Both the position numbers and the translations under genes were made by a program. Below are positions 1-64,000 of a stretch of DNA of 64,000 nt, in pieces; the first letter of the stretch is position 1, and each line of letters opens with the position of its first letter. This DNA is from Candidatus Sungiibacteriota bacterium (GTDB lineage: Bacteria; Patescibacteriota; Minisyncoccia; Sungbacterales; HO2-52-23), in assembly GCA_016432465.1 (NCBI GenBank), contig CP066690.1, positions 683,666 through 747,665 of the forward strand. The letters are read 5' to 3'. The notes below the pieces were generated by a model. It worked only from the letters and a program-made list of their open reading frames with translations. It had not been told where the DNA came from and did no database searches.

Positions 1-24
1 ACAAAAAATAGCCGCAAGGGGTAG

Positions 25-53
25 TTGTCAAAATTATATTTTTTGCTTAAAAT
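25..53 (+). promoter_or_regulatory. sigma70-like promoter (TTGTCA-17-TAAAAT) upstream of the tRNA cluster
   Basis: TTGTCA at 25-30, 17-nt spacer, TAAAAT at 48-53. Read directly from sequence. Confidence 0.4.
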
Positions 54-114
54 TGTTTATACACGATCAGTCGCCTATTTAGGATTGTGTAGTTCAGCTT
101 GCCCCGCCACCTCT

Positions 115-409
115 GGGCGTATAGCTCAGTGGGCGAAAGACAATCCGTCTTTCGCGGGAAATTTAGTGAGCCTGCGAAGCAGTGCGAACGTAAAGAATTT
201 CCCGGGGTTTTGCCGAGAAGGTAAAACAGCGCGTCATCCCCCACTTATTTCGGACAGTATTTCGGGTGTGTAGCTCATTGGTAGAGCACTTCACTGATAA
301 TGAAGTGGTAGAAGGTCCGATTCCTTCCACACCCATTTTTAGTCCGCAATAAGTGGGGGACAAGCTGATAATGACGAGGTCCATGGTTCGATCCCATGTA
401 CGCCCACCA
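115..409 (+). ncRNA. split or interrupted tRNA-like gene. The 5' acceptor/D region GGGCGTATAGCTCAGTGGG is at 115-133. The 3' half is at 365-409: anticodon loop CTGATAA, T-arm CATGG-TTCGATC-CCATG, acceptor TACGCCC, discriminator A and an encoded CCA. About 230 nt of structured intervening sequence lies between, and it contains the tRNA-Ile gene
   Basis: GGGCGTA at 115-121 is complementary to TACGCCC at 399-405. The leader ccccgccacctc (102-113) is complementary to the trailer gaggtggcgggg (410-421). The intervening sequence carries group-I-like P and P7 candidates. The fold is unresolved. Confidence 0.35.
264..335 (+). tRNA. tRNA-Ile (anticodon GAT). The cloverleaf is complete, the T-loop is atypical (TCCGATT), and no CCA is encoded
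   Basis: Hand fold: acceptor GGGTGTG/CACACCC, D-arm GCTC-ATTGGTA-GAGC, anticodon arm CTTCA-CTGATAA-TGAAG, T-arm GAAGG-TCCGATT-CCTTC. Confidence 0.6.
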
Positions 410-417
410 GAGGTGGC

Positions 418-480
418 GGGGTGAAGTAGAACGCTATCCTGATAAGATAGAGGTCCCAGGTTCGATCCCTGGCACACCCA
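418..480 (+). pseudogene. degenerate tRNA-Ile(GAT) copy. The anticodon arm, T-arm and acceptor 3' strand (CACACCCA) are intact, but the D-arm is deleted and the 5' acceptor is imperfect
   Basis: CTATC-CTGATAA-GATAG, CCAGG-TTCGATC-CCTGG and CACACCCA are present. The 5' side reads GGGGTGAAG rather than GGGTGTG. Confidence 0.4.
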
Positions 481-523
481 TTAGAACCCAAGTTTTGGTA
501 CGGGGCACAGTAAGACAGAGGCC

Positions 524-548
524 GTAGGTTCGATTCCCACCACACCCA
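524..548 (+). pseudogene. tRNA 3'-end fragment consisting only of a T-arm and the acceptor CACACCCA
   Basis: GTAGG-TTCGATT-CCCAC-CACACCC-A. No anticodon arm lies upstream. Confidence 0.3.
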
Positions 549-613
549 GTTTTAGAAAAAGGCAAAGAATTTTAGGCGAAAAAAGGTCGATAAACGGATT
601 AAAACAAAAAATT

Positions 614-1174
614 ATGAACGAAGTACCACCAGAACAAACTCTTGAACAAGAGCAAATAAGCTCCGAATACGGTATAGAATTATCGCCAGGTTTTTACCTA
701 AAGGAGGAAGATGCCGATAATATAGAGGGCGGCGTATCTGTGCATATACATAGAAAAATTTTTACTTTATTTACAGCAGACAGTGCCCCTAAAGATTACC
801 ACGAAGAAGCACCGAGATATACAATAGGATACTATACAGCAAGCTATAAAAATGCCACGCCGGAATTCATTACTAATAAAATATTCAAAGACTCTTCACC
901 AATCAGGGTGGAATCGAATCCACCGTTTAGTCGCGCTTATTATCCGAGAAAAGGAGAATATAAATTTGTTACTGTTGGTATATTTAAAGGCACGTTCGGT
1001 ACCGGAGAGCAGTACTTAACCGGAGAGCGTGCCATAAGCGTAGGCAAATTCAAAGACACAATCGAGAAGGGAGAGAGAAAAGAGAAACTTATTGATTATA
1101 TTGAGGCAATGAGAAGAATTGAAATACAAGAACGTAAAATGTATGTGGAAGCGGCTGAAACTTTTAATGGATAG
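614..1174 (+). CDS. hypothetical protein (186 aa) in an AT-rich stretch
   Basis: Long ORF with no recognisable motif. Local GC is about 38%, below the surrounding sequence. Confidence 0.45.
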   Translation: MNEVPPEQTLEQEQISSEYGIELSPGFYLKEEDADNIEGGVSVHIHRKIFTLFTADSAPKDYHEEAPRYTIGYYTASYKNATPEFITNKIFKDSSPIRVESNPPFSRAYYPRKGEYKFVTVGIFKGTFGTGEQYLTGERAISVGKFKDTIEKGERKEKLIDYIEAMRRIEIQERKMYVEAAETFNG

Positions 1175-1399
1175 ATCTACCAAATACAAAGAAAGGTTAA
1201 TAATTAACCACACCACTAAGTGCCGCGTTTTCCGCCGCGCCCGAGCGTTCAGTTTCGGTTCTGTCGTCCCGCAAACGGCAAGAGCAATCAGTTAGTTTCG
1301 TTCAAAACCAGAGGCCATTTTATGGGCGGTTTGTCCTCCTTCGCTCAAGCTACGGAAGGCAAGCAGTGCCACCCATGAAATTCAAGCCCAATTCATCGT

Positions 1400-1675
1400 A
1401 TGACCTTGTTAGGGTTTCTAGGGTTTATCGGCATCATTTTGGTTACCAGTGCCTATATTCCCCAGATTGTTAAGATCTGGAAAACCAAAAATGCCGAAGG
1501 AATAAGCATTACAGCGTGGCTTACATGGCTTGTGGGTACTGTTTTCATACTTATTCACGCCTTTTCAACCAAAGACGGGGTTTTTATCGTATTTCAAACA
1601 CTTAGCTTTATTTTCGTGGCAACGATTACGCTGCTTGCGATAGTTTACAGAAAACGTCCAAGCCAATCACTGTGA
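1400..1675 (+). CDS. semiSWEET-type sugar transporter (PQ-loop/MtN3 family, 3 TM segments, 91 aa)
   Basis: Three hydrophobic helices with the PQ motif (YIPQIVKIW). The size is typical of bacterial semiSWEETs. Confidence 0.65.
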   Translation: MTLLGFLGFIGIILVTSAYIPQIVKIWKTKNAEGISITAWLTWLVGTVFILIHAFSTKDGVFIVFQTLSFIFVATITLLAIVYRKRPSQSL

Positions 1676-1679
1676 ATAA

Positions 1680-1779
1680 CCCCGTTAGAGATAAGGTTTC
1701 TACCCTGATAACAAAGATCACCAAAATTACAGGTGAGTATTATTCAAAGGCGCTGTGGATAACTAAATCTCTAACGGGG
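1680..1779 (+). repeat. MITE-like palindromic element with 13-bp terminal inverted repeats CCCCGTTAGAGAT / ATCTCTAACGGGG
   Basis: Arms at 1680-1692 and 1767-1779. The same ACCCCGTTAGA core recurs at 38357-38427 and 41398-41526. Confidence 0.55.
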
Positions 1780-1957
1780 CTTGCCTTTTCTCGTAAATTA
1801 AGCTAAAATAAGCTAAATCTAATGTAATGCCTTGTCCCAAGCTAAACTTCTTCGTGTTGAAGGCTTGGCTTGGGACAAGAGCAAAAGCAGGGCGCCAACT
1901 ATTTTATTGGTCGAGGCGGCTTGCAATATTGGCTTAGATATCAAAATTTATACAAAA

Positions 1958-2116
1958 ATGGCAACTGAAGCTTATTGTGTAAAGTGTCGCTCCAAGCGCA
2001 TGATGAAGGACGAGAAAGAGGTTTCTATGCCCGGAAAAGGGGGTCAGCGTCGGGCAATGACTGGATTTTGTACTGTCTGCGGCACAAAAATGTTCAGGAT
2101 ACTGGGGAAGAAATAG
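1958..2116 (+). CDS. small zinc-ribbon protein (about 52 aa, CxxC..CxxC). The ORF track's upstream extension from 1832 is unlikely
   Basis: The reading MATEAYCVKC...CTVCGTK has two CxxC pairs. Confidence 0.5.
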   Translation: MATEAYCVKCRSKRMMKDEKEVSMPGKGGQRRAMTGFCTVCGTKMFRILGKK

Positions 2117-2349
2117 AACTGCTTCTATTTCTTCGGGCATTTTAGGCCGAGCCTGTCCCGACCAGTCGGGACGTGTCGAGGCCGTAAAAATGCCCAGGGC
2201 CGCGCCGAGGAGGCGCGGGAAATAACTATTTCCCGGAGTATTTTGACTTAAAACGGTAAGAACCTCTCGTTGAGAGACGGGTTTTGTTTTAATAAGTTAG
2301 ACGTGTGCTAGACTAAGTCTGGTACAGCTGCAAAAAGGTAAAGCCCGCC

Positions 2350-3039
2350 TTACGAAGCGGGCTGGAATGGGTACGGCTGATCAAAGTCGCACTTCCTGTT
2401 TTTGCACTGGAAGCGTTTGGTTTTAGCAAAACACCGCTTTTCAGTCTGACATTTAGGACAGGCCACCATCCATGAATCAGTACCCTTGTGATCGGTCTTA
2501 CGATATGGACTGGTTACCACTGGCCCAACAGCAGCATCCATCACCTCTTGTAACCACTGCTTGTGTGTTTCGTTTGTTGGTACGGGGTTGCGACCATTTG
2601 TTTTGTCTTCCTCAATCCTCCTTAGCTCATGAGTAAAAAGTCGTTTGGCGAACTCTTTGGGGAAAATATCCAAAAGCTGCATAAGGAAAAGATCCTGCCA
2701 GTCCATACCTTTTAGGGGACCCTCGCGCACCGCCGTGTCCAGAATACTTTCGGTCGTAGCCAAACGAAGAGCAAACTCAAAGTGCGGGTCAGAAAACAGG
2801 GTGTCTTTATTCACACGGGATTGTAGCTCTGTAGTAAACAGGTCAGCCATCTCTGCGGATAAACCGTCTTTCTTCAGCGAGACTATTAACGATTTCTTTC
2901 CATGGGCTACGATTAGACTTAAACAGGCTAGAGCCTGCTCCGGGGTCATGTTGTGGATTTCTCTTTGTATCTGCATTGTGGCTCTACCTATTGTTAGGAT
3001 ACGAGCCATACCCCGATCAAACACATCTAGTTTCAGCAT
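2350..3039 (-). CDS. hypothetical protein with a C-terminal zinc-ribbon (CPKC...CKNRKC)
   Basis: 229-aa ORF. The opposite-strand ORF 2645-3064 is antisense noise. Confidence 0.5.
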   Translation of the reverse strand: MLKLDVFDRGMARILTIGRATMQIQREIHNMTPEQALACLSLIVAHGKKSLIVSLKKDGLSAEMADLFTTELQSRVNKDTLFSDPHFEFALRLATTESILDTAVREGPLKGMDWQDLFLMQLLDIFPKEFAKRLFTHELRRIEEDKTNGRNPVPTNETHKQWLQEVMDAAVGPVVTSPYRKTDHKGTDSWMVACPKCQTEKRCFAKTKRFQCKNRKCDFDQPYPFQPAS

Positions 3040-3164
3040 ATTATCCTCCCCCAGTTTAAATTAAGTATATCAAGTTTAATGTAAAAAGTCAATAACAGCC
3101 GTAAAAATTTGTAATTTCTATAAAAATGTCGTATAATTTAGATACAAACAGAAAGGATATAATT

Positions 3165-4253
3165 ATGCCCAAGAGTGGTTCTTCAAGAGTCATTCTAGGT
3201 CTTTCCGGCGGGGTTGATTCGGCGGTGGCCGCAGCCCTTTTAAAAGACGCCGGTTTTGAAGTGATTGCACGCTACATAAAGGGGTATGCTCTTCCCGGTA
3301 TAGAGTGTCCGGAGGAGCAGGATATGCGGGATGCGCGCCTGATTGCTTTGAAGCTCGGCATTGATTTTTCGGTCGTTAGCGAGGGATCGGAACTTTATCG
3401 GCGCAGTGTTTATGAGCCGTTTCTCGCCTCTTACTTTTCCGGCAAAACACCCAATCCTGATATTTGGTGCAACCAGTTTGTAAAGTTTCCTCTGCTTGGG
3501 CAGCTTAAAGAAGAATACGGCGCTGATTTTATTGCAACCGGACACTACATCCGGAGGATAGGAGATCGGTTTTACGCGGCATCGGACACAAACAAAGATC
3601 AGTCCTATTTTCTTTATGCAGTTCCCCGAGATATTCTTAAGACCTGCCTTTTCCCCATTGGTGAACTTGCAAAGAACCGCGTTAGAGAGATGGCCAGAAG
3701 TCTTGCTCTGCCTATTGCTGATAAGCGTGGAACACGGGGCGTTTGCATGGTAGGCCAGCTTCCTATTGACGAGGCGTTGGAGTGGGCAGCCGAGGAACGG
3801 AATGAGAAGTTTGGTCCCGCGCGAGCGATATTGATTGACAAGGGCCAGGAAGTTGAGCTTGGAACACTGCCCGCGTCTAAATTCTTTTCTGCGACCATTG
3901 GGCAGAGAAGTGGTTTGGGGATCAGTCATAGGTTCCCCATTTATGTAGTAGCCAAAGACCCTAAAGTCATGAATCTTTATTTCAAGATTTTGCCGGAGGG
4001 AGAGCGTAAGTTTTCTGTATCGGATGTCAATTGGGTTGTTCCCGAAGTTCCCAAACTTCCGCAGCGCGCGCTGGTTAAAATTCGCACTCCCGGTAAAATG
4101 CTGTCCTGTAAAGTTACAGAATCAGATAACCAGATGCTTGAAGTTATTCTTGATGACCCCGATACCGGTATTGCACCCGGACAGTCAGCAGTTTTTTATC
4201 AGCTTGCCAAGGGAGGTCTTATCGAACTATGGGGAGGAGGTGTAATACAGTAG
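3165..4253 (+). CDS. mnmA: tRNA-specific 2-thiouridylase MnmA
   Basis: PP-loop SGGVDS, conserved MnmA blocks (DQSYFL, catalytic Cys region) and a C-terminal beta-barrel. An RBS precedes the ATG at 3165. Confidence 0.9.
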   Translation: MPKSGSSRVILGLSGGVDSAVAAALLKDAGFEVIARYIKGYALPGIECPEEQDMRDARLIALKLGIDFSVVSEGSELYRRSVYEPFLASYFSGKTPNPDIWCNQFVKFPLLGQLKEEYGADFIATGHYIRRIGDRFYAASDTNKDQSYFLYAVPRDILKTCLFPIGELAKNRVREMARSLALPIADKRGTRGVCMVGQLPIDEALEWAAEERNEKFGPARAILIDKGQEVELGTLPASKFFSATIGQRSGLGISHRFPIYVVAKDPKVMNLYFKILPEGERKFSVSDVNWVVPEVPKLPQRALVKIRTPGKMLSCKVTESDNQMLEVILDDPDTGIAPGQSAVFYQLAKGGLIELWGGGVIQ

Positions 4254-4290
4254 CCCTGCGTAAACACGTGGGGCTACTTATTTCTGCTTG
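4252..4290 (+). terminator. rho-independent terminator after mnmA
   Basis: AGCCC...GGGCT hairpin followed by a T-rich tract. Confidence 0.45.
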
Positions 4291-4344
4291 AGTATCCCTA
4301 GTCGGTTGCGGCAAGCTTTAATAATTTTTTGAAGCGACCCCTTG

Positions 4345-4373
4345 AACTTTTTGCTGTTTTAGTTTAAAATGTT
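4345..4373 (+). promoter_or_regulatory. sigma70-like promoter (TTGAAC-17-TAAAAT) for rpoD
   Basis: Read directly. It is followed by two GGGAAGTCTGAC direct repeats at 4384-4414. Confidence 0.45.
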
Positions 4374-4435
4374 CTCAAAGTCCACGGGAAGTCTGACTTC
4401 TCAAGGGAAGTCTGACGTCCCAAGGAGGATAGACC

Positions 4436-5689
4436 GTGAACCTTGATAGCTATAATCAGGAAGAAACACGCAAAGAGTACTCTGACCCCAGAGATGATGT
4501 CGGCCGCTACCTAGATGAAATCGGACTAATACCGATGCTCAAGGGTCGGGAAGCAGAAAAGGAGTTGAGTGAGGAGATCGAAAAAGCCAGGCGCAGTATT
4601 TGGCGGCTGATTCGGCATATTCCCCTTATTACCGAAACAAAAAATAACGTAGGGGTTTCAACGGGTGACCTGCCGCGTCTTGTAAAGAAGTTACATCGGC
4701 GTCTCCAAAAGATGGAACGGCTGGTAGAAGAAAGCGCCTCTTTGTCTCCGGGCCAAAAACGCAGCGCTTTAAGGCGCGAGAAACAACGTCTCGAAAAAGA
4801 AGTCGGCATCTCTCATCGGAAGTTAAGAAGTATCTTTAAAAAAATTAATGCCTTTGAAGCTCAAGCCCTTTCGGCGAGGAACAGGTTGGTAGAGGCCAAC
4901 TTGCGGTTGGTGGTTTCTATTGCGCGTGGGTATAGGTCTCCCGGGCTTACTTTGGGTGACTTGATTCAAGAAGGCAACACCGGTCTTATGAGGGCTGCAG
5001 CCAAATTTGATGCCTCTATGGGGTTTAAATTTTCAACCTATGCCACGCCTTGGATAGAACAAGGCATCAGAAGGGGCATTGAAAATCAGGGACGGTTAAT
5101 CCGTCTTCCGGCTTACGTACAGAGCAACTTTACGCATTTACGGAAGCTTCAGCGTTCTTTGCTGGGTAAGTACGGACGCCTACCAGATGAAGAAAAGCTT
5201 CGTGCTTTTGTCCGGGCCTCCGATCGTGGGGTTAAAGACCGAAGTTTATCCGGTCTTATTCCTTCCTTCTTTATACACGAAAACAGTCTCTTATCGCTTG
5301 ATCGTGAGTTGGGGAAAGAGGGAGAAGAAAGAGTCACTAAGTTGTCTGATTTGTTTGAGGACGAATCGATCGCCTCTCCCGAAGATCAGGTTGCAGCCAA
5401 AGAATTTACGGCGAAAATGTTAACGCGGCTTGAAGGACGCGATGGTTTTTATGAACGTATGGCCGAAGTCATACGTTTGCGTTTTGGGGTTGATGGTGTG
5501 GAGCGTCCTCACACTCTTGATGAAGTTGGCAAGATTTTGGGTGTTTCCCGGGAGCGGGTAAGACAGATCGAGGAGAGGACGCTTCGTAAACTTAGCATAT
5601 ATGCCAAACAGCTTATGAGGATAAATCTTAGGCCGGCACAAAGTGGTGTAAACGGAAAAGTCTTTGGGTCCACAGCCCATAGAAATTAA
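4436..5689 (+). CDS. rpoD: RNA polymerase sigma factor, sigma-70 family (primary sigma, RpoD-like), GTG start
   Basis: Regions 1.2, 2.1-2.4 (DLIQEGNTGLMRAAAKFD, FSTYATPWI), 3 and 4.2 (TLDEVGKILGVSRERVRQIE). RBS AAGGAGGA at 4420-4427. Confidence 0.9.
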   Translation: MNLDSYNQEETRKEYSDPRDDVGRYLDEIGLIPMLKGREAEKELSEEIEKARRSIWRLIRHIPLITETKNNVGVSTGDLPRLVKKLHRRLQKMERLVEESASLSPGQKRSALRREKQRLEKEVGISHRKLRSIFKKINAFEAQALSARNRLVEANLRLVVSIARGYRSPGLTLGDLIQEGNTGLMRAAAKFDASMGFKFSTYATPWIEQGIRRGIENQGRLIRLPAYVQSNFTHLRKLQRSLLGKYGRLPDEEKLRAFVRASDRGVKDRSLSGLIPSFFIHENSLLSLDRELGKEGEERVTKLSDLFEDESIASPEDQVAAKEFTAKMLTRLEGRDGFYERMAEVIRLRFGVDGVERPHTLDEVGKILGVSRERVRQIEERTLRKLSIYAKQLMRINLRPAQSGVNGKVFGSTAHRN

Positions 5690-5712
5690 GACCGAGCAAT
5701 CGGTCTTTTTCC
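5690..5712 (+). terminator. rho-independent terminator after rpoD
   Basis: GACCGA-gcaa-TCGGTC followed by TTTTT. Confidence 0.6.
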
Positions 5713-5955
5713 ATTTTTGTCCAAATTTTCAAACCGAGGCGTAGAAAATTTGGAAACAAAAATGAGAACCCCGCACTAATTTTGATAATAGGTTTATGCT
5801 GGCAGGGACGGAGCCGTAGGCGACACCGCGAGATATACACCGCGAAAGAAGTAGTTTGAAGCGGATTTTAGTGCGGGTTAATTGACGAATAAATCATTTT
5901 ATGGTATCCTTACAGGGGTTAGTTGAAATTTTTCGTATAGAAAAAGGAGAAGAAA

Positions 5956-6333
5956 ATGCGTTTTACTCATGGGACACTACTTACTCTAGTAGTTTTGGCT
6001 TTGGGGGTTGTTGGATCTCTTCACGCTTTTAAATATTTCTATCCTCCAAAAACTATCTTGACTGTTGAGGTGGTTGGTTTTAGCAATATGATTGTTACTT
6101 TAGAGCGCGTCGGCGAGAACGGAAAAATGGCGCCGCCGATTTTTGCAACTACCGATGAGGGTGGCAAAACATATTTTATTGATTTACCAGTTCCTAGCAA
6201 ATGGCGGGTATCTCTGGTAAGTAGTCGCAGAAAAGTAATAAATGAAATGATATTTTCAATTCCGGAGGGGACGGTAAATTCCAAAATTACATTTTCCGGT
6301 TCTTCCTCCAGTTTTGAAGTTACAAAACCGTAA
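5956..6333 (+). CDS. hypothetical secreted or membrane-anchored protein (N-terminal signal/TM)
   Basis: Hydrophobic N-terminus. RBS AAAGGAGAAG. No recognisable motif. Confidence 0.5.
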   Translation: MRFTHGTLLTLVVLALGVVGSLHAFKYFYPPKTILTVEVVGFSNMIVTLERVGENGKMAPPIFATTDEGGKTYFIDLPVPSKWRVSLVSSRRKVINEMIFSIPEGTVNSKITFSGSSSSFEVTKP

Positions 6334-6492
6334 GGTATTTAAGCCTCGTTTTGCGGGGCTTTTGATTTTTAGGAAAATTTGCTTTAATAGCTTTATGGAG
6401 TCGCAGGAAATCAGGAGAAAGTTTTTAATATTTTTTTCCGCCTCCACCAAGGGCGGATCCGCCTCTGGCGGAGAAGACAACAAAGATAACCC

Positions 6493-8217
6493 ATGATCAC
6501 ATCAAAAGAAATAAGAGATAAATTTCTCAACTTCTTTAAACAAAGAGGACACGCCGTAGTACCTTCATCTTCGCTTATTCCCGGTGACCCGTCGGTTTTG
6601 CTTACCACCGCCGGCATGCAGCAGTTCAAGCCCTATTTTTTAGGTAAAGCAGACCCAGTGCATGATTTTGGTACAAGACGCACCGCCTCTATTCAAAAGT
6701 CATTCCGCACCTCCGACATAGACGAAGTGGGGGATGAGTCGCATCTTACTTTTTTTGAAATGCTGGGGCATTTCTCTTTCGGCGACTATTTTAAAAAAGA
6801 AACCATTGAGTGGACCTACGAGTTTCTCACGACGGTTTTAAAAATTTCTCCGGAACGTATTTGGGCATCAGTTTTTGAGGGTGATGATGCCATTCCTTTT
6901 GACCAAGAGTCTTATGATGCTTGGTTACGGTTTATCCCCGAGAAGCGCATTAAAAAAGGCGGGCGCGAAGGAAACGTGTGGGGTCCGCCCGGACCAGAAG
7001 GGCCTTGTGGGGCCGCCAACGAAGTTTATGTTGACGACTTGGAAGTCGCAACCCTTGTTTTTATGGAATACTACTGCGCCCAAGACGGCAGTTTGAGTCC
7101 GCTCGCAGATAAGGGGGTTGATGTTGGTTGGGGGTTGGAACGCGCGGCGAAGGTTATACAAAACGCGTCCACTGTTTTTGACACCGACCTTTTTCTGCCG
7201 TTTATGGAACTACTTCCGGCCGATCTAGAAATACGCATAAAACGTATCGTGACGGATCATCTGCGCGCCGTTGCTTTTTTACTTGCTGATGGTTTGCGTC
7301 CTTCCAACAAAGAAGCCGGATATATTTTGCGGCGTCTTCTGCGCAGAGCCCTTGTCTATGAACATATTTATAAAGTTCCACAGCACGTTTTTGACGCGGT
7401 TATTCACGACATAGTACATGAGTATGGGGAATTTTATCCGGAGCTTTTGCGGGAAAATGAGAATATACGGCAGGAATTTAACGCAGAGCGTCAGAAATTT
7501 GGGAGTACACTACAGCGCGGCCTAAAAGAATTAGAGAGAGTAAACACCATAGACGGCACGATTGCTTTTAATTTATATGAGACCTTCGGGCTGCCCTATG
7601 AAATTATCAAAGAGCTTGGCGGGGCGAGGGCCCAAACACTTTCGCATGAATCTTTTGACGGAGAATTTAGAAAACATCAGGAAATTTCCCGCGCCGGACA
7701 GGAAAAAAAATTCGGCGGGCATGGGTTACTGTTGGATACCGGAGAATTAAAAGCAGGCAACGAGGAGGAACTGAAAACCGTTACTCGTCTTCATACGGCC
7801 ACTCATCTCTTAAACGCCGCGCTCCATAAGGTGCTGGGAAATACGGTTGAGCAGCGCGGTTCGGATATTACTCCCGAGCGCACGCGTTTTGATTTTCTTT
7901 TTCCAAGAAAACTTACAGGCGAAGAGCTCAAAAAAATTGAAGAGCTGGTGAATTACGCTATTGCCAAAGATTTTCCGGTGAGCGCAAAAGAAATGTCTCT
8001 GGAAGAGGCTAAAAAATCCGGCGCGCTTTTTTTCTACGAAGGGCATTATCCGGAAAGGGTGAAAGTTTACACTATTGGGGACGATAAGGAAATTTTTTCG
8101 CAAGAACTTTGCGGCGGGCCGCATGTGACGCACACCGGAGAAATTGGTCATTTTAAAATAGTCAAAGAGGAATCCTCCAGTTTCGGCGTAAGACGCATCC
8201 GCGGCGTCATTGACTGA
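6493..8217 (+). CDS. alaS: alanine--tRNA ligase, short form (574 aa). It has the catalytic and editing domains but no C-Ala domain
   Basis: FEMLGHFSFGDYFK hallmark. Editing-domain motifs HTATHLL and CGGPHV. The length is about 300 aa short of canonical AlaRS. Confidence 0.85.
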   Translation: MITSKEIRDKFLNFFKQRGHAVVPSSSLIPGDPSVLLTTAGMQQFKPYFLGKADPVHDFGTRRTASIQKSFRTSDIDEVGDESHLTFFEMLGHFSFGDYFKKETIEWTYEFLTTVLKISPERIWASVFEGDDAIPFDQESYDAWLRFIPEKRIKKGGREGNVWGPPGPEGPCGAANEVYVDDLEVATLVFMEYYCAQDGSLSPLADKGVDVGWGLERAAKVIQNASTVFDTDLFLPFMELLPADLEIRIKRIVTDHLRAVAFLLADGLRPSNKEAGYILRRLLRRALVYEHIYKVPQHVFDAVIHDIVHEYGEFYPELLRENENIRQEFNAERQKFGSTLQRGLKELERVNTIDGTIAFNLYETFGLPYEIIKELGGARAQTLSHESFDGEFRKHQEISRAGQEKKFGGHGLLLDTGELKAGNEEELKTVTRLHTATHLLNAALHKVLGNTVEQRGSDITPERTRFDFLFPRKLTGEELKKIEELVNYAIAKDFPVSAKEMSLEEAKKSGALFFYEGHYPERVKVYTIGDDKEIFSQELCGGPHVTHTGEIGHFKIVKEESSSFGVRRIRGVID

Positions 8218-8261
8218 AACAACACTAAGTGTTATAATGGTTTTACGGGTTAAGAAGTCCC

Positions 8262-8921
8262 ATGTATCTAAATAGGAGGCCGCGGATAGTGGGTAGACCC
8301 GGACGAATCAAGCGTGAAGCGTGTAAGGAACGGGACGAGTTGATTGCCCGTCTTAAAGAGCAAGGTTTTGACAGGGTGATAATGATTAAGGGTCTAGCCA
8401 AGTGTAAAGAGTTTCGTGATGTTTCGAGTGATGCTATCAAGGGTTATGTAAAGCGGTATGAGGCAAGGGGCGGCAAGCTTCCGGAACTAAAAACACCTGC
8501 CCCCCCAAAAAAATTGTTTTCGGGCGTTATGGTGGCGGCGACGAACTTTCAACTTTCGATGCCCGCCAAATCATTTTTGGACGCTATATTGAATGAGATG
8601 CAACTTCGTCTTACGATTCCTGCCATGCGCGAGATAGATAGATTTCTGCGTCGTATCAGGCCGGAAGTGCGCCGGCTAGAAGCAGAGGCTTTAAGGGTTC
8701 AGGCTCTTTTAAGGGAAATAGAGGGTTTAAAAGAAAAATTAGCGGAATGGTCCAATCATTCTTGTCCAGAGGTTGACCTTGATATTCGTGATGCCAACGC
8801 GAAACTTCAGGAAAGAGTTAGTTATCTTGAAAAACGGGTTCAAGCCCTTTCCGAACTAGCGGGCCGTCACCGCCCCCTTGACGATCAACATCTGGCGGTC
8901 TCTTCAAGAGCAGGAGATTGA
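8262..8921 (+). CDS. hypothetical coiled-coil protein
   Basis: ORF with heptad-rich, Arg/Glu-rich C-terminal half. The start is uncertain. Confidence 0.4.
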   Translation: MYLNRRPRIVGRPGRIKREACKERDELIARLKEQGFDRVIMIKGLAKCKEFRDVSSDAIKGYVKRYEARGGKLPELKTPAPPKKLFSGVMVAATNFQLSMPAKSFLDAILNEMQLRLTIPAMREIDRFLRRIRPEVRRLEAEALRVQALLREIEGLKEKLAEWSNHSCPEVDLDIRDANAKLQERVSYLEKRVQALSELAGRHRPLDDQHLAVSSRAGD

Positions 8922-9070
8922 ATATAGTCCCGGGATGCAGCGATGCATCCTTTTATGTTAGGAAGCTCTAAGCAGTAGAGTCGTGCAAGAGTTATTGCGC
9001 GTCGCTCTTGGCCTCGGATGGAATTGCGCAATTTCGCGACGAAAAGTATTTTGAGACGGGCTCTAGAGTT

Positions 9071-9099
9071 TTGAACGCTTATAGGTAAACAGGTATAAT
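9071..9099 (+). promoter_or_regulatory. sigma70-like promoter (TTGAAC-17-TATAAT). The -10 element ends 6 nt before the ATG, so the mRNA is probably leaderless
   Basis: TTGAAC at 9071-9076, TATAAT at 9094-9099, ATG at 9106. Confidence 0.5.
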
Positions 9100-9105
9100 G
9101 AAGTC

Positions 9106-10248
9106 ATGGCTTTCTTAGGGCTGTCCCATACAACAAAAACACCCGCAAGGGCAGTTATTGATGTTGGTTCGGACAGCATAAAAGCGGTTATTTTTGCGGC
9201 TGGCAGTGGGGAAAAACCACCCCAGATTTTTAAAAAGATGGTTGCTAAGCTTCCGGTTGCGGTCAGTCAGGAAAGGACTATTACCAAATTGCGGGAGTTT
9301 TTGTTTGTAATGGTAAAGGAGCTTGGCAGGGTTCCTCAAAAGATTACAGTGGCCCTTGGGCCGCAGATAGCAGAACACAGGCTTCTTACTTGGAGCGTTC
9401 GCCCTGCAGAAAAAGGCCCGCTCTCACGCGAAATGCTTCGTCGTTATTTCCAAAATCTTATAGAGCAAAATCGTGAGGGCACGCGTCATTTCACAGCGCA
9501 CCCGGTAGCGCTTTTTGACAATGGTTATAAGGTGGACCCTTCGGATTTAGAATCAGCTAGTATCTACGATTTATGGTTTCGCACGCTTCTTCTTTATTTT
9601 CCCGGCGAGGTAGGTAGGGTGCTTGCTGATGCAAAAAAAATTCTGGGCGGCATGCCGATTGAGTTTATTCCCGCAGTTTTGGCCTACGAATATGCTATCG
9701 TACGGTCTTTAAATGTTGCCGAGGCCTTAACAGTGGTTGTGGATGGCGAGGAAACAACAATTCTGTACATTCAAGACGGTACAATCGTTGGTGTAGCAGT
9801 ATTCCCCATGGGCGCACGACACTTTTTGCGAAAAATATCCCAAGTGACCAACAGTTCTTTTTTGGAGGCAGAAGATGTTAAAAGACAGTATGCCAGCAGG
9901 ATGCTGGATGCGGGACGAAGTCAAAAACTTCAGGAACATCTGGGCGAGGAAGTTTCCCTGTGGAGGAAAATGTTTCTGGACGAGCTGGATGGTTTTTACC
10001 ACTTAGGTCCTATACCCGAACAGATTTTTCTGACGGGCAAGGGCGCATTGCTTCCGGAACTTCAGGCGGTTTTGAGAGATGCGGAGTGGATAAAGCAGTT
10101 TTCGTACAGCGTCTCACCCCGTGTTAAAATTTTTGAGGCGCAAGGTCTTTTTCAGGGAAACACCATGAATGGACTCTTACGGGGTGTTGAGGAATCGGGT
10201 TTGGCTTCACTTATTATATACTCTCTACACCATGAACCAATTTTTTAA
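9106..10248 (+). CDS. actin-like ATPase of the PilM/FtsA family
   Basis: N-terminal VIDVGSDSIKAV phosphate-1 motif. The size and second nucleotide-binding region fit PilM/FtsA. Confidence 0.55.
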   Translation: MAFLGLSHTTKTPARAVIDVGSDSIKAVIFAAGSGEKPPQIFKKMVAKLPVAVSQERTITKLREFLFVMVKELGRVPQKITVALGPQIAEHRLLTWSVRPAEKGPLSREMLRRYFQNLIEQNREGTRHFTAHPVALFDNGYKVDPSDLESASIYDLWFRTLLLYFPGEVGRVLADAKKILGGMPIEFIPAVLAYEYAIVRSLNVAEALTVVVDGEETTILYIQDGTIVGVAVFPMGARHFLRKISQVTNSSFLEAEDVKRQYASRMLDAGRSQKLQEHLGEEVSLWRKMFLDELDGFYHLGPIPEQIFLTGKGALLPELQAVLRDAEWIKQFSYSVSPRVKIFEAQGLFQGNTMNGLLRGVEESGLASLIIYSLHHEPIF

Positions 10249-11644
10249 CAAAGACCGGAAAATTACGGACGGCATAAGAAGGCGGATGGTGCATTCAGCC
10301 GGGTATCCCAAAAAAGAAATTTCGGTTTCGGCCGCACCAAAACCCCAAGCCGAAGAAATAAAGGTAAAAAGTAAAGAAGCTTTTGCAGGGACGGCCGAAG
10401 AGAACGGCATCGTTATTACAGAGCCGGCCGGAGGAGAGGAGGTAATCAGCGGCGACTACGATTATACGCCGGTTGCTGGTCGCAGGGCCGTTTCTTCGCG
10501 TTTACTTTGGCTGGGGCTTGGCGCCGGATTTTTAGCAGTTTTGGCAGGAGTTATTCTTCTCACAACCGTTTTTGCGCGCCTGACAGTTACGATAAACCCC
10601 CGTTTGGACCAGATCACTGTTGCGGATACAGTAATGGCTTTAGATACTTCTCTTTCTCGTCCCCTTATGCAGCAAAGGGTTGTGCCGGCGCAGTTTCTTG
10701 AGTTTTCCAGAAAAGAAACAGAAGAGTTTGAGGCAACAGGGAAAGAGTTTATAGAAGAACGGGCGCGGGGCAAGGTAAAAATTTATAATCGTTTCAGCTC
10801 TTCCCCGCAGACACTGGTAGCCTCAACCCGGTTTATGACCGACTCCGGTATTTTATTTCGTCTCGCTCGGAACATTGTGATTCCGGGTGCAAAAATAGAA
10901 GAAGGTAAAATAATACCAGAATCAATTGAGGCTGAGTTGATTGCGGATAAAGCCGGCGATGACTCCAATACCCCCTCCGAAGTCGTACTCAAAATTCCCG
11001 GCTTTAAGGGTACGGCCAAATACGACGGTTTTTACGCGTCAGCCCCTTCCGGATTTTCGGGAGGTTTTCGCGGAGAAGCGCGGGTGGTTTCGCAGGACGA
11101 TTTAAGGCTTGCCCAAGAAGCGGTTACCAAAAATCTGCATGAAGGATTACGCCAAGAAATAGCCCGCAAAATCCCGCCGGATTTTAAACTGATTGAAGGA
11201 CTTCGTGAAATCCAGATTACCAATTTAGATTCTCCGCGTCCCAAAACCCGGCGTGACCGTTTCTCCATAGAAGCAGAAGCAAGGGGGAGGGTTTTGGTGT
11301 TTCGTGAAAAAGACGTTGCCGCCGTTATTAAAGAACGATTTAAGCAGGAAGACGCGGGCCGTCTACCAATAGAAGAATCTGAAGAGTTGAACTATCAAGT
11401 TAGGGTAACCGACTTTGTTAAAAAAAGAGGTGAACTTATAGTGCGCGGAAGTTTTAAGGCAGTACCGATTATCCAACAGCAGGAACTGGCCGCTCTGATT
11501 AAAAGTAAAAAAGAGGGGTCCATCTTGGAAATCCTGAAAGGTAGAAAAGAGGTTGCGGATTTTGCAGTATCCTTCTTTCCACCGTGGCTTTTTAAGGCCC
11601 CGGGCGATACTGATAAAATTAAAGTGATTATAAAAGAACCATAA
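10232..11644 (+). CDS. bitopic membrane protein with a large extracytoplasmic domain. It may be the partner of the upstream PilM/FtsA-like ATPase
   Basis: Single TM segment (LLWLGLGAGFLAVLAGVILLTTVF). Its start overlaps the stop of the preceding gene. Confidence 0.45.
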   Translation: MNQFFNKDRKITDGIRRRMVHSAGYPKKEISVSAAPKPQAEEIKVKSKEAFAGTAEENGIVITEPAGGEEVISGDYDYTPVAGRRAVSSRLLWLGLGAGFLAVLAGVILLTTVFARLTVTINPRLDQITVADTVMALDTSLSRPLMQQRVVPAQFLEFSRKETEEFEATGKEFIEERARGKVKIYNRFSSSPQTLVASTRFMTDSGILFRLARNIVIPGAKIEEGKIIPESIEAELIADKAGDDSNTPSEVVLKIPGFKGTAKYDGFYASAPSGFSGGFRGEARVVSQDDLRLAQEAVTKNLHEGLRQEIARKIPPDFKLIEGLREIQITNLDSPRPKTRRDRFSIEAEARGRVLVFREKDVAAVIKERFKQEDAGRLPIEESEELNYQVRVTDFVKKRGELIVRGSFKAVPIIQQQELAALIKSKKEGSILEILKGRKEVADFAVSFFPPWLFKAPGDTDKIKVIIKEP

Positions 11645-11763
11645 GTTGTTCTATTGACTTTTAAAATAAATTATGCTATGATTAGAATAATTAGTCCCTA
11701 ACCCGGTCGATTTTTGGTGGGGGGGCTAAAGCTAACTATTAAGTAAAAATAAATAAAAACAAA

Positions 11764-12900
11764 ATGGACAAAAAAGTAATAATTGGAATTATTGTTTTAG
11801 TGATTTTGGTGGCCGGCTACTTTATATTAAAAAGTCCGGGCGAAGTCACCACCGGACCCGTTAAAATCGGGTTTATCGGACCCCTTACCGGGGATGCAGC
11901 TACTTATGGGGAGCCATTGAAAAATATGATTGGGTTGGCAGTTGGAGAGATTAATGATCAAGGCGGGATAAACGGCCGCAAACTAGAAGTAGTTTACGAA
12001 GACGGTAAATGCAGCGGTCCTTCTGCTGCATCGGCCATGCAAAAGTTGGTCAATGTAGACAAGGTGAAAATAGTTATTGGAGGTTTTTGCTCAAGTGAGT
12101 CGCTAGCCGCCCAACCCATTGCCGCACAAAATAAGGTTTTTCTGTTTTCTGCAGGATCAAGTAGCCCGGATCTAACCAACATTAGTAAGTTTTTTGTAAG
12201 AAACTATCCGAGCGACGCTACACAAGGAACCGTTCTTGCCGATGTTGCCTACAACCAAGAAGGATGGAGGAAAACCGCCTTTATACAAGAACAGCTTGAT
12301 TACCCCTTGGGTATTTATAAGACCTTTGCGGCTCAGTTTACAAAGCTGGGCGGAACTGTTGTTAAAGAAGAGTTTCCAACAGCTACAACTGATTTCCGTT
12401 CACACCTGACTAAACTGCGCGGTCAAAATCCAGATGCTTTGTTTATTGATACGCAAACTGCCGCTGCCGCTGATAGAATTATGAAGCAGGTACAGGAGTT
12501 GAAGTGGAAACCCCGTATACTTCTGTCGGATGCTGTAAGCGGTGACCCTTCAACTATAAGTAAATATGCTCAACTGTTGGAAGGAGCTCTGGCTGCAGAA
12601 TTTGGTGTTGATTCCTCAAATCCGAAGTTTAAAAGCATGATAGCATCGTATAGACAAGTTTATGGGGCAGAACCTCCTTATCAAAGCTATGCGCAAACAG
12701 AGTATGATGCTGTCTATATGATACGTGACGCTATTGCTGCGGTTGGCTATGACGGAAAAAAGGTTGCAGAGTGGACGCGCAGAGTTAAGAACTGGCCCGG
12801 TGCTTCTGGAATGGTTACTATTGGAGATAATGGTGATAGGGTTGGCGGACACGTGCCTAAAATTATTAGAAACGGAAAAGTGGAGATACGTACTAAGTAG
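11764..12900 (+). CDS. livK: branched-chain amino acid ABC transporter substrate-binding protein (LivK/LivJ family)
   Basis: Type 1 periplasmic binding fold with an N-terminal anchor. Promoter TTGACT-17-TATGAT at 11655-11683. Confidence 0.8.
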   Translation: MDKKVIIGIIVLVILVAGYFILKSPGEVTTGPVKIGFIGPLTGDAATYGEPLKNMIGLAVGEINDQGGINGRKLEVVYEDGKCSGPSAASAMQKLVNVDKVKIVIGGFCSSESLAAQPIAAQNKVFLFSAGSSSPDLTNISKFFVRNYPSDATQGTVLADVAYNQEGWRKTAFIQEQLDYPLGIYKTFAAQFTKLGGTVVKEEFPTATTDFRSHLTKLRGQNPDALFIDTQTAAAADRIMKQVQELKWKPRILLSDAVSGDPSTISKYAQLLEGALAAEFGVDSSNPKFKSMIASYRQVYGAEPPYQSYAQTEYDAVYMIRDAIAAVGYDGKKVAEWTRRVKNWPGASGMVTIGDNGDRVGGHVPKIIRNGKVEIRTK

Positions 12901-12923
12901 GCGAACACTAAATTTCAAAAACA

Positions 12924-12960
12924 AAAGAGCCCCGCTTGAAGCAGGGCTCTTTTGTTTTCT
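12924..12960 (+). terminator. rho-independent terminator or attenuator after livK
   Basis: AGAGCCCcGCTT..AGCaGGGCTCT hairpin followed by TTTTGTTTT. Confidence 0.55.
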
Positions 12961-12990
12961 TGGGAAAGAAATTACGCTATAATTCATTTT

Positions 12991-13857
12991 ATGAATATCC
13001 TTCCGCAACTCATCCTCAATAGTGTTATTGCCGGAGCAATTTATACCTTAGTTGCCTTAGGATTTAATTTAAGTTTTGGCGCCGCCAGATTTTTTAACCT
13101 TGCCCACGGTACGGTAGCTGTGGCCGGAGGATATGTGGTTCTTTTTTTAATGAAGTGGCTTCAGGTGGACCCTGTGCTAAGCGTTATTTCCGGCGTAGTC
13201 TCTGCCGGGTTTATTGGATACGGTCTTTTTCAGTTGGTTTATGCGCCGCTTCGCGAACACAAGGCCTCTAATCTCGTTTTGCTCGTTGCTTCTTTGGGCG
13301 CTTTTATTGCGCTTCAAGCGATACTGGCCATGCTTTTTTCCTCACAGTTTCAGACACTCTATCAGGGTTCTCTTGTCCCCACAACCTATGCAATTTTGGG
13401 AGGCGTTATCACTCAAGTTCAGCTTCTTACTTTGGGCTCGGCCTTTTTGATTACCTTGGGTCTGGCTCTTGTTTTAAACATGACGGTTTTTGGAAAAGCG
13501 GTCAGGGCAGTGAGCGACGATGAGGAGGTGGCCAAGATTGTTGGTATTAACACCCGTAAAATAATCGGCCGCGTATTTTTTATGGCTTCGGCCATCGCGG
13601 GGCTCGGCGGAATTTTAATTGGTTTTGATACGGGCCTTGAGCCCACCACCGGTCTTCCCCTGCTTCTTAAGGGGGTGATTGCATCCATTATTGGGGGTAT
13701 TGGCAACGTTTACGGCGGTGTGCTTGGCGCTTTTCTTTTGGGTTTTGTGGAAAATTTTGGCATCTGGAAAATTTCCGGAGAATGGAAAGACGCTATCGCT
13801 TTTACCCTTCTGATTATTTTTCTCATATTTAGGCCGAATGGAATAATCAGAAGGTGA
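12991..13857 (+). CDS. livH: branched-chain amino acid ABC transporter permease LivH
   Basis: Polytopic permease with the conserved LivH family signature region. Confidence 0.8.
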   Translation: MNILPQLILNSVIAGAIYTLVALGFNLSFGAARFFNLAHGTVAVAGGYVVLFLMKWLQVDPVLSVISGVVSAGFIGYGLFQLVYAPLREHKASNLVLLVASLGAFIALQAILAMLFSSQFQTLYQGSLVPTTYAILGGVITQVQLLTLGSAFLITLGLALVLNMTVFGKAVRAVSDDEEVAKIVGINTRKIIGRVFFMASAIAGLGGILIGFDTGLEPTTGLPLLLKGVIASIIGGIGNVYGGVLGAFLLGFVENFGIWKISGEWKDAIAFTLLIIFLIFRPNGIIRR

Positions 13858-13881
13858 ATTAGGATTTAAGAATTATGATTT

Positions 13882-14265
13882 ATGAATGAGAAAATCAGGG
13901 ATTTTAAGGATCTATACGCTTGGCAAGAGGCGCATAAACTTGTTGTCATGGTTTACAAAATAACGGAAAAGTTCCCGAAATCCGAGGTGTTTGGTTTGAC
14001 AAATCAAATGCGGAGGTCGGCTATTTCAGTAACTTCTAATATCGCCGAGGGGTTTGGAAGGCAAGGTTACAAAGAAAAAGTTCAGTTTTATTATCTTGCG
14101 CAGGGATCTCTTATTGAACTGAAAAACCAGCTTATCGCTGCGAAGGATGTAGGTTATTTGACTGACAAAGATTTTGCAGGACTGGTAGAACAGGCAAACC
14201 TTGCTCATAAAATACTACAGGGATTGATTACTAAATCTAAACACCTCTTAAACCATGATTCCTGA
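13882..14265 (+). CDS. four-helix-bundle protein of the 23S rRNA intervening-sequence protein family (TIGR02436-like)
   Basis: Conserved blocks YAWQEAHKL, RRSAISVTSNIAEGFGR and LAQGSLIEL. It is flanked by roughly 23-bp imperfect inverted repeats. Confidence 0.8.
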   Translation: MNEKIRDFKDLYAWQEAHKLVVMVYKITEKFPKSEVFGLTNQMRRSAISVTSNIAEGFGRQGYKEKVQFYYLAQGSLIELKNQLIAAKDVGYLTDKDFAGLVEQANLAHKILQGLITKSKHLLNHDS

Positions 14266-14323
14266 ATCATTCTTAATTCCTAAATCTTAAATCATAAATC
14301 TTAAGTCATAGATCATCTCTGTT

Positions 14324-15190
14324 ATGGAATATTTAATTCATCTGGCAATTTTATTCAGCATCTACGCGATGCTTGGTATCTCCTTGAACCTTGTGGTTGG
14401 ATTCACCGGCCTTTTATCGGTGGCCCAAGCCGCGTTTTTTGGCATTGGCGCCTATACCACCGCGATTTTGATGACCAGTTTGGGTGTTAATTTTTTTGTA
14501 TCGGTAGCGGCAGCAGTGTTTTTGACCGCGCTTATTAGTTTTCTTATAGGGTTTGTTTTGAGTAAATTTTCCGGAGATTATTATGCCTTGGCTTCTTTGG
14601 GTTTTAACGTTATTGCAGTGAGCGTGTTTCTTAACTGGCAAAGTCTAACTCGGGGTCCCTTGGGAATTCCCGGAATTTCACGGCCTGAATTTTTGGGCTT
14701 TCCTTTTTTTTCTAATACTGCCTTTTTGGTCTTGGCGCTGGCGGGTTTATTGATTGTTTATCTTGCCTCGCGTCTTATTGTGAACTCCTCTTTTGGCCGC
14801 GTGCTAAAAGCCATACGCGAGGATGAATCAGCCATCCAAATTTTTGGATACAAGACTCTTTATTATAAACTAACGATATTTGTTATCGGCGCAATTTTTG
14901 CGGCTCTGGGCGGTTCGCTTTTTGCTTCCTACATTACTTTTATTGACCCCTCCAGCTTTGTTCTATTTGAGTCCATATTTATAATGGCGATTATAATTTT
15001 GGGAGGACTTGCCAATTTGGAAGGTTCGGTACTAGGCGCTCTTTTTTTGATTTTGCTTCCAGAAATTTTACGCTTTGTAGGGTTCCCTATTGATATCGCA
15101 GCCCAGATGCGTCAACTCGTCTATGGATTGTTGTTAATTCTTTTGATGCTTTATCGGCCGCAGGGCTTACGCGGCGAATTTAAATTATGA
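14324..15190 (+). CDS. livM: branched-chain amino acid ABC transporter permease LivM
   Basis: Polytopic permease downstream of livH. Confidence 0.8.
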   Translation: MEYLIHLAILFSIYAMLGISLNLVVGFTGLLSVAQAAFFGIGAYTTAILMTSLGVNFFVSVAAAVFLTALISFLIGFVLSKFSGDYYALASLGFNVIAVSVFLNWQSLTRGPLGIPGISRPEFLGFPFFSNTAFLVLALAGLLIVYLASRLIVNSSFGRVLKAIREDESAIQIFGYKTLYYKLTIFVIGAIFAALGGSLFASYITFIDPSSFVLFESIFIMAIIILGGLANLEGSVLGALFLILLPEILRFVGFPIDIAAQMRQLVYGLLLILLMLYRPQGLRGEFKL

Positions 15191-15918
15191 TTCTTGAAAC
15201 TAAAAACTTAACCAAAAATTTTGGAGGCGTGCGGGCGGTTGCCGGTCTCTATCTTGGTTTTGAGCGTGGTAAAATAACAGGTCTTATTGGTCCCAACGGA
15301 TCAGGCAAAACAACTTTAGTTAATCTTCTTAGCGGTATGATACCGGCTGATAGGGGTCTGGTGGTTATCAGCGAAAAAGTAAAACTTAGCACCGTAAAGC
15401 CGTACGAGGTTCTGACCTATGGCCTTACCCGCACTTTTCAGGATGTGCGGCTGTTCAATCAAATGCCGGTTTTGGATAATATCCTTGTGGTGCTCACCGA
15501 GAGAAATGTTTTTGGTGCTCTTTTTGAAAAACACAGCGCATATCATTTTAAAAAAGCCGAAGAGGTTTTAAGGATGGTGGGACTTTGGGAGAAGCGGCAG
15601 GAGCTTGCGGCCAACCTATCGTATGGACAGAGAAAACTTCTTGAAATTGCGCGGGCTCTGGCTACAGATGCCGATATTCTTCTTTTAGATGAGCCATTTG
15701 CCGGTCTTTTCCCGGAAATGGTGAAGGTGGTGGTCTCGGTGGTCAAAGACCTAAGGGCTAAAGGAAAGACCGTTATCCTTATAGAGCATAATATGGAATT
15801 AATTAGGGAACTTTCCGATTTTATTGTAGTTTTGGATAGCGGTGAGTTGCTGGCCAAGGGGAAACCGGAGGACGTTTTATCACAGAAAAAAGTTATTGAG
15901 GCTTATTTGGGAGAATAA
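15187..15918 (+). CDS. livG: branched-chain amino acid ABC transporter ATP-binding protein LivG
   Basis: Walker A GPNGSGKTT, ABC signature LSYGQRK, Walker B LLLDEP. Confidence 0.85.
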   Translation: MILETKNLTKNFGGVRAVAGLYLGFERGKITGLIGPNGSGKTTLVNLLSGMIPADRGLVVISEKVKLSTVKPYEVLTYGLTRTFQDVRLFNQMPVLDNILVVLTERNVFGALFEKHSAYHFKKAEEVLRMVGLWEKRQELAANLSYGQRKLLEIARALATDADILLLDEPFAGLFPEMVKVVVSVVKDLRAKGKTVILIEHNMELIRELSDFIVVLDSGELLAKGKPEDVLSQKKVIEAYLGE

Positions 15919-15987
15919 AGTTTTAGTTATAATTGACAAGTAAACATTTTTAAATTATAATATATATTATTCTGCAAATATTTTATC

Positions 15988-17058
15988 ATGAAAAACCTAT
16001 ACAAACCAAATTTAAGAAAAATTATCCTAGGGTTAGTCATTCTTATAATCTTAGTTGGGGCTGCTTACCTAACTTTCATCGATAAACAATCATCGAACGC
16101 AATAACCGTCGGAGTGATCACAGATCTGACTGGACCAGCAGCTTATTGGGGTGAGTCAACACGCGAAGGTGCTCAGTTAGCGGTCAACCAACTTCAAGAG
16201 AGCGGCATTGGTGTTCAGGTCGTATTTGAAGACTATCAATTGGAGGCAGCAAGGGCGGTTGGTGCCGCCCAAAAGCTCGTTGCCGTTGACAAGGTTGATG
16301 CGGTTTATGCCGAATTTAATCCAGCGGCGATTTCAGTCGGGTCCTTTCTGAAGGACAAGAATATTTTATATGTTTACGACGCTGCAGTCGTATCACCACT
16401 TAGGGGTTTGCCCTATGCGTATAAGACTTATTTGGATTACAAGGGTGGGTGTAAGGCAATTGCCAAGAAGTTTAAGGAAACGGGAGTAAATAAAATAGGA
16501 GTCTTAAAAGTCAACCTTGAATTCGGTGAGCTTTGTCTAGAGGGAGTTAAAGAAATTTATGGGAACCCTGTAATTTCTGAGGGGTATAACTTAGGTGACA
16601 CTGATTTTCGAACCCAACTTCTTAAAATAAAAGGTAATGGTGCTAATGCAGTTATAAATGTTGGGTTTGAGGGGGATACTTACAATACTCTTAAGACTAT
16701 TCGGGATTTTCAATATAAAATGTTATATGGGACTGTTGATGATACCATCACCGATAAGGTTAAAAAGGATTTTACGTCTGAATTAAAAGGCGGGTTTACT
16801 TTCGGGTTTAGAGACGTTGATCCGGTCTTCAGGGCCAAGCTAAAAGCAAAACTCCAAGATAAAACGTTGGCAACCGAGTATGCGGCCGCCCTTGCTTATA
16901 CCCACATTAGGCAGATAACTGAAGCACTGCATCAATGCAACAAAGACCTTTCTTGCGTAATAAAGAAACTTGATGCGGCCAGGCCGGACCCAACTATTGG
17001 TTTTGAGAGATTTGATAAACACATCGGAGTTCTTGATATGTCCATCAGGAGTTATTGA
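15988..17058 (+). CDS. second Liv-type substrate-binding protein (type 1 periplasmic binding fold, N-terminal anchor)
   Basis: Own promoter TTGACA-17-TATAAT at 15935-15963. Confidence 0.7.
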   Translation: MKNLYKPNLRKIILGLVILIILVGAAYLTFIDKQSSNAITVGVITDLTGPAAYWGESTREGAQLAVNQLQESGIGVQVVFEDYQLEAARAVGAAQKLVAVDKVDAVYAEFNPAAISVGSFLKDKNILYVYDAAVVSPLRGLPYAYKTYLDYKGGCKAIAKKFKETGVNKIGVLKVNLEFGELCLEGVKEIYGNPVISEGYNLGDTDFRTQLLKIKGNGANAVINVGFEGDTYNTLKTIRDFQYKMLYGTVDDTITDKVKKDFTSELKGGFTFGFRDVDPVFRAKLKAKLQDKTLATEYAAALAYTHIRQITEALHQCNKDLSCVIKKLDAARPDPTIGFERFDKHIGVLDMSIRSY

Positions 17059-17789
17059 CAACAATGAAAAGAGAACTACTTTTGCAGTTAGTGGGCACAT
17101 CGGTTCATTACGGCGGCGTAAGGGCCCTGGATAGTGTGGATATTTTTATTGACGAAGGGGAGATTGTGGCTCTTATGGGGCCCAATGGCGCCGGCAAATC
17201 AACGGTGCTCAAAGCGATTTTTGGATTGGCCCCGATTCATTCCGGAAAAATCCTCTGGCACGAAAAAGAGTTGGCCCCGCGCTCGCACGAGGTTGTTAAA
17301 TTAGGTATCGCTTTTGTACCGCAGGGAAGAAGGGTTTTTAGTCATCTGACTGTGGAGGAAAATCTTGAAATGGGCGGATTTTTGATTAGAGAAAAAGAAA
17401 GATTAAGGGCCCGTATGCAAGAGGTCATGGAAACTTTTCCGGTGTTGGCTCAAAAATGGAGTATCAAATCAGGCGCTCTCTCCGGCGGCCAGCAACAGAT
17501 GCTGGCTCTAGGTCGGGGATTGATGACTGATCCCAAAGTCTTGCTTCTGGACGAGCCCTCTTTGGGCCTTGCGCCCAAAATTGTCAAAGAAGTTTTTGCT
17601 AAAATCAAAGAAATCAACGAAAAACACAAAACCGCCATTATGGTGGTGGAGCACAATATAAAATCGCTTCTTGAGATTGCAGACCGCGCTTATGTATTGG
17701 ATAAAGGGAAAATTGTAGCCAAAGACACATCGCAAAAACTTTTGGAAAGTGATGTTTTGGAGAAGGTATTTATGGGGGAAACAGCTTGA
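17055..17789 (+). CDS. livF: branched-chain amino acid ABC transporter ATP-binding protein LivF
   Basis: Walker A GPNGAGKST, signature LSGGQQQ, Walker B LLLDEP. Confidence 0.85.
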   Translation: MTTMKRELLLQLVGTSVHYGGVRALDSVDIFIDEGEIVALMGPNGAGKSTVLKAIFGLAPIHSGKILWHEKELAPRSHEVVKLGIAFVPQGRRVFSHLTVEENLEMGGFLIREKERLRARMQEVMETFPVLAQKWSIKSGALSGGQQQMLALGRGLMTDPKVLLLDEPSLGLAPKIVKEVFAKIKEINEKHKTAIMVVEHNIKSLLEIADRAYVLDKGKIVAKDTSQKLLESDVLEKVFMGETA

Positions 17790-17946
17790 TGCTGTTTTCA
17801 AAAACTGCCCACCTGGGCGTTTTTGATTATTGTTTCCTGGGGGTTTCTTACTTAATCTGCCTCTTCTGAACCAACCTTATTTGGAGATTAGCTCGGAAGA
17901 GGTGGGAGGGCGCATCCCGAAGGACGTACCCTCCTCCTTTTTTGGG

Positions 17947-18372
17947 TCAGCCGATGACCCCCTTCGTGTCAACCTTGCCGGCCTTGACCAGTATGGCAAG
18001 GATCTTCTTGGCGGTGAGCGGACGGTCCCCGCGCAGGTGAGCCAGCCGGAGTGCTCGGCCACCCGGCAAGATGATCGGATTTCCTTGGTTCTCGTACGGG
18101 TCATACCCGTCCGTAACCAAAGTATCGCGGTAGCCGCGAAGGCCATGCGCGGCAGCGGCCTTCCGGAACTTCTGCTCCTCTCTCACTGCCTCCGCGACGG
18201 AGAGCGGCTTTGAGAAGACTTTCTCGTAGCCGCAGAAGTGCAAGCGTCGGGTCCCGTAATCCCGGCCCGACCAACCGAGCGCGTTCACGCCTTCCTCCTT
18301 ACGATACCAGTCGGAAGGAGAGGAAGTTGGACGCGCGTGCTGGATAAAAAGTCCTTTCACCTTCACTTTCAT
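17947..18372 (-). CDS. hypothetical protein (141 aa) in a GC-rich (~60%) island. Resemblance to Arr-type ADP-ribosyltransferases is weak
   Basis: Strong RBS (AAGGAG 8 nt upstream of the ATG on the minus strand). The composition departs sharply from the flanks. Confidence 0.55.
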   Translation of the reverse strand: MKVKVKGLFIQHARPTSSPSDWYRKEEGVNALGWSGRDYGTRRLHFCGYEKVFSKPLSVAEAVREEQKFRKAAAAHGLRGYRDTLVTDGYDPYENQGNPIILPGGRALRLAHLRGDRPLTAKKILAILVKAGKVDTKGVIG

Positions 18373-18471
18373 CTTCCCGCTCCTTTCTCTCGGGCTTTCC
18401 CCGAGAATATAGTGATCTTCCCTATATCTACATTATACCACTATTTTGTTAAAAAGTCAATAATATTGAGT

Positions 18472-18500
18472 CATTGACCCGCACTGTCCTATTTGCTATG
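18472..18500 (+). promoter_or_regulatory. sigma70-like promoter (TTGACC-17-TATGAT) for infA. The inverted repeat GTCAAT..ATTGAC overlaps the -35 element
   Basis: Read directly from sequence. Confidence 0.45.
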
Positions 18501-18518
18501 ATTAAGAAGTAATTCTTT

Positions 18519-18734
18519 ATGAAGCAGGATAAGATATATATGGAAGGGATAGTGCTGGAAAATCTTCCGAGCACTCTTTTTAAGGTCAAAATGGACGACG
18601 GGCGGGAGATTTTGGCTCATCTATCGGGAAAAATGAGGCTTCATTTTATTAAGGTTCTGCCCGGAGATAGGGTGAGAGTGGAAATGACTCCGTACGATGA
18701 GACCAAGGGGAGAATTGTGCATAGATTAAAATAA
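18519..18734 (+). CDS. infA: translation initiation factor IF-1
   Basis: S1-like OB fold. Near-identical in length and conserved residues to IF-1. Confidence 0.95.
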
Positions 18735-18824
18735 TAGAAGCAAAATTAAACGCCACGCTCACGCAAAAGTAAACGCAATAGCGTATAGAGTTGCGTGATA
18801 GTTTGCGTTTAGACCTTGCTTCTA
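18735..18824 (+). repeat. palindromic intergenic repeat, copy 1. Ends TAGAAGCAAAATTAAACGC ... TTGCGTTTA..TGCTTCTA
   Basis: A second copy at 21467-21568 shares both ends. Nested inverted repeats. Confidence 0.6.
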
Positions 18825-18828
18825 CGGC

Positions 18829-18942
18829 ATGAAGGTTCGCGCTTCTGTTAAAAAAATTTGTGCAAGGTGCAAGCTCGTCCGGCGCAAAAGACGGCTTTTT
18901 GTTATTTGTACGAGCCCAAAGCATAAACAAAGACAAGGATGA
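18829..18942 (+). CDS. rpmJ: 50S ribosomal protein L36
   Basis: Hand translation [37 protein letters not shown]. Below the ORF-track length cutoff. Confidence 0.9.
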
Positions 18943-19325
18943 GAATCGTAGGAGTAAACATTCCTGATAATAAAAAAATAGAATACTCACTTCCATATAT
19001 ATATGGAATCGGTTTGCCGTCCGCAAGAAAGATAGTTCGTCAAGCCCAGGTAGATCCAAATAAATTGGCCAAAGATCTTACGCAGCAGGAGTCGGGCCGT
19101 ATCCGGGAGATAATAGAAAAAAGTTACAAAACAGAAGGAGACCTGCGAAGAGAGATCATGCTTAATGTTAAAAGATTAAAGGAGGTGCAAAGTTATCGCG
19201 GTATAAGGCATAGTCGTAGTCTTCCGGTTCGTGGACAGCGCACTAAAACCAACTCACGGACCAGACGCGGTAACGTACGAAGGACTATGGGCTCGGGTAG
19301 AAAACCAGCCGCAAGTCCGACTTAA
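18939..19325 (+). CDS. rpsM: 30S ribosomal protein S13
   Basis: Conserved S13 blocks (YIYGIG, EGDLRR, YRGIRH, PVRGQRT). Confidence 0.95.
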
Positions 19326-19349
19326 AATTAATTTGAGCGTAAGCGAAAG

Positions 19350-19787
19350 ATGGGCAAGAAACGTATAATTAAAAAAGGGGAGGAATCGGTAGAGAAAGAG
19401 ACTGCGGTTTCCAAACCGCAGTCAGTTAAGTCCCCCCAAAAGCTTACCAAGGGTATTGTGCACATTCAGGCAACTTATAACAATACCTTGATTTCTATAA
19501 CAGACGAGAAGGGTAACATGATTGCTTGGTCTTCGGCTGGCTCTTTGGGTTTTTCCGGAGCAAAAAAAGCGACTCCATTTGCGGCAGCGCGGGTTGCGGA
19601 AACCGTGGTGGAAAAAGTTAGAAAGACGGGACTGCAGGAAGTTGCGGTCAGGGTAAGCGGTGTAGGTTCCGGCAGGGATTCGGCCATCAGGGCCTTAGCC
19701 AACCAGGGTCTTAGCATTGCATATATAAAGGACGTAACCCCCCTTCCGCATAATGGTCCAAGGCCGCCCAAGTTAAGGAGGGTTTAA
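19350..19787 (+). CDS. rpsK: 30S ribosomal protein S11
   Basis: Conserved S11 core ([21 protein letters not shown]). Confidence 0.95.
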
Positions 19788-19824
19788 ATAACATGGTTAA
19801 CATTCATTCGTAATTATCATAATA

Positions 19825-20451
19825 ATGGTACACGTGCTTGAAAAAAAAGAACGCCGTCTTGGAGAAAAACTTCTGCTTAAAGGAGATCGTTGTTCCGGTC
19901 CCAAATGCGCCCTGATTAGGCGCGGATACCCACCCGGTATTCACGGCAAGAAAAAAGGAAGAAGGAGAGGATCTTCCGAGTACAAACAACTTCTTAATGA
20001 AAAACAAAAGATCCGATTCCTTTACGGCCTTGACGATAGGGATATGGAGCAGTATAGTAAGAAGGCTGCCTCGCGTTCCGGCATTTTTAGTTCCAATCTT
20101 ACCCGTCTGCTAGAGCGCAGGCTTGATAACACCGTGTTTAGGTTGGGTTTGGCGGTATCCAGACATAACGCACGGCAGTTAGTTGGCCACGGTCATGTGT
20201 TAGTAAATAGCAAGACAGTTAACATACCCTCATTTCAGGTAAAAAAAGATGACCTTATAAGTTTAAAGGAGTCTTCTTTGAAGTCCGATCTTTTTAGGGA
20301 TCTTGAGATGCGATTGAAAAAGTATGAGGCGCCGGCTTGGTTGAGTCTGGATAAAAATAAAAAGGTAGGGAAGGTCGTGGGTCTGCCGGAGAACGAAAAC
20401 GTGGGGGCAGTTGCCGATATTACAAAAATTAAAGAGTTCTATTCGCGTTAA
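19825..20451 (+). CDS. rpsD: 30S ribosomal protein S4
   Basis: S4 N-terminal Zn-ribbon-like region and S4 RNA-binding domain (RLDN.VFR.G...R..ARQLV.HG). Confidence 0.9.
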   Translation: MVHVLEKKERRLGEKLLLKGDRCSGPKCALIRRGYPPGIHGKKKGRRRGSSEYKQLLNEKQKIRFLYGLDDRDMEQYSKKAASRSGIFSSNLTRLLERRLDNTVFRLGLAVSRHNARQLVGHGHVLVNSKTVNIPSFQVKKDDLISLKESSLKSDLFRDLEMRLKKYEAPAWLSLDKNKKVGKVVGLPENENVGAVADITKIKEFYSR

Positions 20452-20497
20452 ACCTAGCGGTCAACAGAGATTATAATTATAATATCTATTACCAGTT

Positions 20498-21469
20498 ATG
20501 AACATTCCTTTACCAGCAGCCCCAAAAATCGTATTGGAGGAAGGCAAGCGCGCTGTTTTTGAAATTGAGGGGTTATATCCCGGTTATGGCCAAACCGTAG
20601 GAAACAGTCTACGCCGCATTCTCTTATCTTCTTTAGATGGGTCTGTTATTACTTCGGTAAAAATAGAAGGTGTAGGACACGAGTTTTCAACCATAGAGGG
20701 CGTTGCGGAGGACGTGGTGGATATAATTTTAAACCTAAAACAGTTAAGGTTTCGTCTACATACTGAAGAGCCGGCAGTGATTAATCTCTCGGTAAAAGGT
20801 GAGAAAGAAGTAGTAGGCAAGGATTTTAAAACTCCTTCCCAAGTAGAGCTAGTGACACCAGATGTTCATGTAGCTACCATCACCTCCAAAAAGACAAGTC
20901 TTAACATTGAAGCGGTGGTGGAGTCGGGGCGTGGTTATGTACCCGTAGAGGCGCGTACTAAAGAAAAAGTAGAGGTGGGCACTATTGCGCTTGATGCCTC
21001 TTTTTCGCCGGTGCGGCATGTTAACTATGAAGTGGAAAATATGCGGGTTGGAGATCGCACCGATTTTAATCGTGTACGATTTCATATAGAAACCGACGGT
21101 TCCATAACGCCGCAGGAAGCTTTTAAAAGCGCAGCCCGAATTTTGGTTGAACAGTTTAGCGCTTTAGCGGAAGGTTTTACAGAACAGGTAACCAAAAATA
21201 AGTACGACGAAGAAACAGAGGAAGAAAAAGTTAGGAAAGAAGAGGTTGAGGAAAAAACAGAAGACGAGCCTATTCTTAAAACAAAACTGGACGAGTTAAA
21301 ATTTTCTAACCGTACTCTCAATGCGTTACGTGAGGCGGGTATTAAAACCGTAGGGGGGCTGGCACGTAAAAAAGAAGAAACGTTGAGAGAGATTGAGGGT
21401 TTGGGAGATAAAGGAATACAGGAGATAAAAAAAGCCTTGGGAAATTTTGGGATTACTTTGAAACAATAG
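20498..21469 (+). CDS. rpoA: DNA-directed RNA polymerase subunit alpha
   Basis: N-terminal dimerisation domain, an acidic linker and the C-terminal domain. Confidence 0.9.
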   Translation: MNIPLPAAPKIVLEEGKRAVFEIEGLYPGYGQTVGNSLRRILLSSLDGSVITSVKIEGVGHEFSTIEGVAEDVVDIILNLKQLRFRLHTEEPAVINLSVKGEKEVVGKDFKTPSQVELVTPDVHVATITSKKTSLNIEAVVESGRGYVPVEARTKEKVEVGTIALDASFSPVRHVNYEVENMRVGDRTDFNRVRFHIETDGSITPQEAFKSAARILVEQFSALAEGFTEQVTKNKYDEETEEEKVRKEEVEEKTEDEPILKTKLDELKFSNRTLNALREAGIKTVGGLARKKEETLREIEGLGDKGIQEIKKALGNFGITLKQ

Positions 21470-21568
21470 AAGCAAAATTAAACGCTACGAAATACGCAAA
21501 ACTAGACGCAAGCTTTTGAAATAATAGCGTTTAGGTTGCGTAATAACTTGCGTTTATCACTGCTTCTA
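21467..21568 (+). repeat. palindromic intergenic repeat, copy 2
   Basis: Same terminal sequences as copy 1. It lies between the rpoA stop and the rplQ start. Confidence 0.6.
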
Positions 21569-21573
21569 CGGAT

Positions 21574-21921
21574 ATGAGACATTTAAAAAAAGGCAGAAAA
21601 TTTGGTCGTGAACGAAATCAACGGCGTGCTTTATTGAAGAGTCTAGCCTCTTCATTTTTTATGTTGGGGAGAATAAAAACCACCGAAGCTAAAGCTAAAG
21701 AGCTAAGGTCACACGCCGAACCCTTTATTACGCGTGCCAAAAATCCGACTTTGGTTAATCGGCGTTATCTTGCACGTTTTTTTGACGAACGCACCGCAAA
21801 GAAAGTTTTTGAACGGGCGAACGAGTTTAAGAATCGTCAAGGCGGCTATACCCGGATTATAAAATCTGGTCGGCGTACAAGTGATGGCGCGAGGATGGCT
21901 ATAATTGAGTTTGTTAAATAA
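21574..21921 (+). CDS. rplQ: 50S ribosomal protein L17
   Basis: MRHLKKGRK..GR start and the conserved L17 core. Confidence 0.95.
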   Translation: MRHLKKGRKFGRERNQRRALLKSLASSFFMLGRIKTTEAKAKELRSHAEPFITRAKNPTLVNRRYLARFFDERTAKKVFERANEFKNRQGGYTRIIKSGRRTSDGARMAIIEFVK

Positions 21922-22273
21922 TGAATCCCGATAGTGTTCCTAAATTTTACTATGTCTATGTATTACGCAGCCAAAGAAATAGCAGATGGTATGTCGGTTT
22001 TACGATGGATTTACGGAAGCGCTTTAAAGAACACAATGAGGGTAAATATAATTCTTGGACACTACGGCGTCCATTCATCCCCGCAGCAAGCTACGGGGTA
22101 CTCTGGGAAGGTGGGGGGATAAAGCCGATGCTCAGTCAAGAGAAAAACAGCTTAAATCAGGTCAAGGAAGGGCTTATCTTAAACAAAGAGTAAAGCGCTT
22201 CCTAACACTATCGGGATGGAGTACAAAATTGACGCAGCCAATAAAATATTGGGACGGCTCGCTACTGAAGTAG
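21921..22273 (+). pseudogene. small GIY-YIG nuclease-domain gene interrupted by a frameshift at the G6 run (22113-22118)
   Basis: The N-terminal part (YYVYVLRS..WYVGFT.DL.KRF.EHN) is in frame 1. The C-terminal REKQLKSGQGRAYLK continues in another frame after the poly-G run. Confidence 0.55.
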
Positions 22274-22569
22274 TGGTTCTTTTGCGCGGCAAAAATAGTC
22301 CGAGTTTTGATCCCGCGCGTATGAGCGGGAACAAAGTTATTGTTTTTAACACCGACAAGATACGCGTAAGCGGTAAGAAACTTGGCCAGAAACTATATCG
22401 TCGCCACTCCGGTTACCATGGGGGTTTAAAGGAAGAAAAATTGCGCGAGGTTCTCGCCCGAGATTCACGTCTTGTATTGCGGCGCGCGGTAATGGGTATG
22501 TTGCCCAAAAACAGACTTAGAAAAAAAATGATAAAAGATCTTATTTTGGTTAAAGAAGAAACTTCTTAA
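22216..22569 (+). CDS. rplM: 50S ribosomal protein L13
   Basis: GRLAT.V...LRGK, HSGY.GG blocks. Confidence 0.85.
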   Translation: MEYKIDAANKILGRLATEVVVLLRGKNSPSFDPARMSGNKVIVFNTDKIRVSGKKLGQKLYRRHSGYHGGLKEEKLREVLARDSRLVLRRAVMGMLPKNRLRKKMIKDLILVKEETS

Positions 22570-22571
22570 AA

Positions 22572-23126
22572 ATGCCTGCCAAAAAGAAAACAGTTAAAAA
22601 AAAGATAAGTCTTAAGCCCCAAAAGATTAAAGAAGAGAAAAAGGCAGCGCTTAAAGCGCCGACCCCGGAGATTATAGCAGAAGTAAAACCAGATTTGACC
22701 GGGCAGGAGGAATTTTTAAAAGAAACCGCCAAAAAACCCGAACGGTATTTTGAGGCTGTGGGACGGCGTAAAACCGCTGTGGCGCGGGTACGCCTTTTTA
22801 CGCGCGCCGGAGACTTTTCAGTAAATGGCAAAATTTATAGTGAGTATTTCCCCACTTTTGATTTGCAAAAAATTGCGGAAGAGGCGCTTCAAAAAATGAA
22901 GCTTTTGGGGCGATTCAGGGTTTCCGTAAAAATTTATGGAGGTGGAATCCATGCCCAAGCCGAAGCAATACGTCACGGCTTGGCGCGTTGTCTTGAAAAG
23001 TTCAACCCCGATTTTAGAAAACGTCTCAAACGCGCCGGATTTCTGCGTCGTGATCCCCGCATGAAAGAGCGTAAAAAATTCGGACTCAAGAAGGCAAGAA
23101 GGGCCCCGCAATGGGCGAAGAGATAG
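22572..23126 (+). CDS. rpsI: 30S ribosomal protein S9 with a roughly 50-aa Lys-rich N-terminal extension
   Basis: GRRKTAVARV core and C-terminal ...KKARRAPQWAKR. Confidence 0.9.
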   Translation: MPAKKKTVKKKISLKPQKIKEEKKAALKAPTPEIIAEVKPDLTGQEEFLKETAKKPERYFEAVGRRKTAVARVRLFTRAGDFSVNGKIYSEYFPTFDLQKIAEEALQKMKLLGRFRVSVKIYGGGIHAQAEAIRHGLARCLEKFNPDFRKRLKRAGFLRRDPRMKERKKFGLKKARRAPQWAKR

Positions 23127-23261
23127 GCCTTGGCAAGAAGTCGGGAATCTCTTCTGAGACTGTCATGCGTCAGCCCGACGCAGTCCCGAACTCAATGCGA
23201 AGCATTGTAGTGTCGGGACAAGGAGGGCACCACAGTGGGCGAAGAGATAACTTAATTTTCA

Positions 23262-23300
23262 AATCAAAATCCCGGCAGTTACCGGGATTTTGATTGATTT
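23262..23300. terminator. bidirectional rho-independent terminator between converging rpsI and the PEGA gene
   Basis: AAAATCCCGG-cagtta-CCGGGATTTT. Confidence 0.6.
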
Positions 23301-24385
23301 TATATTTCAATCTTGTACCAAGTTTTGCCGCGTTTGAAAAAAATGGCGTTGGGAAGTTCATATGCGGTTAAAACCTCGTCAGTTCTTCCGGAAAGGATTT
23401 TTAGTGTATTTTTTCCTCCCCGGCCGTCAACCTCGGTAAAAAAAATTCCTTCACCTGTTTTAAACGCCACATGCGCACCGTCTTCGTAAAACCAGGCAGC
23501 GTTTTGTACCTCGTCTGTATTCTCAAGTATTATTTCCACTGTTCCTTTTTTTTGGAAAGGTTGATAAGTATTGTCAGCAAGCCATAAAATTTCAAGACCC
23601 CGTTCTTTTATAAGAAGTAACTTCTCCCCCTTTTGGTCAAAGACGACTTTTTTAAGACCACCTTTTATGGGCGTTATTTTATTATTTGAGGCGTCAAGTA
23701 TAAATAATCCGCCTGAAGGGTCCAGAATTGCTACATCTCCTTTTACCGACTCAACAAAGATAAGCGGTCGTTCGTCAAGGAAAAACCCCGGACGCTCAAT
23801 AGTTTCAGTGATTTTTGTGCCGGGATCAAAACGCGCCAAAAATCCGTTTTTGTCCACAAAAAGCACTCCTGATCCGACTAGGGCAAAAGAGTTCACATTT
23901 TTGGCGAGAACAGCCTTAGTTTTAGTTTCCACCAAAGACCCCTTTTTGTTTTTTTGTAGAGAAAGCGTTGGTTTGGGGGCGGGCAAAAACAATTTTTGTT
24001 CCGCCGCAGTTGAGGTTGCCGCTATAATATTCAGCGGGACTAAATAAATATTTCGCAGCTCCGTCACGATTTCCGGTTTAACCTCCACTTTTTTGGACCA
24101 GGGGTGGAATCCTGTTTTTTCAAGACGCACAAAATGGTTTGCGGGTTTAAGGTCAATCAACAGAGCCCCCCCAGAAATAAGGGAGTTTTCTTTAGCAAAA
24201 TTTCCGTCAAGAAAAAGGGCAAGCCCCCTTGTTTTTGATTTAATAAAAATGCCGCCGGTCTTTTGGACGGCGCCCTTAATTAAGTCAAACTTGTAGCCCA
24301 GAGAGTATACAATCAGGACCGGAGAGGCTGCGAGAAAAATAGACACCAAGAAGTAAAATAAAAAGCGCCTCGTTCTTTTTTGCAT
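23300..24385 (-). CDS. membrane-anchored PEGA-domain protein
   Basis: N-terminal TM segment and a PEGA-like beta-sandwich region. Confidence 0.55.
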   Translation of the reverse strand: MQKRTRRFLFYFLVSIFLAASPVLIVYSLGYKFDLIKGAVQKTGGIFIKSKTRGLALFLDGNFAKENSLISGGALLIDLKPANHFVRLEKTGFHPWSKKVEVKPEIVTELRNIYLVPLNIIAATSTAAEQKLFLPAPKPTLSLQKNKKGSLVETKTKAVLAKNVNSFALVGSGVLFVDKNGFLARFDPGTKITETIERPGFFLDERPLIFVESVKGDVAILDPSGGLFILDASNNKITPIKGGLKKVVFDQKGEKLLLIKERGLEILWLADNTYQPFQKKGTVEIILENTDEVQNAAWFYEDGAHVAFKTGEGIFFTEVDGRGGKNTLKILSGRTDEVLTAYELPNAIFFKRGKTWYKIEI

Positions 24386-24441
24386 GCGTTTAATTTAGCA
24401 CTCTTTTTACATCTTGTAAATTTGTTCGGGGCGGGCATAAG

Positions 24442-25746
24442 ATGGAAACAATGGAAAGGTTAGTTATAAAGGGCGGACGCCCCTTGGTGGGCGAAGTTGA
24501 AGTACGGGGCTCAAAGAATGCCGCGTCAAAGTTGATAGTGGCCTCGCTTCTTACTAAGGAGCCGTGCGTTATAGAAAACGTCCCTCTCTCTGCCGAGATT
24601 GATATCACGCGGGAACTTTGCGAGTACGTAGGAAGTGACATACACGTTGAGGGCCGTAAGATGACAATTCAGACGAGGGCGATTAAAAATTTTTCCGTAT
24701 CAGAACTTTCCCGCAAAAATCGTATTCCAATTTTGGCTATAGGCCCGCTGTTGCATCGCAGTGGCAGGGCCGAAGTTCCTGTTTTGGGTGGGTGTCCTAT
24801 AGGCCACCGCCCGGTTAATTTTCACATTGAGGCCTTAAATAAATTGGGGGCAAGAATTGAACGAAGGGAGCGTTCTTACTTTGCTCAAGCTTCAGAACTT
24901 CAGGGAGCAGAAATTTATTTTCCTTACCCATCGGTGGGAGCCACGGAAAATGTTTTATTAAGTGCCGTTCTCGCCCAAGGTAAAACGATTGTTGTCAATG
25001 CTGCGATAGAGCCGGAAATTATGAATTTGGTGGACATGCTTGTTAAGATGGGTGCGCGGATAAGTGTTGATGAAATGTCTCGTCGGGTGGAAATTGAGGG
25101 TGTGAGTAGGCTCGGCGGTGTTGCCATAAGCGTAATGCCTGACCGCAATGAGGCTGTTTCTTTTGTTACGGCCGCGCTAGCCACCGACGGCGACATTTTT
25201 ATAAAAAATATAGAAACCCGGTACCTGCATTCTTTTATGGAAAAGGTAGCGGCCTTGGGCGCCTATTATGAAGTTCAGGAAGGGGGCATAAGATTTTTTG
25301 GAGAAAAACCATATCGTGCGGTTTCCTTGGATACAGCACCTCACCCCGCATTTATGACCGATTGGCAGCAGCCCTTTTTGGTGCTATTGACGCAGGCGCG
25401 CGGTAAGTCAATAATACACGAGACAGTATATGAGGATCGGTTCGGGTATACGAAAGATTTACAGAGGATGGGTGCAGATATTATGGTTTCTGACGAGTGT
25501 CCGGAGGGGAGCAAATGCAGATTTTATGGCCAGACATTTAACCACGTCGCTCATGTCTTTGGACCTACAAAGTTGCGCGGCGGAGAAATTACCATGACAG
25601 ATATACGCGCAGGAATGGCGCATATTGTAGCGGCGCTGGCGGCCGAAGGGGAATCTGTTATCTCCGGCGTAGAACATGTGGATAGGGGATACGAGAGGAT
25701 TGATGAGAGGTTGAGGGAATTGGGAGCGGACATAAAAAGAGTTTAG
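24442..25746 (+). CDS. murA: UDP-N-acetylglucosamine 1-carboxyvinyltransferase
   Basis: EPSP-synthase-fold signature: N-terminal GG.PL.GEV...GSKNA and the active-site Cys region. Confidence 0.9.
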   Translation: METMERLVIKGGRPLVGEVEVRGSKNAASKLIVASLLTKEPCVIENVPLSAEIDITRELCEYVGSDIHVEGRKMTIQTRAIKNFSVSELSRKNRIPILAIGPLLHRSGRAEVPVLGGCPIGHRPVNFHIEALNKLGARIERRERSYFAQASELQGAEIYFPYPSVGATENVLLSAVLAQGKTIVVNAAIEPEIMNLVDMLVKMGARISVDEMSRRVEIEGVSRLGGVAISVMPDRNEAVSFVTAALATDGDIFIKNIETRYLHSFMEKVAALGAYYEVQEGGIRFFGEKPYRAVSLDTAPHPAFMTDWQQPFLVLLTQARGKSIIHETVYEDRFGYTKDLQRMGADIMVSDECPEGSKCRFYGQTFNHVAHVFGPTKLRGGEITMTDIRAGMAHIVAALAAEGESVISGVEHVDRGYERIDERLRELGADIKRV

Positions 25747-25894
25747 GCGGTTCCCTCGGCAATATGTTTTCTCGACACGACTCGCTCGTTCCAGCGACTC
25801 GCTCGCTAATGGTCGTCGCGATTTGTCCGACCTCGGTCGAACACCAAGCAAATCGCTCCTCCCATTGTCTCAAAAACATATTGCCTCGACCGCC
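25747..25894. repeat. roughly 150-bp element with imperfect terminal inverted repeats (GGCGGT..GGCAATATGTTTT) and an internal direct repeat CGACTCGCTCG x2. MITE-like
   Basis: Left arm 25747-25777. Right arm 25867-25894, reverse-complement match with a 13-nt exact core. Confidence 0.45.
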
Positions 25895-25930
25895 CATCCC
25901 TCAACCACTAAAGGGAGGTTGGTGAGGGGA

Positions 25931-26950
25931 ATGTATACTATGTTCATAAGAAAAATAGGAATTGATCTCGGTACCGCCAACACCCTTGTTTTTGTTCCCA
26001 AAAAAGGGGTGGTGGTAAATGAGCCTTCGGTGGTTGCGGTCTCGCGTGACGAGAACCGGGTTTTAGCTGTGGGAAATGAAGCTCGGAACATGATCGGGCG
26101 CACGCCCGAAACTATTGTTGCTTATCGTCCGCTTCGGGATGGAGTTATTGCCGACTATCGGGTCACGGAGGCTATGCTGCGTTATTTTATAAATAAAGCC
26201 GGCGGCCGCGTACGCCTCTTTCGTCCCGAAGTTATGGTTTCAGTTCCGGCTGGCGTAACTTCTACAGAACGAAGAGCGGTGATTGAAGCCACCGTAAATG
26301 CTGGGGCAAAAGCTGCTTATGTGGTAAAAGAGCCGGTGCTCGCCGCCATCGGCGCTGGTATTCCTATAAATGAGCCGGCAGGACACATGGTGGTTGATAT
26401 TGGCGGCGGGACTACGGATATTGCCGTAATTTCTCTGGGCGGAATTGTGGCTTCAACCTCGGTAAAAGTTGCCGGCAACAAACTGGATCAGGCAATTTCG
26501 GACTATATAAAAAAACATTACAATCTCGCGATTGGGGATCGTACTGCCGAAGATATAAAAATCAAAATTGGTTCGGCGGTCCCGGTTGATGACGAAAAGT
26601 TAAAAATGGAAATTAAGGGACGCGATTTAATGTCAGGACTCCCGAAAACTATTGAAATTCATTCTCCGGAAGTTACGGATGCTATTTCGGATGAGCTGGA
26701 CGAAATTATCCGTGCCGTAAAAGCAGTAATGCATGATACGCCGCCGGAGCTTGCGGCGGATATCATGGATAAAGGGATTGTGATGACCGGCGGAGGAGCG
26801 TTACTGCGGAATATTGATGAACTTGTGTTTCAGGAGACCGGCGTTCCTGCGCATATTGCCGAGGACGCGCTTTTGTGTGTAGCGAAAGGCACGGGGATTG
26901 CGCTGGAACATTTGGATGTATATAAACGCTCAATTATGAGTAAGCGATAG
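25931..26950 (+). CDS. mreB: rod shape-determining protein MreB, paralog 1, stand-alone
   Basis: IGIDLGTANT and actin-fold motifs. RBS AGGGAGG upstream of the ATG at 25931. Confidence 0.9.
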   Translation: MYTMFIRKIGIDLGTANTLVFVPKKGVVVNEPSVVAVSRDENRVLAVGNEARNMIGRTPETIVAYRPLRDGVIADYRVTEAMLRYFINKAGGRVRLFRPEVMVSVPAGVTSTERRAVIEATVNAGAKAAYVVKEPVLAAIGAGIPINEPAGHMVVDIGGGTTDIAVISLGGIVASTSVKVAGNKLDQAISDYIKKHYNLAIGDRTAEDIKIKIGSAVPVDDEKLKMEIKGRDLMSGLPKTIEIHSPEVTDAISDELDEIIRAVKAVMHDTPPELAADIMDKGIVMTGGGALLRNIDELVFQETGVPAHIAEDALLCVAKGTGIALEHLDVYKRSIMSKR

Positions 26951-26957
26951 TTTATTT

Positions 26958-27662
26958 ATGCCGCGATACGAATACCAACCGTATATAGGTAAACCCAAAG
27001 AGGAGAGGCGCGAGATGGCTAGCGCCAGCGGCTGGGTTGAGCGTAAACGATTCCTTTTCTCTTCTCATCCGGAACTTAAAGAACGCCTGGCCGGCCTTCA
27101 GGAGATCGTACGCGACTTTCAGAAACAATATCCGGAGCTTATTTCACTATCCATCTACGGATCACTTATCAAAGGATACGCTACGCCGGAATCAGACATA
27201 GACGGAGTTATTATCTTGGACGAGGAGGTTCAAAGAGAGCTGCAAAAGAAAAATCCACAATACAGTCCTTTTTCAATGAGCAATTTCTATAAAGCGCTTA
27301 AAGAAAAGTTATCGCTCACCTACGCACAAATGAGCATTCAATTGTCACTAATAGACAAAAAGGATCTTTTATTATTTGTACAGCGTGGTGACATTCCTCG
27401 CGAACTTTTTTTCTTATCTATAGGAGGACGGAAAATAAGTCAATACCGTAAAGTTATTCTTGACCAACTGGAAGCTATGGGTGAACAAGGGGAGGAAACA
27501 TGGAGGAACTTTGGTCTTAGTCTTTTAAAGTGGGAATGGGGATCATATAACTGGGGGTCGGGTGGAAATCGGGAAATGGGTGAAAAACGAAAGAAACTTT
27601 ATCCTTGGACAATTGCCGAAGCCAAGAAGTATTTTTTACATGGAGGCGATGATCTCCATTAA
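26958..27662 (+). CDS. nucleotidyltransferase-domain protein (Pol beta superfamily GS..DxD motif; two-domain, KNTase/LinB-like size)
   Basis: The motif reads IYGSLIKGYATPESDIDGVII. Confidence 0.55.
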   Translation: MPRYEYQPYIGKPKEERREMASASGWVERKRFLFSSHPELKERLAGLQEIVRDFQKQYPELISLSIYGSLIKGYATPESDIDGVIILDEEVQRELQKKNPQYSPFSMSNFYKALKEKLSLTYAQMSIQLSLIDKKDLLLFVQRGDIPRELFFLSIGGRKISQYRKVILDQLEAMGEQGEETWRNFGLSLLKWEWGSYNWGSGGNREMGEKRKKLYPWTIAEAKKYFLHGGDDLH

Positions 27663-27689
27663 GGTTTGGTTTGATAAATTTCTTGAGAT

Positions 27690-28589
27690 ATGGTTCTCGG
27701 ACATGAGCGACAAATTGATTATTTAAATAAAGTATTAAAACGTGGGCGTATGGCGCACGCCTATTTATTTTCCGGGCCGGAGGGTATAGGGAAATTTGAA
27801 GTGGCCAAGGCGATCGCTAAATCTTTTTATTGCGAAGGAGCAAAAAAGTCGCTCCACGATGTTTGCGGCGAATGTGTCCAATGCCGGCTTATTGACTCCG
27901 CTGCCCATCCGCACGTCGTAATACTGGATCCGAAACACACGTTAGTTTCTAAAAAAGTTCCTAGATCCGACCACGGTCGGACCGGGATGGCGGTCTCTAG
28001 GCCAGAAGGCCGTGATGGCCTAGCCACTGAAAGCCTAGCCAAAAAACGAAAAGAAATTCCTATACAAGACGTCCGCGAGCTAAAACGGGTTTTTTCTTTA
28101 GCCCCACAGGGTAACAACTGGAGGATTGCAATTATTAATAATGCTGATAAAATGAGTCAAGAAGCGGCTAACTCTTTCTTGAAGCTTTTGGAAGAGCCTG
28201 GTCAGCAAACCTTGATTATACTCCTTAGTGCCTATCCGGAGATGTTGCCTCAAACCGTTGTCTCACGCACCCAAGTGATTAAATTTTTTGGAGGGCGTGC
28301 GGGTTTCTCCCAAGAGGATAAAGAACTTAGACAGGAATTGGCTTTACTGGTTAGACAGCGGGATTTACCCCGTGCCTTTAAATTTTTTGAGAAAGCAGTC
28401 GACAATGACGAGCTTCGCAAAAAAACTATTTTTTTACTTTTGGCCACGGCGCGTAATAAGTTGCTCGCCACGCCCCAAAGAGAAAGCGTGATGACTATCA
28501 AGGAGATGCTGCGTATCGCCGAAATTATGGAAACCACAAATGTTAATTCACGCCTAGCGTTGGACGTTTTATTTTTAAAACTGGTTTGA
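27690..28589 (+). CDS. holB: DNA polymerase III subunit delta'
   Basis: AAA+ clamp-loader fold, degenerate P-loop (GPEGIGK), Zn module CGECVQC. Confidence 0.8.
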   Translation: MVLGHERQIDYLNKVLKRGRMAHAYLFSGPEGIGKFEVAKAIAKSFYCEGAKKSLHDVCGECVQCRLIDSAAHPHVVILDPKHTLVSKKVPRSDHGRTGMAVSRPEGRDGLATESLAKKRKEIPIQDVRELKRVFSLAPQGNNWRIAIINNADKMSQEAANSFLKLLEEPGQQTLIILLSAYPEMLPQTVVSRTQVIKFFGGRAGFSQEDKELRQELALLVRQRDLPRAFKFFEKAVDNDELRKKTIFLLLATARNKLLATPQRESVMTIKEMLRIAEIMETTNVNSRLALDVLFLKLV

Positions 28590-28590
28590 G

Positions 28591-29739
28591 ATGGTCTCCC
28601 GACTGCTTATTTTAATTCTTGTTCTGTTTCTGGGGGCCGTAGTGATTATCCCCTTTGTTTTGAATATCGCCGGTGTTACCAGTTTTCAGTTTGGTTCCCT
28701 AAGCGGCGGTCCGCAAGCCGGCAGTGGTATACTTCTGCGTTCTGGTGACGGAGGAATGGGCTGGGAAAATACGGTATTTTCCGGTGCAAGACGTATCCGT
28801 GCTCCTGATAAAATTTTGGATATCGCATTCCATCCGCAAAATGCTGATATTGTTTTTGCAGGAACCAAGTCATCAGGACTCTGGAAGAGCGATGATGGTG
28901 GAAAATCATGGGGGAAAATTACTGATCAGTCACGAGCCCTTGAATCTAATGCCGACGTATACAGGATTGAAGTGAGCAGGAGCAATCCCCAAATAATTTA
29001 TCTTGCAGTTTTTCAAAACAGTCGCGGTCGGGTATTTAAAAGCGAAAACAGTGGTCTGTCTTTCCGCGAAATATATTTTGTGACCGCCAATCGTTTTGGC
29101 GTTTTTGACTTATACGTCAATCCCCAAGATTCCAACCACGTCATTGTTGTTACGGGTCAGGGCGGGATCCTTGAATCCAGAAATGGCGGCAAAACCTGGC
29201 ACGTTATTAAATGGTTCAGCGAGGCCCTGACAAGAATTTTAGTAAACCCGGCTTTTTACGGAGAGATTTTTGTAGTTATTTCATCGGGCAAACTTTTTAA
29301 AACATTTGATGGCGGAGAAAATTGGGCCGATTTGCAGGAACCCGGCATTAAGACGGGGACCTTTCCTCCACCCAACGCAACCCTAAACCCTTTTGTCGGT
29401 CTTACATCAAAACGTTCTATTGAAGCGCTGGTGGCCGATCCCAATAATTTTACAACCCTTTTCATCGGCTCCAAAGAGGGCCTTGTACGCTCTACCGATG
29501 GCGGTTTTTCGTGGGATCGGGTGAACTTGTTGATCCCGCCGGAAGATTTACCGGTAAGCGCTGTTGCCGTTTCTTACTCCGATTCCAATAAAATTTTTGC
29601 AACAGCATCAACCCAGTTTCATAAGACGACGGATGGGGGAGAAAATTGGACGGTAAGTGCGCTTCCGACTAGATTTAGAACTAATAAGATTTTGGTTCAT
29701 CCCCTGCGTTCAGATACAATGTTTGCGGTGCTTAAATAG
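28591..29739 (+). CDS. membrane-anchored BNR/Asp-box repeat beta-propeller protein (Ycf48-like)
   Basis: Five SxDGGxxW-type repeats (SDDGGKSW, SRNGGKTW, TFDGGENW, STDGGFSW, TTDGGENW). Confidence 0.7.
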   Translation: MVSRLLILILVLFLGAVVIIPFVLNIAGVTSFQFGSLSGGPQAGSGILLRSGDGGMGWENTVFSGARRIRAPDKILDIAFHPQNADIVFAGTKSSGLWKSDDGGKSWGKITDQSRALESNADVYRIEVSRSNPQIIYLAVFQNSRGRVFKSENSGLSFREIYFVTANRFGVFDLYVNPQDSNHVIVVTGQGGILESRNGGKTWHVIKWFSEALTRILVNPAFYGEIFVVISSGKLFKTFDGGENWADLQEPGIKTGTFPPPNATLNPFVGLTSKRSIEALVADPNNFTTLFIGSKEGLVRSTDGGFSWDRVNLLIPPEDLPVSAVAVSYSDSNKIFATASTQFHKTTDGGENWTVSALPTRFRTNKILVHPLRSDTMFAVLK

Positions 29740-29745
29740 ATTTTT

Positions 29746-30288
29746 ATGGAGGAATTTAAGCAAAAACTGGAGAAGATTTTAAAGAGATTTAAAAACGAAC
29801 TCTTATCTCTTCGTACCGGTCGTGCCACGCCGGCCCTGGTTGAAGATTTAGAAGTTGATTATTACGGTTCTAAAACTCCGCTTAAAGCCGTTGCTTCTAT
29901 CTCCAGTCCCGGGCCGCGTGAGCTTCTTATTCAGCCTTGGGATAAAAATGTGATTCCGGCAGTTGAAAAGGCCCTACAGGGTTCTTCTCTGGGATTAAAT
30001 CCGATTACGGATCGTGATGCTATACGTCTTACTATCCCCGCGCTTACGGAGGAACGAAGAAAGGAGTTGGTAAAAATGCTGGGGCGCTACAGTGAAGATG
30101 CGCGGATTCAGGTGCGTAGAGAACGCGAAGAGGTGTTGAAAGAGGTGGAGAGGAAAGAAAAAAACGGGGAGGTATCTGAAGACGAAAAATTCCGGCAGAA
30201 AAACGAAGTACAAAAAATTATTGACGAGACTAATAAAAAAATTGAAGAGACAGGTCTGACAAAAGAAAAAGAAATTATGACTATATGA
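29746..30288 (+). CDS. frr: ribosome recycling factor
   Basis: Conserved RRF blocks across the full length. Confidence 0.9.
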   Translation: MEEFKQKLEKILKRFKNELLSLRTGRATPALVEDLEVDYYGSKTPLKAVASISSPGPRELLIQPWDKNVIPAVEKALQGSSLGLNPITDRDAIRLTIPALTEERRKELVKMLGRYSEDARIQVRREREEVLKEVERKEKNGEVSEDEKFRQKNEVQKIIDETNKKIEETGLTKEKEIMTI

Positions 30289-31010
30289 GCAAGCGGCGGC
30301 TGGATGAAGCAATTATTCGGTTGGGTTTATCTAAAGATAAACAGGAAGCTTTTATCACAGTCACAGAAGGACGAGTATTGGTTGACGGTCAAAAAGCAGT
30401 CTCACCGGCGCAGCTTGTAAGCCCGCAAGCAAAGATAGAGATTCGCGAAGAGCCGCTTTACGTAGGCAGGGGGGCGTATAAACTTGAAGCCGCTCTTAAA
30501 AAATTTGGAATAAACGTAAAAGATAAAATTTGTGCAGATATCGGCGCGGCTACGGGCGGATTTACACAGGTTCTGCTTTTGTACGGCGCCAAAAGAGTTT
30601 ATGCGATTGATACTGCCCGTGGAAAAATCGCCTTGAAAATTCGTAGGGAGCCCCACGTGGTAGTTATGGAAAGCGTTGATGCGCGGGACATTAAAAAATT
30701 ACCGGAGAGCGTGGATATTGTTACTATGGACGTCTCACTTATACCGCTTCGTGAGTTATTGCCCCATACGAGGCGTTTTTTAAAACCCAAAGGCGAAGTT
30801 ATCGCGCTTTTCAAACCCCAGTACGAAACGCGGGACCCAAAAATTTTGAGACATGGTGTAGTGCAAGACGACGTAGCGCGCGGAAAATTGCTCCAAGATT
30901 TTATTGACTGGACTGAAAAGAGCGGATGGCGGATAATGGACCAGATGGAGTCACCAATTAAAGGAGATAAGGGAAACATAGAGTATATGCTATGGTTACA
31001 CTTGTCTTAG
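30285..31010 (+). CDS. tlyA: TlyA-family rRNA 2'-O-methyltransferase (S4 domain plus FtsJ-like MTase)
   Basis: S4 RNA-binding N-terminus and SAM motif DIGAATGGFT. Confidence 0.8.
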   Translation: MSKRRLDEAIIRLGLSKDKQEAFITVTEGRVLVDGQKAVSPAQLVSPQAKIEIREEPLYVGRGAYKLEAALKKFGINVKDKICADIGAATGGFTQVLLLYGAKRVYAIDTARGKIALKIRREPHVVVMESVDARDIKKLPESVDIVTMDVSLIPLRELLPHTRRFLKPKGEVIALFKPQYETRDPKILRHGVVQDDVARGKLLQDFIDWTEKSGWRIMDQMESPIKGDKGNIEYMLWLHLS

Positions 31011-32059
31011 TTTTAGTTGTTATTAGTCTTTTGATCCTCGTTCACGAATGGGGACATTTTTATTCGGCAAGAAAACTGGGTGTAAAGGTTGAAGAATTTG
31101 GGTTTGGTTTTCCGCCCAAAGTTTATTCGCGCATCAAAAACGGAGTGAGGTATTCTTTTAACTTGCTGCCTTTTGGGGGGTTTGTAAAAATTTTTGGGGA
31201 ACACGGAGAAGGCGAAGGAGATAAACAAAGTTTTATTTCGCGTCCCCCGTGGCAGCGATTTACCATACTGGTTGCCGGAGTTGCTATGAATTTTATCCTT
31301 GCTTGGGTTTTTTTCAGCGTTGGCTCCGCAATTGGCGTACCGCAGATGCTGGATGAAAAACGGGATGGAATTCCTGTCTCAATAATTTCCGTGCTTCCCG
31401 GATCTCCGGCGGAACAGGCCGGTCTTAAATTTGGCGATCAGATCTTGGAAATGCGTTCTCCCGATGTTTCTTTGAGAATTGAAACGGAAAAAGATGTACG
31501 CGACTTTGTGGATGCTTATCGCGGGGAAGAAATAACATTAGTTGTTAAACGCAGCAAAGATGTTATTGAAGTTAAAGCAACGCCACGCGCTCATATAGCC
31601 GAGGGTGAGGGACCTTTGGGTATCGGTCTTGCGCGAATTATAGTTAAACGCGCCCCTTGGTATCTTGCTCCGTTGGAGGGAGCAAAGACGCTTGTAAGAA
31701 GCGTATCTGCGATTATTTTGGGCCTTTACACAGTTGTGAGGGAACTCTTGGTTAGGGGTGGGGCCCCGATTGCAGTTTCTGGTCCAGTGGGAATATTCTT
31801 TTTTGCACAAGATACTCGTGCGTTGGGCATCTCATATTTCTTGCAGTTTGTGGGTCTCCTGTCCGTAAATCTGGCTATACTTAATTTTCTGCCCATTCCT
31901 GCGTTAGACGGCGGACGCGCCCTTTTTCTTATCATTGAAAAAATTAGGGGACGACGCATTAACGTAAATATTGAAAATTTTATTCATACCCTTGGTTTTG
32001 CTTTTCTTATTTTAATTATGGTGCTCGTGACCTATCGGGATATTGTGAGGATTTTGTAG
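30992..32059 (+). CDS. rseP: RIP site-2 metalloprotease RseP family
   Basis: HEWGHF zinc motif, a PDZ domain and the LDG motif. Confidence 0.85.
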   Translation: MVTLVLVLVVISLLILVHEWGHFYSARKLGVKVEEFGFGFPPKVYSRIKNGVRYSFNLLPFGGFVKIFGEHGEGEGDKQSFISRPPWQRFTILVAGVAMNFILAWVFFSVGSAIGVPQMLDEKRDGIPVSIISVLPGSPAEQAGLKFGDQILEMRSPDVSLRIETEKDVRDFVDAYRGEEITLVVKRSKDVIEVKATPRAHIAEGEGPLGIGLARIIVKRAPWYLAPLEGAKTLVRSVSAIILGLYTVVRELLVRGGAPIAVSGPVGIFFFAQDTRALGISYFLQFVGLLSVNLAILNFLPIPALDGGRALFLIIEKIRGRRINVNIENFIHTLGFAFLILIMVLVTYRDIVRIL

Positions 32060-32121
32060 CTGTTGATAACTATGTTTGACTCTTAAGATTTGTTTGGTTA
32101 GAATCTTAACGGCACACTTTT

Positions 32122-32553
32122 TTGAGGCGGATCATGAAGCATCCCCTTCAAGCGTTACTCATCGCACCTATTCGTAAAATGCGAGAAGATGTTCTTGCCG
32201 GAAGCAAACAAATTACGATTCGGGATGGACACAGAGATTATAGACTCGGGGGAGTTATGCTTTGCTGTCCTGATAAGCCATGGTGTGTTGCCGCTGACAT
32301 TACGGTCGTACGTCACACCACCTACGGTGAGATTGTTGAGGAAGAATACAAAGCTGATGGATTTTTGAGTCCTCAGGAGATGATTGAGGGGATGCGGAGG
32401 TTCTATCCCTATGCCGATTTTGACAAGCCGGCAACAGTGATTAGGTGGAATAACGTTCACGGCAAACTCGTGGATCAATATCATAAGAGGCAGGCTAAGA
32501 AATTAAGTAAGCATCAAAAAGCCTGCTGTGGTAAAGGTCCTTATAAAGGTTGA
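32122..32553 (+). CDS. hypothetical protein, possibly ASCH-domain
   Basis: Weak beta-barrel ASCH-like pattern (GSKQITIRDG). Confidence 0.4.
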   Translation: MRRIMKHPLQALLIAPIRKMREDVLAGSKQITIRDGHRDYRLGGVMLCCPDKPWCVAADITVVRHTTYGEIVEEEYKADGFLSPQEMIEGMRRFYPYADFDKPATVIRWNNVHGKLVDQYHKRQAKKLSKHQKACCGKGPYKG

Positions 32554-32686
32554 TGTAGTCCGTCAACCTTTTAAGTTGTTGTTTGCATTATTTTCTCCGG
32601 CATGCTATACTGTATATATAGCTTAGTATTAAAACATATTTAGGTCTTAGATATCTACTTTTCGTTGATGTTGAAAGGCCATTCAT

Positions 32687-32743
32687 CCCACACATAACTT
32701 GCACAGGGCATTTGTGCAAAGCACGGTGCAAGTTATGTGTGGG
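32687..32743. repeat. perfect 18-bp inverted repeat (CCCACACATAACTTGCAC ... GTGCAAGTTATGTGTGGG) with a 21-nt centre, flanked by ATTCAT direct repeats. MITE-like palindromic element or hairpin
   Basis: Read directly from sequence. It sits in a 490-nt intergenic region. Confidence 0.55.
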
Positions 32744-33046
32744 ATTCATCCTCCCAACTTTTTGCATCGATAGTTTCGGCTTATTTGCAAGCGGGCGAGT
32801 GAAAAGCAAACTTGTTTGCTTTTCCGAGCGAGTGCTGCAAATATAGGAGAAATTACCCTATATTTTTAAGATAAGACGCCAGAGGTATACGAAATCCTAC
32901 GGCACGTAGATACTTCGCTGCAAAAAGTTGGGAGGACAAGGTTTTAAGAAGAGCAAGGTCGTTACATAATTAGCTTTTAGCTTACAGCTTATAGCTTTCA
33001 GGATAATCCTAGAAGCTAATTCCTAAAAGCTAGAAGCTCGTCGAAA

Positions 33047-33244
33047 GTGGCTTTTCAAGATCAAAGAGGTGGATTTCAGGATGATCGTCCTAAGTACGAC
33101 ATCACCTGTTCCAAGTGCGGAGCAGCCTCTACAGTACCCTTCCCGCCAACTGCGGGACGCGATGTCTACTGTAAGGACTGTTTCCGTGAGATGAGACCGC
33201 CCCGTCGTGACTTTCACGGCGGTGGAGGATTCCGACCTCGATAA
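33047..33244 (+). CDS. small zinc-ribbon protein (CxxC-x17-CxxC)
   Basis: CSKC...CKDC. Confidence 0.5.
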   Translation: MAFQDQRGGFQDDRPKYDITCSKCGAASTVPFPPTAGRDVYCKDCFREMRPPRRDFHGGGGFRPR

Positions 33245-33247
33245 ATT

Positions 33248-33289
33248 AAACCAAAATCCCCTGAACAATGTTCAGGGGATTTTGGTTTA
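33248..33289. terminator. rho-independent terminator (perfect 17-bp stem)
   Basis: AAACCAAAATCCCCTGAACA-atg-TTCAGGGGATTTTGGTTT. Confidence 0.7.
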
Positions 33290-33315
33290 ATATACGGACG
33301 TAGTATAATTTCCGC

Positions 33316-33585
33316 ATGGTAAATTCACTTGTAAGCTGCAAAAAATGCGGCCATACTCTCTATACAAATCGGGAAAAAGAGCAAGGCCTTTGTGAAAACT
33401 GTTCACGTCAGACTGCGGGAAAATGTGTGAGGTGCGGCGTACCGTTAGTAACAACCGGCAGGTCTGGAGGAGAATTTTGTAGTCGTTGTCGGACTCTAGA
33501 AGCAAACTGTATGAAATGCGGTTTAAGGTTATATACTCCGCAGGAGCGAAAAAGCGGAGTATGTGTACGTTGCAGCAGAAAATAA
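33316..33585 (+). CDS. double zinc-ribbon protein (four CxxC pairs)
   Basis: CKKC, CENC, CVRC, CSRC, CMKC, CVRC. Confidence 0.5.
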   Translation: MVNSLVSCKKCGHTLYTNREKEQGLCENCSRQTAGKCVRCGVPLVTTGRSGGEFCSRCRTLEANCMKCGLRLYTPQERKSGVCVRCSRK

Positions 33586-33587
33586 AT

Positions 33588-34811
33588 ATGCAAAAATATG
33601 ACTATTTAATTATTGGTGGCGGGATTGCGGGTGTGACTGCTGCAGAGACTATCCGGGAACGCGCGCCTGATTCTTCCATCGGACTGATTTGCGATGAGTC
33701 GTATCCTTTGTATTCACGAGTAATGCTCCCGGGGTATCTCAAAAAAAAGATCTCGCGCGAGCAGCTTTTTTTGCGGCAGGTGGACGATTTTACTTCCAAG
33801 CGCATTGACCTTCGTCTTAAAGAAGAAGCAGCCTATGTTGATGTAAAAAGAAAGGAGGTGGGTCTGGCTAATCGTATAGTTCTTAGCTACGAGAAACTGC
33901 TTATTGCGAGCGGCGGCAATACACTGGACTGGGGAAGGCCGGAAGAACAAGGGTTTATTTATCGTCTGCAGACCCTGGATGATGCGGATAAACTATTTCA
34001 AAAACTTGAGACTATCCGTCAGCCAATAGTGATAGGAGCCTCGTTTATCAGTTTGGAATTTCTTGAAATTTTTGTAACCAACAGTATCCAGCCCCTGCTT
34101 CTTGTACGTACCCCACACTTTTTTTCGCGTATTTTTGATTATACCGGAGGAGAAATACTGCATGACAATTTTGAACGCCACGGCATAAAAATACAATTTA
34201 ATGACGAGATTGCGGAAATAACAAAACACAACACCGCGTTTTCGGTTCAAACCAAGGGTCTACGCATATTGGAGAGCGACGCCCTAGCGCTTGGATTAGG
34301 AATTAAACGCAATATGGAGTTTATCCGTGGCTCCGGAGTGGAGCTAGGAGAGCAGGGGGTACGCACCAATGAGTATTTGGAGACAAGTATAACTGATGTT
34401 TGGGCAGCAGGAGATGTAGCCGAATTTTACGATGTTATTTTAGGGGAGCACCACGCTATGGGTAATTGGACTAACGCTTTTTTGCAGGGGCAAAGAGTGG
34501 GACTCAATATGACTGGAGAGCGTGAGCCTTTTAAAAAAGTTTCCAGTTATTCCATAACCAATTTGGGATTTCAGATAACGGCATTAGGCAATTGCAACGA
34601 TGGCCGCGATACTATTGTGCGTGTGGATAAAATTAAAAATCAATATGAAAGGTTTTTCCTGCGTGACGGCATTTTGGTTGGGGCGGCGCTTATTAATCGT
34701 TTTCAGGACAAATCTCACCTGGCTAAATTCATTGAGGCCAAAGTATCTATGGAGTCGTATCGCGATAAGCTGACCGATTTTGGATTTGACATAACGGCAA
34801 TACCAGCCTAA
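33588..34811 (+). CDS. FAD/NAD(P)-dependent pyridine nucleotide-disulfide-family oxidoreductase
   Basis: GxGxxG (IIGGGIAG), a second Rossmann motif and GD motif (AAGDVAE). The start is taken at the internal Met (MQKYDYLIIGGG). Confidence 0.7.
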   Translation: MQKYDYLIIGGGIAGVTAAETIRERAPDSSIGLICDESYPLYSRVMLPGYLKKKISREQLFLRQVDDFTSKRIDLRLKEEAAYVDVKRKEVGLANRIVLSYEKLLIASGGNTLDWGRPEEQGFIYRLQTLDDADKLFQKLETIRQPIVIGASFISLEFLEIFVTNSIQPLLLVRTPHFFSRIFDYTGGEILHDNFERHGIKIQFNDEIAEITKHNTAFSVQTKGLRILESDALALGLGIKRNMEFIRGSGVELGEQGVRTNEYLETSITDVWAAGDVAEFYDVILGEHHAMGNWTNAFLQGQRVGLNMTGEREPFKKVSSYSITNLGFQITALGNCNDGRDTIVRVDKIKNQYERFFLRDGILVGAALINRFQDKSHLAKFIEAKVSMESYRDKLTDFGFDITAIPA

Positions 34812-34821
34812 TATAGTCTTT

Positions 34822-35574
34822 ATGGAGGAAGATACTAAAATAGAAACCGAGGATATCAAAAACGCCGGAGCGCATTCGGCACCAAATCCATATCTAGTTC
34901 CTGCCGCGATCGTCATTGCCGGACTTTTAATAGCCGGAGCAGTATTTTACACCAACTCTCCAAAAACTCCGGCAGCCAATCGTCAAACAGCAGCAGCGGG
35001 GGAGCCGGCCATATCAGCGACCGGAGATCTAGCGGATGACGATCCGGTATTAGGCAACCCGGAAGCTTTGGTTACCGTGATAGAATTTAGTGACTTTCAA
35101 TGCCCTTTTTGTCGGCGTTTTTTCCGCGATACTTTATCCCAGCTTAAGGACAAATACATAAAAACCGGCAAAGTGCGTTTTGTTTATAGGGACTTTCCTC
35201 TTACGGGGATTCACGACATGGCCCAAAAATACGCGGAAGCGGCAGAGTGCGCGGATGAACAGGGGAAATTCTGGCAGATGCATGACAAAATTTTTGAGGA
35301 GCAGGATAAACGCGGGGTGGCAACGGTGTTTGATATTACCGTGGCTGACATTAAGCAGTGGGCTCGTGGGGTCGGTCTTAACGGCGCGGCGTTTGATGGT
35401 TGTCTTGACTCGGATAAATATTTTGAAGAAGTGCAAAAAGATTTTCGCGATGGTCAGGCGAATGGCGTAAACGGCACTCCGGGCACATTTGTCAACGGCC
35501 GCCTGATTCAGGGCGCAGTGCCTTTTGAGCAGTTTGCATCCGTGATTGAACAGGAACTTGGGCGGGCAAAATAG
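34822..35574 (+). CDS. DsbA-like thiol:disulfide oxidoreductase, membrane-anchored
   Basis: N-terminal TM segment. CPFC active site within a thioredoxin fold. Confidence 0.7.
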   Translation: MEEDTKIETEDIKNAGAHSAPNPYLVPAAIVIAGLLIAGAVFYTNSPKTPAANRQTAAAGEPAISATGDLADDDPVLGNPEALVTVIEFSDFQCPFCRRFFRDTLSQLKDKYIKTGKVRFVYRDFPLTGIHDMAQKYAEAAECADEQGKFWQMHDKIFEEQDKRGVATVFDITVADIKQWARGVGLNGAAFDGCLDSDKYFEEVQKDFRDGQANGVNGTPGTFVNGRLIQGAVPFEQFASVIEQELGRAK

Positions 35575-35645
35575 TATTTAGCTGTGGAAAAGCGGCTCTT
35601 GACAAGCCGTTTTCTCGGGAGTATACTTATTATTATTGAACAACT

Positions 35646-35951
35646 ATGACAACAAAAGAAGTTAAAGTAACCGATTTGTCAAGAAGACTGGCTCTTTTTA
35701 GCGATCCGGTCAGGTTACGGCTTTTCTTGTTCTTGTTTTCCTCTGGCGAGAAGGATCTTTGCGTCTCGGATATTGCGGCCTACCTTAAGAGTTCGCTTTC
35801 CAATACCTCGCACCAGCTAAGAAAACTGGAACTGGCCGGTTTTGCAAGACCAGTGCGCCATGGCCGTATGATATGCTATCAGTCCATCAAGACGGATACC
35901 AATAAATTATTATATACTTATCTTACACGTTTAATGAGGCGCGGATTGTAG
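35646..35951 (+). CDS. ArsR/SmtB-family metalloregulatory transcriptional repressor
   Basis: Winged HTH with the LCVSDIAAYL metal-site region. Confidence 0.7.
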   Translation: MTTKEVKVTDLSRRLALFSDPVRLRLFLFLFSSGEKDLCVSDIAAYLKSSLSNTSHQLRKLELAGFARPVRHGRMICYQSIKTDTNKLLYTYLTRLMRRGL

Positions 35952-35989
35952 CGGATAGAGGAACAACCCTGTTAGTCTATTCGTTTACT

Positions 35990-36238
35990 ATGCGTGCGTT
36001 ATCTATGGCCCAAGTAAAAATATACACAACTCCCACTTGCGTTTATTGCAAGATGACCAAGGAGTTTTTTAAGCAAAACAATATACAGTATGAGGAGAAA
36101 AACGTAGCTACTGACGCTGTGGCTCGCGATGAGATGATTCAAAAATCCGGCCAGATGGGAGTGCCGGTGGTTGAAATTGATGGAAAAATTATCATTGGTT
36201 TTGACCAGCCGCATCTTAAAGAGGCCCTTGGTATTTAA
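35990..36238 (+). CDS. glutaredoxin/NrdH-like redoxin
   Basis: CVYC active site and Grx fold (GVPVVEIDGK). Confidence 0.7.
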   Translation: MRALSMAQVKIYTTPTCVYCKMTKEFFKQNNIQYEEKNVATDAVARDEMIQKSGQMGVPVVEIDGKIIIGFDQPHLKEALGI

Positions 36239-37257
36239 TGAACAAGGTCACGTTTATTGCTATATTTTTGGCCGCATTGTTGGTGGGATTTTTAGGATAT
36301 CAATTATTTTTTAGACCACAGGTTAAATTACCCAAAGGGGAGCCGCGTGAAGAAAAAATTATGATCGAAGAAGGCAAGGAACAAAACATTTTAGTTACCG
36401 ACGGAGTTAAGCATTCTATTCCGCTAAACGAAATTATTTCTGGCGGCCCGCCCAAAGACGGCATCCCTTCCGTTGATAACCCCAAGTTTATGGCCGTTTC
36501 AGAAGCCAATGGCTGGCTTAAAGATGCAGAACCCGGTCTTGCTTTTTCGCGCGGTAACACGCACCGGTTCTATCCGTATCAAATTTTGGTGTGGCATGAG
36601 ATTGTTAACGATTCAATCGAAGGTGAACGTATTTTGGTGACATACTGCCCCCTTTGTCTAAGCGGATTTGTCTTTGACCCGGTAGTGAAGGGCGAGCGGG
36701 TTGAGTTTGGAACTTCGGGCAAACTCTGGAAATCTAACCTCGTTATGTACGACAGGAAAACCGATTCGCTTTGGTCGCAAATTTTGGGCGAAGCAATTGT
36801 GGGCGAGATGACCGGCATCAAGCTAAAACTGCTTGAGTCCGATTTACTGCGCTATGGGGATTGGAAAAAGAAATTTCCCCAAGGACAGGTGATGTCGCGC
36901 GATACCGGCGCCACAAGATTTTACGGGTCCAGTCCTTATGGCGACTATTTTTCCCCGGTTGATTTTGCTATCGGCCTTACCGGTTCCCGCGATGCCCGTC
37001 TCTCACCCGAAGCATTTATCTTTGGGATTGTGATAAATGAAAAAGCAAAGGCCTATCTGGTTGATGCCGTTAAAAGTAAAGGCGAGGTTGAGGACGATTT
37101 TCAGGGGGTAAAAATTATTTTACGCCACGATAAAGAGTTAGACGTGGTACGAATGTTTAAAAAAACACCAGACGGCCGGGAAGAGCGTATAAATCCTTTC
37201 AGCGCTTTCTGGTTTTCCTGGTCAGCCGTCCACCCGGCGACTGACTTATATAAATAA
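36238..37257 (+). CDS. DUF3179-family protein, membrane-anchored
   Basis: YCPLC and YDRKTDSLWSQ..GEA..G blocks. Confidence 0.6.
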   Translation: MNKVTFIAIFLAALLVGFLGYQLFFRPQVKLPKGEPREEKIMIEEGKEQNILVTDGVKHSIPLNEIISGGPPKDGIPSVDNPKFMAVSEANGWLKDAEPGLAFSRGNTHRFYPYQILVWHEIVNDSIEGERILVTYCPLCLSGFVFDPVVKGERVEFGTSGKLWKSNLVMYDRKTDSLWSQILGEAIVGEMTGIKLKLLESDLLRYGDWKKKFPQGQVMSRDTGATRFYGSSPYGDYFSPVDFAIGLTGSRDARLSPEAFIFGIVINEKAKAYLVDAVKSKGEVEDDFQGVKIILRHDKELDVVRMFKKTPDGREERINPFSAFWFSWSAVHPATDLYK

Positions 37258-37297
37258 GGGTTGGTCGTTATTATTAAAATAAATTTATATTACAATT

Positions 37298-37474
37298 ATG
37301 GATGATCACCATCAAAATAAATGTATGGCTTGTTCTTGTCCTTGCGACATGCATAAAGAGCATACCCACCACGAAGAGGATCACAATATGGACCACGAAG
37401 AAGGCCACGAGAAAGGAGGGTGTATGGCTTGTTCTTGTCCTTGCGACGAGCACAAAGAGCATAACCACGAATAG
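37298..37474 (+). CDS. Cys/His-rich metal-binding peptide (58 aa) with a duplicated CMACSCPCD motif. Metallothionein-like
   Basis: Hand translation MDDHHQNKCMACSCPCDMHKEHTHHEEDHNMDHEEGHEKGGCMACSCPCDEHKEHNHE. Below the ORF-track cutoff. Confidence 0.55.
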   Translation: MDDHHQNKCMACSCPCDMHKEHTHHEEDHNMDHEEGHEKGGCMACSCPCDEHKEHNHE

Positions 37475-37497
37475 TTCGTGGTTATGCTTGCCCGAAC

Positions 37498-38025
37498 ATG
37501 AGCACTAAAAACATTATTTTTCTGGTAGTTGTTATTTTGGCGGCTGCGGGACTCGCGGGTTTATTTCTGGTACAGCGGGGCGTAATCAATCCGCCCTCTC
37601 CGCAAACCAATAAGGCCGCCCCTGAATTTAGTTTTAACGATTACAACGGAAAGGAAGTAAAGCTTTCCGATTTTCGCGGAAAGCCGATATTGGTAAATGC
37701 TTGGGCCGCTTGGTGCCCGTTTTGTCGCGAGGAGCTGTCTGATTTTGCCAAAGTTAAAGAAGAGTTTGGCGGTAAATTTGAAGTTATTGCTATTGACCGC
37801 GCCGAACCGCTTGAGGTTGCCAAACGCTACTCGGACCAGCTCGGAGTTACGGAAAAGTTCGTTTTTCTTCTTGATCCGGCGGACTCCTTTTATCAGTCCA
37901 TAGGCGGTTTTTCTATGCCCGAGACGATTTTTGTGGATAAAGACGGCAAAACTGTTTTTCACAAGCGGGGTCCTATGAAGCAAGAAGAAATACGACGCAG
38001 AATACAGGAAAATTTTAATTTATAG
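37498..38025 (+). CDS. TlpA/ResA-like thioredoxin-fold thiol:disulfide oxidoreductase, membrane-anchored
   Basis: WCPFC active site. Confidence 0.7.
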   Translation: MSTKNIIFLVVVILAAAGLAGLFLVQRGVINPPSPQTNKAAPEFSFNDYNGKEVKLSDFRGKPILVNAWAAWCPFCREELSDFAKVKEEFGGKFEVIAIDRAEPLEVAKRYSDQLGVTEKFVFLLDPADSFYQSIGGFSMPETIFVDKDGKTVFHKRGPMKQEEIRRRIQENFNL

Positions 38026-38033
38026 TTATATTT

Positions 38034-38867
38034 ATGGATTTATCTCTCGTTATTCCGGCATTTATTGCTGGTATCCTGACATTTTTAGCTCCCTGCACCT
38101 TGCCTTTGGTGCCGGGTTATTTGGGCTTTATCAGCGGGGCCTCGCTGGAGGACTTAAAAGACCCGATGAAGGCGTCCACGGCCCGTCGTAAAATTTTTCG
38201 GAACGGTTTATTTTTTATTCTTGGATTTAGCGCCGTCTTTATTATTATGGGTACGTTAGTTGGATTTGTCGGAGCCTCTCTGCTTGCCCCTTACAGATTT
38301 TGGTTATCAAGAATTGGCGGCGTATTTGTTATTCTTTTCGGTCTTTTTATGCTTCACCCCGTTAGAAATCCGCCCCGCTTCTTAAGCGCGGCGGCAGCCG
38401 TCTTGGGGCGGCTTATTTCTAACGGGGTGAATGTTTTAAAAATTTCGTTTCTTGTTCGGGAAAAACAACTTAAGGCGCCGGGCGCATTGGAAAGAGGAAA
38501 GTCGCTAACTTCTTTTATATTAGGTTCGGCTTTTGCTTTTGGTTGGACTCCTTGCGTGGGGCCCATTCTTGGGTCCATTCTTCTTCTTGCTTCAACTTCA
38601 ACCACTGCGTTTCAGGGGTCTTTGCTTTTGGCTGTTTTTTCCGCAGGTCTTGCGGTTCCGTTTCTTCTGGTGGCACTGGGTATTGGTTCGGCCGCGAAAT
38701 TCATTTCCAAAATTTCTAAGTTTTTGAGCGTGGTATCTGTTATCGGCGGCCTTCTGCTTATTTTCTTGGGTATATTATTGCTTACGGGCAATATGGCCCT
38801 TCTGATTTCTTGGGGCTACCGTCTATTTCAATTCATCAACTATGAAAGGTTATTGGATTACTTATGA
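38034..38867 (+). CDS. ccdA: cytochrome c-type biogenesis/disulfide transporter CcdA (DsbD family)
   Basis: TM Cys pair (LAPCTLPLVP..., WTPCVGPILGSIL). A 71-nt palindromic insertion lies at 38357-38427. Confidence 0.75.
   Translation: MDLSLVIPAFIAGILTFLAPCTLPLVPGYLGFISGASLEDLKDPMKASTARRKIFRNGLFFILGFSAVFIIMGTLVGFVGASLLAPYRFWLSRIGGVFVILFGLFMLHPVRNPPRFLSAAAAVLGRLISNGVNVLKISFLVREKQLKAPGALERGKSLTSFILGSAFAFGWTPCVGPILGSILLLASTSTTAFQGSLLLAVFSAGLAVPFLLVALGIGSAAKFISKISKFLSVVSVIGGLLLIFLGILLLTGNMALLISWGYRLFQFINYERLLDYL
38357..38427 (+). repeat. CCCCGTTAGAAAT / ATTTCTAACGGGG palindromic element inserted within the ccdA coding sequence
   Basis: Arms at 38357-38369 and 38415-38427, with a nested CCGCCCC/GGGGCGG pair inside. 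Confidence 0.5.
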
Positions 38868-38927
38868 TAAAACCTTAGCCGTATAATCTTACGAGGCGAC
38901 GCCTCATAAGATCTCCGGATAAATTTT

Positions 38928-39518
38928 ATGGCAAAAAGATACGGACAATCGGTGAGCAATAAGACCTTGATTATAGGAGCGGTGATCATTTTCGCCGGAC
39001 TTATGATTTTTGTTGGTTTTTATAACAGGAATTCCCCTGCGGCTTCCGGAGGAGGCGTTCGTGGCAGTCAAAGTTCGCCCGGAAGTTATCAGGCGGCCGC
39101 GAGCGGCGGTGTTACATCAAAAAATCTTGCCCCCGATTTCACTTTATCAAAACTTGACGGGGGAACGATAAGTCTTGCCGAATTTCGCGGGAAAAAGCCG
39201 GTAGTTGTTGATTTTTGGGCTTCGTGGTGCCCCAATTGCCGCCGCGATATGTCAAATCTCAACCGCTTTTATGAAAACTATAAAGACCGGCTGGAGGTTA
39301 TCGCCGTAAATTTGCAGGAGTCTGAAGGAACGGTAAGGAATTTTATTGAGTCGCGCGGGTTTTCCTTTCCCGTAGCGCTTGACCCCTACGGCGGAGCTGG
39401 TCAGGCCTTTGGCATCCGCTACACCAATACCCACTTTCTTATTGATAAAAACGGGAAAATAGTTCGCGAAATACCGGGCGACATACGCGAAGCGGACTTT
39501 TTGTCGCTCCTGCAGTAA
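38928..39518 (+). CDS. TlpA-like thioredoxin-fold oxidoreductase 2, membrane-anchored
   Basis: WCPNC active site. Confidence 0.7.
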   Translation: MAKRYGQSVSNKTLIIGAVIIFAGLMIFVGFYNRNSPAASGGGVRGSQSSPGSYQAAASGGVTSKNLAPDFTLSKLDGGTISLAEFRGKKPVVVDFWASWCPNCRRDMSNLNRFYENYKDRLEVIAVNLQESEGTVRNFIESRGFSFPVALDPYGGAGQAFGIRYTNTHFLIDKNGKIVREIPGDIREADFLSLLQ

Positions 39519-39534
39519 CTTTTTAAATTCTTAT

Positions 39535-39924
39535 ATGAATCAAGTCGCCAAAAATATACTGACAAGATTAACCCCGGTCTTGGGGGCTGGTGCGGTCGGT
39601 GCGTGCCCGCTCTGTTGGATTGGTTCCGCGTCCCTCCTTACCTATCTTGGACTGGGCGCGCTAATTTCGGTGTGGCGATTGATGGCTTTTGTTTTACTTG
39701 GTATGAGCCTCATTGGTTTTATGTTTGATTATCGCTCCCATAAAAATCTGTCTCCCCTGCTATTTCTTGTGGTAGGCGGCATATTACTTTATCTCGGTCG
39801 GTACGTTTTTGGCGGAGCAGGCTTTGGCGGCTGGCAGATTTGGGGTCCGGGAGCAGTCCTTGTGCTTGCCGCGGTTATTTATAACAGACAACAATTTTAT
39901 AAAAAAAGGACACGAATATTATGA
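39535..39924 (+). CDS. small 4-TM membrane protein with an intramembrane CPLC motif (MerT/MerF-like thiol transporter?)
   Basis: GACPLCW in TM1. It lies immediately upstream of the MerA-like gene. Confidence 0.35.
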   Translation: MNQVAKNILTRLTPVLGAGAVGACPLCWIGSASLLTYLGLGALISVWRLMAFVLLGMSLIGFMFDYRSHKNLSPLLFLVVGGILLYLGRYVFGGAGFGGWQIWGPGAVLVLAAVIYNRQQFYKKRTRIL

Positions 39925-41390
39925 ACAAGTTTGATTACCAATTCATTATCATCGGAGGCGGCGCGGCTGGTTTTGCGGCAGCCATTAAGGCAGATTCTCT
40001 GAAGATTAAAACTTTAATGATATCGGGCGGCAAAGTGCCCTTGGGCGGCACCTGTATTAATGTCGGCTGTATGCCGTCAAAACGATTGCTTACCGCCGCA
40101 GAAGCCTATTGGAATGCCAAAAACAGCAAATTTGATGGAGTAAAAAGCGCCGCGCCGGAATTAAGTTTTGAAGAAGTCATAAAGTCAAAAGACGCTCTTA
40201 TCAACAAACTTCAGAGCAAGGCATATGCCGGCACTCTCAAATTTTTGGTTTATGTCACTCTCAAAGAGGGAGACCCCGAAGGAGTCGCTCCGCGACCCTA
40301 CGGGGCAGGCGCGAAATTTATTGATGAACACACAATCGAAGTAAATGGCGAGAAAATAACCGGAGAAAAGTTCCTTATCTCAACTGGTTCTTCCACATTC
40401 ATCCCGCCGATTTCTGGATTAATTAATGTAGATTATTTAACCAACATAGAAGCCTTGAGCTTAAAAGAATTGCCTAAATCAATGGTTATTTTAGGCGGCG
40501 GTCCTTTGGGGCTTGAATTCTCCCAGATTTACAATCGTTTCGGCACAAAAGTGACCGTTTTGCAGTCAGCGGACAGAATCGCTGATCGCGAAGAGCCGGA
40601 GTTATCAAACTTTCTGCAAAAGAAATTAGAAGAGGAGGGAATTACAATTCACACTTCCGCCCAAACAAAAAGCGTTAGTCGGCATGACGGTCTTATCGAG
40701 GTTCAAGCAGATGTGCGCGGTAAAGAAGTAATAATCAAGGCGGAAAAAATATTGGTAGCAACCGGAGTAAGAGCTAATACCCAACCTTTGAACCTCGAAA
40801 GCATCGGCGTCGGCATCGGTAAAAAAGGAGGAGTAGTAACCAACGAATTTTTGCAGACAGACCTTCCCCACGTATTCGCGGCCGGTGATGTTGTAGATCA
40901 GTATGGGGACGAAATTAATCCCAAATTAGAGACAACTGCCGGAAGAGAGGGTTTTGTTGCCGCGTCCAACCTTCTTGAAAATAAGGGTCTCAAAATGGAT
41001 TTTCGCTCAACTCCGCATGCTATTTTCACTGACCCGCCGCTCGTCAGCGTCGGCCTTACCGATGCCCAAGTCGTCAAGCAAAGCGGGCTTACCTGCAGCT
41101 GCCGCACCCTGAGCCTGGAGCTTGTTCCAAAAGCGCACATTTTGGAAGCGGCAGACGGCTTAATTAAAATGGCAATAGACGCCAAAACAGAGGAAGTTGT
41201 CGGTATTCACATGGCGGGAGCAAGAGCGGAAGAAGTTATTTCAATGGCAAGTTTTATCATCAAAAACAGAATGAAGCTGGACGATATTATTGAGAATACT
41301 TTTATTTTCCCGACTATGGCCGAATCAATTAAATGGGTCGCCCAATCCTTCAGGAAAGATGTCAGCAAGCTTTCCTGCTGTACGGAATAA
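39921..41390 (+). CDS. merA: mercuric reductase-like pyridine nucleotide-disulfide oxidoreductase (MerA core without the NmerA domain)
   Basis: GGTCINVGCMPSK redox-active disulfide and the C-terminal Cys pair (..KLSCCTE) typical of MerA. Confidence 0.6.
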   Translation: MNKFDYQFIIIGGGAAGFAAAIKADSLKIKTLMISGGKVPLGGTCINVGCMPSKRLLTAAEAYWNAKNSKFDGVKSAAPELSFEEVIKSKDALINKLQSKAYAGTLKFLVYVTLKEGDPEGVAPRPYGAGAKFIDEHTIEVNGEKITGEKFLISTGSSTFIPPISGLINVDYLTNIEALSLKELPKSMVILGGGPLGLEFSQIYNRFGTKVTVLQSADRIADREEPELSNFLQKKLEEEGITIHTSAQTKSVSRHDGLIEVQADVRGKEVIIKAEKILVATGVRANTQPLNLESIGVGIGKKGGVVTNEFLQTDLPHVFAAGDVVDQYGDEINPKLETTAGREGFVAASNLLENKGLKMDFRSTPHAIFTDPPLVSVGLTDAQVVKQSGLTCSCRTLSLELVPKAHILEAADGLIKMAIDAKTEEVVGIHMAGARAEEVISMASFIIKNRMKLDDIIENTFIFPTMAESIKWVAQSFRKDVSKLSCCTE

Positions 41391-41397
41391 ATATGAA

Positions 41398-41526
41398 CCC
41401 CGTTAGAAGTCTTGGGCAGAAAAATTTTATGAAAATTTTTCTGCGTGTATATCGCGGGAATTATCAAAATAACCATGAAAAACAACAACATAACACAAAG
41501 TGAGGACGCTCCGACTTCTAACGGGG
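41398..41526 (+). repeat. CCCCGTTAGAAGTC / GACTTCTAACGGGG palindromic element spanning the 5' end of the downstream redoxin gene
   Basis: Arms at 41398-41411 and 41513-41526. Confidence 0.5.
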
Positions 41527-41954
41527 TGAAAGCCCCGGAATTTATAACCGAAAATGAACAATGGCTCAATTCAGAGCCGCCGAAGATCGCTGATTTAAAA
41601 GGCAAGGTGGTTTTAATTAAATTTTGGACTTTTATGTGCTCTTGGTGCCAGCAGGATTTGCCGGGCATTATGGAGATTGAAAAGAAATACAAAGACAAGG
41701 GGTTGGTGGTAATCGGCATCCATTCCCCGGAAACAACTTTTGAGCGCGACGTAGAAGCATTAAAGAAACAAATGAAAGTTTTGAAAGTGGACTTTCCGGT
41801 TCTTACCGATAACGCAAGACAAAATTGGAAAGCATACAAAGTAGAAAACTGGCCGGCGTATTATTTAATTGACCGTGAAGGAAACATTGCTTTTAGCATT
41901 CTTGGTCCGGGAGTCGAGGACCAATTAGAAAATAAAATTAAAAATTTAATATAA
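41475..41954 (+). CDS. thioredoxin-fold redoxin (AhpC/TSA/TlpA-like)
   Basis: CSWC active site. The start is uncertain (41445 or 41475). Confidence 0.6.
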   Translation: MKNNNITQSEDAPTSNGVKAPEFITENEQWLNSEPPKIADLKGKVVLIKFWTFMCSWCQQDLPGIMEIEKKYKDKGLVVIGIHSPETTFERDVEALKKQMKVLKVDFPVLTDNARQNWKAYKVENWPAYYLIDREGNIAFSILGPGVEDQLENKIKNLI

Positions 41955-41958
41955 ATTT

Positions 41959-42207
41959 ATGGAACAAACGAATCACAAAATAACAATTTACGGTACATCC
42001 ACTTGTCAGTCATGCGCTCTCGCGAAAGAATATCTTCATTCTAAGAATTTTGAGTATGAATTTAAAAATGTCGGCGAGGACGCCGTGGCGCGGGAGGAGA
42101 TGATCGCCAAAAACGGCGGCATGCTTAGCACGCCAACAATTGAAATAGACGACAAAATTATTGTTGGTTTTGACAAGGGAAAAATAGACGCTCTTTTGGG
42201 AAATTAA
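41959..42207 (+). CDS. glutaredoxin/NrdH-like redoxin 2
   Basis: CQSC active site. Paralog of the protein at 35990-36238. Confidence 0.7.
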   Translation: MEQTNHKITIYGTSTCQSCALAKEYLHSKNFEYEFKNVGEDAVAREEMIAKNGGMLSTPTIEIDDKIIVGFDKGKIDALLGN

Positions 42208-42253
42208 TTCTCCAAAGTCGAACTATAGAGTAAAAAGCTGCTGTTAATTTACA

Positions 42254-42868
42254 ATGCCCAAAATCAATATTTTACAAATTGGAAAAGAGGTTCTAAAAAA
42301 CGAAGCAGACGCAATCCAAACCGTTGGAAAAAATCTTGACTCGTCTTTTATTAAAACAATTGAATTGTTGTACCACGCGAAAGGAAAAATCGTTCTTGCG
42401 GGAATCGGTAAATCCGGAATAGTGGCGCGGAAAATTGCCGCGACGCTTTCCAGCACCGGCACTTTCAGTCTATTTGTCCATCCGGTGGAAGCACTGCATG
42501 GAGATTTTGGTATGGTCCAGAAGGATGACGTCATTATAGTTATCTCTCACAGCGGGGAGACGCCGGAGGTAGTAAATTTTATAAATATTCTAAAGAGTCA
42601 CGGAAATAAAATTATCGCTATTACCGCGAATAAAACATCAACCATAGCTAAGCTCTCCGATATAATTCTTTTAACCCATGTAAAAGAAGAGGCTTGTAAA
42701 ATTTGTACCACTTTTAACTTAGCCCCAACGACAAGCGCGTTGGCGGAGTTGGCCTTGGGTGATGCAATGTCAAGCGCGCTTCAGGAGATGAAAGGGTTTA
42801 AACGAGAACATTTTATGAAATTTCACCCCGGAGGTACGCTTGGAAAATCAAAGATATTTAAAAAATAG
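42254..42868 (+). CDS. SIS-domain sugar-phosphate isomerase (KpsF/GutQ-like, no CBS domains)
   Basis: GIGKSG and SHSGET blocks. Confidence 0.7.
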   Translation: MPKINILQIGKEVLKNEADAIQTVGKNLDSSFIKTIELLYHAKGKIVLAGIGKSGIVARKIAATLSSTGTFSLFVHPVEALHGDFGMVQKDDVIIVISHSGETPEVVNFINILKSHGNKIIAITANKTSTIAKLSDIILLTHVKEEACKICTTFNLAPTTSALAELALGDAMSSALQEMKGFKREHFMKFHPGGTLGKSKIFKK

Positions 42869-42949
42869 ATTAAAATCCTTTTTCGTATTATGATTTCTAA
42901 CGGGTCAAGTTGTTGCGAAACACCACAATTTAATAAAGGGGGTGAGGAT

Positions 42950-44431
42950 ATGGAAGAGAATAAAACTGAAACACATGAAAAATCCGTGATCGCGCGGGAG
43001 CTTTGGTTTCAAGAAAACGAAAAAGAATTTATCGCAGAACACAGTATTGGCGCAACCATAAGAGCCGGCGACCGAACAGCGGAAACGACCGACCCCAAGG
43101 GCGGATATCGAGAAGGAGGATTTGTTACCTTGAAAATTCAAAAAGCTGACGGTAGCTTTGATCCCTTGGAGACAACGGTAGTGGTATACTCAGCTAAAAA
43201 AAAGGTGTTGGGAGAAATTAAGCCGGAAGATTTAGAAGGAACGCCATTGTCCCAGAAAACCAAAACAGCGCTCATTGAAAAATTAACGCGTCTTTACGGG
43301 AGAGATTTTACCGACAACGACACTGTTACGATTGTGCGGTTTGAATACGCAGATGATCTAAAGGAAGCTGGTAAGAAGATACTTGCATCTCTTCAGACCT
43401 TTGCTCAAAATGATTTACTCGAATTAAAAAACGGGCCTTTTCGTTTGGCCCCTGAATACAAGCCATCTGGTCTTACCCCTGAAAATATCAAAGGCCGGCC
43501 ACTTTCATTTATTATCGGTGAACAGCCCTCCGAGTATGCCGTCAGCCCCCTGATGTGGAATGCAGAATTCAAAATGAGGGGTTCAAATGGACTTTTTTTG
43601 CCCGTTGATATCGCCCCGGATAAAAAGGGTAATCTGAAAGAGTTTATTGATAAAATCGTTGAGATCGGAAATTTGGTTTTTCGTGTTTTGACTATTACCA
43701 ACCCCTACAAAATCGATGCCTTGCAGTACTTCAAAAATCTGCAAGAGAGATATCCTGATCGAGTGGATTTGAGCGAGGATGCTTTGCGTATTGGCGCTAC
43801 CAATCAAATACTAATCGGGCCTGATAACAAGTTTTACGTTATTAACTCCGATGGTCGCGGCATGGCAAATAGTATTGAGGAATTTCTTAGTGGTAAAAAC
43901 CGGGGAAATTTGGAGGCAAAACACGTTGGTCTGGTCGGCGCCGGCGGCGCTGCTCGGGGTATCGCTTATGAGGTTGCCAAGCGAATGGGTCCTCATGGTT
44001 TGCTGACAATATTTAACCGAACGCAGGAAAAGGCCGTAGCTCTGAAAGCGGAACTATCTAGCTATTTACCACAAACACCGATAGAAGCCCGGGGCCTCAA
44101 TGAACTGCCCGGTCAGGCGAAAGAACAGGAAATAATTATTTCGTCCATTACTGAGGGTGACCCTCTTTCCGATTCTGGTGTATATAAAACCCTTCCCCGG
44201 GGAATTTTGATTGTCGATGCTAATTATGGTCCTAAATCTATTATTGAACAAAAGGCGCATGAGGCAGGACGTGACGATCTTGACATTCATGATGGTGCCG
44301 GTATGGTCGTTGAGGGCTATATTATTGCATCACAAGAACTTTCGCGATTGTGGAAATATGAAGTTTCCAGGGAAGTGTATCGGGAGATCGGATTTGTGTT
44401 TGGTTATAGGAAGCGGGCTGCGAGTTCGTAA
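42950..44431 (+). CDS. shikimate dehydrogenase-like (AroE-family) domain fused to a roughly 195-aa N-terminal domain of unknown function
   Basis: SPLMWNA, TNPYK, NSDGRG and VGAGGAARGIAYEV Rossmann motif. Strong RBS GGGGGTGAGG before the ATG at 42950. Confidence 0.55.
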   Translation: MEENKTETHEKSVIARELWFQENEKEFIAEHSIGATIRAGDRTAETTDPKGGYREGGFVTLKIQKADGSFDPLETTVVVYSAKKKVLGEIKPEDLEGTPLSQKTKTALIEKLTRLYGRDFTDNDTVTIVRFEYADDLKEAGKKILASLQTFAQNDLLELKNGPFRLAPEYKPSGLTPENIKGRPLSFIIGEQPSEYAVSPLMWNAEFKMRGSNGLFLPVDIAPDKKGNLKEFIDKIVEIGNLVFRVLTITNPYKIDALQYFKNLQERYPDRVDLSEDALRIGATNQILIGPDNKFYVINSDGRGMANSIEEFLSGKNRGNLEAKHVGLVGAGGAARGIAYEVAKRMGPHGLLTIFNRTQEKAVALKAELSSYLPQTPIEARGLNELPGQAKEQEIIISSITEGDPLSDSGVYKTLPRGILIVDANYGPKSIIEQKAHEAGRDDLDIHDGAGMVVEGYIIASQELSRLWKYEVSREVYREIGFVFGYRKRAASS

Positions 44432-44531
44432 GTTTAAGAGCACTCTTTTTCAGTGCTCTTTTTAACTTGCTAATTCCGCAGCAGCTCTGCTGCGCGGTTA
44501 TTATGTAGGTATGGTATGATTAAGCAAACAT

Positions 44532-45503
44532 ATGATGTATGAGACAATAAAAAATTTATATTCCCAGTTTGAGTTTGAGCCGGTGGTTGAAAACCAAGAC
44601 CGGTTGAAGAAGTTTGATAAATTTATTGTAGTTGGTATGGGCGGCTCGCACTTGGCGGCGGATTTGATTAAAACTTGGAGGCCGTCTACGGCAATGATAA
44701 CCCATGAAGATTACGGCTTGCCGGGTATGGCAGAAAACGTTTTTCAAAACGCTTTGGTTATTCTTAGTTCTTATTCCGGCAATACGGAAGAGGTGCTGGC
44801 GTCTTACGAGATGGCTGGTGAAAGAGGATTTGCGCGCGCCGCGATTTCCATAGGCGGCAAGCTGCTTAAGCGAGCAAAAGAAGACGGAGTGCCGTATGTG
44901 CAGATTCCCGATACCGGGATTCAGCCGCGTTCTGCTCTCGGCTTTATGTTTAAGGGTCTGCTGAAGTTAATGGGTGAAGAAGAAGCGGTGCGGGAAGTAG
45001 GGGAACTTCATAAATCGTTTCATCCCGAAGAGTACGAGGAAAAAGGGAAGAAACTGGCTGAGAAAATTAAAGGGTATGTTCCTTTGATTTACGCATCTAC
45101 TAAAAATGAAGGTATTGCCAAAAATTGGCGAGTACGATTTCATGAGACCGCAAAAATACCTTCCTACTATGATGTGTTCCCGGAACTTAACCATAACGAG
45201 ATGACCAGTTTTGATGTGGTTGATTCAACGCGCCTCTTGGCTGAAAAATTTCATTTTATATTTCTCAAGGATTTAGAGGATCAGCCGCAGACTTTAAAAC
45301 GTATGGAAATTACGGAAAAATTGTACCGCGAGCGCGGTTTGCCGGTAGAAATTGTTGAGCTTGGCGGTCAAAGCGAGCTTCACAAAATTTTCGGGGCGAT
45401 TTCGCTGGCCGACTGGACTGCATATTATCTTGCCAAACATTACGGCACTGACCCCGAAGAGGTTCCGATGGTGGAGGAATTCAAGGGCTTGGTCCAAAAA
45501 TGA
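44532..45503 (+). CDS. SIS-domain phosphoglucose/phosphomannose isomerase-like protein
   Basis: FIVVGMGGSHLAADL and a second SIS half. Confidence 0.6.
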   Translation: MMYETIKNLYSQFEFEPVVENQDRLKKFDKFIVVGMGGSHLAADLIKTWRPSTAMITHEDYGLPGMAENVFQNALVILSSYSGNTEEVLASYEMAGERGFARAAISIGGKLLKRAKEDGVPYVQIPDTGIQPRSALGFMFKGLLKLMGEEEAVREVGELHKSFHPEEYEEKGKKLAEKIKGYVPLIYASTKNEGIAKNWRVRFHETAKIPSYYDVFPELNHNEMTSFDVVDSTRLLAEKFHFIFLKDLEDQPQTLKRMEITEKLYRERGLPVEIVELGGQSELHKIFGAISLADWTAYYLAKHYGTDPEEVPMVEEFKGLVQK

Positions 45504-45820
45504 AAATACAAATCCTACATAATAAATCATGTAATTTTTGGTTGATTGCCAAAAAAGAACTCGAAGAAATCCTCAAAGAAAAAGGAATTAGCGTTCCGAT
45601 TGAAGAGGTTTTAATATCTAATGATGAAGAAGCGGTCCAGTATCACTTTGCCGGCTCGCCGCAGATTATGATTAACGGAAAAGATATTGATCCTATGGCC
45701 GAGAAAATTACCAATTTTCACGAATCCGGCTGTCGTTTTTATCTTTGGAAAGATAAAGCGTACGAATATCCTCCGCGGGAGATGGTGGAGGAAGCAATAA
45801 AAACATCCCAACATACTTGA
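45500..45820 (+). CDS. hypothetical small protein, possibly thioredoxin-like fold
   Basis: ORF only, with weak resemblance. Confidence 0.3.
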   Translation: MKIQILHNKSCNFWLIAKKELEEILKEKGISVPIEEVLISNDEEAVQYHFAGSPQIMINGKDIDPMAEKITNFHESGCRFYLWKDKAYEYPPREMVEEAIKTSQHT

Positions 45821-46367
45821 GAATGTCAGGGTGTTGTGTGGAAGAAATATAAGAGATGTCACGGGAAGTGATATCTCGCAATCCCGTACCGTGTCGCCGA
45901 AGGCGACTCTGGTACCGGGATAAAAGGTGTCATGGGGGGTGGTTGCAAAGAAAAAGGCCCGTGTGACAGGCCTTGCGCGTTAGGAGGATTTAGGTTTCCA
46001 GAGAGGACAGCGAGTTACGGCGAGAGCCACGTTGTCTTCAACACAGACTTGGTAGAGCGCTTGAGCGATGCGACAGTTGTCTGGTTGGCCAGGCTTCAAA
46101 TTACCGCAGTTTAAGCAGAGACATTCGGATCGACGCAGTGATTCAGTGGTCGGGTTTATCCAAACATCATGACCATAGTGCGTTTCCTGCCTCGGCTGTT
46201 CTTTCATTGGAAACCTCCCTGTAGATCGGTTTTGGTTTAAAGATAACAGAGGGGGTATTGAATTGCAAGGCCCGCATGACATTTTCTATAATCCGACTAG
46301 CTTGAAAGGCTTATAACTGAAAATGTGGCTTAAAATATAGAAAATCCGTGCGTGACAGTATTTAAAA

Positions 46368-46431
46368 AGTAAAGGTGTCACATGACGCAGACCAGATACT
46401 CTTCTCTAATTCGCGCGAATAAGCGAATAGT
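46368..46431 (+). repeat. exact 64-bp direct repeat, copy 1 (agtaaaggtgtcacatgacgcagaccagatactcttctctaattcgcgcgaataagcgaatag)
   Basis: Identical to 46970-47033. Confidence 0.8.
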
Positions 46432-46456
46432 GTAAAAGAAATATAAAAGAGATGTC

Positions 46457-46960
46457 ATGGGGCATGAGGATATGAAATACTTAACTGGACAACAAGAAAA
46501 AGAAGCGATTCGATGGATGAATAAAGCGGCAGAAGTTGCCAAAAAGGCTTTATGCCTGAAGGCAAAATGTGGAAGCGTAATTGTAAATGACGGAGAAATT
46601 ATCGGAGAAGGTTATAACGCACCGCCATTAGATAGGGAAGAAAATCGGATGTGCGATAAAGAAGTTGGTGTGGGTAAGGATAAATATGATCGAACATGCT
46701 GTATGCATGCTGAATGGCGAGCGATAATGGATGCGTTGAAAAGAAGCCCAGAAAAGTTGGAAAGATCAAAGTTGTATTTCACGAGAGTAGATGAAAACGG
46801 TCAGATTAAGAAATCAGGGAAGCCATATTGTACGACATGTAGTCGAATGGCGCTTGATTCAGAAATAGAGAAATTTGTTTTATGGCACGAAGATGGCATC
46901 TGCGAATATCCGACTGACGAATACGATAGATTATCTTATCAATATAATCCCGTGGGTTAG
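46457..46960 (+). CDS. cytidine/deoxycytidylate deaminase-family protein (dCMP deaminase/ComEB-like)
   Basis: CMHAE zinc motif, PYCTTC (PCxxC) and GYNAPP. AT-richer than the flanks. Confidence 0.7.
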   Translation: MGHEDMKYLTGQQEKEAIRWMNKAAEVAKKALCLKAKCGSVIVNDGEIIGEGYNAPPLDREENRMCDKEVGVGKDKYDRTCCMHAEWRAIMDALKRSPEKLERSKLYFTRVDENGQIKKSGKPYCTTCSRMALDSEIEKFVLWHEDGICEYPTDEYDRLSYQYNPVG

Positions 46961-46969
46961 GTAATAAGC

Positions 46970-47033
46970 AGTAAAGGTGTCACATGACGCAGACCAGATA
47001 CTCTTCTCTAATTCGCGCGAATAAGCGAATAGG
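46970..47033 (+). repeat. exact 64-bp direct repeat, copy 2
   Basis: Identical to 46368-46431. Confidence 0.8.
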
Positions 47034-47072
47034 GAATAGGCGAATAGTGGGAAAAATGTATAAAAAGAGGGT

Positions 47073-47552
47073 ATGTCCAATAAAAATCAGATCTCCAAAG
47101 AAAAACTTCGTTATTCCAAAATTACGCCCTATATTTATATTGGGACGAATATGCTGCAGTATTCCCATTTTGAGCGTCTGAAAAAACTTGGTATTTCGGT
47201 GGATATTGACTTGGAGGCGGGACATATAGAAAAAATCCCCATGCGGGGTTTGGATACATTTTTATGGCTTCCCACCAAAGACGGTCATGCGCCAACGCAT
47301 AATCAAATGGCCGCAGGTGTTGCCTTTTTAGACCAGATGGTAAAACACAAGAAAAAGGTATATGTTCACTGCAAAAACGGCCATGGACGCGCGCCAACAT
47401 TGGTGATTGCTTATCTTGCGGCACGGGGTATGATGTCAAAGGCCGCGTACGAATTTGTCAAAAAAAGACGGCCCGTGGTACATTTGAATAAAGAACAAAT
47501 GTCTGCAGTTGAGAAATTTGCGCGTTTATACAAAAATCACGATTCAAAATGA
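47073..47552 (+). CDS. dual-specificity protein phosphatase (CX5R family)
   Basis: VHCKNGHGRAP catalytic loop. Confidence 0.7.
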   Translation: MSNKNQISKEKLRYSKITPYIYIGTNMLQYSHFERLKKLGISVDIDLEAGHIEKIPMRGLDTFLWLPTKDGHAPTHNQMAAGVAFLDQMVKHKKKVYVHCKNGHGRAPTLVIAYLAARGMMSKAAYEFVKKRRPVVHLNKEQMSAVEKFARLYKNHDSK

Positions 47553-48133
47553 ACGGTTCAAGTCAAGAACAATTTTCCAGGGCCGACTTAAAAAGAGTGA
47601 GAGTGGACGAGGCATTAAAACGAAAAAATAAAAGGCGTCTCTTGTGGACGATTTTGGTTTTGGCCGTACTTATTGTTTTGGTGGGTGGCGGAATACTATT
47701 AAGCAGGTCTCGTTCTAAAAATCTTCCCGGTGTTTTTGTTTCCGATGAGGGACGCGAGCATGTTTCGCCCGGACACCCGCATACCTATAATTCCAACCCG
47801 CCAACTTCCGGGCCGCATTTTGCCCAGCCGGCTGAATGGGGCATTTATAAGGAAGAGCTTCCGGACGAGAACCTGATTCATAACCTGGAACACGGCGGAG
47901 TCTGGATTTCTTATAAACCCGGAATCTCTGAAGAAATTCGCAAAAAACTTGAGGGGTTTTTTGAGAAATACGGACGCAAAATAATTGTAGAGCCGCGTTC
48001 TAAAAATGATTTGGATATCGCGCTTGTTGCTTGGAACCGTCTGGACAAATTTAACGCCAGTGATTTTTCTGAAGAACGGGTGGATAGATTTATAAAGGCG
48101 TTTAGAAATAAGGGACCGGAATTTGTGCCTTGA
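47549..48133 (+). CDS. DUF3105-family membrane-anchored protein
   Basis: N-terminal TM segment. PPTSGPH..HNLEHG conserved blocks. Confidence 0.55.
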   Translation: MNGSSQEQFSRADLKRVRVDEALKRKNKRRLLWTILVLAVLIVLVGGGILLSRSRSKNLPGVFVSDEGREHVSPGHPHTYNSNPPTSGPHFAQPAEWGIYKEELPDENLIHNLEHGGVWISYKPGISEEIRKKLEGFFEKYGRKIIVEPRSKNDLDIALVAWNRLDKFNASDFSEERVDRFIKAFRNKGPEFVP

Positions 48134-48165
48134 TTGTCCAAATTTAGGAGCCTTTTTTTATTCTT

Positions 48166-49140
48166 ATGCTCTACGACATTGTTGTTATAGGCGGTGGACC
48201 GGCTGGTACGGCTGCTGCGGTCTATGCCGCCCGCAAAAAATTAAAAACCCTTCTTATTACCGAGTCTTTTGGAGGGCAGTCTATAGTTTCGGACGACATT
48301 CAAAACTGGATCGGAGAAAAACATATCTCCGGTTTTGATTTGGCTAAAAAACTTGAAGAACATGTACGCGCTTATCCCGACATGGTGGACGTAAAAGTGC
48401 CGGAGAAAGTGCTGGAGGTTAAAACTTCCCGGTGTATAAACGGAACTAGGGTTTGTGATTTTTCAATAAAAACGGAACAAGGAAACGTGTACGAGGGAAA
48501 GACTGTAATTCTTGCGGCAGGCGCGCGTAGAAGGAAATTGGGTGTTCCGGGGGAGGAGAAATTAAACGGCAAAGGCGTGGCCTATTGCAGCACCTGCGAT
48601 GCGCCATTATTCAGCGGCAAAAAAGTCGCAGTTATTGGCGGAGGTAACGCGGGGCTTGAAGCCGCGCAGGACCTTTTCTCTTACGCGAGTGAGGTTTATT
48701 TGTTCCACCGGGGCGAGGCCCTGAAGGGTGACCCCGTGGAACAGGAGGAAATAAAAAAGAACCCGAAACTTAGGGAGATTATTTTAAATGCTGAAACTCT
48801 TGAGATTTTAGGAGATAAATTTGTGACCGGACTTAAATATAAAAATCTTAAGACCGGCGAGGAGAAAACGCTTGAAGTGGACGGTGTGTTTGTAGAAATA
48901 GGTTCGGTGCCTAACTCCGAAATAGTAAAAGATTTGGTGGAACTTGACCAGTGGGGGCAGGTGAAAATTGATGCCAAACACGCTTCCACATCACAGCCCG
49001 GAATTTTTGCTGCCGGAGACATTACGGACGATCCTTATAAACAAAATAATATCTCGGCCGGGGACGCAGTAAAAGCGGCTTTGGCGGCGTATGCGTATTT
49101 GCAGAAAAGAGAAAAGCAATCACCGGCTGCAGAGAATTAA
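48166..49140 (+). CDS. trxB: thioredoxin-disulfide reductase
   Basis: GGGPAG FAD motif, CSTCD redox centre and GGGNAG NADPH motif. Confidence 0.85.
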   Translation: MLYDIVVIGGGPAGTAAAVYAARKKLKTLLITESFGGQSIVSDDIQNWIGEKHISGFDLAKKLEEHVRAYPDMVDVKVPEKVLEVKTSRCINGTRVCDFSIKTEQGNVYEGKTVILAAGARRRKLGVPGEEKLNGKGVAYCSTCDAPLFSGKKVAVIGGGNAGLEAAQDLFSYASEVYLFHRGEALKGDPVEQEEIKKNPKLREIILNAETLEILGDKFVTGLKYKNLKTGEEKTLEVDGVFVEIGSVPNSEIVKDLVELDQWGQVKIDAKHASTSQPGIFAAGDITDDPYKQNNISAGDAVKAALAAYAYLQKREKQSPAAEN

Positions 49141-49177
49141 AATTGCCGTGGGTGGAAACCACACGGCTGCTAAAAGT

Positions 49178-49384
49178 TTATCTAGACTCGGGTTTCTGTT
49201 TAGCCATGTTTTGCGTAATACGGAATTTGGCCGTCTCAAGGATGACGGGTGTTACAATATCCTCAATATGCTCTTCTTCCATAGGGTTGAGCTCGCCTTT
49301 TAAAAAAGCTTCTGCGACTTTTAGTGGGGTCCCGTATTTAGTCAATAGTCCCCACGCACCGATACTCATTCTCGTCTTTCTCAT
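49178..49384 (-). CDS. small hypothetical protein (68 aa)
   Basis: Strong RBS (GGAGG 7 nt upstream of the ATG on the minus strand). Confidence 0.45.
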   Translation of the reverse strand: MRKTRMSIGAWGLLTKYGTPLKVAEAFLKGELNPMEEEHIEDIVTPVILETAKFRITQNMAKQKPESR

Positions 49385-49559
49385 CTGATGCCTCCTGCAC
49401 TCGGATTCCCGAAGTGCAAATAGTATAATAACAAACTACTAAAAAAGTGTCAACCTTCTTCGAAAACACTCAAAAACTTGTTGAAGAAGTCTCTAGGCTT
49501 TTAGCCGGGATCCCGGCCCCGACGTTATGTCAGGGCTTAGGGGCCCCAAAATTATTCAT

Positions 49560-50807
49560 ATGTCAACTTTTTTTGAGAATACTTCTAAGATAGTCAACAA
49601 GGCAGCTGGTGTCGCCCATATTTCGGACGATATTTTGGCGCGTCTGCAAAAACCGGACAAGATTTTAGAATTTGAAATTCCGGTAAAGATGGATGACGGT
49701 TCCGAGAAAAAATTTCAAGCTTGGCGCGTACAGCATAATAACGCCCTTGGCCCGTACAAAGGCGGTATTCGCTATCATCCCGAGTCAAACCTTGATGAGG
49801 TGAGGGCTCTGGCTTCTTTAATGACTTGGAAAACCTCACTTATGGGTTTGCCTTATGGCGGAGCAAAGGGCGTGGTAAAAGTAGATTCACGAGCATTAAG
49901 TTTGAGGGAGCTTGAGGAGCTTTCCCGAGGATATGTCCGCGCTATTTGGAAAGAAATTGGTCCGCAAAAAGATGTTCCTGCGCCGGACGTAGGCACCAAC
50001 CCGCAAATAATGGATTGGATGACTGATGAGTATTCAAAACTTGTTGGCCAGTGGAGCCCAGCCGCTTTCACTGGAAAGTCGGTTGAAAAAGGTGGCTCGT
50101 ATGGACGAGAAATTGCGACAGGATTTGGGGGATATGTGGTCTTGCGTGAATTTTTAAATCTTTCAGGCCCCAAAATCGGAACAAGCGTGGCCATTCAGGG
50201 GTTTGGTAACGTCGGCTCCAATATCGCCAAACTTCTTGCGCAAAACAATTTTAAAATTATTGCCATTTCCGATTCTAAGGGTGGGCTTTATGAGGAAGCA
50301 GGCATTGATATTAAAAAAGTTGCTGATACTAAAGAACGAACCGGCACTATTGATAGAAAAACCTGCTATGCTCTGGAGCCGCATGGAGAGGCGTGTCGGG
50401 AATTAACCAATGAAGAGCTGCTTACTTTGCCTGTTGATATTTTGATTCCCGCTGCTTTGGAAAATCAAATCACGGCCGACAACGCAGCACATATAAAAGC
50501 CCACGCTATTTTAGAAATGGCCAACGGGCCAACAACTCCGGAAGCGGAGGCAATCATGACAGAACGCGGGATTGAAATTATACCCGATATTTTAGCTAAC
50601 GGAGGAGGGGTTGTCGGCTCATATTTTGAATGGGTGCAGTCACTTGATAAAAAATATTGGACCGAAAAGGAGGTTTTGGATAAAATTGACGAGAAGATGA
50701 AAGAGGCGTTCGGTGCAGTTGTAGAAATGAAAAATAAATATAACACCACATGGCGTCTGGCCTCATATTTGCGAGCCATTACGCGAGTTGCGGAAGCTTT
50801 AAAATAA
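49560..50807 (+). CDS. gdhA: NAD(P)-specific glutamate dehydrogenase
   Basis: GGIRYHP, GGAKGV and Rossmann GFGNVG motifs. Confidence 0.9.
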   Translation: MSTFFENTSKIVNKAAGVAHISDDILARLQKPDKILEFEIPVKMDDGSEKKFQAWRVQHNNALGPYKGGIRYHPESNLDEVRALASLMTWKTSLMGLPYGGAKGVVKVDSRALSLRELEELSRGYVRAIWKEIGPQKDVPAPDVGTNPQIMDWMTDEYSKLVGQWSPAAFTGKSVEKGGSYGREIATGFGGYVVLREFLNLSGPKIGTSVAIQGFGNVGSNIAKLLAQNNFKIIAISDSKGGLYEEAGIDIKKVADTKERTGTIDRKTCYALEPHGEACRELTNEELLTLPVDILIPAALENQITADNAAHIKAHAILEMANGPTTPEAEAIMTERGIEIIPDILANGGGVVGSYFEWVQSLDKKYWTEKEVLDKIDEKMKEAFGAVVEMKNKYNTTWRLASYLRAITRVAEALK

Positions 50808-50822
50808 ACTTATTATTAAACT

Positions 50823-51833
50823 ATGGCATTGGCTAAAATAGCTATAAATGGTTTTGGCAGGATAGGCCGCTCCTTTTTCCGGGGAGCTTTTGGCTTGCCT
50901 GAATTTGATATCGTTGCGGTTAACGATCTGACCGATGCTAAAACCCTTGCCTATCTTCTTAAATACGATTCGGTTTATGGCCGTTACCCCAAGATCGTGG
51001 AGGGGGCGGATAGTTATTTAAAAGTGGACGGCGAAAAAATACAGGTATTGGCAGAAAAAGACCCCGCTCAACTTCCCTGGAAGGATTTAAAAATAGATAT
51101 TGTTATTGAGTCAACCGGCTTTTTTGCCTCTGGGGAAAAAGCTAAACCGCATATTGATGCCGGAGCCAAGCGTGTGGTAATCACTGCTCCCGCTTCCGAC
51201 GGCGTAACAACAGCGCTGATTGGCGTAAATGATGATCGGTTTGCAAAAGCAGGGCCTATTACCTGCAATGCTTCCTGCACTACCAATTCGGTTGCGCCGA
51301 TTATGGCCATAATGCTTGAGAATTTCGGCATACAAAAAGCCGTGATGGTTACTGTGCACGGCTACACCGCCACCCAGAAACTTGTTGACGGGCCGGACGC
51401 AAAAGATCCTCGCAGGGGTAGGGCAGCGGCAGTAAATATTGTGCCTTCCACCACCGGCGCGGCAGGGGCAGTGATTCAAGCCATACCAGAACTGCAGGGC
51501 AAGTTTGACGCCGTATCAATGCGAGTCCCCACCATTAGCGGATCGTTGAGCGCAAACACCGTGCTCACCGCTAAACCTGTTACGCGTGAAAGTATAAATG
51601 ATATTTTCAAAAAAGCTGCCGCAGAAACCCGCTGGTCAAAAATTTTAAAAGTAACCGAGGATCCGATTGTATCAAGCGACATTCTGGGCGAGCCATACGG
51701 CGCTATTGTTGATTTATCCCTCACCAAAGTAATTGACGGTAATCTTGCTACTGTATATTCGTGGTATGACAACGAGGCGGGGTATACGGCGACACTCATA
51801 GAACACGTCCGCAGAATTACTGAGAATCTTTAG
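50823..51833 (+). CDS. gap: glyceraldehyde-3-phosphate dehydrogenase
   Basis: INGFGRIGR, ASCTTN (catalytic Cys) and WYDNE. Confidence 0.95.
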   Translation: MALAKIAINGFGRIGRSFFRGAFGLPEFDIVAVNDLTDAKTLAYLLKYDSVYGRYPKIVEGADSYLKVDGEKIQVLAEKDPAQLPWKDLKIDIVIESTGFFASGEKAKPHIDAGAKRVVITAPASDGVTTALIGVNDDRFAKAGPITCNASCTTNSVAPIMAIMLENFGIQKAVMVTVHGYTATQKLVDGPDAKDPRRGRAAAVNIVPSTTGAAGAVIQAIPELQGKFDAVSMRVPTISGSLSANTVLTAKPVTRESINDIFKKAAAETRWSKILKVTEDPIVSSDILGEPYGAIVDLSLTKVIDGNLATVYSWYDNEAGYTATLIEHVRRITENL

Positions 51834-51910
51834 TTGTAAAAACACTTAATATCAAAACGGCCTTAGGCCGTTTTGACTTTTAAGGGGACTCAGCTACAAT
51901 CTAAAGTATT

Positions 51911-53167
51911 ATGCGTCAATCACAACTTTTCGGGAAAACCCTGCGTGAGGCGCCCAAAGATGAAGTATCGGCCAATGCAAAGCTTCTGGAACGGGGCGGT
52001 TTTATTTATAAAACCATGGCCGGAGTTTATGACTACTTGCCTCTTGGGTATAGGGTACTGGGGAAAATAAATCAGGTGGTAAGAGAAGAAATGGATACTA
52101 TTGGCGGGCAGGAGATTTTGCTGTCGGCCCTGCAGCCCAAGGAGCGTTGGCAAAAAACCGGACGCTGGGAGGGCATGAAAGATATAATGTATCAATTTAA
52201 AGATCACTCCGGGCGCGAGATGGGGTTGGCAACAACCCACGAGGAGGCGTTGGCCGAAATTGCGCTCCGAACCGTTCACTCCTATAAAGACCTTCCGCTT
52301 TTTGTTTATCAAATTCAGACTAAATTCCGCGATGAGCCGCGCGCAAAATCGGGCCTTATCCGCGGCCGTGAATTTTTAATGAAAGATTTCTATAGTTTCC
52401 ACCGCGATTATGACGACCTTGGGAGATTTTATGAAATTGCCGATACTGCATACCGCAAACTTTTTAAAAGACTTAATCTTGATTTTTATGTGACCGAGGC
52501 ATCGGGCGGAACTTTTACTAAAGAATTTACACACGAATATCAGGTGCTGTCGGAGGCGGGCGAGGACTGGATTTTGTACTGCAGCAGATGTCGTTTTGCG
52601 CAAAATAAAGAAGTTAGTCAGATGAGAGACGGCGGGAAGTGTATTAAATGCAACGGAGCGGTAAAACTTGGCAGAAGTATAGAGGTAGGCAACATATTTA
52701 AGTTAGGCACTAAGTTCTCTGAAGCCTTTGGGCTCTATTATTCGGACGAGAAAGGCGCTAAAAAGCCCGTGGTAATGGGAAGTTACGGCATTGGGCCGGG
52801 GCGTTTGCTTGCGACCATCGTTGAGGTGCACCACGATGAGCAGGGAATTATCTGGCCGGATACAGTAGCGCCCTTTCGCGTGCATCTTATTGAAATAATT
52901 CCAAAATCTAAGAATTTAAAAGTTAAAAAAGCCGCAGGACGGTTTTATAAAGACCTCCTTGCCAAAGGGATAGAAGTCTTGTACGATGATCGCGATGATA
53001 AAACCGCAGGAGAGAAATTTGCAGATGCGGATTTGATTGGGATACCGTGGAGAGTGGTGGTGAGCGAGAAAACGCTCCAAAAGAAGGGAGCGATAGAAAT
53101 AAAAAGAAGGTCAGAAAAAAAAGAAATGGTCGTAGACAAAAAAGAACTTTTCAAGAGATTAAAATAA
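51911..53167 (+). CDS. proS: proline--tRNA ligase (short form lacking the insertion editing domain)
   Basis: Class II motifs and ProRS-specific blocks (QPKERW, FRDE.R...GL.R.REF.MKD.YSFH). Confidence 0.85.
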   Translation: MRQSQLFGKTLREAPKDEVSANAKLLERGGFIYKTMAGVYDYLPLGYRVLGKINQVVREEMDTIGGQEILLSALQPKERWQKTGRWEGMKDIMYQFKDHSGREMGLATTHEEALAEIALRTVHSYKDLPLFVYQIQTKFRDEPRAKSGLIRGREFLMKDFYSFHRDYDDLGRFYEIADTAYRKLFKRLNLDFYVTEASGGTFTKEFTHEYQVLSEAGEDWILYCSRCRFAQNKEVSQMRDGGKCIKCNGAVKLGRSIEVGNIFKLGTKFSEAFGLYYSDEKGAKKPVVMGSYGIGPGRLLATIVEVHHDEQGIIWPDTVAPFRVHLIEIIPKSKNLKVKKAAGRFYKDLLAKGIEVLYDDRDDKTAGEKFADADLIGIPWRVVVSEKTLQKKGAIEIKRRSEKKEMVVDKKELFKRLK

Positions 53168-53178
53168 GCCTACTCGCT

Positions 53179-53511
53179 TTAAGCTTTCGGCTCGTACTCT
53201 ACGCGTCTTGTGAAGACACCGTGTTTTTCCCTAAATGTTGCAGGTGATCCATAACCACGGTTCTCTTGCCATTCCTTTGTATTGGTAACAAAGAACTGGT
53301 CTGTAATCGACAAAATCCTCGCGCCTCCTTTTATAGAACCGATAAAATCGTTGATTTTTTCATCCAATCTATGAAACGCATCATGGATACCACCACTAGC
53401 AACAAAGGTTTTTACCATCTCTTCCTCCAAAGAACCGATCCAGTTTAGTCTATAATAATTCAATATTTTTGTCAATACATGCTCAACAAACTCTTCGGAC
53501 ACTTTTCGCAT
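53179..53511 (-). CDS. hypothetical protein (about 110 aa). The longer ORF-track version overlaps mreB
   Basis: It fills the 310-nt gap between proS and mreB. No clear RBS. Confidence 0.3.
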   Translation of the reverse strand: MRKVSEEFVEHVLTKILNYYRLNWIGSLEEEMVKTFVASGGIHDAFHRLDEKINDFIGSIKGGARILSITDQFFVTNTKEWQENRGYGSPATFREKHGVFTRRVEYEPKA

Positions 53512-54531
53512 GATATAGGAATTGATTTGGGTACGGCCAATACCCTTGTTTATGTTCGGGGGCGGGGAATTGTGATAAATGAGCCGTCGGTGGTGGCGGT
53601 AAATCAAAAAACCGGACAGATTGTGGCGATTGGCTCCGAAGCCAAACGAATGGTCGGGCGGACACCGGCCTATATTACTGCTTCGCGTCCGCTGGTTGCG
53701 GGCGTGGTTTCTGATTTTGAAGTTACTGAGGAGATGCTTAAGTTTTTTATCCGCAAGGTTCACGAAGAGGCTTTTTCTTTTTTTGCGCGGCCGCGAGTTG
53801 TCATCGGAATTCCCTCCGGCGTAACAGAGGTTGAAAAACGCGCCGTGGAGGATGCGGCCAAAAATGCCGGAGCACGCGAGGTTTATCTGGTGGAAGAACC
53901 AATGGCGGCAGCCATAGGAGTGCGGATGCCGGTGCAGGAGGCAGTTGGTTCCATGGTAGTAGACATTGGCGGCGGCACTGCAGATATTGCCATGATTTCT
54001 TTGGGCGGCATTGTGGTTTCTAAGGCCCTGCGCATTGCCGGAGACAAATTAAATGAAGATATTATACGTTTTGCCCGGGACGAGTTTAAACTTCTGCTGG
54101 GTGAGCGTACAGCAGAAGATATTAAGATCGCGATTGGTTCGGCTTACGAACTATCAGAGCCGCTTGAGGCCACCATGCGAGGACGCGATTTGGTGACCGG
54201 GCTGCCCAAGGAACTCGTAGTGGACGATGCTGATATTCGCCGCGCCATGCGACATTCCATAAATACTTTAGTAAACGCCATTAAAGCTACGGTGGAGGCA
54301 ACCCCGCCGGAATTAGTGGCAGACATTATGCACCGCGGAATTGTAATGGTTGGTGGAGGATCGCTCCTGCGGGGACTGGACCGTTTAATTCAAGAGGAGA
54401 CAAAAATTCCGGTAAAAGTGGCCGAAGATCCTCTGACTGCCGTGGTGCGGGGCACAGGAATTATTTTGGAAGACATTGACTCTTTACGGGATGTTCTGGT
54501 GAGCACGGGTTATGAGAAAGTCCCAACCTAA
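53479..54531 (+). CDS. mreB: rod shape-determining protein MreB, paralog 2, in an mreBCD-mrdA operon
   Basis: IGIDLGTANT and actin-fold motifs. Confidence 0.9.
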   Translation: MLNKLFGHFSHDIGIDLGTANTLVYVRGRGIVINEPSVVAVNQKTGQIVAIGSEAKRMVGRTPAYITASRPLVAGVVSDFEVTEEMLKFFIRKVHEEAFSFFARPRVVIGIPSGVTEVEKRAVEDAAKNAGAREVYLVEEPMAAAIGVRMPVQEAVGSMVVDIGGGTADIAMISLGGIVVSKALRIAGDKLNEDIIRFARDEFKLLLGERTAEDIKIAIGSAYELSEPLEATMRGRDLVTGLPKELVVDDADIRRAMRHSINTLVNAIKATVEATPPELVADIMHRGIVMVGGGSLLRGLDRLIQEETKIPVKVAEDPLTAVVRGTGIILEDIDSLRDVLVSTGYEKVPT

Positions 54532-55291
54532 CATGATGCGACGTGGTCAAATAATTAAGGTGGTAGCGGCAGTGATTCTTCTCGGGCTGCTTATTTTTTT
54601 TAGTAACGCCGGTTTTGCCAAAAGTATACGCATGGGAATAGTTTTGATTTTCCGGCCCCTGATGAAGATTTCACAAGCTGTCCGAGGAACCTCACTAAAA
54701 TTGTCAGATAAAGAGGTTTTGGATCTTGTCAAAGAAAACCAGCGCCTTAAAGCGTCTCTTTTTGATGCGGAAAAATTAAAACTTGAAAATGAATCCCTGA
54801 AAAAAGCCCTCGGGTTTAAAGAAACTGTCGCGCCGCGCCTTCGGGGTGCAAGAGTTTTGCTTCATGCCCGGGAACTCGGCAAAGAACTTTTAGTGGTTGA
54901 TCATGGTGAAAACTCCGGAATCAAAAAGGGCATGTTGGTTACAGATTCTAACCGGATGTTGGTTGGAAGGGTGTTTGAAGCAGGACCGAACATCGCCAAG
55001 ATTTCTGTTGCCTCCAATCCGGAGGAGGCTTTTGAAGCAGATATCATACCGCTACGCGTCAGAACTTTAATCAAAGGTATCGGCGGCAAGACCTTTTCGC
55101 TGGAGTTAATTTCAGCCGATGCCGCACTGCGTCAGGGGGATTTTGTTATGCTTTCCGGTAAAATGCCCCTTTTGGCGGGCGAGATAACATCCATCGGGCA
55201 AACTTCCGGCAGCGCTTTTAAAGAAGTGCGGGCCTCATTGCTTTCTCGTCCGGAAACGCTTCAGGAGGTATTTATTATTTCTTCGCCTTAG
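54512..55291 (+). CDS. mreC: rod shape-determining protein MreC
   Basis: N-terminal TM segment, a coiled coil (LKLENESLKKAL) and the C-terminal beta domain. Confidence 0.75.
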   Translation: MRKSQPNMMRRGQIIKVVAAVILLGLLIFFSNAGFAKSIRMGIVLIFRPLMKISQAVRGTSLKLSDKEVLDLVKENQRLKASLFDAEKLKLENESLKKALGFKETVAPRLRGARVLLHARELGKELLVVDHGENSGIKKGMLVTDSNRMLVGRVFEAGPNIAKISVASNPEEAFEADIIPLRVRTLIKGIGGKTFSLELISADAALRQGDFVMLSGKMPLLAGEITSIGQTSGSAFKEVRASLLSRPETLQEVFIISSP

Positions 55292-55504
55292 GACCTCTTA
55301 CACAATAACAATTCTACTGCAACTCCAGAATTTTGGCTGCAAATCGTTCAGGCTTCGTCGTCTTATATGCACCATATAGGCCTCCTCATCCTTCACGATT
55401 TTCGCTCAAAATTCTGGAATTTCGGAGACGGGGCGATTTCGCTGCTGTGAAATGCGCCTCGCGTCTTGACACGAATGCTTATTGTGTAAAAGGTCTTTAG
55501 AATT

Positions 55505-55795
55505 ATGCGCAATCTTGTTGTCGTGGTAACATTGCTATTTGTGTTTTTTTTGGAGTTGACGTGGGGATCGCGTATTAGCTTTTTTGGTATTCAGTTGCCG
55601 CTGACACTGCTAACTATATTTTTTTGGTTCTGGACCACGCATTTATATTCTCGTCTTTGGATGGCGGCGTTCGGCGGACTTATTTTGGGCAGTTTTTCGC
55701 TCTACCCCCCTGCTCTTTACGTTGGTATTTTAGCATTTGCCTCTTTTTTAGTTGAGTTTTTGCGCGAGTTCTTCCTCCTTAAACTAAAGGCCTAA
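55505..55795 (+). CDS. mreD: small polytopic membrane protein, MreD candidate by position
   Basis: Three hydrophobic segments. It lies between mreC and mrdA. Confidence 0.45.
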   Translation: MRNLVVVVTLLFVFFLELTWGSRISFFGIQLPLTLLTIFFWFWTTHLYSRLWMAAFGGLILGSFSLYPPALYVGILAFASFLVEFLREFFLLKLKA

Positions 55796-57742
55796 ATGTC
55801 CACTTTCCGCTTTTTTAAAAAAAATAGTCATGGAATACAACTTGATCCGGATGAGGTGCTGGCGGATTCGGCCAGCGCCTTACGGCCCTTTACCGTAACT
55901 GAAGGTAAAATGGAGCGTCCTATTGGCCGGGTTGCGGCTGTCTTTTTTTTACTGGTAGCTGTTGGCGGCATGCTTTATCTTTCCGGCCGCGCGTTGTCGC
56001 TCCAGATAAAATCAGGGTCATCTTTTTTCGCAAAATCCCAGGAAAACAGGTTTTTGGAGAGACCCATTTTACCGCCGCGCGGCGTACTTTATGATCGTTT
56101 CAAAGAGCCTCTGGTTGAAAATGTGCCCTTACTCGGACTTTTATTTGACCGAAGAATGTTTTTTAAGGAGAAAGGCGCGCTTTCGCTCTTGAGAGAACGT
56201 CTGCAGGAACGGTTGGGGTTTTCAAACGAGTTTTTGTTGTCTTTTGGATTTCCAGAGGAAGACGATCCGTCAAAACTACCGCCCAAAATAATTCTTTCGG
56301 ATGAGTTATCGCTTGAGAGATTGGTAAAGATCGCGCCCCATCTTGATGAATTGCCCGGAGTCCAGATCTTTGAGAGTTACCGTCGTGTCTACCAAGACCC
56401 CATGGCCAATGCTCATCTTTTGGGATTTGTCGGCAAGGTGTCGGAAGAAGACTTGGCGCGCGAGCCGCAGCTTGAACTGGAAGCAGTGGTTGGAAAAAGT
56501 GGCTTGGAGGCATTTTACGATTCAGAAGTTCGCGGCAGGAGCGGCAGGAAAATCGTGGAAGTTGACTCAAGCGGACGCGAAACCAGATTTCGTATGACGC
56601 AGGAGTCGGCTCCGGGATCAGGACTTATTCTTACGGTTGAAGGGGGCCTGCAAAAAATCGCCTATGAGGTATTAACGCGTTATATCGGAGGAAAGAAGGG
56701 GGCAAGCGTTATAGCGGTTGATCCCAGGGACGGTGCTGTGCGTGCGCTGCTAAGTTCCCCCTCTTTTAATATCACTAATTTTGGGCAAGCTCTTTCTCCA
56801 AAAGAATTTGAGGCGCGGCTGAAAGATCCGCTCAAGCCCTTTTTTAATCGTGCGATTTCGGGAGAGTTTCCTTCGGGATCAACCATAAAGCCGATTTTAG
56901 CCGCCGCTATACTTGAGGAGAGTTTGATTGATCCGGACAAAAAAATTTATACCGAGGGGTTTATTGAAATCCCTAATCCGTACAAACCGGGTGAAAAATC
57001 AGTTTTTTTGGACTGGAAGAATCATGGTTGGGTAAATTTTTATGATGCGATTGCCCAGTCAGTAAACGTTTATTTCTATACTTTGGGCGGCGGATACAAA
57101 GGGCAAAAGGGTCTCGGAATTGAAAAAATTAAAAAATATGCCCTTGCTTTTGGTTTTGGTTCAAAACTTGGTATTGATCTTCCGGGAGAAAGGACCGGTT
57201 TTTTACCTGACCCGGAAACTAAAAAAATCACCGAGCCCGATAACCCTGTCTGGCGGGTCGGCGATACTTACAATGTTTCCATTGGTCAGGGCGGGGTAAA
57301 AGTAACGCCGCTTCAGATGACTATGGCCACAGCCGCAATTGCCAACGGCGGCAAAATTTGGCAGCCGCATATTATGGACGCGGTGCTGGATGAGGGCGGC
57401 AACATTAAGGAGCGTTACCAGCCGCGTCTTATCCGGGAAAATTTTGTAAGCAAAGAAAATTTATCACGTGTTGTTCGGGGAATGCGTCAGACTGTGACTT
57501 CAGGCACGGCGCGTCTATTGGCTGGTCTTCCCGTGTCTGCGGCCGCCAAGACCGGTACGGCGCAGGCGGGGTCCGGCCTGCCCCACGCTTGGGTAACTGT
57601 GTTTGCGCCGGTGGAAAAGCCGGAGATTGCCATAACCGTGATGGTGGAGCACGCCGGAGAGGGAGCCACAGTGGCTGTGCCCATAACCCGCGATATTCTT
57701 CAGTGGTATTTCCAGAGCCGTAAGTTATCAACAGTTGACTAA
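55796..57742 (+). CDS. mrdA: penicillin-binding protein 2 (peptidoglycan D,D-transpeptidase)
   Basis: SxxK (STIKP), SxN and KTGTA motifs. N-terminal anchor. Confidence 0.85.
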   Translation: MSTFRFFKKNSHGIQLDPDEVLADSASALRPFTVTEGKMERPIGRVAAVFFLLVAVGGMLYLSGRALSLQIKSGSSFFAKSQENRFLERPILPPRGVLYDRFKEPLVENVPLLGLLFDRRMFFKEKGALSLLRERLQERLGFSNEFLLSFGFPEEDDPSKLPPKIILSDELSLERLVKIAPHLDELPGVQIFESYRRVYQDPMANAHLLGFVGKVSEEDLAREPQLELEAVVGKSGLEAFYDSEVRGRSGRKIVEVDSSGRETRFRMTQESAPGSGLILTVEGGLQKIAYEVLTRYIGGKKGASVIAVDPRDGAVRALLSSPSFNITNFGQALSPKEFEARLKDPLKPFFNRAISGEFPSGSTIKPILAAAILEESLIDPDKKIYTEGFIEIPNPYKPGEKSVFLDWKNHGWVNFYDAIAQSVNVYFYTLGGGYKGQKGLGIEKIKKYALAFGFGSKLGIDLPGERTGFLPDPETKKITEPDNPVWRVGDTYNVSIGQGGVKVTPLQMTMATAAIANGGKIWQPHIMDAVLDEGGNIKERYQPRLIRENFVSKENLSRVVRGMRQTVTSGTARLLAGLPVSAAAKTGTAQAGSGLPHAWVTVFAPVEKPEIAITVMVEHAGEGATVAVPITRDILQWYFQSRKLSTVD

Positions 57743-57776
57743 TTTTATTAATTTTAATAAAGTAGGTATCACTTTT

Positions 57777-58229
57777 ATGGAATATGTATCTCAAGAAGGT
57801 TTAGAAAAACTCAAGCAGGAACTTGAGCATTTAAAGACTACCAGACGAAAAGAAATTGCAGCTCGCCTGGAACACGCCAAAACCTTAGGCGATCTTTCCG
57901 AAAACGCCGAATATCAGGAGGCCAAGGAGGAACAATCGTTGATAGAGTCGCAGATTACCGAGCTTGAGGAGACAATCCGTAATGCCGTTCTGATAAAAAA
58001 GGATCGTATCAGCGATACGGTTGACGTTGGTTCAACCATTCGTGTTCGGTCAGGGGAAGGCGAAGAAACATATACTATTGTGGGTTCGGAGGAAGCCAGT
58101 CCCGCACAGGGCAAGATTTCCAACGAGTCTCCCTTGGGAAAGGCGTTTTTAGGCCATCGTGCGGGGGATACGGTTGAGGTAAAAACTCCCGGAGGCATGA
58201 CGACTTACGAAATTCTTGGAATACAATAG
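57777..58229 (+). CDS. greA: transcription elongation factor GreA
   Basis: N-terminal coiled-coil with acidic tip (DLSENAEY) and an FKBP-like C-terminal domain. Confidence 0.9.
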   Translation: MEYVSQEGLEKLKQELEHLKTTRRKEIAARLEHAKTLGDLSENAEYQEAKEEQSLIESQITELEETIRNAVLIKKDRISDTVDVGSTIRVRSGEGEETYTIVGSEEASPAQGKISNESPLGKAFLGHRAGDTVEVKTPGGMTTYEILGIQ

Positions 58230-58298
58230 GGTTCTGTTGATGATGTAGATGTTAAAGCAGGGGTTGATGTCCCTGTTTTTTCTTTTTATACTGGGCTT

Positions 58299-59822
58299 AT
58301 GGCTTTAGAAGATATTCGTAAGGAACGGCTCAAAAAATTAGAAAAGCTGCAAAGTACTGGTAGTGACCCCTATCCGGCCGAGTCGGGCCGGACGCATTTG
58401 ATTGGGGAAGTTTTAAAGAAATTCTCGGCATTGGCTAAGTCCAAAAAAGCGGTGGCCGTGGCGGGGCGCATAATGGCTAAGCGCGAGCATGGGGGATCAA
58501 CATTTATTGATATTCAAGACGCAGGCGGTCCGCCCCTTCGGGGTGAGGCTCGCCCAGCTTCGCTGGGCGGCAAAATTCAAGCCTATTTCAAGAATAACGT
58601 GTTGGGGGAGAAGTACGGGATGTTTATGGAGACCGTTGATATTGGCGATTTTCTCGGTATAGAGGGGAAGCTTTTTAAAACCAAAAAAGGCGAGGAGACG
58701 ATTGAGGTTTCTGGCTGGCAGATGCTGGCAAAATCGCTCCGGCCCCTGCCCGAGAAATGGCATGGTTTGCAGGATGTGGAGGAGCGTTTCCGAAAACGAT
58801 ACTTGGATATTTTGATGAACCCGGAAGTTCGCGAGCGATTTGAGACGCGCTCCAAAATCATCAGGGTCCTGCGCGATTTTTTTGAGAAAAACGGCTTTTT
58901 AGAAGTAGAAACACCCATGCTTCATCCAATTCCCGGAGGGGCGCTCGCCAAGCCCTTTGTAACGCATCATAATGCTTTGGATATTGATTTATATTTGCGG
59001 ATTGCGCCCGAACTTTATTTGAAGCGTTTACTCATAGCCGGCTGGGAGAAGATATTTGAAATTGGCAAAAGTTTCCGTAACGAGGGAATTGACGCATCGC
59101 ATAATCCTGAATTCACAGAACCCGAATGCTACGCTGCTTACTGGGATGAAGAAGATATGATGAAGTTTGTTGAAGATTTATTTTTATCGCTATTGAGGTC
59201 GGACCTCGATAGAAGCTATCGAGGTCCGACCTCCAGACATCAAGTTGAATTTGAAGGTAAAAAAATTATTTTCAAAAAACCATTTCCGCGGATCGCTTTT
59301 AAAGAGCTTCTCAAGCGCTACGCCTTAGTTATTGACTACGACAGTGAGTCGCGGGATTCTTTGGCTACCCGTGCGCGGCAATTTGGAATTGAAGTAGGTC
59401 GGCATGAAACAAAAGGGAAAATTGCGGATGAGATTTATAAAAAAATCTGCCGGCCGCACTTGGTACAGCCGACGTTTGTGGTAAATCACCCGTTGGATAT
59501 ATCGCCTTTGGCCAAAAGGGCAAAGCATGCAGGAGAAGTTAGGCGTTTCCAGCTTGTCGCAGGCGGTATGGAGCTCACCAACGGTTTTGCGGAACTAAAT
59601 GACCCCTTGGATCAGCGAAAACGATTTGAAGAACAAGAAAATCTTCGCGGCGGAGGTGAAGAAGAGGCGCATCGGATTGACGAAGATTATATGGAAGCCA
59701 TGGAATACGGAATGCCCCCTGCTGCCGGTCTTGGAATCGGTCTTGATAGAGTGGTGATGCTATTTACCAATACCAAAAACATTCGTGAGGTAGTATTGTT
59801 CCCCACAATGAGGCAGAAATAA
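58299..59822 (+). CDS. lysS: lysine--tRNA ligase (class II)
   Basis: OB anticodon-binding N-terminus and class II motifs 1-3 (FRNEG, GGAG.GIDR). Confidence 0.9.
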   Translation: MALEDIRKERLKKLEKLQSTGSDPYPAESGRTHLIGEVLKKFSALAKSKKAVAVAGRIMAKREHGGSTFIDIQDAGGPPLRGEARPASLGGKIQAYFKNNVLGEKYGMFMETVDIGDFLGIEGKLFKTKKGEETIEVSGWQMLAKSLRPLPEKWHGLQDVEERFRKRYLDILMNPEVRERFETRSKIIRVLRDFFEKNGFLEVETPMLHPIPGGALAKPFVTHHNALDIDLYLRIAPELYLKRLLIAGWEKIFEIGKSFRNEGIDASHNPEFTEPECYAAYWDEEDMMKFVEDLFLSLLRSDLDRSYRGPTSRHQVEFEGKKIIFKKPFPRIAFKELLKRYALVIDYDSESRDSLATRARQFGIEVGRHETKGKIADEIYKKICRPHLVQPTFVVNHPLDISPLAKRAKHAGEVRRFQLVAGGMELTNGFAELNDPLDQRKRFEEQENLRGGGEEEAHRIDEDYMEAMEYGMPPAAGLGIGLDRVVMLFTNTKNIREVVLFPTMRQK

Positions 59823-59837
59823 CTAAGGTATTATTTT

Positions 59838-61154
59838 ATGCTTGATATCAAGTGGGTTCGTGAAAACTCTAAAGAGCTTAAAAAATCCCTCAAAAATAGG
59901 GGAGTGGAGTTTGGTGTGGAGCATTTACTTGAGGTGGACGAAAAACACCGGGCAAAAATTAAAGAGGTGGACGACTTGCGCGCCGAGCAGAATAAACTAT
60001 CGGAGGAAATTGCGCGTTCCAAAGACCAAGCCAAAATTGAATCGTCCAAAGAACTAAAAAGACGGCTGGGCGATATTGAGTTTGAGTTGAAGAGTTTGGA
60101 AAAAGAATTTACTGATTTAATGTATAAAATTCCCAATATACCAGACCCGGATGTGCCGGTGGGAAAAGATGAAAGCGATAATAAAGTCCTGCGAGAAGTT
60201 GGTGAGAAGCCAAAGTTTAAATTTAAGCCGCGAGATTATATTGAACTTGGCACTAAACTTGATCTTATAGATACGGAACGCGCGGCCAAAGTTTCCGGCA
60301 CGCGTTTTGGATATTTAAAACACGAGGCCCCGCTTCTTGAATTCGCGTTGATTCAGTACGTGATGGATTTTCTGCGCCAGGAAGAAAATATCGCCCAAGT
60401 TATAAAAGAAGAAAACCTTAATCTTCTCCTCAAGTCTTTTATCCCCGTTATTCCGCCTGTTTTAATAAAACCCGAAGCCATGCGGGCCATGGGTTATATG
60501 GAGCGCGGCGGAGACGAGATTTATCATCTGGAAAAAGACAACCTTTATTTGGTAGGGACAGCGGAACAATCAGTGGGCCCGATGCATACGGATGAAGTAT
60601 TTGGGGAAGAAAAACTTCCTCATCGCCACATTGCTTTCTCAACTTGTTTTCGGAGGGAAGCCGGCTCCTACGGCAAAGATACGCGAGGAATTTTGAGGGT
60701 ACATCAGTTTGATAAAACAGAGATGTTTATTTTTGCAACACCGGAAACATCACATGATGAGCATAAATTATTGCTGGCGCTTGAGGAACGTTTTTGGCGG
60801 GCGCTGAAGATTCCTTACCGTGTGGTTCAAATTTCCACAGGAGATCTGGGTGACCCAGCAGCCGCAACATACGACCTTGAGGCCTGGCTTCCCGGACAAA
60901 ATGAAGGAAGGGGTGAGTATCGTGAAGTTACTTCTGCTTCTAACACTACTGATTTTCAGGCGCGGCGCCTTAATATTAAAGTCCGCCGCAAAGACGGTTC
61001 GCTTGAATTTGTCCATATGTTAAATGGTACGGCGTTTGTCATCGGCCGCACCTTGATTGCGATTTTAGAAAATTATCAGCAGGAGGATGGGTCGGTTTTG
61101 ATCCCAGAAGTTTTGCGTCAGTACATGGGCGGAATTGGTGTGATTAAACGCTAA
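59838..61154 (+). CDS. serS: serine--tRNA ligase
   Basis: N-terminal coiled-coil arm and class II core (FRRE, GLDR-like). Confidence 0.9.
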   Translation: MLDIKWVRENSKELKKSLKNRGVEFGVEHLLEVDEKHRAKIKEVDDLRAEQNKLSEEIARSKDQAKIESSKELKRRLGDIEFELKSLEKEFTDLMYKIPNIPDPDVPVGKDESDNKVLREVGEKPKFKFKPRDYIELGTKLDLIDTERAAKVSGTRFGYLKHEAPLLEFALIQYVMDFLRQEENIAQVIKEENLNLLLKSFIPVIPPVLIKPEAMRAMGYMERGGDEIYHLEKDNLYLVGTAEQSVGPMHTDEVFGEEKLPHRHIAFSTCFRREAGSYGKDTRGILRVHQFDKTEMFIFATPETSHDEHKLLLALEERFWRALKIPYRVVQISTGDLGDPAAATYDLEAWLPGQNEGRGEYREVTSASNTTDFQARRLNIKVRRKDGSLEFVHMLNGTAFVIGRTLIAILENYQQEDGSVLIPEVLRQYMGGIGVIKR

Positions 61155-61157
61155 TTT

Positions 61158-62351
61158 ATGACAAGAGATGTAAGAACATGGATTGAGATAAATCAAAGAT
61201 CGCTCCACCACAATGTGGAGCAATTTTTGAAGTTGATCCCAAAGAAGACTTGTCTTATGGCGGTAGTAAAATCTAACGCTTATGGTCACGGTCTCGTACA
61301 AGTTGCAAAATCTTTGCTTGCCCTCCGTAGCTTTAGCGAAGGAGGGTGGTTCGGAGTGGATTCCATTGTTGAGGGTCTGCGGCTTCGCAAAGAAGGCGTT
61401 AAAAATCCAATTTTTGTTCTGGGCGCCACACTTCCCTCACGCCTTGAGGAAGCAGCCAAAGAAAACATAATCATTACTGTTTCCAATTTTGAGATTCTAA
61501 AAGAGTTAAACAGAATAAAAAAACCTCCGGTCTTTCACGTAAAAATGGACACCGGCATGCATCGTCAGGGCTTTTTATCTACTGATATTCCCAAGGTTTT
61601 AAAATTATTGAAATCGTATCGTTTAAGGCCTCAAGGTATTTACACCCATTTTGCCGCAGCCAAAGATGCTGCCTATCCAACTTATACGTTGGAACAACTT
61701 AAAAAGTTTAATAGAGTGGTTTCCGATTTTAGAAAGGCCGGATTTTCCGCCAAAGGCGGATCCCCGTCTTCGCCCGGCTACGGACGGGCAGGCGCCTCGG
61801 GCGGAAAGAATTTAATACGGCATGCCGCGGCCAGCGGCGGTGCTCTTCTTTTCCCGGAGGCACATTTAGATATGGTGCGGATCGGCATGGGTTTGTACGG
61901 CTATTGGCCGTCGCCAGAAGCACAAATTGCAAAGCGCAATGCGCCGATCACCCTAAGGCCGGTATTGACGTGGAAAACAGTTGTGAGCGAGACCAAGGAG
62001 ATACCGCGGGACTCGTTTGTGGGCTATGATCTTACAGAACGAGTACCTCAAGATACAAAAATTGCCGTCCTACCGGTTGGGTATTGGCACGGTTACGATA
62101 GAGGCCTTTCGGGCCTAAGTGATGTATTGGTACGCGGCAGGAGGGTTAGGGTGCTTGGTCGTGTCAGTATGGATATGATAGTGGTTGACGTGACAAAAGT
62201 TTCTAAAGTTAAGGCGGGCGACGAGGTTACGCTTGTTGGACGAAGCGGTAAAGAGGTAATCTGGGCGGACGAACTTGCACTTAAAATCGGCACAAGTCAG
62301 TATGAATTTTTAACTCGTATTAACCCCTTGATTAAAAGATTTATAGTATGA
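61158..62351 (+). CDS. alr: alanine racemase with a low-complexity Gly/Ser/Ala insertion
   Basis: PLP-Lys motif AVVKSNAYGHG and the C-terminal beta domain. Confidence 0.85.
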   Translation: MTRDVRTWIEINQRSLHHNVEQFLKLIPKKTCLMAVVKSNAYGHGLVQVAKSLLALRSFSEGGWFGVDSIVEGLRLRKEGVKNPIFVLGATLPSRLEEAAKENIIITVSNFEILKELNRIKKPPVFHVKMDTGMHRQGFLSTDIPKVLKLLKSYRLRPQGIYTHFAAAKDAAYPTYTLEQLKKFNRVVSDFRKAGFSAKGGSPSSPGYGRAGASGGKNLIRHAAASGGALLFPEAHLDMVRIGMGLYGYWPSPEAQIAKRNAPITLRPVLTWKTVVSETKEIPRDSFVGYDLTERVPQDTKIAVLPVGYWHGYDRGLSGLSDVLVRGRRVRVLGRVSMDMIVVDVTKVSKVKAGDEVTLVGRSGKEVIWADELALKIGTSQYEFLTRINPLIKRFIV

Positions 62352-63181
62352 ACACCAGCCGTATTGTTTATACATCCAAAGAGACTAAGGGCCCGGGGAT
62401 TTTATCAAAAAAAGCGCCGAAGATAGCTGGAGTCTCTGTGCTTTTTATACTGCTGGTCAGCAGTCTTTTTTATTTAGCGCGGTTGCCCAATTGGCAGGTT
62501 GCTAACTTTAGTTTCTCCGGCCTGAAAACGCTTGATCAAAATATGCTGCAGAAAAAGGTTATGAAAATACTTGAGGGTAACTATGCGCTTATTATTCCAA
62601 AAAGATCTTTCTTTTTCGTTAATTCTGATAAATTATCTAAGGCAGTTTTAAATGATTTCCCCAACATTCAGTCCGTTTCCGTCACTAAAAAATTTCCAGA
62701 TTCCGTTAAAATTGCGGTTGAGGAACGTGAGCTTTGGGGGATTTTTTGCGCTAAAGCGGTCAAAAAAGACGTTGCGGCGCAATGCGTTTACGTTGACAAA
62801 ACCGGTTTTGCCTACGAGCAGGCGCCGGATTCTGCAGGATTTCTTATAACCAGAATAAACACTGAAGGATTTTCTCCGGAAGTGCCGTCCCAAATTCTTG
62901 AGCCGCCCCTTACAGAACGGATGCTGTTTTTAGCCGAAGAACTTAGGAAAAACTTGGGCTTGGAAGTTATAGGATATGAACTTTCTAAAAAAGTACCGCG
63001 CGAAATTTGGGTTGTGACCAGCGAAGGTTTTAAAATTTACTTTAATAAAGATGATGATTGGGTTAATGCTTTTAGGGTCTTAAAAACAGTTTTGGATGAA
63101 GAAATAAAAGATAAACGGCCGCAACTGGATTATATTGATCTTAGGTTTGGAAATAAAGTGTTTTACAAGCTACTGCCATAA
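62348..63181 (+). CDS. ftsQ: cell division protein FtsQ/DivIB (POTRA domain)
   Basis: N-terminal TM segment. POTRA and FtsQ beta-domain pattern. Confidence 0.6.
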   Translation: MNTSRIVYTSKETKGPGILSKKAPKIAGVSVLFILLVSSLFYLARLPNWQVANFSFSGLKTLDQNMLQKKVMKILEGNYALIIPKRSFFFVNSDKLSKAVLNDFPNIQSVSVTKKFPDSVKIAVEERELWGIFCAKAVKKDVAAQCVYVDKTGFAYEQAPDSAGFLITRINTEGFSPEVPSQILEPPLTERMLFLAEELRKNLGLEVIGYELSKKVPREIWVVTSEGFKIYFNKDDDWVNAFRVLKTVLDEEIKDKRPQLDYIDLRFGNKVFYKLLP

Positions 63182-63227
63182 AACTTAACTCTTGGTGGAA
63201 GATAAACATGGTGTATAAAAATGTTTA

Positions 63228-63254
63228 GGGTTCCCATTGCTGGGAACCCTTTGG
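63228..63254 (+). terminator. rho-independent terminator after ftsQ
   Basis: GGGTTCCCA-ttgc-TGGGAACCC followed by TTTGG. Confidence 0.5.
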
Positions 63255-64000
63255 TACTGTGATGACCCATCCCTAACGGACGGGAGCTTACCTTACACGA
63301 AGCCGGACACTCCTTCTACTCCTTTCTGCCCGTTTTATGTACGGGCGGGCCGTATGGAGTGGGCGCCGTTAGACATATGGGGCGGGGAGGTGCCAGCAGT
63401 AGCCCCGGCCTGGATCACGAACAAACGTATGGCTCGAGGACTCCTTACTGGGCCTTGCCCGCCCCCCCAGGAGTGGTGTTGCCCGCCCCCAAAATAGTGT
63501 GGCAGGCCACCCTCCCCCAACGGAGCGGCGGTACGGCGGGCTCAAACTGCCATTCCCCGCCGTTATACCGCTGCCCCTCCCGCAAGGTTCCCACGCGGTC
63601 GCCAGTTAAGAGCGATTTTCAGCCTTGTGCTGGGTGGCCTCTCGTAAGGTAGGCCCACTGCCCAGCGGCCTAGCGCGGGGGAACCTTGTTAAAGGAATTA
63701 TGTTAAATGGGCTTTCCCTGACTACTACTACCCCGTCGGGCAGCAGCTCAAGGAGGACGCGCCGTCATGGCCGCTTTAGCCCCCATACCCCGAAGAGACG
63801 GTTACCTCGGCCGAGGTCCTCTCCTGCTGCCCCATAGATCGGGGGCTCGGGATACTTCGAACCCGGCCAACCACTGAACTGGCGCCAGCTCAATGGTTGG
63901 GCTTGCAAACGCCAGTTCTGGTGAAGAAAGCTGGCGTACCGAGCCTGGTTCCCGCCCTGCATGCAATCAGAGGCAGGGAAGGGACTCGGGTAGGTTGAGC
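63255..64000. ncRNA. large GC-rich (~62%) structured non-coding region of unknown class. It continues beyond the window end
   Basis: No credible ORF in six frames. Many GC-rich helices, UUCG and GNRA-type capped hairpins, long-range complementarity (CAAGGTTCCCACGCG / CGCGGGGGAACCTTG) and a 34-nt palindrome. Confidence 0.45.

Follow-up and report, generated by a model that had tools for sequence, protein, structure and literature searches.

What is the GC-rich stretch that follows ftsQ at the end of the 64-kb window, the whole 64,000-nucleotide piece of DNA analysed here? The first-pass annotation had taken it for a large structured non-coding element, the candidates being a divergent RNase P RNA or tmRNA, a group I or group II intron, or a novel RNA of the OLE, GOLLD, ROOL or HEARO kind. 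Large structured non-coding RNAs are already known in bacteria as a kind; only very few exceed ~500 nt, and those that have been characterised are mostly ribozymes, ribonucleoproteins or RNA-only assemblies. Since CPR genomes are tiny (the longest contig here measures ~0.92 Mb), an 830-nt, 61% GC, promoter-driven ncRNA gene would be expensive to keep. The locus raises the question whether such a gene is present, where it begins and ends, and to which family it could belong.

Composition, coding capacity and folding of the block

In 300-nt windows from position 63250 on, the GC content is 0.62, 0.64, 0.62 and 0.61, compared to 0.35-0.58 in the preceding 5 kb. At 61-64%, the block at 63250-64000 departs by 16 points from the genome (~45%), and the 600-nt bins elsewhere in the 64-kb window all stay at or below 0.52, which agrees with the ~62% against ~46% for the rest that had been reported at first sight. 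Its translations had been dismissed as junk, and indeed the stop-free frames are Pro/Gly/Arg-rich in composition; the longest ORF counts 97 aa and the longest stop-free frame 128 aa, a Pfam search of the frames came back empty, and the minus sense of the block holds no ORF of at least 10 aa preceded by a Shine-Dalgarno (SD) sequence. A 105-aa frame across the 5' domain, a query that we judged spurious and that was aimed at mis-called ORFs in relatives, has no homologue among 5.8 billion proteins, and no gene is called within the block on Logan contigs. As claimed earlier, the block is also highly folded: compared to dinucleotide shuffles, none of which is equally stable, the minimum free energy (MFE) of 63230-64000 has z-scores of -4.67 for the plus and -5.25 for the minus strand.

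Extent and orientation of the proposed transcription unit

The convergent neighbour and synteny anchor of the block is ftsQ (POTRA_1; 62348-63181, plus strand), assigned from the ORF list and an FtsQ match. Three short Logan contigs, each from another run (L001-L003), encode an FtsQ that is 100% identical; they equal the window base for base over 1.7-2.7 kb and reach 128-136 nt past its end. As three independent, identical contigs run past the window, the element extends ~51 nt beyond the window end. On the minus strand, the contigs carry a promoter, TTGACA-17-TGcTATACT with an extended -10 TG (11/12 consensus), at window-equivalent positions 64058-64086, outside the window; a comparable extended-promoter pattern occurs at only three other sites in the 64-kb window. 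At the opposite end, 46 nt beyond the ftsQ stop, lies a minus-strand terminator hairpin, AGGGUUCCCAGCAAUGGGAACCCU followed by AAACAUUUUU (63227-63250; 10 pairs, 6 of them GC; pairing probability 0.98). Its U-tract (AAACAUUUUU) is weak, and the same hairpin probably also ends the ftsQ transcript coming from the other side.

Promoter and terminator of the same strand bracket the block and hence point to an independent minus-strand transcription unit of ~831 nt, convergent with ftsQ. On the evidence of contigs, promoter and terminator, the candidate ncRNA body occupies 63221-64000 of the window, with its RNA 5' end at about 64051 (window-equivalent). All of ftsQ, alr and serS read in the plus direction, and no gene follows the RNA on its own strand, which excludes a leader or a riboswitch. 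Of the initial description, the structured block itself is real, while the likely sense strand is minus instead of the implicit plus and the window-limited ends have to be revised, the element starting at ~63221 and ending ~51 nt beyond the window. The sense with the lower MFE is minus in the window and in L028, yet plus in four related loci (L004, L021, L008 and L012). MFE asymmetry was dropped as a strand chooser because of this inconsistency, and the strand call hence rests on the promoter and terminator motifs, from which we consider it quite probable that the minus strand is the functional one.

Predicted architecture of the RNA

The full-length minus-sense RNA is predicted to fold, with an MFE of -400.6 kcal/mol, into a chain of ~12 locally closed domains of high pairing probability. 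From its 5' side, the part within the window begins with the 3' two-thirds of a conserved 5' domain (63922-64000, minus strand), delimited by the blastn/nhmmer match to L004 7319-7569 described below; here helix C (CCGAG/CUCGG) surrounds hairpin D (loop CUCUG..UGCAU) and is followed by GGUACGCCAGC. A 14-bp hairpin at 63868-63899 (minus strand; 88% complementary as DNA; pairing probability 0.98) corresponds to the previously noticed 34-nt palindrome, which the repeat finder places at 63867-63900. In the minus sense this hairpin is fully paired, including two G-U pairs, where the plus sense has two A-C mismatches. The MFE structure then holds, all on the minus strand, a Y-shaped domain (63785-63855), a 17-bp interrupted hairpin domain (63709-63782) and a 20-nt AU-rich linker, AUUUAACAUAAUUCCUUUAA (63689-63708), which is predicted to be single-stranded. 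This sole long unpaired segment would join the two halves of the RNA.

The second half opens with a three-way (multi-branch) domain (63583-63688, minus strand; 93% complementary; pairing probabilities 0.95 and 0.89). Its closing helix of 10+4 bp, CAAGGUUCCC.CGCG / CGCG.GGGAACCUUG, is the long-range complementarity that had been spotted by eye, located by the repeat finder over 15 nt at 63583-63597 and 63674-63688 with 93% complementarity. Several G/C-tract domains, spanning 63308-63572 in fold order, lead to the terminator. Those at 63366-63572 (minus strand; repeat finder and fold) include the hairpin ACGGCGGG/CCCGCCGU; they are specific to this lineage and do not align with L004. Inside them, a 24-nt direct repeat stands in tandem at 63455-63502, and the nested stem GGTACGGCGGG...CCCGCCGTTATACC of the first-pass annotation was recovered by the repeat finder as well, with arms at 63524-63540 and 63556-63572. 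A search of the window for targets of the 5' loop (ATGCAATCAGAGGCAGG, at most 3 mismatches) returned the element itself only.

Comparison with known RNA families

At gathering thresholds, Rfam 15 yields two tRNA matches only in the 64-kb window, and ARAGORN reports tRNA-Ile only. At E <= 10 with lax filters, both strands of the window part and of the full-length RNA give only chance matches of the miRNA/snoRNA type. The models for RNase P, tmRNA, 6S, SRP and group I/II introns do not match the full RNA, L004, L021 or L104 at E <= 10; RF00010 and RF00011 do not match the window part, the full RNA, L004 or the syntenic RNAs even below threshold, at E <= 10; the OLE, GOLLD, ROOL and HEARO covariance models match neither strand of the element; and ARAGORN finds no tRNA-like or tmRNA gene on L001, L004 and eight syntenic loci. 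The Rfam search of the block and its downstream extension thus matched no routine RNA. Among the candidates listed at the outset, a large novel RNA is the one that survives, as no family is found in Rfam 15 at E <= 10. A divergent RNase P RNA, a tmRNA and a group I/II intron are left without a match in Rfam or ARAGORN, membership of the OLE, GOLLD, ROOL or HEARO families did not hold up on either strand, and the faint RNase-P-like and type-B-like resemblances have no counterpart in any covariance-model match. The genomic contexts characteristic of such RNAs (oapA; prophage or tRNA; IscB/IS605) differ from the one seen here, the neighbours on the ftsQ side being ftsQ, alr and serS, and those in relatives including PMT_2.

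The most conserved part of RNase P RNA is the P4 helix, in which CR-I (GGAAAGUCCGG) pairs with CR-V (ACAGAAnCCGGCUUA) and a U is bulged. Since CPR RNase P RNAs are divergent and need sub-threshold searches, P4 was sought by eye. A P4-like pairing can be drawn in the window RNA between 5' AAGGGCCGG and 3' CCGGCUU with a GG bulge; however, AAGGGCCGG reads ACGGGCGG in the homologue L004 and so is not conserved. The helix that RNase P conserves best could not differ in this way, and an RNase P reading is not supported. A group I/II intron is likewise unsupported, given the lack of an Rfam match, of a GUGYG start and of a domain V, and the intergenic position with its own promoter and terminator. 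For tmRNA, ARAGORN finds no tRNA-like ends and Rfam no match. 6S RNA is a ~180-nt rod with a central bubble; it has no Rfam match here, and the predicted fold is an 831-nt chain of branched domains. By eye we also considered an intron-containing tRNA, a class C group II intron after a terminator, an 11-nt tetraloop receptor and tmRNA-like ends in L104, for all of which the motifs are missing or not conserved.

A homologue of the 5' domain

A scan of GTDB species genomes with an FtsQ profile gave 80 loci. The nearest FtsQ relatives are 47% identical to that of the window and 45-55% identical among themselves, i.e. none of them is a close relative. One of the 80 loci, L004 (FtsQ 47% identical), shows DNA similarity to the element (blastn E = 2e-13), spanning the promoter and the first ~160 nt of the minus-sense RNA. 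Over 171 aligned nt the identity is 58%, compared to 29 +/- 7% for shuffled sequence and to 54% and 65% DNA identity at the flanking ftsQ and alr genes; the alignment contains two identical blocks of 9 and 14 nt, CTACCCGAG and CTCGGTACGCCAGC. The L004 RNA measures ~340 nt and ends in a clean intrinsic terminator. Its remainder is unalignable to the window RNA, of which the counterpart covers ~15%, leaving ~85% without comparative support.

Window and L004 constitute candidate family A, defined by a promoter-proximal 5' domain with helices A and C and hairpins B and D common to both. In the RNAalifold consensus of the two sequences, the 5' junction consists of helix A (GCUGGCG/CGCCAGC, invariant), hairpin B, helix C and hairpin D; 25 pairs include 2 compensatory and 1 half-compensatory change, in an alignment of only two sequences. 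With n=2 sequences, these compensatory pairs are suggestive only of the predicted junction of helices A-D. In place of the 14-bp hairpin of the window, L004 has a hairpin CCAAUC..GGUUGG, a single example that would fit an expansion of helices on a scaffold common to both. With a covariance model of the 5' domain (R1), the full copy reaches 148.8 bits, L004 130.7 bits and the copy cut off at the window end 83.5 bits. R1 was built from the window and L004, so that these scores are circular, and the independent support is the blastn E = 2e-13. Over 875 kb + 46 kb of related loci, R1 found no further member. A metagenome scan with the pattern TACCCGAGN{25,55}CTCGGTACGCCAG gave 7 matches, which we rejected as chance: they lie in high-GC or unrelated, coding-looking sequence and show no similarity outside the pattern.

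The ftsQ-downstream gap in other Sungbacteria

A convergent PMT_2 glycosyltransferase gene of 600-650 aa comes after ftsQ in many relatives, and the gap downstream of ftsQ ranges from 4 to ~1510 nt. Long gaps usually contain a minus-strand consensus promoter, a GC-rich non-coding stretch (10-20 points above the GC content of the respective genome) and a minus-sense intrinsic terminator. The ncRNA candidates in these gaps measure ~880 nt in L012, ~785 nt in L021, ~640 nt in L028, ~1000 nt in L008, ~420 nt in L007 and ~400 nt in L104; those of L084, L099 and L103 are partial at contig ends. The promoter layout TTGACAGA..GATTTG.TATA[AC]T occupies the same position in L004, L012 and L021, and similar consensus promoters precede the candidates of L008, L028 and L104. 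Minus-sense intrinsic terminators with clear U-tracts are found in L021, L028, L004, L084, L099 and L104, and in L021 and L028 the U-tracts exist in the minus sense only. Rfam 15 matches none of the gap RNAs of relatives: 12 related loci were covered at gathering score, and L004, L021 and L104 at E <= 10, where only chance matches of the miRNA/snoRNA type appear.

The gap RNAs group into sequence families that track FtsQ relatedness. Family B comprises L084/L085, L099, L103 and L104, and family C is a module of which L021 has two tandem copies and L028 a single one, with 8 compensatory pairs; L008, L012 and L007 are singletons. The family C model (R3) is absent from the window element, and the family B nhmmer profile matches neither the window nor L004. 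No sequence link indicating common ancestry of families A, B and C was detectable: k-mer sharing among the syntenic RNAs is not above expectation and brings out no shared core, and all-against-all blastn links only three pairs, the window with L004, L004 with L005 (an ftsQ-proximal stretch, the R2 motif treated at the end) and L015 with L021.

Other features are seen at several gaps, some of which hold small ORFs in place of such RNAs. In L021, a pseudo-ftsQ 3' end (SFGNKVFIN) lies ~130 nt past the real ftsQ; in L104, a GIY-YIG gene adjoins the gap; L018 carries an SD-preceded ORF of 28 aa, and L005 and L025 carry zinc-ribbon-like ones; and the contigs of several relatives break inside the gap regions. 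Two readings fit the gap RNAs, namely one old gene that has diverged beyond alignability, or a variable slot refilled by different elements; speaking for the latter are the pseudo-ftsQ end in L021, the small ORFs and the contig breaks. It appears possible, if rather doubtful, that families A, B and C and the singletons represent one ancient, fast-evolving RNA gene of the CPR lineage of ~0.3-1.0 kb. If so, they would form a new class of large RNA, either a scaffold or a catalyst, in which a small core is conserved and the arms can expand.

Discussion

The reading of the window locus that we favour, and hold to be fairly probable, sees in the block a non-coding RNA gene of ~830 nt that is transcribed on its own from the minus strand of a Candidatus Sungiibacteriota (CPR/Patescibacteria) genome and whose product is highly base-paired. 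We infer its transcription, strand, ends and function from sequence features, next to what the data give directly, namely the composition, the absence of coding capacity, the fold stability, the promoter and terminator motifs, the homologue in L004 and the absence from Rfam. Transcription would start at the near-consensus sigma-70 promoter that lies shortly beyond the window end, proceed in the direction of ftsQ and terminate at the hairpin 63227-63250. The product would be a chain of about 12 stable helical domains, whose first ~125 nt form a conserved junction with helix A enclosing hairpin B and helix C/hairpin D, and whose remaining ~700 nt may be lineage-specific, GC-rich helix expansions that give stability or bulk. 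Such an RNA could act in trans as a stable, abundant scaffold, either protein-bound or self-assembling, with the conserved 5' domain as its functional or recognition module, as in fast-evolving scaffold RNAs that have a small core and variable arms. With moderate confidence, we view the element as a trans-acting, abundantly transcribed structural RNA with a 5' junction core.

The block could instead be an insert that has no function or is decaying, the gap between ftsQ and the glycosyltransferase gene being a recombination-prone hot spot where foreign or mobile GC-rich DNA collects; its promoter and folding would then be incidental or remnants. Gaps of 4-1510 nt with contents unrelated between clades are what a variable or insertion-prone region would be expected to show, and the pseudo-ftsQ 3' end in L021, the GIY-YIG gene beside the gap in L104, the GC content 16 points off that of the genome and the several contigs that break inside such regions are all in line with an insert. 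Yet the promoter and 5' domain have been kept at 58% DNA identity, close to that of ftsQ, despite an FtsQ identity of 47%, and wherever a case is well resolved, a consensus promoter is matched by a terminator of the same strand. Moreover, the block has no further copy in the 64-kb window, neither transposase or integrase genes nor terminal repeats accompany it, blastn of the block against phage records found no match, and a scan of viral contigs with it gave 0 matches. On balance we regard an insert as unlikely, though to be kept in mind.

It is a good deal less likely that the plus strand is the functional one, either as a long 3' UTR of ftsQ or as a plus-strand RNA that begins shortly behind ftsQ and ends at the GGUGCGCCAGCGCACC hairpin. 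This terminator-like hairpin with CGCUAUCUUU does exist at the far end of the block on the plus strand, the plus-strand fold is highly stable as well (z -4.67), and four syntenic RNAs have the lower MFE in the plus sense. However, the block has no plus-strand promoter of at least 9/12 consensus, whereas a conserved, near-perfect one lies on the minus strand; the ftsQ-proximal hairpin would end ftsQ transcripts ahead of the block; and both the minus-only U-tracts of L021 and L028 and the two A-C mismatches of the 14-bp hairpin in the plus sense argue for the minus strand.

That the block is a housekeeping or otherwise known RNA (RNase P, tmRNA, 6S, SRP, group I/II intron), so divergent and so enlarged by extra helices that all models have missed it, seems very improbable to us. 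Such misses are not unheard of, as 10 of 35 complete CPR genomes needed sub-threshold searches for RNase P RNA (Lui et al. 2021, PMC8172020), and CPR RNase P RNAs have extended or missing helices; nevertheless, RF00010 did recover the divergent ones once thresholds were lowered, and they retain P4 and the CR regions (PMC8172020). The window RNA resembles them in coming from the same kind of organism and in being GC-rich, promoter-driven and single-copy with variable helices on a smaller core; furthermore, the L004 homologue (~340 nt) is of RNase-P-like size, and the pairing of AAGGGCCGG with CCGGCUU, as we read the fold, resembles P4. It differs from them in matching nothing at E <= 10 with lax filters, in a candidate P4 whose 5' strand is AAGGGCCGG here but ACGGGCGG in L004, and in its length of 830 nt, about twice that of any known RNase P RNA. 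ARAGORN comes back empty, and an intron is opposed by the lack of a GUGYG start or domain V and by a promoter of its own outside any host gene. Finally, that the block encodes one or more small or unusual proteins deserves hardly any credence, as its stop-free frames of up to 128 aa and the small SD-preceded ORFs in the same gap of L018, L005 and L025 stand against a Pro/Gly/Arg-richness expected from GC-rich sequence, empty Pfam, SD-ORF (at least 10 aa, minus sense) and Logan gene-call results, a 105-aa frame with no homologue among 5.8 billion proteins, and a 65-aa ATG ORF that, as we read the sequence, is not conserved, L004 having a stop after 11 codons.

Since no described family matches, the RNA of our favoured reading appears new as a family, and the block is probably a new, real and lineage-restricted large ncRNA. 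Among known large RNAs, OLE RNA (ornate, large, extremophilic) is ~600 nt long, occurs in Bacillota and has an obscure biochemistry; it is strongly conserved over its whole length in many species, and its locus includes oapA and related genes. Like OLE, the window RNA would be a large, highly structured, stand-alone and apparently highly expressed bacterial ncRNA, and membrane-protein genes flank both, here FtsQ plus, in relatives, the PMT_2 glycosyltransferase. Unlike OLE, it has no match to the Rfam OLE model, and only a ~125-nt 5' domain is conserved, in two lineages of another phylum. GOLLD and ROOL typically lie in prophages or beside tRNAs, and their cores are widely conserved. They measure ~800 nt and ~580 nt, respectively, and assemble into RNA-only multimeric cages (PMC12286853). 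The window RNA shares with them the size class, a multi-domain 'ornate' predicted fold and the lack of an evident partner protein gene, whereas it is lineage-restricted and has no model match, no phage or viral match and no adjacent tRNA. Telomerase RNA and Y/6S-type RNAs are fast-evolving scaffold RNAs whose locus and small core are kept while the arms vary. The clade-specific, unalignable versions at one genomic position recall them, by analogy only, and here no partner protein or activity is evident.

If transcribed and functional, the element would be a new large RNA in a barely explored phylum, and its natural size series, from 340 nt in L004 to 830 nt in the window, could be used for locating the core. 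If it were variable junk, the region would still mark a recombination hot spot beside cell-division genes.

A separate three-way-junction RNA

When the ftsQ-proximal ends of the gaps were compared, we noticed another RNA of ~125 nt, the R2 motif, which forms a three-way junction with a closing stem of 20-24 bp and conserved junction strands CAAUGGGAGG / CGACCCUUAGCGA / GAGCGUGUC. It lies directly 3' of ftsQ in L004, L005, L008 and L014 and elsewhere in L100/L101 (94.8 bits, with a second, weaker match of 46.9 bits). In the window it is found on the minus strand at 25758-25885 (87.8 bits, E about 1e-15), with a murA-like gene on one side and mreB on the other. Neither Rfam nor viral contigs contain a match. 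With five sequences compared, 93% of cells are paired, and compensatory changes occur in 37 of the 48 pairs; 0 of 500 shuffles reach this pairing, and slid controls pair at 34-44%. The count of G-U versus A-C, 9 versus 2, points to the minus sense. As a structured RNA, the three-way junction is better supported by its predicted pairing than the ftsQ-adjacent block and, with its strong covariation and no Rfam family, merits study in its own right.

RNA motifs in and around the ftsQ-downstream gap

Besides the GC-rich candidate RNA beside ftsQ, we identified a three-way-junction RNA motif of ~125 nt, which is closed by a stem of 20–24 bp and whose junction strands CAAUGGGAGG, GCuUGGU, CGACCCUUAGCGA, CGCUGG and GAGCGUGUC are conserved. 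In the window, the motif lies on the minus strand at 25758–25885, where its neighbours are mreB and a murA-like gene of the EPSP_synthase family; in four relatives it is found directly 3′ of ftsQ. Among the related loci compared with the window (L-numbers), matches are located at 6937–7061 in L004, 6894–7025 in L005, 6902–7025 in L008 and 6910–7036 in L014. L100 (1122–1244 and 5850–5979) and L101 (83–205 and 4811–4940) each carry two matches, the second being far weaker than the first (46.9 vs 94.8 bits).

In an alignment of five sequences, 37 of the 48 pairs of the motif show compensatory changes and 93% of cells pair, a level of pairing that was attained by none of 500 shuffled controls. Furthermore, G-U outnumber A-C combinations by 9 to 2, which favours the minus sense. 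A search of Rfam 15 with the motif returned no family. A small RNA gene is one possible reading; others are an ornate terminator and a repeat element with structure.

The gap between ftsQ and the convergent PMT_2 glycosyltransferase gene holds different candidate RNAs in different relatives. A module of ~150–180 nt, with the consensus CCAUGCACGCGUUC ... GGAAUUCAGCAUUCC ... AGAGGAGCC.GAUGA..GG.UC.ACACC, occurs on the minus strand as two tandem copies within the ftsQ-downstream RNA of L021 (7152–7330 and 7368–7512) and as a single copy in L028 (7138–7294). The module has eight compensatory pairs and is absent from the window; it is a candidate for a second, unrelated RNA family occupying the same genomic slot.

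A candidate third family comprises GC-rich RNAs of the L104 type, which adjoin ftsQ, are equipped with promoter and terminator, and share the core CCUUCCC..GGGAAGGC.CCGGGAG..CCAUGCGCGUGGAUCGCUAGGUC.CCGG, without a match in Rfam. All lie on the minus strand: a complete copy of ~400 nt in L104 (1605–2020), further copies in L103 (2690–3075) and L085 (1381–1590), and contig-end copies in L084 (4811–5020) and L099 (3175–3528), the latter two having a GC content of 66% vs 44–46% for their genomes.

Possible signs of insertion and minor observations

On the plus strand of L021, at ~6957–6985, ~130 nt past the real end of ftsQ, the 3′ end of this gene recurs as a pseudo-copy (SFGNKVFIN), which suggests a former insertion or recombination at this site. 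In one relative, L104, a small GIY-YIG nuclease gene (2181–2450, minus strand) separates the RNA promoter from the PMT-side gene. Repeats of a CGAGC.TGTCGAGAAG motif, as read by eye, flank the nuclease gene, which hints at mobile DNA in the same gap.

Upstream of the promoter of the window's own ftsQ-adjacent RNA, contig L001, which is identical to the window and extends past its end, contains a perfect 30-nt palindrome, TGCACTTAAAACCGATCGGTTTTAAGTGCA (2791–2820, window-equivalent ~64107–64136). L001 and the equally identical L003 end exactly there and L002 ends within it; the palindrome probably serves the upstream gene as its terminator and probably also explains why the assemblies break at this point.

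At the other end of the window, a tRNA-like sequence (417–480, plus strand) matches the tRNA model of Rfam at 36 bits and shares its GAU anticodon loop with the bona fide tRNA-Ile at 264–335. Its D-arm is nearly absent and ARAGORN makes no call at this position; the sequence may represent a duplicate that has degenerated or else an unusual tRNA lacking the D-arm.

Finally, in contig L096 (SRR12113429, 1952–3620) a SerS identical to that of the window is followed by opposite-strand gatA/gatC instead of alr-ftsQ, reflecting either a rearrangement at the level of the strain or a chimera in the assembly.
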